Below are positions 1 to 39,247 of a stretch of 39,247 bases of DNA, one piece after another; position 1 is the stretch's first letter; the number at the start of each line of letters is the position of its first letter. The stretch is from a virus (taxonomy: Duplodnaviria; Caudoviricetes): IMG/VR virus record IMGVR_UViG_3300031565_000136, positions 1-39,247 of that record. One strand, given 5' to 3'. The notes under the pieces were generated by a model. It had not been told where the DNA came from. It worked only from the letters and a program-made list of their open reading frames with translations, and ran no database searches. Position numbers and translations under genes: made by a program.

Positions 1-2
1 AG

Positions 3-143
3 GCCGGCGATCTGGCGCTCAAGGCATTTGAGAAGGCGAGCGGCCTGGGCCTCGTGAAGCTGGAAGAGATCGAGGATGTGCGGGTGGGTGCCACCCAGCG
101 CGGGCGCGAAGGCCGGCGCGGCAGTGCAAGGAAGGGCACATGA
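3..143 (+). CDS. 3' fragment of hypothetical protein (runs off window start)
   Basis: Open frame from window edge (AGDLALKAFEK...RKGT*) whose TGA overlaps the next ATG (ATGA at 140-143). Confidence 0.55.
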   Translation, partial: AGDLALKAFEKASGLGLVKLEEIEDVRVGATQRGREGRRGSARKGT

Positions 144-376
144 TCGGCTTTGTCGTAGCGCTCTGTATCCTGTCGGCCGTGCTTGCGTGCCTCGGGTATG
201 AGTGGGCAGGCATGGCGATAGCTGGGATTGGGTTCGTCGTGGTGCTGGCAATGGCCAAGTCGGGTTGGGCAGACGGAAAGCATGAAGATCGGCCCGATCC
301 GCTATTGACGGGCTACTACTTCCTCGACCGCCCGCCCAACGGGAAGCATGGAGGTAACAGTGGAACTTCGACTTGA
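140..376 (+). CDS. small membrane protein, two hydrophobic segments
   Basis: ORF track; MIGFVVALCILSAVLACLG and WAGMAIAGIGFVVVLAMA; ATGA coupling. Confidence 0.7.
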   Translation: MIGFVVALCILSAVLACLGYEWAGMAIAGIGFVVVLAMAKSGWADGKHEDRPDPLLTGYYFLDRPPNGKHGGNSGTST

Positions 377-1001
377 CCAGATCAAGCGAGATGATAAGCT
401 CAGTCCACGTGCTGGCATAGACAAGACCACGGTTGCTGTCTATGCTGCCAGTTTTGACCAGCTTCCCCCTGTCGATGTGTTCTGGATCGAGGGGCGAGAT
501 GGATGGTGGTTGGTGGATGGATGGCACAGGCTAGGCGCTGGCGAAGACCTGGGACTTGCCTATATCGAGGCCAATGAGCACCAGGGCACATTTGACGATG
601 CGCTTGAGTTTGCTTACGATGCGAACCTGAAACACGGCAAGCCGCTGACTCTGGGCGAGCGCAAGGATGCCGTCAGGCTCAAGCTGCGGCGACACACCGA
701 ACGGAGCAACAACTGGATCGCGCAGGACTGCGGAATCACAGACAAGACCGTGACTTCGCTCCGCGATGAGATGGAATCAACTTCGGAAATTCCGAAGTTG
801 ACCGAGCTACTGGGCCGCGATGACAAGTGGCGGCCCCGCGAGATGCCCAAGATAGAGGACTCCGAACCGGAACCGATCGAGACGGTTAAGCTCTACCGGG
901 GCGATATGCTGGAAGAAGAGGCAAGAGAGCGAATGCTCGCTGGGATTGCCCCGGACCCTCGTCAAATAGTTGACCAGGGCAAGGCAGGGGTGGGCAGATG
1001 A
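348..1001 (+). CDS. ParB/Srx-like N-terminal domain protein with HTH
   Basis: LPPVDV...LVDGWHRL ParB-like motif, ANLKHG, HTH-like SNNWIAQDCGITDKTVTSLR. Confidence 0.85.
   Translation: MEVTVELRLDQIKRDDKLSPRAGIDKTTVAVYAASFDQLPPVDVFWIEGRDGWWLVDGWHRLGAGEDLGLAYIEANEHQGTFDDALEFAYDANLKHGKPLTLGERKDAVRLKLRRHTERSNNWIAQDCGITDKTVTSLRDEMESTSEIPKLTELLGRDDKWRPREMPKIEDSEPEPIETVKLYRGDMLEEEARERMLAGIAPDPRQIVDQGKAGVGR
777..801. repeat. perfect 25-bp palindrome inside ParB-like gene
   Basis: TCAACTTCGGAA-A-TTCCGAAGTTGA (12-bp arms). Confidence 0.9.
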
Positions 1002-2506
1002 GAAGCGAGAAGGGATCGAGGATGGAACTCAAGGTAAGTGATCTCGTCTGGGACCGGGACACCTACGCCCGGGAACATACCAGCAACACCACCGTCGAGC
1101 AGTACGCTGCTGCGCTGAGTGTCGGCGCGCAATTCCCCCCGATTCAAGTCGAGCGATTGGCGAACTACCCGGGCCAAGACGGCAAGATAGTGATTTCCAT
1201 TCGCGATGGCTACCACAGATGGACAGCGCACCAACGGCAGGAGATCGCCACCATCGAAGCCGAGTTCTGGACAGACGACGTGCTCGACTATTCCGACCGG
1301 GCCGTGCGCTGCCAGCTCAAGGCACAGTCGGCCTTCTGCAACAAGCAGCACGGCGACCGGACCTCTGAGAAGGACAAGCGCGAGACGGCGCGCTACATCG
1401 CAGAGAATGACCCGGAAGGGACGTGGAGCCAGCAAACCATCGCTGATATGATCGGCGCGCCACAGCAGACAGTGAGCACATGGATTGCCGACATTCGCGC
1501 CAAGCAGAAGGCAAGCAGGGATAGTGTCATCTACCGATTGCGCCTACTCGGACATGGCGTTGAGTTTACTGCTAGCGCAGTAGGTGTATCGATTGGCCTT
1601 GTCTCGCAGATTTTTAATTCTACCGAACTTGGTAAAATTAAAAACGGCCTCCAACGCCAAGTAGACAATGTAGACGGCCTCATCCGCGACGCCGTCAAGC
1701 AGTATCACATCGACACGCCCCTGGCCTGGGCGCTCCGCCTGGATGGGCAATCGGACCTCGACCGGTTCGGCTTCGCCGCCTCCAGTGACGACGCCAAGAA
1801 CCTCAAGTGGGGACCCCAACCCTATGACTTCTGGCACTTTGGGCAATGTGACACACGCTTTGGCGACGCCTGGCCCGGGCGCATCCCCGCGCAGATTGTC
1901 GGCCACGTTCTCTACTTTTACACCGAACAAGGCGATCTCGTGATGGATCCCATGGCCGGCGGTGGAGTGGTGCCCGATGTCTGCCTGGCGCTCAACCGGA
2001 AGTGCCGGGCCTTCGACCTCGTGCCCGGGACCTCTGAAGACCGCGCGCACCAACGCCCCGAAATCGAGCCATGGCATTGGGACTTGGCCGATATGCAGTG
2101 GCCCGACGTCAAGCCCGACCTCATCTTCTGGGATCCCCCCTACTTCAGCAAGAAGGACGCCGAATACAGTGAGCAGGCCGGCGACCTGGTATCTATCTCA
2201 TCATTGGCGCGAGGTGAGTACCTGGAGTTTTTCCGACAGTGGTTCGCGCTGGCAAAGCAGCACGTCAAGCCCACAACCACGCTGGCATTCCTGATGAGTG
2301 ACTGGAACGATGATGCCACGGGCGAGGGCATCTTCATCTGGGACTATGCCCGCCTGCTGCAAGACACGGGCTGGCGTCTTGTTCGCCATATCCAAGCACC
2401 GTTGTCCACGCAATCGTTCGGCGGCGACTTTGTAAACAAGTTCAGGGAGAGCAAGCGCCTGGGCAGGCTGGAGCGCTACGTGTTGATCGCACGACCCGAG
2501 AAGTAG
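998..2506 (+). CDS. ParB-like domain + HTH + amino (N6A/N4C) DNA methyltransferase fusion (start may be 1022)
   Basis: FPPIQV...RDGYHR; HTH SQQTIADMIGAPQQTVSTWI; PGRIP..QIV, SAM-binding DPMAGGG, catalytic DPPY. Confidence 0.85.
   Translation: MRSEKGSRMELKVSDLVWDRDTYAREHTSNTTVEQYAAALSVGAQFPPIQVERLANYPGQDGKIVISIRDGYHRWTAHQRQEIATIEAEFWTDDVLDYSDRAVRCQLKAQSAFCNKQHGDRTSEKDKRETARYIAENDPEGTWSQQTIADMIGAPQQTVSTWIADIRAKQKASRDSVIYRLRLLGHGVEFTASAVGVSIGLVSQIFNSTELGKIKNGLQRQVDNVDGLIRDAVKQYHIDTPLAWALRLDGQSDLDRFGFAASSDDAKNLKWGPQPYDFWHFGQCDTRFGDAWPGRIPAQIVGHVLYFYTEQGDLVMDPMAGGGVVPDVCLALNRKCRAFDLVPGTSEDRAHQRPEIEPWHWDLADMQWPDVKPDLIFWDPPYFSKKDAEYSEQAGDLVSISSLARGEYLEFFRQWFALAKQHVKPTTTLAFLMSDWNDDATGEGIFIWDYARLLQDTGWRLVRHIQAPLSTQSFGGDFVNKFRESKRLGRLERYVLIARPEK
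1611..1644. repeat. imperfect AT-rich palindrome inside ParB-MTase gene
   Basis: TTTTTAATTCTACCGA-AC-TTGGTAAAATTAAAAA, 14/16 matches. Confidence 0.8.
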
Positions 2507-2512
2507 GAACGC

Positions 2513-2944
2513 ATGGCTAAACCCATCTTCCGAAATGATGACAAGTTCCAGCGCCTACCACACAGGGACTGGTTGAGAGAGAAGCAGCCACACGGCAATC
2601 AGGGCTATGTGGTGGAGGATTTGGACCTCGTGCTACGTGTCTACGGGGACAACTACGAAGCCGATGGCAAGGGATGCTTCATGCTGTGCGAACTAAAGTT
2701 CCATCCCCATTCTCCCGGGTACGCACAGCGTAAGACGTTTGGCCTCGTGGATGAATTGCTGAGGGCCGCAGATCCCGACAAGAGGCGCTACGCCGGCTAC
2801 TTTCTGATCCAGTATGACAATGAAGACTGGGATCTGTCATCCTTCTGGGTGAACGGCGTCTCTATGGAGCGGGACGAGTTTCTCAAATTCACGAGCTTCG
2901 ATCTGGATATTCTGAACCACATCCCGCCCTATCAATTCCGTTAA
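2513..2944 (+). CDS. hypothetical protein, possible PD-(D/E)XK nuclease fold
   Basis: DLDLVL...FMLCELK...Q pattern; directly follows MTase. Confidence 0.5.
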   Translation: MAKPIFRNDDKFQRLPHRDWLREKQPHGNQGYVVEDLDLVLRVYGDNYEADGKGCFMLCELKFHPHSPGYAQRKTFGLVDELLRAADPDKRRYAGYFLIQYDNEDWDLSSFWVNGVSMERDEFLKFTSFDLDILNHIPPYQFR

Positions 2945-2952
2945 ATTGGGTA

Positions 2953-2981
2953 TTGACATCTGGCACGAGATGTGATATAAT
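2953..2981 (+). promoter_or_regulatory. consensus sigma70-type promoter with extended -10
   Basis: TTGACA (2953-2958), 17 bp, TG-n-TATAAT (2976-2981); intergenic, followed by AGGAGG RBS. Confidence 0.9.
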
Positions 2982-3012
2982 GCTATCAGACTGAGAACAC
3001 ACAGGAGGACAG

Positions 3013-3210
3013 ATGAACGAATCAGAGAAGGCACAGGCACTCGCATTCACGCTCTACGCTGAAGACATCGCCATCATCGACGACGCCGACACCAACGACG
3101 CGGGCCGCTCGGCCACCTTGCGCCGCATCATCCGCGAGTGGGACGACTGGCGGCAGCGGCGTATGGTGGATACTCCGGCAGACTATGTCACCGCCACGAT
3201 AGGAGAGTGA
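3013..3210 (+). CDS. small DNA-binding protein (ribbon-helix-helix-like, Cro position)
   Basis: First gene after strong promoter; LAFTLYAEDIAIID...GRSATLRRIIREW resembles RHH pattern. Confidence 0.55.
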   Translation: MNESEKAQALAFTLYAEDIAIIDDADTNDAGRSATLRRIIREWDDWRQRRMVDTPADYVTATIGE

Positions 3211-3213
3211 ACG

Positions 3214-3675
3214 ATGGCAGAACTTCAACGCATCGTCGAGTTCACGGCCGCCTATGACAAGCGCAACCCCGACCCCACCAAGAACTACGGCGCGCATGGC
3301 GTCAATATGCGCCTTGTGCTCAAGGGGCCACGGGGCGCAGTCCAGTTCGTGCTATTTACCAACTGGCAACTGCCACACATCGCCAAGGAGTGGGAGAACA
3401 AGCCGCGCTCCCTTACACAGCCCCTCCCCGCTGATGTGGGCTATCACAGTCCCGAGCCCCTATGGGAAGGCCAAGAAGTGCAAGCCGAGAACTGCGACTA
3501 CCTGGATGGTAAGTCGTGCTACTATGACGGATCCGGCCTTGCCGCCAATGATGCCTTTGCCGTACTGGTCGAACGTGGCAGTGCTGGCATCTGGGGCTAC
3601 TTGGAAGACTACTACCACCGCACATTTGAGGACTCCCCCGATGACGCCGCCCGGGTCCCCGACGGGGGGCGATGA
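3214..3675 (+). CDS. hypothetical phage protein
   Basis: ORF track, AGGAG RBS; conserved-looking DVGYHSP / CYYDGSGL. Confidence 0.75.
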   Translation: MAELQRIVEFTAAYDKRNPDPTKNYGAHGVNMRLVLKGPRGAVQFVLFTNWQLPHIAKEWENKPRSLTQPLPADVGYHSPEPLWEGQEVQAENCDYLDGKSCYYDGSGLAANDAFAVLVERGSAGIWGYLEDYYHRTFEDSPDDAARVPDGGR

Positions 3676-3854
3676 TGGAAGACTTTGGGACCATCACGCT
3701 CATAGTATGCACCGACTTGCCTGCCGAAACCGACGCGGAACTAGAGGAACGGCACGCAGAGTTTATAGACTTCCGCGATAGCCTTGAGGCATTGTTTGCT
3801 CAAGCCGTGAACCTTGTACCCGCCGGTTGGAAAGTCTCGATTCAGGATGACTAA
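3672..3854 (+). CDS. hypothetical acidic protein
   Basis: ATGA-coupled ORF. Confidence 0.65.
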   Translation: MMEDFGTITLIVCTDLPAETDAELEERHAEFIDFRDSLEALFAQAVNLVPAGWKVSIQDD

Positions 3855-3947
3855 CACAGCCTGCACGCATGGTGGCCACACCGGCTTGAGCGCGGGCTGG
3901 CCACCCGTCTTCTAAGGCGCTCAAGCCACCACAAGGAGAGCCCTGAG

Positions 3948-4145
3948 ATGCCTAACGCCATCAATCCCTACGACCTCAACCACGTTGCCCGAGTGCGTGC
4001 CAAGCTCGGCCCGCCCTGCCCCGAGTGCAAGAAGCCGACCGTCCAGTTCCCTGACGGTACGCGTGCGTGCATCGACGGCATCGGCCACGCCCTCGAGCGC
4101 GAGCTCGGCATCCACCGCAGCCCGCCGAAGCAAGGAGATGGATGA
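3948..4145 (+). CDS. hypothetical Zn-ribbon protein
   Basis: AAGGAG RBS; CPEC...C...H. Confidence 0.65.
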   Translation: MPNAINPYDLNHVARVRAKLGPPCPECKKPTVQFPDGTRACIDGIGHALERELGIHRSPPKQGDG

Positions 4146-4486
4146 TGGGCCGGCAACGGTGGCGCACAGAGAATCCGACTGTTGAGAGACTGACCTGTGG
4201 CTGCAAGATCATCTGGTATCCCGGTAGTGACATAACACCTGGACTGCTGCGTTGTGCGCTGCACCGATCCGTATCCGACCTGCTGGCGGCGTGCAAGAAT
4301 CTGCTGAACTGGTCAGATAGGCGCTATCACGGAATAAGCGTCATAGCATGGCAATGCACCCTCTGCGACGGGCTGAGTCCCGATTCGGGTGGACCAGAGA
4401 CAATCATCCACGCTAAGGGCTGTCCCGTTCCGCAAGTGGAGGCCGCCATCGCCAAGGCCGAGCCCAAGGAGTCCCCCGATGCTTAA
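4142..4486 (+). CDS. hypothetical Cys/His-rich protein
   Basis: ATGA-coupled start within ORF 4067..4486; WQCTLC...HAKGCP. Confidence 0.6.
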   Translation: MMGRQRWRTENPTVERLTCGCKIIWYPGSDITPGLLRCALHRSVSDLLAACKNLLNWSDRRYHGISVIAWQCTLCDGLSPDSGGPETIIHAKGCPVPQVEAAIAKAEPKESPDA

Positions 4487-4676
4487 CTGCCCCCACTGTG
4501 GTACCGCATTGCCCGACCGCGGTCACATCATCTGCCCGGGCTGCGCTGCCCGCTTCCACCTCGACCGTGGCGAATTGGTCCCGTTTCGGGACACCTTCCG
4601 ACCAGGGGCGCTACAGCGCCTGGTGGACGACCTCTCGTGGGCGCTGTGGTATGCGACCGTGGAAAGGAGCGCGTGA
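4479..4676 (+). CDS. Zn-ribbon protein
   Basis: AAGGAG RBS then MLNCPHCG...ICPGC. Confidence 0.65.
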   Translation: MLNCPHCGTALPDRGHIICPGCAARFHLDRGELVPFRDTFRPGALQRLVDDLSWALWYATVERSA

Positions 4677-4873
4677 TGCGGCGCTGGATTGGCGGCGACA
4701 TCTCATGGGAACAACGCCTCCCCCTCATCAAGAAGTACTTATGGCCTCGCCCGCGCCACAACCGGGGCACACACTATCAGTGTCGTTGTGGCAGCGTCGA
4801 GTATGTGCAGTATCGCGGCTGGTGGTATTGCCCGCGATGTGGACGGCGCGAATCTCCGATAGGAGATGAATGA
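4676..4873 (+). CDS. Zn-ribbon protein
   Basis: AAGGAG RBS, TGATG coupling; CRCG...CPRCG. Confidence 0.6.
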   Translation: MRRWIGGDISWEQRLPLIKKYLWPRPRHNRGTHYQCRCGSVEYVQYRGWWYCPRCGRRESPIGDE

Positions 4874-5085
4874 TGGAGCGACTGCGCAAAGTATTGTATC
4901 ACACTAATCAAGATTCTCCAGACTTTCGATTCTCCCGGTGTGGACACTTCCATTGCTGGGGCGGTACATCGGAACATCCTTTCGCAATCATTGAGGGCAC
5001 AGATGGCTACATCTACGAAATCCCCAGTAACGCCGTCCGATTCTGGCCCACACAGGACGCGATACCCAAGGATTGGCTCCACTAG
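4870..5085 (+). CDS. hypothetical protein
   Basis: AGGAG RBS; G.FH.WG...AIIE..DG motif seen in small phage proteins. Confidence 0.65.
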   Translation: MMERLRKVLYHTNQDSPDFRFSRCGHFHCWGGTSEHPFAIIEGTDGYIYEIPSNAVRFWPTQDAIPKDWLH

Positions 5086-5303
5086 CACAGTAGCCCACGG
5101 GGCGAGCGTGGGCTACCAGGACCAGGGCGATGTGGGGCCGTGCTGGGCCGGCCCTCTTGGAAAGTCAGCGGCCCCAGCGCCGCAGGTGAGGCCCAGACAA
5201 CCCAGTCAACGGTGAGTTTGCGGGTTCGTGGCCTTCAACCTTACAGAGATCATACCACATTTTTCGGAATCTGCACCAACGACTTTTGGGAAAGGAACAT
5301 CAC

Positions 5304-5762
5304 ATGGCAAGAGACTGGGAAGGGCGGTACTGGTCCAAGATAGATATACGCGGAGAAGATGAATGCTGGCCCTGGAAAGCCGTGCAGCACAGGCAGGGCT
5401 ATGGGCGATTCAGGCTGGGCAGGCGCATGGTTTTGGCTCACCGGATCGCATGGGAGCTAGAGCATGGGCCGATACCTGAAGGCATGTGCGTTTGCCATAC
5501 ATGCGACAATCCGCGATGTGTCAATCCAGCCCACTTGTTTGCGGCGAGCCAGCTTGAGAATATCGCAGATGCGGTGGAAAAGGGACGACGCGCGAATCGG
5601 CGTGGCGAAAAGAACGGCCGTGCCAAACTAACGGAAGAGAAAGTCCGCGAGATCCGCAGGCTTTACACCACCGGCAGGCATTCGCAGAGAGAATTGGGTG
5701 AGCGGTTTGGTGTGATAGAGTCCCACGTGGGCCGCATTGTGCGCCGGGAAGTTTGGCCCTAG
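5304..5762 (+). CDS. HNH endonuclease (HNH_3-like) with C-terminal HTH
   Basis: ECWPW, GYGRF, AHRIAW, VCHTCDNPRCVNPAHL, ENIAD; AKLTEEKVREIR...SQRELGERFGV; AAAGGA RBS. Confidence 0.9.
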   Translation: MARDWEGRYWSKIDIRGEDECWPWKAVQHRQGYGRFRLGRRMVLAHRIAWELEHGPIPEGMCVCHTCDNPRCVNPAHLFAASQLENIADAVEKGRRANRRGEKNGRAKLTEEKVREIRRLYTTGRHSQRELGERFGVIESHVGRIVRREVWP

Positions 5763-5803
5763 CTAGACCAGTAGGCGATCCGCCAATTCAGCAAGGAGGC
5801 GAC

Positions 5804-6112
5804 ATGACCATCTACACGGACGACTTGGCGACGCTGCCCGCCCCCAGCAATATCGAGCTGGCGGCGATGGATCAGCACAACGGGCGCATGACCTTCGCCG
5901 AATATTGCGATGCCGTGGCCATCTACGGCCCGTCCCGCGATCTCTTCCGTGAGGATGTGGAACGCGGTATCGACCGGATGGAGATGGCAGGCATCCACAT
6001 ACCCGAGCCTCTGCGCCTCAACAGATGGGCGTGGTATCAGCGCTGGAATGCGGTGCTTGCACGCGATGAGTGCGAGACGGCGCTCGGCGCACGAAATGCC
6101 GGTTGTAGGTAG
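5804..6112 (+). CDS. hypothetical protein
   Basis: AAGGAGG RBS before ATG 5804. Confidence 0.7.
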   Translation: MTIYTDDLATLPAPSNIELAAMDQHNGRMTFAEYCDAVAIYGPSRDLFREDVERGIDRMEMAGIHIPEPLRLNRWAWYQRWNAVLARDECETALGARNAGCR

Positions 6113-6135
6113 CTGGACCAAAAAGGAGAACTGAG

Positions 6136-6876
6136 ATGAAACGCAGCGAAACCATATCGGCGCTCACCGAGGCGCTGGCCAAAGCGCAGGGCGCATTCCC
6201 TGCAGTGCAGAAGTCGGGCGAGAACAAGCACCTTGGCAACCAGTATTGTACCCTGGACGACATCATTGCAGCGGTGCGCAAGCCGCTGGCAGCGAACGGA
6301 CTGTCATTCCTCCAGCCGCTCGTGTCGCTGGAAGATGGGGCGCTGGTGCTGGAAACCATCTTGATGCACCAAAGCGGCGAGTGGGTGGGCAGCGAGGTTG
6401 CCGTGCCCAGCCTGTCGGGCAACAGGGCCGTCAACGAGTTGCAGGCGTTCGGCAGCGCGCTGACCTACATGCGCCGCTACACGCTGACCGCAATGCTCGG
6501 CGTGACCAGCGAGGAAGACGTGGATGGGAACGGGGCCTCTGGCAATGGGTACAAGTCCACGGCCAAGCAGGCGGCAAAGCCACAACAGAAGAAGCCCGCA
6601 CCCAAGCAACCAAGTGCCACGCCCACGGCGCCTGCTCCCGAACAGGCGCCCGCCGACCAGTGGGACGCCCTGACACCCCCCGCCGACTTTACTGAGCTCT
6701 GGGGTGCGCACCGCTTTGCGGAGCTTGACTACGAGACCATGCAAGACGCCAAGAACGCCATCGCCGACGTGTACCCTGGTGAGAAGTTGGGTACAGGCGA
6801 CGACGAGATCCACGTCGACCGGGCGTGGCAAGCATTGATCGACTACGCCAAGAGCAAGGAGGCCTCCAGTGAGTGA
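6136..6876 (+). CDS. erf: ERF-family single-strand annealing recombinase
   Basis: ALAKAQ...YCTLDDI...HQSGEW...QAFGSALTYMRRYTLTAMLGV..EDVDG hallmark. Confidence 0.9.
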   Translation: MKRSETISALTEALAKAQGAFPAVQKSGENKHLGNQYCTLDDIIAAVRKPLAANGLSFLQPLVSLEDGALVLETILMHQSGEWVGSEVAVPSLSGNRAVNELQAFGSALTYMRRYTLTAMLGVTSEEDVDGNGASGNGYKSTAKQAAKPQQKKPAPKQPSATPTAPAPEQAPADQWDALTPPADFTELWGAHRFAELDYETMQDAKNAIADVYPGEKLGTGDDEIHVDRAWQALIDYAKSKEASSE

Positions 6877-7808
6877 ATGGCAGCGCTGCCCCGACACGAC
6901 TGTGACCTCTGGCGTACTTGCCCGCCCATTGCCCTGGGGTGTCTTGATTACCCACGGTGGATCCGATAATCCAGATGCGCCGTATCCGACCGCGCCTCAG
7001 TGGGATCTCAGCATTCCAGAGCTGGAGTGGCTGCTGGAGCTGGCAAAGGAGGCCCCCAATGCTTAGCCGCTACCAGTCCGCGCTCAACACCGGCATCGCG
7101 ATCGTGATCCTCACCCTGCTGGCGGTGGGGATCATGATCGCGGCGACACAGTGTGGGGTAGGGGTTTGGCCATGACCTTCATCCCCGCGCACGAGGCACG
7201 GGCGGCTGGCATCTGCTCATGGTGTCAACGACCCTATCACGCCCCCAAGCAAGACGGCGGCATCGTGGTCCCGACATGCGCCCGGTGCCGCCGGAAGCTG
7301 AGGGGGAAGGAGACGGATGATGGTACGAGCGGCTGACTTCGGCCCCGGCAAGACGGCGCTGTGGGCGCTGCAGAACAAGTGGCGAAGTGACATCCTTGCG
7401 TATGGCGCGCTATGCGCAACCATCGGTATGACTGAGTCGGGCACGCAGGCGTGGGCAGATGCGCAGTCGCGGTGCGACAAGGCATTGCTGGCGCTCTACA
7501 CCCACGCCGCCGAGATGGAGTTGCGGGCACAGCAAGCAGAGGAGGCATGATGGACCTCTATGCGTTCATGGACAGCTATGGGCTTTGGTTCGCCCTGGCC
7601 CTGTTCGTCGCCTCGCTGGCGTACTCGGCGTGGCGCGGGTGGCGAGACGCGGGGAAGGCGTGACATGGCCCTCTTGCTACAGTACGTCAGCATTGGCCAG
7701 TTGCTCGGCGGCATCGTCATATCGGCTGCCATCTGCGTGCTACTGCTGACGGTGTGGTGCCTATGTGCCATCGCCGCACACGGCGACGATCTGGCCGGGA
7801 CGCGATGA
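6869..7808 (+). other. run of six small coupled ORFs (6869-7066, 7059-7175, 7172-7336, 7317-7550, 7547-7663, 7665-7808), several single-TM peptides and one Zn ribbon
   Basis: Overlapping stop/start junctions with RBS; hydrophobic stretches; CSWC...CARC. Confidence 0.55.
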
Positions 7809-8143
7809 CACACACGCCGATCCTCTATATCGCCGGGCCCTACACCAAGGGCGACGTGGTGGTAAATGTGCGCAAGGCCATCTCCATCGCAAGCGTGGCA
7901 CGAAGGCGCGGCTGGCTTCCATTCTGCCCGCACCTGTTCCACCTGTGGCATATGGTGGACCCGCACCACTACACGTACTGGACCGACATGGACCTGGAGT
8001 GGCTGGAGCTGGCCGACGCCCTCTATCGCCTGGGCGGCGAATCAAGCGGGGCTGACATCGAAGTCGCGGCAGCGCAAGCCCGGGGTATCCCTGTGTATGA
8101 GGGATTTGTGCCACTGGCCCCCGGCGCCGAGGTGGAGGGGTGA
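7805..8143 (+). CDS. nucleoside 2-deoxyribosyltransferase-like protein (DUF4406/DUF1937-type)
   Basis: ILYIAGPYT, PFCPH, DLEWLELADAL, SSGADIE...A...GIPV. Confidence 0.8.
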   Translation: MTHTPILYIAGPYTKGDVVVNVRKAISIASVARRRGWLPFCPHLFHLWHMVDPHHYTYWTDMDLEWLELADALYRLGGESSGADIEVAAAQARGIPVYEGFVPLAPGAEVEG

Positions 8144-8385
8144 TGCCATATATCAAGCATGTGACAATCACGTTCGAGGGGGACGGCCTCTTTGTGGCTG
8201 GTGGCCCTGTATCTATCCTGCCAGGCACGAAACAGCTGGAATCTGTCGCGGTCGAATTGGGAGATGGCGTGTTCTGGCGGTATCCCGCCGCCACATTGGA
8301 ACGACTTTCGTTCTCCCATGAGCGAGGACGGCTTCCCCAGCTAAGGTGGGTGGTTGACGACTATGGATGGACGGTAGAGGGATGA
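8140..8385 (+). CDS. hypothetical protein
   Basis: GGAGG RBS, coupled to previous stop. Confidence 0.6.
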   Translation: MMPYIKHVTITFEGDGLFVAGGPVSILPGTKQLESVAVELGDGVFWRYPAATLERLSFSHERGRLPQLRWVVDDYGWTVEG

Positions 8386-8618
8386 TGAGAAGGGCCATGC
8401 TTTATAGGGAACAGAATAACACACAGGATGCCTGCGTCTATGTGGGACAAATTGATTCGCTTCCCAAAGTCGGCGAAAGGGTGCTCATTCACAACGCGCT
8501 GACGAAGTGGGAAGAAGAAGGTATTGTGTCGGCGGTAGATGCCCACAAGCGCGTGTACACAGTGGCAATGCAGGTGCCTAGATTAGAGCAGGCGGCGCTG
8601 TGGGAGGCCGCGAGTTGA
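8382..8618 (+). CDS. hypothetical protein
   Basis: ATGA coupling within ORF 8367..8618. Confidence 0.6.
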   Translation: MMRRAMLYREQNNTQDACVYVGQIDSLPKVGERVLIHNALTKWEEEGIVSAVDAHKRVYTVAMQVPRLEQAALWEAAS

Positions 8619-8656
8619 CACCGGGCAACCGTGCCGAATCACAGAGAGGAGACAAC

Positions 8657-9103
8657 ATGAAGACGAGACACTATGTACTGATCGGGATCCTGGTATTGGC
8701 ATTGGCAGCCGGGGCCATATATAGCTTCGTGAACTATGGCACGGCTTGCCCGCGCAAAGCGACGGCACGGTTCCTTGACGATTACAACTCGCTGGTGGTG
8801 CAGTTCAGCGACACTTTCAACCGTGCAGCGAGCACGTCACGTATCGCCCTGTCGCCGGTGATCGGCGAGTTGCAGAGCATCAAGCGGGAAGTGGACGACC
8901 TCGACGATGTGTGCCAGGAGGCGACCCAACTAAAGGCGGCGACTGTCTACGCGATGGATGCGAGTATCGACGGCTTCATGCTGTTCATGGCAGACGCCCC
9001 CGATAAGGACGTGGCCGCCAAGTTCGGCGAGGCGACCCGGCGAACGGAGACGGCCACCCGCAAGATTGGCGTGCTGGTGAAGGCCGCGGGGGGCGGGCGG
9101 TAG
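8657..9103 (+). CDS. membrane-anchored/exported helical protein
   Basis: AGGAG RBS; N-terminal basic + hydrophobic segment, two Cys, amphipathic helices. Confidence 0.75.
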   Translation: MKTRHYVLIGILVLALAAGAIYSFVNYGTACPRKATARFLDDYNSLVVQFSDTFNRAASTSRIALSPVIGELQSIKREVDDLDDVCQEATQLKAATVYAMDASIDGFMLFMADAPDKDVAAKFGEATRRTETATRKIGVLVKAAGGGR

Positions 9104-9110
9104 GCGCGAG

Positions 9111-9139
9111 TTGACACGGCAGAGGAATCGTGATATGAT
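9111..9139 (+). promoter_or_regulatory. sigma70-type promoter for replication operon
   Basis: TTGACA (9111-9116), 17 bp, TG-n-TATGAT (9134-9139). Confidence 0.85.
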
Positions 9140-9147
9140 CTGGACAA

Positions 9148-9300
9148 GCCTAGACCAAGAGTGTGCGGGGACTTTTCCGTCTCCGGTCACAATCCCATAC
9201 GCATGTGGGCAAAGGTCCCCATATCGCACACGTGGACGCAAGTCCCCGTCTCTTGGTCTAGGCAACCGGAGACACGTGTCGCGGTATGGGGTCTTTTGCG
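9148..9300 (+). ncRNA. structured leader RNA with competing long-range pairings (c4/CI-like candidate)
   Basis: 14-bp perfect stem 9148-9161/9250-9263, 9-bp stem 9166-9174/9240-9248, loop segments complementary to 9265-9299. Confidence 0.65.
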
Positions 9301-9313
9301 TTTGGGAGGAATT

Positions 9314-10120
9314 ATGGCGCGTGCACCAAGGCGAGGTAGAGTGAACCTTCTCTGCCAGCATTGCGGCAAGACATATAATGTCGTTGCCAGCCGCCAACAC
9401 CATAGCAAGTATTGCTCCAAGGAATGCCAAGACAATGCCGCTAGCCTCGGCGAAACGAGGGCATGTCTCATTTGTGGCACATCCTTTTACGTTCCCCGCT
9501 GGAAGATAGAAAAGGATGTCGGGCACTATTGCTCCTCCGAGTGCTTTGGAAAGGCGTCTCGCAAACGTATAGAGGCAAAATGCATTCAGTGCCATCACAC
9601 CTATATCATCATAGAGAGCAAGCAAGACGCGACCAGGTTCTGTAGCCGGGAATGCCAGGCAACATGGCAATCTGAGAACTGGACAGGATCAAACTCCCCG
9701 CACTGGGGCGGCAGAGAGCAGGAATGCGCATGGTGCGGCAAGATATATCTTGTCGGCAAGTGGAAAGCCGACAATGGTCTATCCCGTTTTTGTAGTCGAG
9801 AGTGCTATGGGCGTTGGCGCTCCCAAGAGTTATGCGGGGAAAACAGCAATCAGTGGAAGGGCGGACGTGCAGAGTATTATGGTCCAAACTGGTACAAGCA
9901 GCGGGCAAAGGCACGGCGCCGCGACAAGTTCACTTGTCAGAGATGCGGTATCCACCAACAAGATTGTGACCAAGCCCTATCTGTTCACCACATCAAGCCA
10001 TTCTGTGAGTTCGGCTATGTGCCTGGAGAGAACGAAAACTATCGGGAAGCAAATAGACTGGACAACCTTGTATCGTTCTGCCAACCGTGCCATATGCAAG
10101 AGGAACATGCACTAGCTTAA
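9314..10120 (+). CDS. HNH endonuclease with four N-terminal Zn-finger repeats
   Basis: GGGAGG RBS; four CxxC...(Y/F)CSxEC repeats; RRRDKFTCQRCG...VHHIKPF...NRLDNLVSFCQPCH. Confidence 0.9.
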   Translation: MARAPRRGRVNLLCQHCGKTYNVVASRQHHSKYCSKECQDNAASLGETRACLICGTSFYVPRWKIEKDVGHYCSSECFGKASRKRIEAKCIQCHHTYIIIESKQDATRFCSRECQATWQSENWTGSNSPHWGGREQECAWCGKIYLVGKWKADNGLSRFCSRECYGRWRSQELCGENSNQWKGGRAEYYGPNWYKQRAKARRRDKFTCQRCGIHQQDCDQALSVHHIKPFCEFGYVPGENENYREANRLDNLVSFCQPCHMQEEHALA

Positions 10121-10151
10121 CCAACCAACAGCGATACCATAGGGGCGAGCT

Positions 10152-11084
10152 ATGGAATTAGCATCAATTGAGGAAGCCGTCGCGCTGGCGCAACGACGCT
10201 GGCCGGGGCTTGAACTCAGAATCAAGAATCACCATGAGGCGAATGGCCCTTGTCCTATCTGCCACAAAGCAGAAACAGACGGGTTCGTGTTGTTCGAAGA
10301 CGGAGGCTATTTCTGTCGACCAGGCGACCATACGGGATGGCTTGACGAGGAAGATAACAGGCTCTCGGCAGAGGAGCGGCGCCTACTGTGGATAGAAGCA
10401 GAGGCGCGCCGCGCCAGACGGGAGCGCGAACAGATGCAGCGCCAGCTTACCGCACTCGAACGGATGCTGGAATGCACGGACCACATCAAGTATCACAAAC
10501 TGCTCGACGACTCCGACCGGGAATGGTGGCATTCGCAAGGCATCTATGATTCGGCGATAGACGAGTACAAACTCGGCGTGTGCTACAACTGCCCGACCGC
10601 TCCCCGCCAAGCGTCTTATACTATCCCCGTTTTTGACAGCACATGGACCAAGCTGCTCAATATCCGCCATCGACTGATAGACGCTACCAATGGTGATCGC
10701 TACCGACCACACATGGCGGGGCTGCCCGGGAAGCTGCTTTTCAATGCCCGGTGGACCAAAGAACATGACACGCTCCTGGTGGTGGAGGGAGAGAAAAAGA
10801 GTATCGTCGTAAGTTCGCATGTTATGCCGGCGGTGGGCATTCTTGGCGCATCTGGCTTTGACATGCGCTGGCTACCCCACTTTGAGAATGTCAAGCGGCT
10901 ATACGTGGCACTTGATCCAGATGTGCAGGATAAGGCCATGGCATTGGGCAAAGAGATTGCTACCAAGAGCAAGATGGACGTGCGTGTCTGTACATTCCCG
11001 GTAAAGCCAGACGACTTCTTTCTCAAGGGAGGCAAGCCCAAGGAGTTCGCGGATTTTGTCAAGTGGGCCAAGGTGGTGAACTGA
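10152..11084 (+). CDS. DNA primase (Zn-binding + TOPRIM)
   Basis: GPCPIC..DGF...FCR; YTIPV; LLVVEGEKK; YVALDPD; KPDD. Confidence 0.85.
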   Translation: MELASIEEAVALAQRRWPGLELRIKNHHEANGPCPICHKAETDGFVLFEDGGYFCRPGDHTGWLDEEDNRLSAEERRLLWIEAEARRARREREQMQRQLTALERMLECTDHIKYHKLLDDSDREWWHSQGIYDSAIDEYKLGVCYNCPTAPRQASYTIPVFDSTWTKLLNIRHRLIDATNGDRYRPHMAGLPGKLLFNARWTKEHDTLLVVEGEKKSIVVSSHVMPAVGILGASGFDMRWLPHFENVKRLYVALDPDVQDKAMALGKEIATKSKMDVRVCTFPVKPDDFFLKGGKPKEFADFVKWAKVVN

Positions 11085-11224
11085 TGCCCCCGAAGTTGCC
11101 GCCAAAAAACGTATGGGATTTGTTCAGACGCTGCGTGCTGGGCATCACAGATGCTCAGATGCGGGGCTATGCGCTTCAGCTTATGATACGAAGACGTAAG
11201 GAACAGGGGCGAGACAGTGGCTAA
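11084..11224 (+). CDS. 46-aa hypothetical protein
   Basis: TGATG-coupled ORF filling gap between primase and initiator. Confidence 0.45.
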   Translation: MPPKLPPKNVWDLFRRCVLGITDAQMRGYALQLMIRRRKEQGRDSG

Positions 11225-12164
11225 CTTTACGACCGAGATGGGGAACTTTACTCCCCTATTCGACGTGGTGATCCAAACTGTGGGCGTGGTAGGCGCTAGC
11301 GTCTATGGGCGCGTATGGCGCTATTGCCAGGGCGAGCGCGGCGTGTGCCAAGCGTCGATGGACACGATAGCGAACGAACTGGGCATGAGCCGGCAGACGG
11401 TAGTGCGGTGGCTCGGGAAGCTATGTGATGTCGGCTATCTGGAAGACACCACACCAGGATTGCGCAACCGACCACATACTTACCGTGACACCGGCAAGGT
11501 GCAGATCCAGGTACGTCTGGATGCTGTAACAGAGAGTGACACCCCCGATTCCACTGTAACAGAAAGTAGCAGTGCTGTAACAGAAAGTGACTCTCACTGT
11601 AACAGAAAGTCACATGAAGAGAGAAAGAAGAGAGAAGGTAAGAGAGAAGAAGACGACGCTTCCGCGTCGGTTCCTCCTGGCGATCTTGATGAGATAGACT
11701 GGCACGATGGGAGTGAGGGGATACCCGATAACGGTGACGCGGAGAAGTTCAAGCAGACGGGCGACATCGTGTTGGATATCGTGGCCGCCAGTGACCTGCA
11801 CAAGAAACGTGGCATACCAGACTGGGCCATGCTTGGCGCTGAGGGATTGCACCCCGTCTTCCCGGTGGTGAAGGCGTTTTGTGAGTTGACGGGGCAAGAC
11901 GCAATGTCGCTGAAGAAAACGCAAGGGCAAGGGTGGCTGAAGCAATTCGAGAAACTGGGGGGGGAGCATAGCGTGTCTGTCAAGCAGCTTCTGCAGGCAC
12001 ACGAAGTGCTGCCGGACAAAGAGTGGGGCGAATGGCACCTACAACACCACAAGTGGAATACGCCCTTCCAAGACAGCTATGTGGACATGCTTACTTACGC
12101 GGCGCGACAGATACGCGACGGGACACTAGAGACAGGCAGCAAGGTGATAAGGATACGCAATTGA
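11217..12164 (+). CDS. phage replication initiator (N-terminal winged HTH, lambda O-like layout)
   Basis: CQASMDTIANELGMSRQTVVRWLGKLCDVGYL; internal iterons; precedes helicase. Confidence 0.8.
   Translation: MANFTTEMGNFTPLFDVVIQTVGVVGASVYGRVWRYCQGERGVCQASMDTIANELGMSRQTVVRWLGKLCDVGYLEDTTPGLRNRPHTYRDTGKVQIQVRLDAVTESDTPDSTVTESSSAVTESDSHCNRKSHEERKKREGKREEDDASASVPPGDLDEIDWHDGSEGIPDNGDAEKFKQTGDIVLDIVAASDLHKKRGIPDWAMLGAEGLHPVFPVVKAFCELTGQDAMSLKKTQGQGWLKQFEKLGGEHSVSVKQLLQAHEVLPDKEWGEWHLQHHKWNTPFQDSYVDMLTYAARQIRDGTLETGSKVIRIRN
11524..11652 (+). repeat. probable replication origin: four 17-bp iterons plus purine tract
   Basis: CTGTAACAGA(A/G)AGTnnC at 11524, 11554, 11575, 11597, followed by A/G-rich run. 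Confidence 0.85.
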
Positions 12165-13123
12165 TGATCGACTACAGCCAGCTCGTACACTCACCCGCAG
12201 AACTGGCAGCGGAACAAGTGGCCTGGGCCAAGCACCTGAAGGATGCACCCGGCGTGCCATTCGGCATCCCGGCGGTGGATGCCAAGGTGATCCCCTTTCA
12301 CCCGGGCGACATGGTGGTGTTCGTGGCACGACCAGGGCATGGAAAAACATCGATGCTGGCCTACCTTGCACGGGCGGAGGCCAGGCGCATCCAGATGCGG
12401 GGTACGGTAGATACCGAGGCGGTGGTGTATGTGACGTGGGAACAGGTCACGGAGGAAATCAATGCTGTCCTTGACGTGAGCGAGAACTACACAGTGAGCG
12501 ATCTCGCCTGGGGTAAGGTGGACCTCGATATGGTAGAGCGCCAAGCGATGAAGCGGGCGGGCATGCCGATCTGGATTATCGGCGATAGCTTGGCCCGCAC
12601 CAATGCCAAGTCGCCGCGCATGTATCCAGATGCGGTGTTCGCCGCCATTGAAAGCATGGCTGACGATTACGGTGTGCGCCCGACGCTGATGTGCTTTGAC
12701 TACATTCAGCTTATCCCCATCCCTACGCAGGCCGACCGGATGAAGCAGGTAACAGAGGCCGCGCACCGCTGCAAAGAACTTGCGAAGCGTGTTGGATGCC
12801 CGGCTGCCGTGGCGGTCCAGGCGCGGCGAGAGGTAGACAGCCGCGAGAACAAGACGCCCGGCCTGTGGGATGCACAATGGGCCAGCAGCATCGAACAGAC
12901 GGCCGACAAGTATTTCAGCCTGTGGCGTCCTTGGCTCACCGAGCCCCGTGAGGGGATTGTGGACATTGACGGGCGCCAACTTCCCGTGACTGAGGGCCTG
13001 CTGATCATGAGCATGCAGAAGCAGCGATTTGAGAATGGACGTTGGACGTGGCCGCTATGGTTCCAGCCGCAATACCTCAAGCTGTGTGAGCTGGAGCTGA
13101 GAGTTGACAAGCTCAACTTCTAG
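12164..13123 (+). CDS. DnaB-like replicative helicase (C-terminal ATPase domain only)
   Basis: ARPGHGKT Walker A, FDYIQLI, KELAK, IEQTAD, KQR; TGATG coupling. Confidence 0.9.
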   Translation: MIDYSQLVHSPAELAAEQVAWAKHLKDAPGVPFGIPAVDAKVIPFHPGDMVVFVARPGHGKTSMLAYLARAEARRIQMRGTVDTEAVVYVTWEQVTEEINAVLDVSENYTVSDLAWGKVDLDMVERQAMKRAGMPIWIIGDSLARTNAKSPRMYPDAVFAAIESMADDYGVRPTLMCFDYIQLIPIPTQADRMKQVTEAAHRCKELAKRVGCPAAVAVQARREVDSRENKTPGLWDAQWASSIEQTADKYFSLWRPWLTEPREGIVDIDGRQLPVTEGLLIMSMQKQRFENGRWTWPLWFQPQYLKLCELELRVDKLNF

Positions 13124-13175
13124 GGCACCCTGCTCGAGCTACGCGGCGACGTGAGGAACGCGAAGGAGGCGTGAG

Positions 13176-14000
13176 ATGCACGGAATAGAATGGCTCAATC
13201 GTCCAGGGACAACTGGGGAAACTTGGTCACCCATTACCGGCTGCACCCCCATCAGCGAAGGGTGTGCCAACTGCTACGCCCGGCGCATGGCCAAGCGGCT
13301 GGCGGGGCGGTTCGGGTATCCAGTAGCACCCCATGAGTTCGACGTCACGCTGCACCGGGACAAGTGGCGTGACCCGCTGAAGTGGAGCAAGCCGCGTACC
13401 GTCTTCATGTGCAGTATGTCCGACCTGTTCCACGAGGACGTCGACGAGTATTTCCGCGCCGACCTGTGGGCCGTGATGTGTGGCACGCCGCAGAACACAT
13501 ATATCGTGCTCACCAAGCGGGCGAAGGCAATGCACGACTGGATCGTGGACAACGAAATGGACATGCCGCCCCACATCATCGGCATGGTCACTGCTGAGAA
13601 CCAGGCGCGTGCCGATGAACGGATACCGTGGCTAGTCAAGACGGCCTTCATGGTGCGTGGGGTGAGCGTGGAGCCGATGCTGTCAGCCATTGACTTGTCC
13701 CGTTGGCTAGGCGGCAGCGAAGAATGCTACGTCTGCGGAAGCACCGGAGAGGGAATCGCCGGGACAGACTGCCCCGCCTGCTTGGGCACGGCATACATTG
13801 ACAAGCCGCCATTACTTGACTGGGTGATATGCGGCGCCGAAACAGGGCCTGGTGCTCGCCCGATGAACCTGGCCTGGGCACGCGACCTGCGCGACCAGTG
13901 CAAGGCGGCAGGCGTGCCCTATTTCTTCAAGCGCGCGGGGCCTGGCCAGGAGACGCCACCCGACCTGATGGTGCGTGAGTGGCCCGGGGAGGCGACATGA
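13176..14000 (+). CDS. phage Gp37/Gp68 (DUF5131) family protein
   Basis: IEW...TWSPITGCTPISEGCANCYA, FMCSMSDLFHE, LTKR, SVEPML, LDWVICGAETGPGARP, YFFK. Confidence 0.9.
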   Translation: MHGIEWLNRPGTTGETWSPITGCTPISEGCANCYARRMAKRLAGRFGYPVAPHEFDVTLHRDKWRDPLKWSKPRTVFMCSMSDLFHEDVDEYFRADLWAVMCGTPQNTYIVLTKRAKAMHDWIVDNEMDMPPHIIGMVTAENQARADERIPWLVKTAFMVRGVSVEPMLSAIDLSRWLGGSEECYVCGSTGEGIAGTDCPACLGTAYIDKPPLLDWVICGAETGPGARPMNLAWARDLRDQCKAAGVPYFFKRAGPGQETPPDLMVREWPGEAT

Positions 14001-14894
14001 GAACAGCAAGATGGCTGACCGTGATGGTGCTACTCGTCGGCCTGCTTGTGACGACCCGGGTGGCGTCGCCGTCCACCCCGACGCTGATGAACGAGCTGCC
14101 GCTGGGCCGGTGCTACAGCCGGTGCGCTGCCTCGATCCTGTTGAACTTCGACTGGTGCGCCAGCGGGTGCCGGTACGTGCTCGGCGGGGAGGAGAGGTGA
14201 GATGAGAGACCTAATACAGCGCTGGATCTGGCGTGCATTTGTGCGCCACTGCAGAGACCTACACAATGCCGCCTTCGAGGCATGCAGCGACCGGCGGTGC
14301 TGGCTGACGTGGCAGGTCGAGCGGCGGCTATACTTCTGGCTGTACCCGGAGGCGTGAGATGAAAAAGCTGTGGTTACGCGAACGCGACGCCGACCCGTCG
14401 TGCTGGTGCCCCTGGGAGCCAGCGACAACGGTTGTCATGGGGCGGAGCTTCATTGGTCCTCAGCCGCCAGGTGACGATGTGGGCGTGTTCTGGTTCGATG
14501 ATGATGTCGTGAACATCCAGCTAAACGCCCTGGGCGTGGAGGTGTATCACAAGTGGCAGGAGGAGGCGTGAGATGAGAGACACCCGCCAAGCGACCATCG
14601 GGGCGTTGGCCTATGCGCTTGAGGGACTAGTCAAAGACGCTACCCTGACACATGAAGAGCGGATAGAGATGGCGAATCGGTGGCTGGCGGTAAAGGTGCC
14701 TGAAGAGGAGGCCGACGATGCCTAACCTATGGCATTGTGCGCCAGGCGGCGTGATCACGCTTGTGGTATTCGTGCTGAGTTCTGTGGCATTGGCGTACTT
14801 CCGCAACGTCTATGCGGTCCTGGCGTGGCTGGCCCTGATGCTGTTCTGCGTGACGTTTGGGCCTATCGTTGACCGCTGGTGGGGGAGAGGCTGA
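13997..14894 (+). other. five small ORFs (13997-14200, 14202-14357, 14359-14571, 14573-14725, 14718-14894)
   Basis: Tightly packed with repeated GGAGGCGTGAGATG-type junctions; first has signal-like N-terminus and Cys pairs, last has two TM segments. Confidence 0.6.
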
Positions 14895-15205
14895 TGCCTG
14901 ACGAGAGCGAGCTGGCGCACGACATCGACGGCTTCATGGAGGCTGCCGGGTTCCACGTTGACAAGTTCTCCCAGAACCGCAAGACGCGCGGGCAGCTCGC
15001 AGGGCATCCAGACCGCGTATACCTGGGGCATGGGCGCCTGCTGTATGTGGAACTGAAGGCGCATACCAACACCCTCACCGTGGCCGAAGAGGACTGGTGG
15101 GACACGCACCGGCCGTACTTCAATTCGCCATACGTCGACGGGTGCATCTGGCGCCGCTTCGACGATGCGCTCGAGTGGGTGAAGGGGATGGAGGAGCTGC
15201 CGTGA
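14894..15205 (+). CDS. VRR-NUC-like nuclease / resolvase
   Basis: ESEL...GHPDRVYL...LLYVELK PD-(D/E)XK motif. Confidence 0.75.
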   Translation: MPDESELAHDIDGFMEAAGFHVDKFSQNRKTRGQLAGHPDRVYLGHGRLLYVELKAHTNTLTVAEEDWWDTHRPYFNSPYVDGCIWRRFDDALEWVKGMEELP

Positions 15206-15375
15206 CCACCCCCATCCGCGCCACCACCCAGTTCTGGGGGTCGTCGCAGGACAGAGGACATATTGCGCGCTTGGGAGGATACGGTGATCGTTGATGAATT
15301 GTGTCTGTTGCCCATTCTTGTGTTTATCCTGGCCTTGCTGCTCACCTGGCTGGGTCACGCAATTGAGAGAATGGC

Positions 15376-16206
15376 ATGACGTGGAGTAAGCGCCCCATCG
15401 AGCACATTGACGGCAACACGGCGCTGCTGTCCGTCGTGTTCACGTGGGACTTGCCCCAGGCCTACAGCCGTGCCGTGTGGTTGCGCGAGATGGGCTACCG
15501 TGTCAGGGCAGGTGGGCCAGCGGTGAAGCTGATGCCCGACTACCTGGCAGACGTGGCCGAATGCAACGGGATGGCGGTGGATGCGCTACCCTGGCACAAC
15601 CCAGCGGCGACGTTCACCAGCCGGGGTTGCATCCGGCGGTGTGGATTTTGCGCGATCCCGAAGATAGAGGGCGACTTGGTAGAGCTGGACGACTGGCCCG
15701 TGCGTCCCATCATATGCGACAACAACCTGCTCGCATGCAGCCGCGCACACTTCGACAATGTAGTGGACAGGCTCAAGCTGCTCGAAGGCATCGATTTCAA
15801 TCAAGGGCTGGATGCGCGGCTGTTGACCAAGCACCATGCGGAACGACTGGCTGAGCTAGACTGCATTGCGCGATTGGCATGGGACGACATGACCTATGAG
15901 CGCCCATTTCGGCGTGCCTATGAAATGCTACGGCATGCCGGGTTCCCCGCTGATCGCGTCTTCGTCTATGTCCTGATTGGCTACAATGACACGCCAGAGG
16001 ATGCGCTATACCGATTGAGCGAGATATGGAAAACAGGATCATTCCCTGATCCTATGCGCTATCAGCCGCTCGACGCACTGCACAAGAATAGCTTTGTGGG
16101 CGAGCATTGGACAGAGCGTGAACTGCGCCGCTATACGCGCTACTGGTCCCGCCTGTTCTGGTTCAGCGTGCGATTCAAGATTCCATTTGAGGAGTATGTA
16201 GGATGA
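15376..16206 (+). CDS. radical SAM protein
   Basis: TSRGCIRRCGFC (CxxxCxxC), DNNLL, DFNQGLDARL, YVLIGY. Confidence 0.85.
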   Translation: MTWSKRPIEHIDGNTALLSVVFTWDLPQAYSRAVWLREMGYRVRAGGPAVKLMPDYLADVAECNGMAVDALPWHNPAATFTSRGCIRRCGFCAIPKIEGDLVELDDWPVRPIICDNNLLACSRAHFDNVVDRLKLLEGIDFNQGLDARLLTKHHAERLAELDCIARLAWDDMTYERPFRRAYEMLRHAGFPADRVFVYVLIGYNDTPEDALYRLSEIWKTGSFPDPMRYQPLDALHKNSFVGEHWTERELRRYTRYWSRLFWFSVRFKIPFEEYVG

Positions 16207-16421
16207 CACCGGAAGCCTTGTCCTGGGTGCTGAGTGGCACAAGCGCCGTGATGCTTTGGCTGATGGGCAACAAAACCAAGTGGGGGCCGCGCGTCGGCAT
16301 TGCCAATCAAGTGTTGTGGATCATCTATGCTATCTGGACGCAACAGTGGGGCTTGCTGCCCGGCGTCCTACTCTACACCGCGATCCACATTCGCAATCTG
16401 ATCCGGTGGGAAGCAGCATGA
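16203..16421 (+). CDS. small PnuC-like membrane protein
   Basis: Three hydrophobic segments, WLMGNK..WG..VGIANQVLWIIYAI. Confidence 0.55.
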   Translation: MTPEALSWVLSGTSAVMLWLMGNKTKWGPRVGIANQVLWIIYAIWTQQWGLLPGVLLYTAIHIRNLIRWEAA

Positions 16422-16741
16422 CCATCTACAGCCACAGCCCCAACGACCTGACCTGGGGCGACATTCGCGGTGAACTGCCGTGGGGCCACCTCCCTGGCAA
16501 CGGGTGCGAGCATTGGTTGCCCAACCCGGACGCGGCAGAAGTGGCGACGTGTGAGGACCGGTGCCCGCTCTACCTGGAGGATGGTGCCGAATGTAACCAA
16601 AAGGACGAACGATGTCCTTTTTACCGCACGCACCATAAGCAGCAGGCGATGGCCAAGACCAGCTACCGCCTACGCAACAAGTGGCAGCGGGAACTGGACC
16701 AGGCGGTCGAGCGGATAGTGGCGGAGAGGGAGGAATCATGA
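16418..16741 (+). CDS. Cys-rich hypothetical protein
   Basis: ATGA coupling; GCEH...CEDRCP...C....CP. Confidence 0.6.
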   Translation: MTIYSHSPNDLTWGDIRGELPWGHLPGNGCEHWLPNPDAAEVATCEDRCPLYLEDGAECNQKDERCPFYRTHHKQQAMAKTSYRLRNKWQRELDQAVERIVAEREES

Positions 16742-17013
16742 GCATGACTGAGCCGGGGCGAGCGGCTTGGCGTGAACGGGTCCGCGAGACAGCCGAACAG
16801 CGCGAATGGGTAGCACTGCAAAAGGGCTATCTCATCTGCGGCCACCTACGCGACGGGGAGGCCATGCGCACCTGCGACGTGGTGGACCTGATGGGCGTCG
16901 TCAAGTGGGACACGGCCTACCGCGCAATGGAGTTACTGGCTGCTGCGGACCCCGCACTCAAGCAGGACGGGGATGGCTTCTGGTATCTCGACTTTGAACA
17001 AATGAGCGTCTAA
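16738..17013 (+). CDS. putative winged-HTH regulator (late-activator position)
   Basis: GGAGG RBS; LRDGEAMRTCDVVDLMGVVKWDTAYRAMELL; last gene before late promoter. Confidence 0.5.
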   Translation: MSMTEPGRAAWRERVRETAEQREWVALQKGYLICGHLRDGEAMRTCDVVDLMGVVKWDTAYRAMELLAAADPALKQDGDGFWYLDFEQMSV

Positions 17014-17048
17014 TACCCCAGAGAGTGGGGTATCCTCTGTGGTATGCT
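17013..17048 (+). promoter_or_regulatory. probable late promoter: palindrome over -35 region plus extended -10
   Basis: ATACCCCA-GAGAG-TGGGGTAT (17013-17033); TG-n-TATGCT (17043-17048). Confidence 0.55.
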
Positions 17049-17094
17049 TACGCTAGGACCACCGTATCAGCCTCGGTTCTAGGAGGAGCGTACT

Positions 17095-17391
17095 ATGCCA
17101 CAGTTTGATTTTGCGCAGCTTGCCATCGGCGGCGTTGCGCTCGTATGGCTCATTCCCCGCGTCGTTCAATTCCTCAAGACTGCCTTCGGCCTGAACGGAA
17201 CCCGCAACATCTGGATCGTCGTGTTCTGTCTGGGCCTTTCCTTTTCCGGCCTGGCGGCGGCCATCTCTGAGGGGCTGGTGCCCGAGGCCGCGATGCTATA
17301 CATCCGCGTCGGGATGATTGCGCTGGCCGGGGCAGTCGCTGCATGTGGGGCCATTGGCGAGTACGAACTAAAAGAGAAATTCAAGGCGTAG
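17095..17391 (+). CDS. holin-like protein, three TM segments
   Basis: AGGAGGAG RBS; three hydrophobic helices, charged C-terminus; first late gene. Confidence 0.6.
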   Translation: MPQFDFAQLAIGGVALVWLIPRVVQFLKTAFGLNGTRNIWIVVFCLGLSFSGLAAAISEGLVPEAAMLYIRVGMIALAGAVAACGAIGEYELKEKFKA

Positions 17392-17419
17392 CTATCAGCC
17401 GTGAGGGGCGCACGGAATC

Positions 17420-17656
17420 ATGACACCACCAGACCAGGCCACCAACAATGGGCGCACAACCATAGCTATCTTGGGCGTCAAGCTCGACTATCTTATCGAC
17501 AAGGTGGACAAGATAGAGACGATGGTTGGTGACGACCATGCCGACCTGTCAGAAGTAAAGCAAACCATCCGTATCTTGAAATGGGGGGGCGGTGCTCTCG
17601 GCGCGATTACCTTGGCACTAGGCACCGCGTGGGCGAAGCAGGCGTTGGGCCTGTAG
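17420..17656 (+). CDS. coiled-coil protein with C-terminal TM (XhlA/holin-associated-like)
   Basis: KLDYLIDKVDKIE heptads then WGGGALGAITLALGTAW. Confidence 0.6.
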   Translation: MTPPDQATNNGRTTIAILGVKLDYLIDKVDKIETMVGDDHADLSEVKQTIRILKWGGGALGAITLALGTAWAKQALGL

Positions 17657-18523
17657 ATGGCACGTACACTAAGGCGAGAGTGGTACAACGTACCGCGAAA
17701 CGCGGATACGGTGTACCGCATCGTGCCCATCGGGGACGTCCATATCGGCACGGCAGCATGTGATGAGAAGCTGCTGCGCCAGGTCGTGGCCCGTATCGAG
17801 GCCGACCCGATGTGCTACTGGATCGGCATGGGAGATTACTGCGAGTTCGTTAACATTCACGACAAGCGTTTCGACCCGGGCGTCTTGGCGAAGTGGATTG
17901 GCGTGGCCGACCTCGTGGATCTGGCAGAGGCCCAGCGTGACCACTTCCTGTCCATCGTCAAGCCGATCGCGGGCAAATGCCTGGGGCTGGTCGCCGGCAA
18001 CCACGAGGGCACGATCCTTCGCAAGTTCGAGCGCGACATTTACCGCGAGATCGTGGTCACGATCAAGGGGTGGGGCGGCTTCCCGAATGACCACGACCTG
18101 GCCTTCGGGGTGTACGGCTGGCTGCAGTTGTGCTTCTGCTTTGGCCCTGACAAGCACGCCGGCTCAACGGTGATTAAGGGCAACGTCCACCACGGCTTCA
18201 CGGGTGGACGCCTCGGCGGGGCCAAGGCGCTGAACATGGAGCGGTGGTTGTGGACGCACGACGCCGACTTTGTGCTGTTCGGCCACAGCCATAACGCCGA
18301 CACCTACCGGCGTGCGGTGGAGTATGTGGATCGCTACGGGCACATTCGAACGCAGGAACGGCTCGGGGGCTACTGTGGCACCTTCATGCGCACTGTGAAC
18401 GACGGCGGACCGTCGACGTACACCGAGTGGGCGGGCTACCTGCCACAGCCGATTGGCGGTATTGAGCTGGAGCTGCGGCCCGGGTTGCAGAAGGGCCAGC
18501 AGATGGTGAAGATGACGCTGTGA
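17657..18523 (+). CDS. calcineurin-like metallophosphoesterase
   Basis: GDVHIG, MGD, GNHE, HHG, GHSH motifs. Confidence 0.9.
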   Translation: MARTLRREWYNVPRNADTVYRIVPIGDVHIGTAACDEKLLRQVVARIEADPMCYWIGMGDYCEFVNIHDKRFDPGVLAKWIGVADLVDLAEAQRDHFLSIVKPIAGKCLGLVAGNHEGTILRKFERDIYREIVVTIKGWGGFPNDHDLAFGVYGWLQLCFCFGPDKHAGSTVIKGNVHHGFTGGRLGGAKALNMERWLWTHDADFVLFGHSHNADTYRRAVEYVDRYGHIRTQERLGGYCGTFMRTVNDGGPSTYTEWAGYLPQPIGGIELELRPGLQKGQQMVKMTL

Positions 18524-18532
18524 GGAGGAGGA

Positions 18533-18781
18533 ATGTCGGACCTTAGTTCATATGACATCAGCCACGAATTGTGGCGTGAGTACGAATGGATTGATCCAGA
18601 TACGGACAACATACGTGTCTATCGCATTCCCAATCCGAAGACGCTCTATTTGCGTCCTGGCGGCTCAACCCATCGCGTACTAGACACGGATGGCGTTGCT
18701 CATTGCATTCCGAGTGTGGGCCGCTTTGGTTGTGTGATGCGCTGGAAGAATCCGCCCGAATGTGAGCCGGTGAAGTTCTGA
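18533..18781 (+). CDS. hypothetical protein
   Basis: GAGGAGGAGG RBS; DISHELWREY...YRI..P...THRVLD..G..HCIP. Confidence 0.75.
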   Translation: MSDLSSYDISHELWREYEWIDPDTDNIRVYRIPNPKTLYLRPGGSTHRVLDTDGVAHCIPSVGRFGCVMRWKNPPECEPVKF

Positions 18782-18893
18782 GTTCTATAATCAAGGGGGT
18801 CTGAGACGGATGTCGCCCGGCAGGGTAGGAGGGCGGGGCAGGCGAGCATTGCGACTGCGCGTGGGCCGGGCGCCATCCGTTATGGAGGGTGAG

Positions 18894-19220
18894 ATGATTG
18901 CAGCATTCTTGTGTGGGCTGATGTACGGTGCGCTGGCCTATCGTGCGTGGTGGGTCAAGCCGCGCGAACTGAGGGCTGAGCTTGAGGCGTGGGACAGCCT
19001 GAGTGATGAGGCGCTGGCCAGCTTTGAGTGGTGTTGTGCGCCCTGTAATAGCGGCACAATGTCGGTCGGTGTACCCCAAGACAACGGGACCATATTCGGG
19101 CACACAGAAGTATTCGGGCACACAGAGGTATTCGGTCCCGAGGAAGACCCTGCGCACTATGGCAAGGGCTGGGGCCCAGACCCGTATATCACGCGGTACG
19201 GAATGCCGTGGAGACGGTAG
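18894..19220 (+). CDS. hypothetical protein with N-terminal TM and short tandem repeat
   Basis: GGAGG RBS; MIAAFLCGLMYGALAY; FGHTEV repeats. Confidence 0.55.
   Translation: MIAAFLCGLMYGALAYRAWWVKPRELRAELEAWDSLSDEALASFEWCCAPCNSGTMSVGVPQDNGTIFGHTEVFGHTEVFGPEEDPAHYGKGWGPDPYITRYGMPWRR
19093..19135 (+). repeat. 18-bp tandem repeat x2.4
   Basis: TATTCGGGCACACAGAAG TATTCGGGCACACAGAGG TATTCGG. Confidence 0.9.
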
Positions 19221-19304
19221 GCGTCATCATCTCTCCTCCTTTTTGATGCGTGCGGGGCGGGGACGGGTGGGCTCCTGAACCGCCCCCACGCAGAGGGGTG
19301 ATGA

Positions 19305-19523
19305 ATGAAGAGATGCTCAACCTGTCGGTCTGAAGTATGCGACTTCTGCATTCATTACGCCTACAACGGCGGTGATGGAGCGGAGATTCCAGCAGAGGTG
19401 TTCGTGGGCGATGGATTCTGCAAGATAGACGGCACGAACCGCTGGCCTGAGGACGGGGACGGGTGTGACAACTTCGTGTGTCACAACTGGGCGGGAGAGA
19501 GAGAAGCCCTGATAGCAGGATAG
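19305..19523 (+). CDS. small Cys-rich protein
   Basis: CSTC...CDFC...C...CDNFVC. Confidence 0.6.
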   Translation: MKRCSTCRSEVCDFCIHYAYNGGDGAEIPAEVFVGDGFCKIDGTNRWPEDGDGCDNFVCHNWAGEREALIAG

Positions 19524-19528
19524 GATCA

Positions 19529-19948
19529 GTGACTCCAAGGAAGGACAACGGACAATTCGCCAAGGGACACTCGGGCAACCCGAACGGTCGTCCCAAGCGC
19601 AGCACGGAAGAGAAGTATCTTGCCGCGCTCTCTCGCCACGTCACGCTGAAGGACTGGGCCACCATCGTCAACACGGCAGTGGCCCGCGCCAAGGCCGGCG
19701 ACTCTACCGCCCGGCAGTGGCTGAGCGACTACCTGATGGGGAAGCCGGTGCAGCGCAGCGAGATCAGCGGCCCAGGTGGGAAGGCAATAGAAGTTGACGA
19801 CACTCGAGCTGAGTACCATAGTCGAGCCCTGGACACACTCGCTCAAGCCCTCGGAGGTCTCCTGGCTGAGCGAAGTGATGGACAGCGAGGCCCTGTGGAT
19901 GCCACAGAGCACACCGCAGTGGATGGCAGCGCTGAGTCAGGCGGATGA
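19529..19948 (+). CDS. terS: terminase small subunit (DUF5681-type)
   Basis: GQFAKGHSGNPNGRPK; AKAGD..ARQWLSDYLMGKPVQ; EISGPGGKAI; precedes TerL. Confidence 0.8.
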   Translation: MTPRKDNGQFAKGHSGNPNGRPKRSTEEKYLAALSRHVTLKDWATIVNTAVARAKAGDSTARQWLSDYLMGKPVQRSEISGPGGKAIEVDDTRAEYHSRALDTLAQALGGLLAERSDGQRGPVDATEHTAVDGSAESGG

Positions 19949-21314
19949 GGTCTACTATGGCGGGGCAGCGGGGGGAGGCAAGAGTGACCTGCTGCTCGGC
20001 CTGGCCGCTACAGCGCACCGGCATTCCATCATCTTCCGGCGCGAACTGACCCAGCTATCAGGGCCGGCGGGCTTGATCGAGCGAAGTCGGGAGATCATCG
20101 GCACGAAGGGGCGGTACAACGGGATCGAGCATGCATGGCGTGACCTGCCTGGCAAGCGGGCGCTGGAGTTCGGGGCCTGTCAGTATGACCGGGACAAGCA
20201 CAAGTACCAAGGGAGGCCACACGACTTTATCGGCTTTGACGAGCTGCCCGAGTTCTTGGAGTCGCAGTACCGTTTCCTGATTGGGTGGCTGCGAACGGTT
20301 GACGAGGATCAGCGGTGCCGGGTCATCTGTGCAGGCAACCCGCCGATGCACGCGGATGGGCAGTGGGTGATTGAGTATTGGGCGCCGTGGCTGAGCGAGC
20401 ACCATCCCAACCCGGCGCAACCGGGGGAGCTGCGGTGGTTCGCCATCGTGGACAGCAAGAACATCGAGGTCGAAGGGCCAGAACCATTCGAGCACAACGG
20501 GCAGGCAATCACGCCGAGGTCGCGCACCTTCATTCCGGCAAAGCTGGGTGACAACCCGTACCTGAGCGAGACGGAATACGGCACAGTCCTGAACAACCTA
20601 CCGGAGCCGCTACGAACGCAGCTTCTCTATGGCGACTTTACCATCGGCGTGCAGGATGACCCGTGGCAGGTGATACCGACCGAGTGGGTACGGCAGGCAC
20701 AGCGGCGCGGGAAGCAAACAGAGCAACCGGACACGCCGCTGTCAGCAGTCGGCGTGGATGTGGCAAGGGGCGGTGATGACCAGACGGCCATTGCCAAGCG
20801 ATATGATACCTGGTTCGCGCCACTGATCAAGGTCGATGGCCGGCAGACACCGGACGGGGAATCAGTCAAGATGCAGGTTCTTGTGGCCCTTGGGGGTGAG
20901 TGGCAGGCAATGATCAACGTTGACGTGATCGGAGTGGGATCTTCGGCCTATGACTCGCTGGCCTACTATGAGTCGGAAGATGGGGAGCATCTCAACGTCG
21001 TGGGCGTGAACTTTGCGGCAGCAACGCATACGCGCGACCGATCGGGGATGCTGTCCATGCGCAACGTGCGCGCTGAGGCGTACTGGGGGCTGCGCGAGGC
21101 GTTGGACCCGGTGAAGGGCGACAACCTGGTGCTTCCCGACGATCCTGAGTTATTGGCCGATCTGGTGGCCCCACATTGGAAGCTGAGCGCGAGCGGCATT
21201 CAGATCGAAAGCAAAGACGAAATCAAGGCACGCCTGGGCCGCTCGCCTGACTGTGGCGATGCTGTGGTTCTGGCTCACTATGGCTCATACGGCGCTTGGA
21301 TGACACTCTTATGA
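19794..21314 (+). CDS. terL: terminase large subunit (start uncertain: 19794, 19877 or 19898)
   Basis: YGGAAGGGKS Walker A, FDELPEF Walker B, AGNP, DNPYL, GVDVARGGDD, RSPDCGDA. Confidence 0.95.
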   Translation: MTTLELSTIVEPWTHSLKPSEVSWLSEVMDSEALWMPQSTPQWMAALSQADEVYYGGAAGGGKSDLLLGLAATAHRHSIIFRRELTQLSGPAGLIERSREIIGTKGRYNGIEHAWRDLPGKRALEFGACQYDRDKHKYQGRPHDFIGFDELPEFLESQYRFLIGWLRTVDEDQRCRVICAGNPPMHADGQWVIEYWAPWLSEHHPNPAQPGELRWFAIVDSKNIEVEGPEPFEHNGQAITPRSRTFIPAKLGDNPYLSETEYGTVLNNLPEPLRTQLLYGDFTIGVQDDPWQVIPTEWVRQAQRRGKQTEQPDTPLSAVGVDVARGGDDQTAIAKRYDTWFAPLIKVDGRQTPDGESVKMQVLVALGGEWQAMINVDVIGVGSSAYDSLAYYESEDGEHLNVVGVNFAAATHTRDRSGMLSMRNVRAEAYWGLREALDPVKGDNLVLPDDPELLADLVAPHWKLSASGIQIESKDEIKARLGRSPDCGDAVVLAHYGSYGAWMTLL

Positions 21315-22645
21315 GACAGACGTACAAAGCGGCAATCACGGGTGGGGTGTACGGGGCCAAGGCACTGACGCTCGGCGACATGGACGAGTTCATGGACTGG
21401 GCCATCGACGCGGGCGACGGGACCAAGCCGCAAGACTTGTACGCCGCTGTCGCCTGGACGTTCTGGTGCGTGAACCTGCGCGCCAACAACATCAGCCAAA
21501 TCCCCTATGGCGTGTACAGCTTGGCCCTGCCCGAAGGCGACGAGGACGAGGACAATGAAGAGGAGTGGCCGCTCGACCTGGCGCCGCTGCTCTGGGATGT
21601 AGAGGCGTGGCTGTCGCTCAAGGCAGCGGCGTATGTGCTCAAGCGGCTCGGGCGTCGATCGCAGCAGTTGGCGAAGCTGCAGGTGCTCAACGCCAACACG
21701 ATGCGGGTGCTCAAGTATGACGACGACGGACCGACCGTCTTCCGGCAGAAGGTGGGTGCTAGGCAGAGGGACTACCCCGCCGAGCAGATCGTGTACTTCC
21801 GCGCGTTCAGCCCGACCACCGACATTGGCCCCGGCATCGGCGCGGGCGAAGTGGGGCAGGTGGCGGCGACTCTGATCAAGAACGCCAATGCGTGGGCGGC
21901 TGCATTCTTTGAGAACGGGGCCATACCGGCGGTATTCCTGACCACAGAGGGCTCGGTCCCGCCAGTCGAAAAGGAGCGCATCCAGTCGCGATGGGAAAAG
22001 ATCCTCAAGGGCGTGGGACGGGCCTTCAAGACGACGGTGCTCGAACGCGGTCTGGTGCCCACCGTCATCGGCCAGCCAGTCAAAGACCTGGCCATGCCAC
22101 AACTGGAGAGCACCAAGCGCGAACAGATCCTGGCCGCGCACAACATTCCGCCTGGATTGGCCGAAGCCAAGACGAACAGGGCCGAACGGGATGCCTTGCA
22201 GTATGAGCTGTGGACGCAATCGCTTATCCCTTGGGTTCGCACGCGCATACAGCCGGTGCTCAACGACCAGTTGTTCAACGAGCTGGGCCTGCGGGTGCTG
22301 TTCAAGACCAACGAGATTGAGGTGGTCCAGAAAGAGGAGATCGCCAAGGCTGAGAGTATGGCCTTTACCATCAATGGGGTGGCATTGCCCGCCTACACGG
22401 CGAACGTGATGTCAGTCGATGAAGTCCGCTCGTGGATCGATAGCGTGGGCCAGGCCGCCAACCTACCATCGCTGGATAAGAAGTTCGAGCCAGAGGAGCG
22501 CCTTGCCCCGCAGCCGTTCGGTGGGCCGCAACCGCAAGAGGGACCAGGGACACAGCAGCCAGCAGGCGAGCGAGTGGATGCACGTACCCGCCCAAAAGCA
22601 GTGGCCCCGGAATGGGGCCACCACCGGATCTCTTCGCCGAGCTGA
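21311..22645 (+). CDS. portal protein (HK97-like)
   Basis: Follows TerL; CVNLRANNISQIP, FFENGAIP, QILAAHNIPP, MSVDEVR. Confidence 0.9.
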   Translation: MRQTYKAAITGGVYGAKALTLGDMDEFMDWAIDAGDGTKPQDLYAAVAWTFWCVNLRANNISQIPYGVYSLALPEGDEDEDNEEEWPLDLAPLLWDVEAWLSLKAAAYVLKRLGRRSQQLAKLQVLNANTMRVLKYDDDGPTVFRQKVGARQRDYPAEQIVYFRAFSPTTDIGPGIGAGEVGQVAATLIKNANAWAAAFFENGAIPAVFLTTEGSVPPVEKERIQSRWEKILKGVGRAFKTTVLERGLVPTVIGQPVKDLAMPQLESTKREQILAAHNIPPGLAEAKTNRAERDALQYELWTQSLIPWVRTRIQPVLNDQLFNELGLRVLFKTNEIEVVQKEEIAKAESMAFTINGVALPAYTANVMSVDEVRSWIDSVGQAANLPSLDKKFEPEERLAPQPFGGPQPQEGPGTQQPAGERVDARTRPKAVAPEWGHHRISSPS

Positions 22646-23532
22646 GCCGGTGGAAGGCAAAGGCCATCCAGCGCGGCAAGGTAACGCACTTTAACAGCGA
22701 CATCATTCCGGACTGGCTCAACGCCGAGGTCGTGGCAGCACAGGAGGCTGTGGGCGTCGAAGGCGCATTCTCGTTCCTCAAGCAGACGCCGCTCGACGTG
22801 CGAATGGCAGCGGAGCGGCGCATCAAGCGCAAGGTGCAGGCCATTCTAAAGGAGCGCCAGGCGCAGGCAGCGCGGGCGATCGAACAGGGCGAGCAGTTCG
22901 ATTACGAGGGGTTGGCTGAGGAGCTGCGCGCCGCTGTGCAGCCCGAGCTATCGGCGCTGATGGTGGACAACGCCCTGCGGCTGAGCGTCGAGGTGGGGAT
23001 AGGCTTCGACCCGGCGATCATCAACACCGAGGCGCTGCGCTGGGCGAGAGAGTACAGCTACAAGCTGGTGACGGGGCTGACCGACACGACGCGCGAAGTC
23101 ATTAGCGAGGCAATGCAAGCCTTCGTGCAGACGCCGGGGATGACCATAGGGGACATCGAATCGCTGATCGAGCCCGCCTTTGGCCCGGTGCGCGCGGAGA
23201 TGATTGCGGTCACTGAGACGACACGGGCCTACTCGGAAGCGACCAATAAGATGCAGGGGCTGTTGCAGCGAGAGACGCCAGAACTGGCCATAACGCGGGT
23301 CTGGAACACGATGAACGATGAGCTGGTGTGCGCCATCTGCGGGCCAGCAGAGGGTGCGTTTGAGAATGAATGGACACGGTTGAGCCTACCGATGGACGGT
23401 CCGCCGGCGCACGTCAACTGTCGGTGCGAATCGAGCATCTCATTCCTGACGCCCGAGCAGCTCGAGGCCGAGTTCGCCGAGCGCCAGGCTGAGCGCGAGG
23501 CGTGGCTGAGGGAGCAGGGATTGATTCAGTGA
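22612..23532 (+). CDS. head morphogenesis protein (Mu gpF / SPP1 gp7 family)
   Basis: RAEMIAVTETTRA, WNTMNDELVCAIC, PPAHVNCRC. Confidence 0.9.
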   Translation: MGPPPDLFAELSRWKAKAIQRGKVTHFNSDIIPDWLNAEVVAAQEAVGVEGAFSFLKQTPLDVRMAAERRIKRKVQAILKERQAQAARAIEQGEQFDYEGLAEELRAAVQPELSALMVDNALRLSVEVGIGFDPAIINTEALRWAREYSYKLVTGLTDTTREVISEAMQAFVQTPGMTIGDIESLIEPAFGPVRAEMIAVTETTRAYSEATNKMQGLLQRETPELAITRVWNTMNDELVCAICGPAEGAFENEWTRLSLPMDGPPAHVNCRCESSISFLTPEQLEAEFAERQAEREAWLREQGLIQ

Positions 23533-23562
23533 GTGAGAGGCAACCCCGAGAGGAGTGCTGAG

Positions 23563-23970
23563 ATGGACGTGTGGATTGTGGAGAATGGGCAACTCGTTCT
23601 TTACAAGCGCAGCGGGGAGTGCAACCAGTGCGGGGAGTGCTGTTGCACCCATACTATAGAGTACCAGATGTCGGCGTCCTTTAAGAGTCAGAGGCCATCG
23701 GCAGATGAGGTGGAAGATGGTGATTGGTCGAACAGTGAGGGATGGTCGGCGCTGCAAGCGCAGGGCATTTGGTGGTGGCTCAAGGTCACAGAGATTGCCG
23801 ATGAGCCGCGCCCCTGTCCCGCCTATGATTCAGAGACGCACCTATGCACGATCTGGCAGAACATGGAAACGTTCCGGCCCATTTGCCGATACTGGCCCTT
23901 CAACCCGAAGGACATCGCAAAGTATGAGCATTGCAGCTTCGAGTTTGAGCGGATAGAGGACAATGCCTGA
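23563..23970 (+). CDS. YkgJ-like (CxxCxxCC) metal-cluster protein
   Basis: CNQCGECC...CPAYD...CTIW...PICRYWP; AGGAG RBS. Confidence 0.8.
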   Translation: MDVWIVENGQLVLYKRSGECNQCGECCCTHTIEYQMSASFKSQRPSADEVEDGDWSNSEGWSALQAQGIWWWLKVTEIADEPRPCPAYDSETHLCTIWQNMETFRPICRYWPFNPKDIAKYEHCSFEFERIEDNA

Positions 23971-24460
23971 CGACATCGACATCAGCGGCCTGGACAAGCT
24001 ACAGCGGGCCATCAACGAGCTGCACGGCCCTGCGCTGCTGCGCTTCAAGGGGCGGGCGACCTACTTTGTCGCCGTCGCGCTCAAGGACATGTTCAAGCGC
24101 AGGCCTGCCGGGTCACACTCGCCCGTCAAGTGGGCCAGTCGCAAGCAGCAGGCATTCTACCACTGGATGCGGCGCAAGGCCGGCCTGCCGCTCAAGTACA
24201 CGCGGGGTAGCGACCCGATGAGCCAGCGCTCGGGCGCAAGCTGGGCCATCTCGCGCCAGGCGGAGAGCGCCACGCTGGGCAACCGGGCGACCTATTCGCC
24301 CTACGTGGTGAGCAGCCAGTACCAGACCGAACAGCACAAGGCGACGGGATGGCAGACGGACCAACAGATTGCAGATAGGGCGCTGAGCGATGGCACGGTG
24401 AAGCGCATCGTGGACGCCAACATTGCCACCATCGTGCGTGAGGCGTTCAGGGGGTTGTGA
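23963..24460 (+). CDS. putative virion morphogenesis protein (HK97 gp10-like)
   Basis: IDISGLDKL, LGNRATYSPYV...Q...H...GW; basic protein. Confidence 0.6.
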   Translation: MPDDIDISGLDKLQRAINELHGPALLRFKGRATYFVAVALKDMFKRRPAGSHSPVKWASRKQQAFYHWMRRKAGLPLKYTRGSDPMSQRSGASWAISRQAESATLGNRATYSPYVVSSQYQTEQHKATGWQTDQQIADRALSDGTVKRIVDANIATIVREAFRGL

Positions 24461-25116
24461 TGACACTCGAACCTATGTACTGGACCGATACCATGATCGA
24501 GGACACCACCTTTGTCCCTTGCGGGCCGCTGCTTGAGGGCGAAGACATGGCCGCACGACTTGAGAAGACGCGCCAGTGGTGGGCCGAGTTGTTGGATACG
24601 CCCCTGGATGAGCGGCTGACGTGGCCGCTCAAAGTTGCGGCACCCCACCTTATGACCATCGAGCAGCTTCGTGTCGAATGCTGGCAGCATCGTCTTGCGG
24701 ATTATGACCGGCCTACCGGCTGGATGGACGGCTGACATGGACCGCGAGTTCTGGCTACAGTTTCGCCAAGCGCTGCTGATGATGGTGGACATCATCGAAC
24801 GGTTCAAGCTGCCGGAGCTGCCGAGAACGAGCGAGCTGAGGAAAGAGGCGAAGAGGCAACCCTAGAGAGGAGTGCTGAGATGGAAGTACCAGAAGCAAGG
24901 TGGATTGACCCGGAGGAGGCGCTACCGCCAGTCGGGCAGTTGGTCTGGGTGCGTACTGAATGCGCGTGGGGCCTGATAGGCACGAAGGAAGCTTTGCTAC
25001 AATATGACGGCGAAGAGAATGCATACCGCTGGAAAGAGGCTATAGGGCCTGTCAAGAGCAGAGTGACCGGCTGGTGGCCCTTGCCTGAAGCAGTGCAATG
25101 TAAGACAGAGGGCTAA
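24457..25116 (+). other. three small hypothetical ORFs (24457-24735, 24737-24865, 24880-25116)
   Basis: ORF track; last resembles DUF551 (WI....LP...V...VTGWWPLPE). Confidence 0.6.
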
Positions 25117-25146
25117 CAACAACCTAACTGGCAGTCTACACTGTAG

Positions 25147-25204
25147 AACGCCGCTTACGCCGGGGAATGGCAACATCCCCAGGCATAGGCGGCGTTTGCG
25201 TTTT
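25147..25204 (+). promoter_or_regulatory. long stem-loop (GCAA tetraloop) with U-rich tail in capsid operon leader; attenuator/terminator-like
   Basis: AACGCCGCTTA (25147-57) pairs TAGGCGGCGTT (25186-96), inner GCC/GGGG/ATG pairs, then TGCGTTTT. Confidence 0.65.
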
Positions 25205-25215
25205 GGGAGGGCAAC

Positions 25216-26025
25216 ATGCCAAACCCTAGCGACTATGATGACAAGGACAAGTGGATGGCAGCCTGCGTGCCCGTTCGCAAGGAAGAGGGCGACAAACAGG
25301 ATGAGGCAGTCGCCACATGCCTGTCCACCTGGCGCAAGCACGCCGGGGAGCCAGAGTCGAAGGCGGCGAACGCCCTCAAGGCCATCTCGCGCACTGATGA
25401 CGAGCTGCGCGTGGGCAACTACATCGTCCTATTCGGCGGGCGCGACCTGGAGGGCATCGCCAGCGAGAACAAGAACCAAGACGGCTCGCTTGGCGAGTTC
25501 TTCACGGCAGAGACAGACCTGGAGAGCGCTTACACCAAGGCCGGCATGCTGTATGAGGATTGGGAGCATGGGCAGGGCGAGCTAGGCGATGAACTGCTTG
25601 GCGTTGTGGACTGGAAGACGGCCCGCGTAGATGACAAGGGCGTCTTTGTCGAGCGGGTGCTCAACAGGCGCAATCAATATGTCCAATGGCTGGAGGAGTT
25701 GGGCTGGTTTGATGACGGCACGCTTGGCACCAGCTCACACGCGGACCCCAAGGGTGTAGTAAAGCGGGCAGATGGCGAGATCATGCGGTGGCCCTTGTTC
25801 CGTGACACGATCACGGTTCAGCCGATGGAGCCACGAAATCTAACCGAGAACCATATACGAGCGTTCAAGGCGCTGGGCATTCCCATGCCCGCGCAGGACG
25901 ATACAGCAAACGACTCGATACCTCCAGAGGCAGAGCCAGAGGCCGACACGTCGGCGGCGTCTGCGGCAGGCAAGGGACGGATGCGCATGCAACTTCTCAA
26001 AAACAGACTGACTATGGAGGCATGA
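25216..26025 (+). CDS. prohead protease / maturation protein
   Basis: Immediately before capsid; LRVGNYIVLFGGRDL..GEFFT, WEHG, LGTSS, TITVQPMEPR. Confidence 0.75.
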   Translation: MPNPSDYDDKDKWMAACVPVRKEEGDKQDEAVATCLSTWRKHAGEPESKAANALKAISRTDDELRVGNYIVLFGGRDLEGIASENKNQDGSLGEFFTAETDLESAYTKAGMLYEDWEHGQGELGDELLGVVDWKTARVDDKGVFVERVLNRRNQYVQWLEELGWFDDGTLGTSSHADPKGVVKRADGEIMRWPLFRDTITVQPMEPRNLTENHIRAFKALGIPMPAQDDTANDSIPPEAEPEADTSAASAAGKGRMRMQLLKNRLTMEA

Positions 26026-26026
26026 C

Positions 26027-27400
26027 ATGAAGATCGAACAGATGAAGGCGCTGGCCGATGCCAAGGCACAGGAGGCTCTCGACGCTTGGAGCGCAGATCC
26101 TCTCGACGAGGCAGCGGCCAAGGTGCTTGATGCCGAGGCTGTGAAGCTCGGCGAACGCCTGGAGCGCATGAAGGCGCTGCTGACCATCAAGACAGCGGCA
26201 GCGGAAGCAGAAGACAAGCCAGAACCAGGCGGCATTGTGGTCGTCGAGGACGAGGCAGACAAGGCCATCAAGGCCCGACCCTACAAGGGGCTGGGCGAGT
26301 TCCTGATGGATGTCAAGAACGCGGCGCTGGGCCAGGTCGATAAGCGCCTCTTGCCGCTGCGCTCGAACGACGCGGTGAATGAGGGTGGCTACTCGGTCAA
26401 CGGCGCGATGGGTGACGAGTTCGTCGGCGGGCTGACCAAGAGCGCCTTCCGTAAGCAGACGGGCCTGTACGAAGGGGACAATGCGCACGGTGGGTTCCTG
26501 GTCGGCACCGACGAGGGCGGTGCCCTGTTGCAGCGCGTGTATGACGTGGGCGAACTGCTGCGACGGGTGGATATGGTGGGCGTCAGCGCCAACAGCAACG
26601 GCATGACCTTCAACGCCGTCAATGAGACGGCGCGCGCGGACGGTCACCGGCGCGGCGGTATCCGTGCCTACTGGACGGCAGAGGCGGGCACCAAGTTGCC
26701 GACCCATCCGGAGTTCCGCGAGCTGGAGCTGCGCTTGCGCAAGGTGGTTGGGTTGTGTTACGCCACTGACGAACTGCTGCAGGATGCCAACGCACTCGAA
26801 AGCTGGATCATGGGCAATCTCCCTGAGGAGCTGCGCTTCGTGGTCGAGGATGCAATCATCAGGGGCACGGGCGTAGGTATGCCGCAGGGCATCCTGCTCT
26901 CAGGCGCGCTGGTGACGCAGGCGGCGGAGCCCGCGCAAGCAGCCGATACCATCGTGACCGCAAACATCGACAAGATGTGGAGCCGGATGTGGGCGCCGAG
27001 TCGCAGGAACGCGATCTGGCTTATCAATCAGGACTGTGAGCCAGAGCTGATGAACCTACAGCGGGCCTCGGGTACGGGCGGCGTGCCGGTCTATACTCCC
27101 CCAGGCGGAGTGAGCGCAGCACCGTATGCTACCATCTTCAACCGGCCCGTCATCGCGTCCGAATACGCCGATACGGTCGGCGACGTGGGCGACATCCTGC
27201 TCGTTGACCTGAGCGAATACCAGATGATCGAGAAAGGCGGCATGCAGAGCGCCAGCTCGATCCACCTGAACTTCCTCACCGACGAGACGGTGTTCCGGTT
27301 CGTCTACCGGGTCGATGGGCGCAGCAAGTGGAATGCCACGCTGACCCCGTTCCAGTCCGTGCTGGACCAGAGCCCCTTTGTGGCCCTGGCGGCAAGATAG
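26027..27400 (+). CDS. major capsid protein (HK97 fold, N-terminal delta domain)
   Basis: Coiled N-terminus, GGFLV, WTAEAG, TDELLQD, GTGVGMPQGIL, IFNRPV, ETVFRFVYRVDG. Confidence 0.95.
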   Translation: MKIEQMKALADAKAQEALDAWSADPLDEAAAKVLDAEAVKLGERLERMKALLTIKTAAAEAEDKPEPGGIVVVEDEADKAIKARPYKGLGEFLMDVKNAALGQVDKRLLPLRSNDAVNEGGYSVNGAMGDEFVGGLTKSAFRKQTGLYEGDNAHGGFLVGTDEGGALLQRVYDVGELLRRVDMVGVSANSNGMTFNAVNETARADGHRRGGIRAYWTAEAGTKLPTHPEFRELELRLRKVVGLCYATDELLQDANALESWIMGNLPEELRFVVEDAIIRGTGVGMPQGILLSGALVTQAAEPAQAADTIVTANIDKMWSRMWAPSRRNAIWLINQDCEPELMNLQRASGTGGVPVYTPPGGVSAAPYATIFNRPVIASEYADTVGDVGDILLVDLSEYQMIEKGGMQSASSIHLNFLTDETVFRFVYRVDGRSKWNATLTPFQSVLDQSPFVALAAR

Positions 27401-27412
27401 GAGTGACATAAA

Positions 27413-27895
27413 ATGAGCAACATCACACTTCCCGAGAACTTTAAGATCGTAAGCGCGACCGCTGGGGCTGTCACGACCAATGGTGGCGTAACGTTCGACG
27501 TGATCGACCTGACGGACGCGATCAAGGTATGGATCGTCGCGCACTATCAGCAGGCGGTCACGCATGCCACGACCATCGTCCCGGTGACGGGCATTAGCAT
27601 CGCCGCTTGTGCGACGGCGATCACTTTCACCGCACGGTGGTGGAAGAATGCCGACATCAGTGCCACGGATACGCTGGTGGCACAGACGGCAGCGACCACG
27701 ATGGCCTGCACGGCAGGGGCCACCGATCAGTTGGTCGTGATCGAGATCGACCCGGCAGATATCGCGGCGCAGTTGAGCACTTACCACTGCCTGGGTGGAA
27801 CTGTCGCAACCTCGGGCCAAGCCAACTATATGAGCGCCGTCTACTACATCCAGACGGCCTATAAGCAAGCGACGCCCGCGACGGCAATCGTGTAA
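27413..27895 (+). CDS. putative capsid decoration/cement protein
   Basis: Directly after MCP, Ala/Thr-rich beta protein, LVVIEIDPAD. Confidence 0.6.
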   Translation: MSNITLPENFKIVSATAGAVTTNGGVTFDVIDLTDAIKVWIVAHYQQAVTHATTIVPVTGISIAACATAITFTARWWKNADISATDTLVAQTAATTMACTAGATDQLVVIEIDPADIAAQLSTYHCLGGTVATSGQANYMSAVYYIQTAYKQATPATAIV

Positions 27896-27907
27896 CTGGA
27901 TTCGCCG

Positions 27908-27941
27908 GGGGGCGGGCGGCATTACGATTACGCCCGCCCCC
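27908..27941 (+). terminator. GC-rich stem-loop after capsid/decoration genes (no U tract)
   Basis: GGGGGCGGGCG / CGCCCGCCCCC 11-bp stem. Confidence 0.55.
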
Positions 27942-27990
27942 TCTATGGCCTGACAATGGACAACCCAGGACAGGCAAAGGAGACTAGGCA

Positions 27991-28899
27991 ATGGTGAAGA
28001 GACGTTCACCACTTTTCATGCAGCACCAACCGGGCGGCGTCTTTGGCTACGTGAGCATCGACGACTACCCGGCGGACATCTGGTTCGTGGACAGCACCAA
28101 CACGGCATCCAGTGATGCGGCGGGCTACGGGCAGAACCCGGACAGCCCGTTCGCCACGCTGGACTATGCGGTGAGCGCATGTGCGGCGGCGGCGGGCGAC
28201 GTGATCATCTGCCTGCCGGGGCACGCCGAAGTCGTGAGCGCGGCAGCCGGTCTGGACCTGGACTGCCAGGGCATTACCATCATCGGTGTGGGCGAGAACT
28301 CGCTGATGCCGACCGTCACCTTTGACACGGACGTGCTCGCCGACATGGACGTGGATGCGGCGGACATCACCGTGCAGCACATGCATTTCGTGGCCGGAAT
28401 CGCCGACGTGACGGCAGCCATCGACGTGAATGCGTGCGGCTTCACCCTGCGCGACTGTCGATTCACCGGAGACGGCACGTTCTGTGCGACCATCTGGGTA
28501 CAGCCTGCCGCCGGCATCGACTACATCACGATCGAGGACTGCTACTGCTGCGATCTGAATGCCAGTAACACGCACTTTATCAACCTCTCCGGCACCGGCG
28601 AGGGGCACATCATCCGGCGCAACATCCTGATCGGCGACTTTGGGACGGTGTGCATCGGCGGGGCGGGCGTGGTCACCAACTGCTGCGTCCTCGACAACCG
28701 CATCTACAACATCGCGGCGACGGCGGAGGCGGCGATCCACCTGGCCGACACGGCGACCGGCATCGTCATGGGCAACATGGCGGGCGGTACGGCGGCACAG
28801 GCAACAGGCATCGGGGCGACGGCATGTGCCCTGGCTGAGAACTACTACGGCGACCTGGGCGGCGACGTGTCGGCCTTGCTCGAACCCGTGGTGACATAG
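27991..28899 (+). CDS. right-handed beta-helix virion protein (head fibre/spike candidate)
   Basis: IWFVDS...G.NPDSPFATLDYA...GDVIICLPGH, ITIIGVG, repeated (T/I)IxxN/C strands. Confidence 0.75.
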   Translation: MVKRRSPLFMQHQPGGVFGYVSIDDYPADIWFVDSTNTASSDAAGYGQNPDSPFATLDYAVSACAAAAGDVIICLPGHAEVVSAAAGLDLDCQGITIIGVGENSLMPTVTFDTDVLADMDVDAADITVQHMHFVAGIADVTAAIDVNACGFTLRDCRFTGDGTFCATIWVQPAAGIDYITIEDCYCCDLNASNTHFINLSGTGEGHIIRRNILIGDFGTVCIGGAGVVTNCCVLDNRIYNIAATAEAAIHLADTATGIVMGNMAGGTAAQATGIGATACALAENYYGDLGGDVSALLEPVVT

Positions 28900-28911
28900 G
28901 AGCGATGACAA

Positions 28912-29628
28912 ATGTCTACAGAAACGACTGAGGTCAGACAGGCTATCGTCTATCGCTCCCACGAGTACCCGCATCGCTGGTACGATGCCTTCGGCGAGGG
29001 CGTGACCAAGTACATCCAGGACTTCCAGGGCTACCCGGTGGATAACACCACCTTCCTGCCGACCGAGTTCGTGACGACGCTGGTCAATGCATCGACCTGC
29101 GTGCCCACGGACGCGGCAGGCGGGGCGATGCTGATCACCACGGCGGGCGCGGACAACGACGGCGTGAAGCTGCAGTTGGGCAGCACGGCGGGCGAGAGCG
29201 TCGGCTTTGCGGGGCAGTACCCCTGCTACTTCGGGGTCAGCTTCCAGGCCAGCGTGGTCACGCAAGCGGACTGCCTGTTCGGGGTCTGCGTGACCGACAC
29301 CGCGTGCCTTGACGCCGTGACGGACGGCATGTACTTCCGTTGCGTGGACGGATCGGCGCTGCTCTACTTCGTGACCGAGAAGGACAGCGTAGAGAGCGCG
29401 ACGGCAGTAGCGACGTTGGCTGCTGCTACACCGATCATCTGTGAGTGGTACTTTGACGGTTCGACCGTCTACGCCTACATCAACGGCGCGCAGGTATGCA
29501 GCGTAGCAGCGACGGACGCAACGTTCCCGAATGATGAGCTGATGCGCCTAACGATGGAGTTCCTGACGGGCGACAACGCGGCTATCACCTGTACGGTTAC
29601 CGACGTCAAGTTGATCCAGGTGAGATAG
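28912..29628 (+). CDS. putative lectin/ConA-like virion protein
   Basis: All-beta pattern; DGMYFR, WYFDGSTVYAYING. Confidence 0.55.
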   Translation: MSTETTEVRQAIVYRSHEYPHRWYDAFGEGVTKYIQDFQGYPVDNTTFLPTEFVTTLVNASTCVPTDAAGGAMLITTAGADNDGVKLQLGSTAGESVGFAGQYPCYFGVSFQASVVTQADCLFGVCVTDTACLDAVTDGMYFRCVDGSALLYFVTEKDSVESATAVATLAAATPIICEWYFDGSTVYAYINGAQVCSVAATDATFPNDELMRLTMEFLTGDNAAITCTVTDVKLIQVR

Positions 29629-29675
29629 CAAGTACTGGGGCGGGTCTCGTGGCCCGCCCCACCTTGGAGGACAAC

Positions 29676-30143
29676 ATGGGCGATACGAAGATCGACATCG
29701 TGGCCGAGTGTGTGCTCAGCCTCGACACGGCAGCCTATACCGCTGGCGACCTGATGTGCCAGGCGGTGGAGCTGGAGTATGCGTGCGTTCCCAACTACCC
29801 CAGCTTTATCGAGTCGGTGACGCTGCTGGACTACGACGACAACGGCGCGGCGTTGGATCTGCTGTTCTTCCGCGCCTACCCGGGCATCCTGGGCGCGGTC
29901 AACGCGGCGGTGGCGCTCTCGGCCGTTCAGGCGGAGATGATCCAGGCAGTGGTTCACATCGTCGCTGGTGACTACACCGACCTGGGCGCACGCCAGATCG
30001 CACAGCCGGAGTTCTACCCGCGCAAGGTACGCCCGACGGACGGGCAGACCTCGATCTGGGTGGCTGCCGTGGCGCGCACCAGCCAGACGGCCTATGCCAG
30101 CGGGCGACTGCTGCTCAAGGTGGGCGTGGTTAAGGTAGAGTAG
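29676..30143 (+). CDS. hypothetical virion-associated protein
   Basis: GGAGG RBS; AYTAGD...IESVTLLD...LDLLFF. Confidence 0.65.
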   Translation: MGDTKIDIVAECVLSLDTAAYTAGDLMCQAVELEYACVPNYPSFIESVTLLDYDDNGAALDLLFFRAYPGILGAVNAAVALSAVQAEMIQAVVHIVAGDYTDLGARQIAQPEFYPRKVRPTDGQTSIWVAAVARTSQTAYASGRLLLKVGVVKVE

Positions 30144-30167
30144 GCAAGGACTATTAGGGGAACTGGG

Positions 30168-30950
30168 ATGAATCAGACGATTCGCAATCTGCTGCTGCTC
30201 TGCCCGCGCGGGGGCTTCAGGCCGAGCGACATTCCCGGCCTCGTGCTCTGGCTCGCGGCGCGGAGAATCGCGGGCAAAAGCGATGGCGATGCGCTGACGG
30301 CCACCATCGCGGATCTGTCGCCAGCAGGAAACGACATCACGCCGGTCAACAGCCCCACTTTTCAGAGTGGCGCGGGCGATCTAATCAATGGCCATCCAGT
30401 TATCCGCACGGTGATTGCCAGCAGCCAATATCTGACGGCCAACGGGGTGGCGCTCTCGCTGACCGGTGACGATCAGCCTGCGACGGTGTTCCTCGTCGCC
30501 AAGGTCGCCTCGGTGGCAACGACGCAGGTGCTGTGGGGTGCCGGCAATTCTGGCAACAACACGCCGATATGGCAGGAGATGATAATGACCGGCACGCCCT
30601 CAACACTATGGAGCACGCGCCGGGATGATGGCGGCACTGGACCCAGCGAGGGTCGCGGGACAATAGACACAAATCTGCACATTCTAGCGTGGTGGTTCAA
30701 TGGGACGACCATCCGCATCTACAAGGATGGCGTCCAGCAGGGCACCGACCTGGCCTTTGACGCGAATACCATCACGCTCAACCGATTCGCCATTGCTGCC
30801 CTACTGCGCATCGGGGCCGAAGCGTATTGTGGCATGGATCTGGCAGAGATGACGATGCACGGCAGCGCACTATCCGTGGCGAACATGAACACGATGGGGC
30901 GCTGGCTAGCGAAACTCTATGCTCAGAGCTGGACCGACATCCCAAATTGA
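30168..30950 (+). CDS. LamG/ConA-like domain virion protein
   Basis: PSDIPGLVLWL.A, DLSPAGND, INGHPVI, TVFLVA, FNGTTIRIYKDG, LAEM...ALS...WLAKLY. Confidence 0.75.
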   Translation: MNQTIRNLLLLCPRGGFRPSDIPGLVLWLAARRIAGKSDGDALTATIADLSPAGNDITPVNSPTFQSGAGDLINGHPVIRTVIASSQYLTANGVALSLTGDDQPATVFLVAKVASVATTQVLWGAGNSGNNTPIWQEMIMTGTPSTLWSTRRDDGGTGPSEGRGTIDTNLHILAWWFNGTTIRIYKDGVQQGTDLAFDANTITLNRFAIAALLRIGAEAYCGMDLAEMTMHGSALSVANMNTMGRWLAKLYAQSWTDIPN

Positions 30951-32008
30951 TTTACCGTGTCACTAACCTGAACGATAGTGGCGCGGGCAGTCTCCGAGCA
31001 GCACTGGAAGCGAGCGGATTTCGAGTAGTGGTATTCGATGTGGCGGGGACAGTTGAGCTGGTGTCCCAAATCATGATCCGCAATCCGAACATCGAAGTAC
31101 GTGGGCAGACTGCACCTGGTGGCGGGATCTGCGTGAAGGGCGGCTACATTGCGATTGAGGCGGCAGATGTGACGTTGCGGTACCTGCGACTGAGGCCAGG
31201 AGCCACGGATGAGGTGGATGCACTACAGATCAACGCCCCGGCGCGGCGCGTGTTGATCGATCACTGCAGCCTGTCGTGGGCCGTGGACGAAAACCTGGAT
31301 TTGTACGGCAATATCCACGACATAGTGATCCGCCACTGCATTATCAGCGAGGGATTGAACGATGCTGGACACAGCAAGGGGCCGCACAGCATGGGTGCCC
31401 TAGTGGGCGGCGGCGCGGATCGCGTGTTGTTCGAGCGCTGCCTGTTTGGCCACAACAACCAGCGCAACCCGCTGGTGGCCTCTGGGCGGGCTGACGTGGT
31501 GAACTGCGTGATGTACGGCGAGGGCATCCTGTTTCACTGTAGTGGCGATCCGCGTTGGCCAGATACCCGCGTCAATTTCATCGGCAACTATCAGGGATTC
31601 CCGGCAGCGGAAACAGACCGCCTCCAGAACTACATCTGGTGGTATGAGGACGGCGTGGTGCAGGTCTACGAGCACGACACGGAGATCGATGGATACGATG
31701 GGCCACCGCTGCGCTTGCTTGACGGTTATCCGGGCACAGTTGAAGACCACCTGGAGGATGTACCATTCCCTCCATTGTATGGTGGCGAACCACTGAGCGC
31801 GATGGATGCGTTGGCTGACGTTCTCGCCAATGCTGGGGCCACGCTGCCACAGCGGGATATGGTAGATGCGCGGATTGTGGCAGATGTGCAGAATGGGACG
31901 GGCGGCATCATCGACGATCCAGCAGACGTGGGCGGCTGGCCGGACTTGACGGTCTATTCACCTAATCAGACATGGGCACATAGGAGCAGGGCATGTACAT
32001 CAGCCTGA
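30947..32008 (+). CDS. pectate lyase-like (PL1-type) beta-helix protein; TTG start or reached by -1 frameshift
   Basis: YRVTNLNDSGAGSLRAAL, VVFDVAGT, GQTAPGGGI, RYLRLRPG, IDHCSLSWAVDE, HNNQRNP, RDMVDARIV. Confidence 0.9.
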   Translation: MIYRVTNLNDSGAGSLRAALEASGFRVVVFDVAGTVELVSQIMIRNPNIEVRGQTAPGGGICVKGGYIAIEAADVTLRYLRLRPGATDEVDALQINAPARRVLIDHCSLSWAVDENLDLYGNIHDIVIRHCIISEGLNDAGHSKGPHSMGALVGGGADRVLFERCLFGHNNQRNPLVASGRADVVNCVMYGEGILFHCSGDPRWPDTRVNFIGNYQGFPAAETDRLQNYIWWYEDGVVQVYEHDTEIDGYDGPPLRLLDGYPGTVEDHLEDVPFPPLYGGEPLSAMDALADVLANAGATLPQRDMVDARIVADVQNGTGGIIDDPADVGGWPDLTVYSPNQTWAHRSRACTSA

Positions 32009-33102
32009 GCGAACTTAGAGACTACCTGGACCTGGAGGACACCGACACCTATACGCCGGCCTTCGGGGCCGACACGCTGACCCTGGCGAGCGTCCCGTTT
32101 CGCAACACGCTCAAGACGGGGACAGAGGTCACGGTGGCATCGACGCTGGCCGACCCGCCTGCACCGCTGGTGGAGGGCACGGTCTACTATGTGATCCTGG
32201 GCGCTGACCAGGTGATCCAGCTTGCCGCCACCAGCGCACTCGCTGCCGTGCCCACGCCTATCGTCCTGACCGACGACGGGACGGGCACGCACACCATCAC
32301 CCGGGAGGACGCGGACACGGCGCTGCTCACCGACGCCATCAGCGCAGCACAGACCTATATCGAGTCGCAGACCAACCGCACCTTTGAGGCAGCGGAGGAC
32401 ATCCGCTACTACGGGCGCGACGCGCTGAGCGACGAGGACCGCCGCCTGCTGCTGGTGGATGGCGATCTGGTGACGGGGAACACGCTGACCAACGGCGACT
32501 TTCAGGCGGGCACAACCTATGTGCCGGCATTTGCTGCCGATAGGCTGACGCTGGCCAGCACTGCGGTCTGGGATGCGCTGATAGCGGCCACGCCGCTGAC
32601 GGTGACCTCGACCACCCACGACCCGCCCGCGCCGTTGGTGGAGGGGACGGTGTACTATGCCATCCTGCTCGTTTCGCCGGGCATCCAAGTGGCTGCAACC
32701 GCTGCACTGGCCCTGGCAGGCACGGCGATCACCCTGACCGACAACGGGACGGGCACGCACACGGTCGTGCCTGAAGGAACCCCGATCCCGAACACGGAAT
32801 ACTGGCTGCACCCGCGCAACCTGGGGCCGCCCTACTTCGGCATCCGGCTGAAGACGGACAGCACCTACTCGTGGACGTTTGACACCGACTGTTTCGTGAG
32901 CGTCAACGGCGATTGGGCCTACAGCGCGGCAGTGCCGGGGGATATCAAGGAGGCATGCAAAGTGCTGGCCGCGTTCGCTTATAGAAGGAAAGACAGTCAG
33001 GTGTTCGAGGTCACAGCGATCCCTGGTGCGGGCGTGATCACGATCCCACAGGGCATACCGGCGGGCATAACCGACGTTCTGACATACTACAAGAGGCACT
33101 GA
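31993..33102 (+). CDS. head-tail connector (gp6-like) with two inserted repeat domains
   Basis: YISLSELRDYL, LLTDAISAAQTYIESQTNRTF, VPGDIKEAC, VLTYYKR; two ~85-aa inserts sharing DPPAPLVEGTVYY and LTD.GTGTHT. Confidence 0.8.
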   Translation: MYISLSELRDYLDLEDTDTYTPAFGADTLTLASVPFRNTLKTGTEVTVASTLADPPAPLVEGTVYYVILGADQVIQLAATSALAAVPTPIVLTDDGTGTHTITREDADTALLTDAISAAQTYIESQTNRTFEAAEDIRYYGRDALSDEDRRLLLVDGDLVTGNTLTNGDFQAGTTYVPAFAADRLTLASTAVWDALIAATPLTVTSTTHDPPAPLVEGTVYYAILLVSPGIQVAATAALALAGTAITLTDNGTGTHTVVPEGTPIPNTEYWLHPRNLGPPYFGIRLKTDSTYSWTFDTDCFVSVNGDWAYSAAVPGDIKEACKVLAAFAYRRKDSQVFEVTAIPGAGVITIPQGIPAGITDVLTYYKRH

Positions 33103-33506
33103 TGACCACCTACCGCAGCTTTGTGGATGCACTGGAGGCGCTGGTCATCACCGGCGTGGTGCGGCGCTACACGAGCGGACCGCCTGCAGGAGCACCCGGT
33201 GTGGGCGATACGCCCGCGCAGTACGTGCGCTATCCAGGCGGCGACGAGCGGGTGCTGGTATTCGGTGAGGGAGGCGGGTTTACCACGCTCCGTGCCGAGA
33301 TGGTGCTCCTGGTCGAGCCGGTGGCGCAGAGCATGCAGGGCCGCAACTTCGACTTGACGGTGGATATGATGGACAACCTGGCGGCGGCGCTGCGCGGGGC
33401 TCCATGTACAATTGGGGGCAAGCTGAGCTGGTCGCTGCGCCAAATCATCGACACCGTGGCAGGCACTGACTACTGGGCCGTCTTGGCTTCGGTAGAGGGG
33501 CACTGA
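33102..33506 (+). CDS. putative tail terminator/completion protein
   Basis: TGATG-coupled to connector; size and position. Confidence 0.6.
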   Translation: MTTYRSFVDALEALVITGVVRRYTSGPPAGAPGVGDTPAQYVRYPGGDERVLVFGEGGGFTTLRAEMVLLVEPVAQSMQGRNFDLTVDMMDNLAAALRGAPCTIGGKLSWSLRQIIDTVAGTDYWAVLASVEGH

Positions 33507-33771
33507 TAACGCATCCCGAAAGGAGAGCGAAATGAAGGACAATGAAGGGTTCCGAGAATGGCCGTCTGATGCCTGTATGGGTTGCGGATGGCTACAGTGC
33601 AGCAATTGCACGATACCGGGTGGCGTATGTTGGAAGCGCCTTATCGCCGGGACATCAGTATCGGTGGCCGACCTTCTGGTCAAGCTCGGCATCATCCAGA
33701 GAATCGGATGAGACTCCTTAACATCGGCGTAGAAGGCAACGTATAACGCATCCCGAAAGGAGAGCGAAATG
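33506..33771 (+). repeat. 29-bp perfect direct repeat containing RBS+ATG (33506-33534, 33743-33771)
   Basis: ATAACGCATCCCGAAAGGAGAGCGAAATG twice. Confidence 0.95.
33532..33711 (+). CDS. 59-aa Cys-rich hypothetical protein
   Basis: AAAGGAG RBS; MKDNEGFREWPSDACMGCGWLQCSNC...; below ORF-track cutoff. Confidence 0.6.
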   Translation: MKDNEGFREWPSDACMGCGWLQCSNCTIPGGVCWKRLIAGTSVSVADLLVKLGIIQRIG

Positions 33772-34116
33772 GGAATGAGTAGGCGCAAGTTTATGGAGGG
33801 CACGCTGGGTGCTCTGGGTGGGCTTATTGCATCTGGTGGGACACTGGGTGCCGCATTGGCAAGTGACCGCCGCGAACAGAACATGATCGAGATATACGCC
33901 GCCGACAATCCATTCGTCACCCTATGGCTCAATGGAAAAGATATCTCCATAGATGCTACGGGCTGTCGTGTTTATTGTGAACCAGGTAAGGTGATATGGG
34001 GCTGGGCCGAGGTTGTTGTACGCAGTGACCAAGGCGGCATCATCGCGGGACCAGATCACAAGCCCCTAGTGCGTCGGCGCTATGGATGGGTGCGGTGGGC
34101 ACACCAAGACTACTAA
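33769..34116 (+). CDS. protein with twin-arginine (Tat)-like signal peptide
   Basis: MSRRKFM + Gly/Ala hydrophobic region + ALA. Confidence 0.65.
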   Translation: MGMSRRKFMEGTLGALGGLIASGGTLGAALASDRREQNMIEIYAADNPFVTLWLNGKDISIDATGCRVYCEPGKVIWGWAEVVVRSDQGGIIAGPDHKPLVRRRYGWVRWAHQDY

Positions 34117-34877
34117 ACATCGGCTCCGGCCCGGCGAGCCTCACCATCCCCGCCTACTACGAGGACTGGGACGCGGTGCGGCTGGACATCGAGCCGCGCA
34201 ACGAGCCCGATCTGCTGATGGACGCAATGGACCTGGACACGCTGGAGGCGAGCCAGTTCGATGCGGCCTATGCGTCGCACCTGCTGGAACATATCTACCC
34301 GCAGGGCCTGGAGCGCTTCATGCGCGGTGTGCATCACGTCCTGGTGGCCGACGGCTTCGTGGACTTTCGCGTGCCCGACGCCCTGGCGGCGTGCAGGAGG
34401 GCGACAGAGGACGGCACCCTGGACGCACCCTGCTACACCGTGGCGGTGGGGACGGTCACGGCCTGGGACATGCTCTATGGCTACTTGCACTATCAGCAGG
34501 TGATGGGGCCGGCGATGGCGCACCACAATGGTTTCAGCCAGCAGACGCTTACCGGGACGCTACAGGCGTTCGGCTTCGGGCGGGTGTACATCGCCCGCAA
34601 CGAGTGGGAGATGGGCGCTATCGGCTGCAAGACGGACCTGGACGATGACATGAAAGAGAGGATTGGCCTTGACAGAGCAACGGGTGAGCATCGCCTTGTG
34701 CATTCCGACGATGGGGCCGCCAACGTGGAGCCTGTTCGACAGCTTCGGCCTGTGGCAGAGCTACCACTACGCGACCCATCCCGACGTTCCGGTAACGGTC
34801 ATTCGCCCGCCGCGCTCGCTGCCGGTGGACGTGGCACGCACCTACCTCGTGCAGCGGGCCTTGGAGGGCGACTGTAG
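34086..34877 (+). CDS. class I SAM-dependent methyltransferase
   Basis: LLNIGSG, VRLDI, FDAAYASHLLEH, VLVADG...RVPD, AHHNGF. Confidence 0.85.
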   Translation: MGAVGTPRLLNIGSGPASLTIPAYYEDWDAVRLDIEPRNEPDLLMDAMDLDTLEASQFDAAYASHLLEHIYPQGLERFMRGVHHVLVADGFVDFRVPDALAACRRATEDGTLDAPCYTVAVGTVTAWDMLYGYLHYQQVMGPAMAHHNGFSQQTLTGTLQAFGFGRVYIARNEWEMGAIGCKTDLDDDMKERIGLDRATGEHRLVHSDDGAANVEPVRQLRPVAELPLRDPSRRSGNGHSPAALAAGGRGTHLPRAAGLGGRL

Positions 34878-35430
34878 CCATGTGTGGTTCACCGACCAGG
34901 ACGCGGCGTACACGCCGGACACGCTGGAGCGCCTGCTGGCCTGGGACGTGCCTATCGTCGGGGTGCTATGCATGATCCGCGCCTCGACATGGTGCATGCC
35001 GATGGCCTTCAAAGGCGAGAAGGAAGACGAGCCGGGGAAGTACCTCGTCCTGGTGGACGAGCCATATAACTACTTGCGCGAGCATGCCAACGTCGAGACG
35101 AACGACCCGCAGGCCATCAGCCCGATACCGGAGGGCAGCCTGTGGGACGTGGACATCACCGGGTGCCACTGCCTACTCATCAAGCGGGAAGTGCTTGAGG
35201 CGCTGGAGCCGCCGTGGTTTAGCGGCCTGCCGGGCCAGGAGGATATGTACTTTTGCCGCAAGGCGTCGGCGGCGGGCTTCCCGATTTACGTGGATTTCAG
35301 CACCATCGCCGGCCACGCCACAGGCGAGCGCATCATCGGCGTGTACGACTTTATGGCACACTACATTTTCCAGTCCTTGCTGGAGGGAATAGATGTCGGA
35401 ATCGCAAACCGAACCACAGAAGATGCGTAA
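34663..35430 (+). CDS. glycosyltransferase (GT-A/GT2-like)
   Basis: IALCIPT, ART.LV, HVWFTDQD (DxD), VDITGCHCLLIKREVL, EDMYFC, GFPIYVD...GH. Confidence 0.85.
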   Translation: MALTEQRVSIALCIPTMGPPTWSLFDSFGLWQSYHYATHPDVPVTVIRPPRSLPVDVARTYLVQRALEGDCSHVWFTDQDAAYTPDTLERLLAWDVPIVGVLCMIRASTWCMPMAFKGEKEDEPGKYLVLVDEPYNYLREHANVETNDPQAISPIPEGSLWDVDITGCHCLLIKREVLEALEPPWFSGLPGQEDMYFCRKASAAGFPIYVDFSTIAGHATGERIIGVYDFMAHYIFQSLLEGIDVGIANRTTEDA

Positions 35431-35650
35431 GAGCTGCACCTATCGGATCAACGGCGCCCTGTGCATTCGCGCCTCGGGAGCCTGGATACCGGCGGGCGTC
35501 ATCGCCGACCTATCCGACTGCGAGGACGCGTTCATCACCTGGGCGCTCAAGGGCGGGTTGATCGAGACGGCGGACCCCACGGATGAGGAGCCGCTGTTCA
35601 ATCAAGCTGTGGGCGCGGTCAAACGCAAACCGTGCCCGTGTGGGAACTGA
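35393..35650 (+). CDS. small hypothetical virion-region protein
   Basis: GGAGG RBS; ORF track. Confidence 0.6.
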   Translation: MSESQTEPQKMRKSCTYRINGALCIRASGAWIPAGVIADLSDCEDAFITWALKGGLIETADPTDEEPLFNQAVGAVKRKPCPCGN

Positions 35651-36433
35651 TCACCAATCGTCCGCAATAGTCTTCTTGCGGGGCAAGTATACGGAGCAGT
35701 TTTGATAAAGACATCGGGCAACATTGCGAGAGGTTCTGGTGTCACACCACAGACGGAATATACCAGGCCCGCGCCCTATAGAGACAGCCGCACTGGGCCT
35801 AAGGGCAAGGACAAAAGAGCGGAATTGCATGAGCAGGGGCTCTGTTCCGCAAAGCCTCAGGGAGGGATATTTTCCCTTGGCCATGAACAGACATCCGTCT
35901 CCGTCTACGAGGCCTCGCCAGAAGTGGCGATTAGCGTCCAGTTGGCGCACATATCCGGATGCGGATTTACTAGCGGTTATTCCAAACTGTGAAAGCGCGG
36001 AGACAAGATGCTTGGAGCGAACCTGATAGCGAGCCTTCGGCTTGGTACTGAATGAATCAGTTCTAGAACAGCTCGTTATCTTATGGCCCGACTTGAGGAA
36101 TACACGGAATCGTTCAAGGTGTGCTTGGTCTTCCGACGAAAGTTCCACAGAAATGCATGGAGAATGGCCATCTTGATAGCTAATGCAACCATCGGCCATA
36201 AGAAATCCGGCCCAGTAAGCGGACTCTTCAGTGATGTTGTCAAAGACTGACTCATCGAGCGGCATTGTGCGAGCTGGTCCCTGCGGACGCCTGGGAATAT
36301 CGCGGCGTTTGAGCAGGCCCAATATGGCCTTGTGCGTAACACCATAACGGGCAGCCAAAATGCCGGATGAATCACCTTGGCGGTATTCGGAAATCATCTG
36401 TTGTACCTGTTCGCGTGTAAGATGCTTGGCCAT
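35651..36433 (-). CDS. free-standing LAGLIDADG homing endonuclease with N-terminal HTH
   Basis: AYWAGFLMADGCI and HFWRGLVDGDGCL motifs; SSGILAARYGVTHKAI HTH; GGGAG RBS; visibly lower GC. Confidence 0.9.
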   Translation of the reverse strand: MAKHLTREQVQQMISEYRQGDSSGILAARYGVTHKAILGLLKRRDIPRRPQGPARTMPLDESVFDNITEESAYWAGFLMADGCISYQDGHSPCISVELSSEDQAHLERFRVFLKSGHKITSCSRTDSFSTKPKARYQVRSKHLVSALSQFGITASKSASGYVRQLDANRHFWRGLVDGDGCLFMAKGKYPSLRLCGTEPLLMQFRSFVLALRPSAAVSIGRGPGIFRLWCDTRTSRNVARCLYQNCSVYLPRKKTIADDW

Positions 36434-36465
36434 GTGTGTTCTCCCTATGCTCTACCAATAGGGAC

Positions 36466-36494
36466 ATTATAAGCCAAAGTAGGTGTGTTGTCAA
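36466..36494 (-). promoter_or_regulatory. consensus sigma70 promoter driving LAGLIDADG gene
   Basis: Minus strand TTGACA (36494-36489), 17 bp, TATAAT (36471-36466). Confidence 0.9.
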
Positions 36495-36520
36495 CTTGAG
36501 TTGACAAAGGAGTAAGCGAA

Positions 36521-36997
36521 GTGGCTCTACCGACCGGAATTTTGTCAAGCTGCACGATGTGTGTGGAACTCAGCACAGATGGCACGACCTGGACGGACTT
36601 CAGCGACTACCTGACCGTCCTCGAGCCGACGCCCGTCACCCGCGATAGTGGGCAGACGGCAGTGTTCGGCGAGGAAGACATGGCGATGGGCGTCGGGCGG
36701 AAGAACCCCATCGAGGTCACGATCCGGGGCGTCTACGTGGACGCGACGGCGACCACCAACCCGTTTCGCTATGTGTGGGCGCAGTGGACGACTGTCTGCG
36801 GCGGCGCGCTGGCGGTACGTTGGGCGCCTGCCGGGTGTACTACGACCAATCAGGTGTTCAGCACGGCGACGGCGACGGGTCACTACTCACGGCTGATCAG
36901 CCAGACGCCGCCGGCCAGTAACGCCGACACCGTGGACCCGATCATGTGGGAGGCGATCGTCAAGTCGCCCAGCCTGTATCTCGCCACATACGCATAG
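36521..36997 (+). CDS. major tail (tube) protein
   Basis: AAAGGAG RBS + GTG; position before chaperones/TMP; Thr-rich beta pattern, VRWAPAG. Confidence 0.75.
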   Translation: MALPTGILSSCTMCVELSTDGTTWTDFSDYLTVLEPTPVTRDSGQTAVFGEEDMAMGVGRKNPIEVTIRGVYVDATATTNPFRYVWAQWTTVCGGALAVRWAPAGCTTTNQVFSTATATGHYSRLISQTPPASNADTVDPIMWEAIVKSPSLYLATYA

Positions 36998-37006
36998 GAG
37001 GACGCG

Positions 37007-37306
37007 ATGCGAAGGAACCAGTTTACCGTAGACGCTGAGTCCGTTCAGGGGAACGCCGGGGCCGAGGTCACGTTCAAGGCGCTGAAGGTGCGGGAGGTCG
37101 GAGAATACCGCAGCACCGGGATGACTGATCGCGACCTACTGCATGAGCACCTCTTGTCGTGGAAGGGCATCGTGGATGACGAGGGTCACGCCTTGCCATC
37201 CCCGGCGGATGAGCCGGAGATCCTGGGCGAGTTGTACATCCACGAGCAGCAGGAGCTCGCGCGGTTGCTCTTTCAGGGGCCGGACGGCGAGAACGCAAAA
37301 AACTGA
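37007..37306 (+). CDS. tail assembly chaperone (gpG-like)
   Basis: Between tube and TMP; LLSWKGIVDDEG..LP.P; ends in slippery A AAA AAC TGA. Confidence 0.8.
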   Translation: MRRNQFTVDAESVQGNAGAEVTFKALKVREVGEYRSTGMTDRDLLHEHLLSWKGIVDDEGHALPSPADEPEILGELYIHEQQELARLLFQGPDGENAKN

Positions 37307-37530
37307 CCCAGCGCCTCGTTGAGTATCTCTGGCTCCACGGGGGCGTGTACCCTGACCGGATCGTGGACGATGTGCAAACGCTGCGCGATTGTGAGCGTTA
37401 TGGCTGTCTCCCGTCGCAACTGGACGAGGAAGACTGGCATGTGATCGCGCGCCACAGGGCCATCGCGGCGGCGGAGGCCAAGTACCTGCGGGCCGAGAGC
37501 GAGTCGCGGGCGCGGAGAGGACGGCGCTAG
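37297..37530 (+). CDS. -1 frameshift extension of tail chaperone (gpGT-like)
   Basis: A AAA AAC at 37297-37303; -1 frame open (KLTQRLVEYLW...CERYGCLPSQLDEED) to TAG 37530. Confidence 0.8.
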   Translation, partial: KKLTQRLVEYLWLHGGVYPDRIVDDVQTLRDCERYGCLPSQLDEEDWHVIARHRAIAAAEAKYLRAESESRARRGRR

Positions 37531-39247
37531 TGCCATCATCTGAATACAACGTCAACATCACCATCACGACAAAAGACAAGACAAGCGCGGCGGCGAAGAC
37601 GGCCACGAGTAGCTTGGGCCAGTTGAAGCAGGGCATCCGTATGGTTGCCGCTGCCTGGGCGGCGCTGCGCACAGCACAGAAGCTCATCGACTTTGTCAAG
37701 CTGGGCGGTCAAGTAGCGCGCGCGGGACAGGCATTCGAGTCGCTTGCCAAGAGCGCGGGCACGTCCGGCGACGCAATCCTCAAGTCGATCCAAGTTGCCA
37801 GCAACTATACCATCGACAACATGATGGCGATGAGTGCCGCGAACAAGGCGCTGATCATGGAGGTGGCACAGACGCCCGCGCAATTCGAGGAATTGGCAAC
37901 AGTTGCCGTGCGCCTGGGGCGTGCTATGGGCCTGGATGCAGCGACCGCCATCGACCGTTTCACGGTGGCGGCTGCACGCAAGTCGATCAAGGTCGCGGAC
38001 GATCTGGGCCTGACCATCGATGCATCCATAGCGAATGAGAAGTATGCCAAGGCGAACGATCTGGTTGCGGAAAGCCTGACCGGAGCGCAGCAAGCTCAGG
38101 CATTCCTCAACGAGATGCTGGAGCAGGGCAAGGACAAAGTTGAGAAGCTGGGGCCGCCCGTGCTTGGCGCTGCGGAAAAGATTGACATCCTCACGTCGGC
38201 CTGGAAGAATCTGCGCGATCAAGTGGCCCTGGCGGTAGCCGAAGGCACACTCGATCCCGTCGGTGGAATTGAGGGAATGGGCCGCTGGGCAGCGGAGGCC
38301 ACGGAACGCTTTGAGAAAGCGCAGAGGGCGACATACGCACAACCGCAGGCTGGTCTCTTTGGTATGCCCGCCGTCTCCATCCTGGATCAATATGCGGCAG
38401 CACAAAACTCGGTAGAGGCGGCGACGCAGCGGGCGACTGCGGCGGCGGAGCGGCAGAATGCAGCGGTGACGATCACCGTTGACACTACATGGAGGCATAT
38501 CGCCACTGAGGAAGAACTAGCCGCCGCGCAAAAGCTGGTGGACGAGAATCAGCGCAGATCCAACGAGACATTTGAGCAGCGGATATGGCTCTTACAGCGC
38601 GAGGGACAACAGGCAAGGGACGCGACGGTGGCTGCCCGGGAACATGCGCAGGCGCTACAGGCCGAGATGGCGGCGGCTTACAATGCCAGCATTGCCATGA
38701 TGGATCTGGCGGCGTCCTATAGCTCCTATCTCGGCCAAGTCGCCATGTCAAGTGTCGACTATGCCGGCAGCATGGCCGAGATCGAGGCACAGTACCAGAA
38801 GACGATAGAGGGCATCACGTCTGGCGGTGGTGGCGGTGCCGGTGGCGGTGCAGCAGCGGCGGCGCGCGAGTTCGACAAGGCCGACATCGAACGCGGGCTG
38901 AACATCCAGAAGCTACAGCTTGAGGAGTACGAGAAGCAGCGCGGCGAGTTCGGCAAGGTGGCGGAGGAAACCGAGCCGGTCTTTTGGTATGAGCTGTCCC
39001 GCCAGGATCGCAAGTGGCTGATGGAGTCGGGTAAGTCCTTGGACGACCTGGCCCTCAAACGGGAGAAAACCACCGACGAGGCGACCGAACTCGAAAAGGC
39101 ACAGATGGATGACCGGATCGAGGATCTGAAGGGCGAGATCGCCGAGACGGAGCGCATCCTTAAACAAGGCCATTGGGACCAGAGTCAGCTTCGCATCGGC
39201 GCCTACCAGCGCGACACGACGGCGCTGCTGGAAGAGGCAGCGACGCG
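37530..39247 (+). CDS. tape measure protein (3' truncated by window)
   Basis: GTG start coupled to previous TAG; MPSSEYNVNITITTKDKTS..., Ala-rich helical, DDLGL motif; absent from ORF track, consistent with no stop before window end. Confidence 0.85.
   Translation, partial: MPSSEYNVNITITTKDKTSAAAKTATSSLGQLKQGIRMVAAAWAALRTAQKLIDFVKLGGQVARAGQAFESLAKSAGTSGDAILKSIQVASNYTIDNMMAMSAANKALIMEVAQTPAQFEELATVAVRLGRAMGLDAATAIDRFTVAAARKSIKVADDLGLTIDASIANEKYAKANDLVAESLTGAQQAQAFLNEMLEQGKDKVEKLGPPVLGAAEKIDILTSAWKNLRDQVALAVAEGTLDPVGGIEGMGRWAAEATERFEKAQRATYAQPQAGLFGMPAVSILDQYAAAQNSVEAATQRATAAAERQNAAVTITVDTTWRHIATEEELAAAQKLVDENQRRSNETFEQRIWLLQREGQQARDATVAAREHAQALQAEMAAAYNASIAMMDLAASYSSYLGQVAMSSVDYAGSMAEIEAQYQKTIEGITSGGGGGAGGGAAAAAREFDKADIERGLNIQKLQLEEYEKQRGEFGKVAEETEPVFWYELSRQDRKWLMESGKSLDDLALKREKTTDEATELEKAQMDDRIEDLKGEIAETERILKQGHWDQSQLRIGAYQRDTTALLEEAAT

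What the first reader, a model, noticed from the sequence alone, without database searches (positions are those of the whole stretch)
9140..9313. Candidate RNA-based immunity/attenuation switch (P1 c4 / P4 CI-like architecture) gating the replication operon
Seen: right after a strong promoter, an outer helix (9148-61/9250-63 perfect 14 bp; 9166-74/9240-48 9 bp) encloses GTCTCCGGT (9179-87, complementary to 9265-73), a small hairpin (9194-9209) and segment B (9209-34). B is complementary both to downstream 9273-99 and to upstream 9161-76, which are degenerate direct repeats of each other. The downstream target ends in a U-rich run abutting the RBS. Known: P4 CI (seqA/B/C) and P1 c4 RNAs have an antisense core flanked by upstream and downstream targets and cause premature termination. 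Inference: an analogous, possibly undescribed RNA controlling HNH-primase-initiator-helicase; alternatively an RNA partner of the adjacent Zn-finger HNH.
Basis: partly seen in the sequence, partly recalled or inferred. Interest (0 to 1): 0.85.

Follow-up and report, generated by a model that had tools for sequence, protein, structure and literature searches.

The report
Two-state phage leader RNA switch family
Between a strong promoter and this phage's DNA-replication genes lies a folded leader, shared in layout but not in letters by related uncultured phages, that carries two segments matching the sequence right behind it; it likely works as a transcription stop switch, probably flipped by free copies of the same RNA, as in the RNA immunity of phages P4 and P1, but with a different wiring.

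Summary
The helices are real: 0 of 2000 shuffles match them, and Rfam has no hit. The leader is a discrete module. It recurs at 97-100% identity before unrelated genes, and its outer helix P1 carries 4 compensatory changes. I found 18 members on 13 phage records with one layout: promoter, P1/P2 stalk (mostly GCUNAG...CUNAGC-AAC/G), loop segments a and b, then a*, b* and a U-run. The a/b letters are mostly private to each copy. Closed (P1) and terminator (b:b*) folds are near-equal in energy, and the closed fold forms first. Best reading (0.5): read-through by default, termination imposed by free stalk-closed copies. A cis or protein-controlled attenuator (0.3) is not excluded. It is not a C4/CI member: the pairing order is crossed, there is no upstream leader, and the upstream target holds in only 5 of 16. 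No integrase was found, so lysogenic immunity is doubtful. An HNH-partner role is unlikely. The scan has noted many C4-like leaders on other DNA; e1-3264389 may be this same architecture (unverified). No expression data.

The parts
9111..9139 (+). sigma-70-type promoter TTGACA-17-TATGAT with extended -10; transcription start inferred at about 9146-9148
   Evidence: 11 of 12 consensus match; start site inferred from spacing
9148..9161 (+). P1 5' arm of the closing stalk
   Evidence: 4 compensatory changes and 1 wobble change in L239
9165..9174 (+).
   Evidence: pairing with b better than all 200 shuffles here, but significant in only 5 of 16 members
9173..9176 (+). early U-run after the G-rich P2 strand
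   Evidence: sequence; 5 or more T of 8 in 13 of 18 members
9179..9187 (+). loop segment a (predicted toehold)
   Evidence: 9 bp with 9265-73; a:a* significant in 12 of 18 members
9194..9209 (+). small hairpin P3; its 5' strand repeats the core of b and can also pair with b*
   Evidence: not a family-wide feature (short members lack it)
9209..9234 (+). loop segment b (5' arm of the predicted terminator)
9240..9263 (+). P2' and P1' (3' arm of the stalk); predicted 3' end of a 116-nt stalk-closed RNA 9148-9263
   Evidence: processing inferred, not shown
9264..9266 (+). conserved AAC/AAG directly after P1
   Evidence: 18 of 18 members; required by the search for most of them, not required for window, L239, L128, L130, L432 (found), G406 third copy and G005 second copy
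9265..9273 (+). target a*
9273..9299 (+). target b* (3' arm of the predicted terminator)
   Evidence: the L239 change turns the U.U mismatch into U.G
9292..9303 (+). late U-rich run, predicted termination site
   Evidence: sequence; 5 or more T of 8 in 16 of 18 members; conservation among close relatives ends at 9302
9304..9316 (+). ribosome-binding site GGGAGG and ATG at 9314
9314..10120 (+). Zn-finger-repeat HNH endonuclease gene (first gene of the operon; exchangeable)
   Evidence: Pfam PF01844 E 2e-4, PHROG 1271 E 5e-29
10152..13123 (+). primase (10152-11084), HTH replication initiator (11217-12164), DnaB-like helicase (to 13123)

Best explanation
The leader is a two-state RNA that likely acts as a transcription attenuator, probably switched off by free, stalk-closed copies of itself. 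Step 1 (computed): as the RNA is made, the P1/P2 stalk closes before the targets exist and holds segments a and b in a closed loop, so the b:b* terminator helix does not form in time and polymerase reads into the operon. Step 2 (inferred): transcripts are trimmed or cut just behind P1, at the conserved C-AAC/G, which gives a stable 70-117-nt RNA (116 nt here) without its own targets. Step 3 (inferred): this RNA docks on a new transcript through a:a* as a* emerges, then b pairs with b* up to the U-run. It supplies in trans the missing 5' arm of an intrinsic terminator, and in some members it also blocks the ribosome-binding site. Result (inferred): negative feedback on early or replication operons, and exclusion of a second phage with the same code.
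For: Shown: a module with sharp borders, 9147/8-9302, at 97-100% identity before different promoters and genes in 6 of 7 runs laid and in L239. P1 covaries while a/b stay fixed. 18 members on 13 records keep P1, b:b* (11-23 bp) and mostly a:a* (12 of 18 significant) with unrelated letters. Features left out of the searches came along: the top 8 promoter-free hits all sit 6-8 nt behind a -10-like box, and 12 of 13 pattern hits with P1 of 8 bp or more have a -10 match of 5/6 or better, against 0 of 32 with shorter P1. G.U outnumbers A.C 25 to 1 in b helices, so pairing is on the transcribed strand. Computed: P1 forms with p about 1.0 on completion in 18 of 18; closed and open folds lie within 10 kcal/mol in 17 of 18; the nested-path barrier is 27-49 kcal/mol. 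Precedent: C4 is followed 3 nt later by target a2, and CI is cut from the leader it terminates (passages of PMC4825925, PMC10111431). Termination by an oligonucleotide pairing just upstream of a U-tract is recalled knowledge, from no call.
Against: Nothing shows the small RNA, processing or termination. No second target exists elsewhere in the genomes for 15 copies tested, apart from the sibling copy in G003, so every target is in cis. By my rough length estimate (no call), a:a* could form in cis as a pseudoknot, and the barrier ignores pseudoknotted strand displacement. Pairing more than one helical turn into a closed loop is as hard in trans as in cis. No integrase (0 of 10 records), resolvase, recombinase or ParA (0 of 5 each) was found, so a lysogen that needs immunity is not evident. 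U-runs are weak or absent in 2 of 18 members (L416, G406 third copy), and a is not significant in 6 of 18 (absent in L425). P1 ends stay alike among copies with different codes, which fits a shared protein regulator equally well.
Confidence: 0.5

Rival explanations
1. A cis-only attenuator: P1/P2 is the antiterminator and a:a* plus b:b* is a pseudoknotted terminator. The choice is set by polymerase speed, by pausing at the early U-run, or by a host or phage protein that binds the conserved P1 end shared by all copies.
For: Near-equal energies; no orphan targets; P1 ends alike while codes differ among 2-3 copies per record; no integration genes; a is never longer than one helical turn (5-10 bp).
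Against: High refolding barrier (an upper bound). Terminator loops of 30-53 nt are unlike ordinary intrinsic terminators. The a/b code is frozen among window, L239 and run contigs while P1 changes, which free cis drift does not predict.
Confidence: 0.3
2. Terminated transcripts (open fold) expose P2'/P1'. These pair in trans with the first 20-25 nt of a new transcript, stop it at the early U-run or prevent its stalk from closing, and so propagate the OFF fold without any processing.
For: A G-rich strand followed by a U-run, whose only complement lies downstream, in 13 of 18 members; P1 and b:b* exclude each other.
Against: The early U-run is missing in 5 of 18 members and only four U long here. 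It may be just a linker or pause. Window and L239 would be mutually blind despite identical a/b.
Confidence: 0.08
3. The main output is translational: b:b* (cis or trans) blocks ribosome loading on the first gene, often a potentially toxic nuclease.
For: Here b* ends 5 nt before the Shine-Dalgarno site; b* covers it in L416 and abuts it in L418. A free-standing nuclease is the first annotated gene in 6 of 16 members.
Against: In most members the start codon lies 20-30 nt or more beyond b*, and a U-run, not the ribosome-binding site, is the constant neighbour.
Confidence: 0.08
4. The RNA is a guide or partner of the adjacent Zn-finger HNH nuclease.
For: Adjacency in this window; HNH or T5orf172 genes come first in 6 of 16 members.
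Against: The near-identical leader precedes a T5orf172-domain gene in L239 and other starts in six runs. No member turned up among loci of HNH relatives. The nucleases belong to unrelated families, and the complementary sequence is the RNA's own tail.
Confidence: 0.02

Closest known systems
Satellite phage P4 CI RNA with seqA/seqC (passages of PMC4825925 and PMC10111431; record NC_001609)
   Same: A small stalk-closed RNA lies in the leader of the operon it controls; a two-part target follows closely; premature termination ahead of replication genes.
   Different: CI pairs in nested order (3' bulge with the near target, 5' loop with the far one); here the order is crossed. CI has an upstream leader with seqA and two hairpins on the stalk; here the RNA starts at the promoter and b pairs over 11-23 bp up to a U-run. 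No Rfam match, and trans action is untested here.
Phage P1/P7 C4 antisense RNA (Rfam RF01695; a1/b1 and a2/b2; record NC_005856; passages of PMC5320573)
   Same: About 70-80-nt stalk-closed RNA (short members), first target a few nt after the stalk (3 nt in P1, 1-8 nt here), two short variable recognition segments.
   Different: C4 has b' (37-44) before a' (51-57), so pairing is nested; it starts with GGU after RNase P cleavage of a leader over 100 nt; it represses icd translation. Here the start is mostly GCUNAG at the promoter, there is no icd/ant, and a U-run follows the target.
Antisense-driven attenuators of plasmids pT181/pIP501 (recalled, no call)
   Same: A trans RNA forces a terminator ahead of a replication gene.
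   Different: Their RNA is made from the opposite strand. No minus-strand promoter was found here (best match 8 of 12; 10 of 12 in only 2 of 16 members).
HK022 put RNA and protein-controlled antiterminator leaders (recalled, no call)
   Same: Promoter-proximal structured RNA, several copies per phage, next to U-rich tracts.
   Different: No private a/b code matching a downstream target is known to me for put; there is no Rfam match.

Membership tests
C4 / c4-2 / c4-a1b1 (Rfam) | match to the covariance models | tested here: not met
   0 hits at gathering score in the window and 13 relative loci; only chance or unrelated hits at relaxed E-value
C4 and P4 CI | nested pairing order of the two recognition segments | tested here: not met
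   nested in P1 and P4 records; crossed here, and the nested alternative scores lower than a in all 18 members; only the excluded L116 is nested
C4 and P4 CI | upstream leader with a separate target (a1b1, seqA) and 5' processing at GGU by RNase P | tested here: not met
   P1 starts 6-8 nt after the -10 box; the internal upstream match is significant in 5 of 16; starts are GCUNAG in 13 of 18
C4 and P4 CI | two-part target just downstream of a stalk-closed small RNA | tested here: met
   a* begins 1-8 nt after P1; b* pairs over 11-23 bp
C4 and P4 CI | stable processed RNA that acts in trans | not testable with these tools
   needs RNA data or experiment
C4 and P4 CI | lysogenic immunity context (prophage, icd/kil/ant genes) | tested here: not met
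   no integrase in 10 records, no resolvase, recombinase or ParA in 5 (three judged complete); no icd/ant-type hit among downstream genes scanned; the own record is incomplete
Intrinsic terminator / attenuator | GC-rich helix followed by a U-tract, with a competing helix | tested here: inconclusive
   U-run in 16 of 18 and competing P1 in all, but the loop is 30-53 nt, the terminator scan did not call this site, and termination is unmeasured
HEARO / omega-RNA type nuclease partner | Rfam match and fixed linkage to one nuclease family | tested here: not met
Counter-transcribed plasmid antisense attenuator | promoter on the opposite strand | tested here: not met
   (consensus scans only)

The most novel reading that the evidence does not exclude
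A natural family of split intrinsic terminators. The phage leader locks the 5' arm of its own terminator in a closed ring and is stopped only when another copy of the same RNA supplies that arm in trans, possibly with terminated transcripts templating the OFF fold on new ones through a second, permuted terminator at the early U-run. Each operon carries a private code, giving orthogonal, protein-free feedback loops (up to three per genome) in apparently non-integrating phages.
Probability: 0.25. Interest if true: 0.85.

Novelty: new variant of a known kind. Interest (0 to 1): 0.63.

Why it matters
Trans-RNA-triggered termination is documented for a few enterobacterial temperate phages. This family has a different topology and occurs in apparently non-integrating environmental phages, often in 2-3 copies per genome with mostly separate codes. 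Its consensus promoter makes the cis-versus-trans question directly testable with E. coli polymerase. If trans action holds, it is a ready set of compact, orthogonal RNA repressors and a protein-free way for phages to time early genes or exclude kin. If it is cis, it is still an uncatalogued multi-copy attenuator with a conserved stalk end that points to an unknown factor.

Tried and rejected
Rfam: nothing relevant. BLASTN against annotated phages: 5 chance hits. Exact-pattern scans: P2 pattern, 95 viral loci, only the own phage real; b pattern, 14 loci, only the own phage; metagenome pattern, 6 loci, of which 1 true homolog (L239), 1 own phage and 4 unrelated; genome collection, 0. Strict pattern in 401 genomes of the class of G001: not found in those searched. 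Covariance model R1 (10 short members) finds its training set and weakly G005's second copy and L128, but not the window or L239. Its hits in 4 of 151 class and 2 of 151 phylum genomes lack promoter and a/b code and were rejected. Dropped before the count of 18: L400/L430 (imperfect b), L421 (no -10 box), L116 (nested order), L112 and L113 (unclear), L429 (looks like a tRNA), L442, L246. Orphan targets: none above background. A leader peptide was rejected: L239 has a 1-nt deletion and a stop where the window's frame runs on. My early claim that cis a:a* is sterically impossible was withdrawn after a rough linker estimate. One search used a mis-registered structure string and was replaced. Literature: searches found no description of this family. 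The supplement of PMC5737381 and files 1, 2 and 4 of PMC10690425 could not be searched and may list it as a candidate.

Full report
Setting. The window is a 39-kb phage contig (terminase, portal, capsid) and the only contig of G000. An identical viral record (L001, 0 differences over 8804 bases) extends it by about 9.4 kb and adds a LexA-type DNA-binding gene and an HTH gene. The host is uncertain. The closest DnaB relative in the genome collection lies on a contig of an Anaerolineae assembly (50% identity, L319), possibly a binned phage, so a Chloroflexota host is only a lead.

Observation. Folding growing transcripts gives a rod 9148-9263 first; once 9302 is reached, the b:b* fold wins. Rfam has no match.

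A discrete module. Laying 7 public runs showed contigs in 6 that match parts of 9147-9309 with 0-4 differences and then continue into different sequence; X9 and X10 also begin behind different -10 boxes. These contigs are shallow (depth 2-4.5). L239 gives a full homolog: same core, different promoter spacer, then a T5orf172-domain gene, an initiator and a DnaC-like loader. Its P1 has 4 two-sided changes and 1 one-sided change, all paired, and the one change in b* improves pairing. With two sequences the tool's shuffle control is weak (34 of 500). The leader therefore does not belong to the HNH.

A family. Loci of primase and DnaB relatives were searched with descriptors. With promoter and U-run required, 5 of 152 promoters in related phages passed, against 0 of 348 elsewhere; the descriptor was tuned after seeing some hits, so this is partly circular. 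Without the promoter, 12 of 113 candidate stalks passed. The top 8 (scores 74-106) all sit 6-8 nt behind a -10-like box. Shuffled loci gave 4 hits (60-74), and the first 170 of the other loci gave 12 hits (best 71). A fresh viral scan specifying only the -35 box and the stalk ends gave 45 loci. Of 13 with P1 of 8 bp or more, 12 have a -10 match of 5/6 or better and 13 pair loop with downstream sequence better than 95 of 100 shuffles; of the 32 others, none has such a -10 and 4 pass the pairing test. Two of the 13 were re-finds and one a duplicate. Scanning 10 whole records plus the own phage added two copies with AAC after P1 although that was not required. After dropping the doubtful cases listed under Tried and rejected, 18 members on 13 records remain, 70-117 nt from P1 to P1. 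They start GCUNAG in 13, are followed by AAC or AAG in 18, have b:b* of 11-23 bp, and show significant a:a* in 12. G406 has three copies; G003, G005 and G405 have two. The codes are mostly private: b pairs best with its own target except in the G003 pair, which cross-pairs (-22.9 against -22.2 kcal/mol), and between window and L239. G.U pairs outnumber A.C 25 to 1 on the b diagonals of 16 members (helices were picked allowing G.U, so this is biased upward). First downstream genes vary: a nuclease in 6 of 16, replication genes within the first ORFs in 6 of 16, and methyltransferase, PHROG 4652 or unknown genes in others.

How it likely works. P1 and b:b* cross, so they compete. P1 forms as soon as it is complete in 18 of 18. 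With the polymerase placed at the late U-run, the two folds lie within 10 kcal/mol in 17 of 18 (window -70.2 against -64.8), and the nested refolding barrier is 27-49 kcal/mol, an upper bound. A U-run follows the GC-rich core of b* in 16 of 18 (the position was chosen by looking for T, so this is generous). These are computed or seen. Inferred: read-through is the kinetic default, and the OFF state needs help. I favour help from a free stalk-closed copy, docking by a and completing the terminator by b (0.5). The reasons are the P4/P1 precedent, the conserved stalk end that looks like a processing mark, the high barrier, and a code that stays frozen while P1 changes. Against this, no target exists outside the leaders (15 copies), a cis pseudoknot is not excluded, long pairing into a closed loop is awkward in trans too, and no integration or partition genes were found (0 of 10, 0 of 5, 0 of 5 and 0 of 5). 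Feedback timing or superinfection exclusion is therefore more apt than prophage immunity. A cis or protein-controlled attenuator gets 0.3. A second U-run after the P2 5' strand (13 of 18) has its complement only downstream, which suggests a permuted, trans-only terminator (0.08); it may equally be a linker.

Comparison. In the P1 record, C4 (77 nt) is followed after 3 nt by a2 and then b2. In C4, b' precedes a', and a 79-nt P4 CI candidate (coordinates recalled) shows the same nested order. Here a precedes b and a* precedes b*, a crossed order. So it may work like CI, but it is not a C4/CI member.

Papers: PMC5320573, PMC4825925, PMC10111431 and PMC5737381 were seen as passages. PMC2864571 was seen as a search listing and supplement passages. 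For PMC10690425 I saw the abstract, the outline and a term search of 6 supplementary files (no hit; 3 files not searched). pT181/pIP501, put and oligonucleotide-induced termination are recalled. Nine searches found no description of this family. Earlier findings of the scan list many C4/CI-like leaders, none alike by sequence; e1-3264389 describes a possibly identical architecture that I could not compare.

Verdict. A real, uncatalogued, well-supported RNA family. An attenuator function is likely, and the trans mechanism is plausible but unproven. New variant of a known kind; interest 0.63.

Noticed in passing
L445:125-1385 (record G004, beyond the window's right end): Gene with a LexA DNA-binding domain (PF01726) facing away from an HTH_3 gene, in a phage with no integrase found; a possible protein-level switch beside the RNA one.
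   Followed up: partly
window 35651-36433 (-) and 5286-5762 (+): A LAGLIDADG-like endonuclease gene on the opposite strand inside the structural module, and a second free-standing HNH gene in the early region.
   Followed up: no
L135, L422, L423, L424 directly downstream of the leader; also L121 upstream of the primase: Low-complexity tracts of short GC-rich repeats, giving Arg/Gly/Ala-rich open frames; next to PHROG 4652 genes in L422 and L424, and to similar-looking, unscanned genes in L423 and L121. Function unclear.
   Followed up: no
L116:1693-1867: Promoter-proximal 75-nt stalk with two segments matching downstream sequence in nested (C4-like) order plus a U-run, ahead of a helicase-methyltransferase gene; a sister or convergent design.
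   Followed up: partly
L400:157-231 and L421 (minus strand, P1 at 524 of the reverse complement): Borderline members: a long P1 with the family's ends, but imperfect b (L400) or no -10 box (L421, ahead of an initiator and DnaB).
   Followed up: partly
L429: The stalk-end pattern also hit what looks like a tRNA gene, so the P1 end resembles a tRNA acceptor stem plus discriminator A; a possible clue to the processing enzyme.
   Followed up: no
window 9192-9200: The 5' strand of hairpin P3 repeats the core of b and pairs with b* over 9 bp; the long form may have arisen by internal duplication.
   Followed up: partly
L236, L237, L238, L241: Four metagenome contigs share a conserved hairpin-containing non-coding stretch ahead of a conserved Cys-rich ORF and a long downstream ORF; unrelated to this leader.
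   Followed up: no
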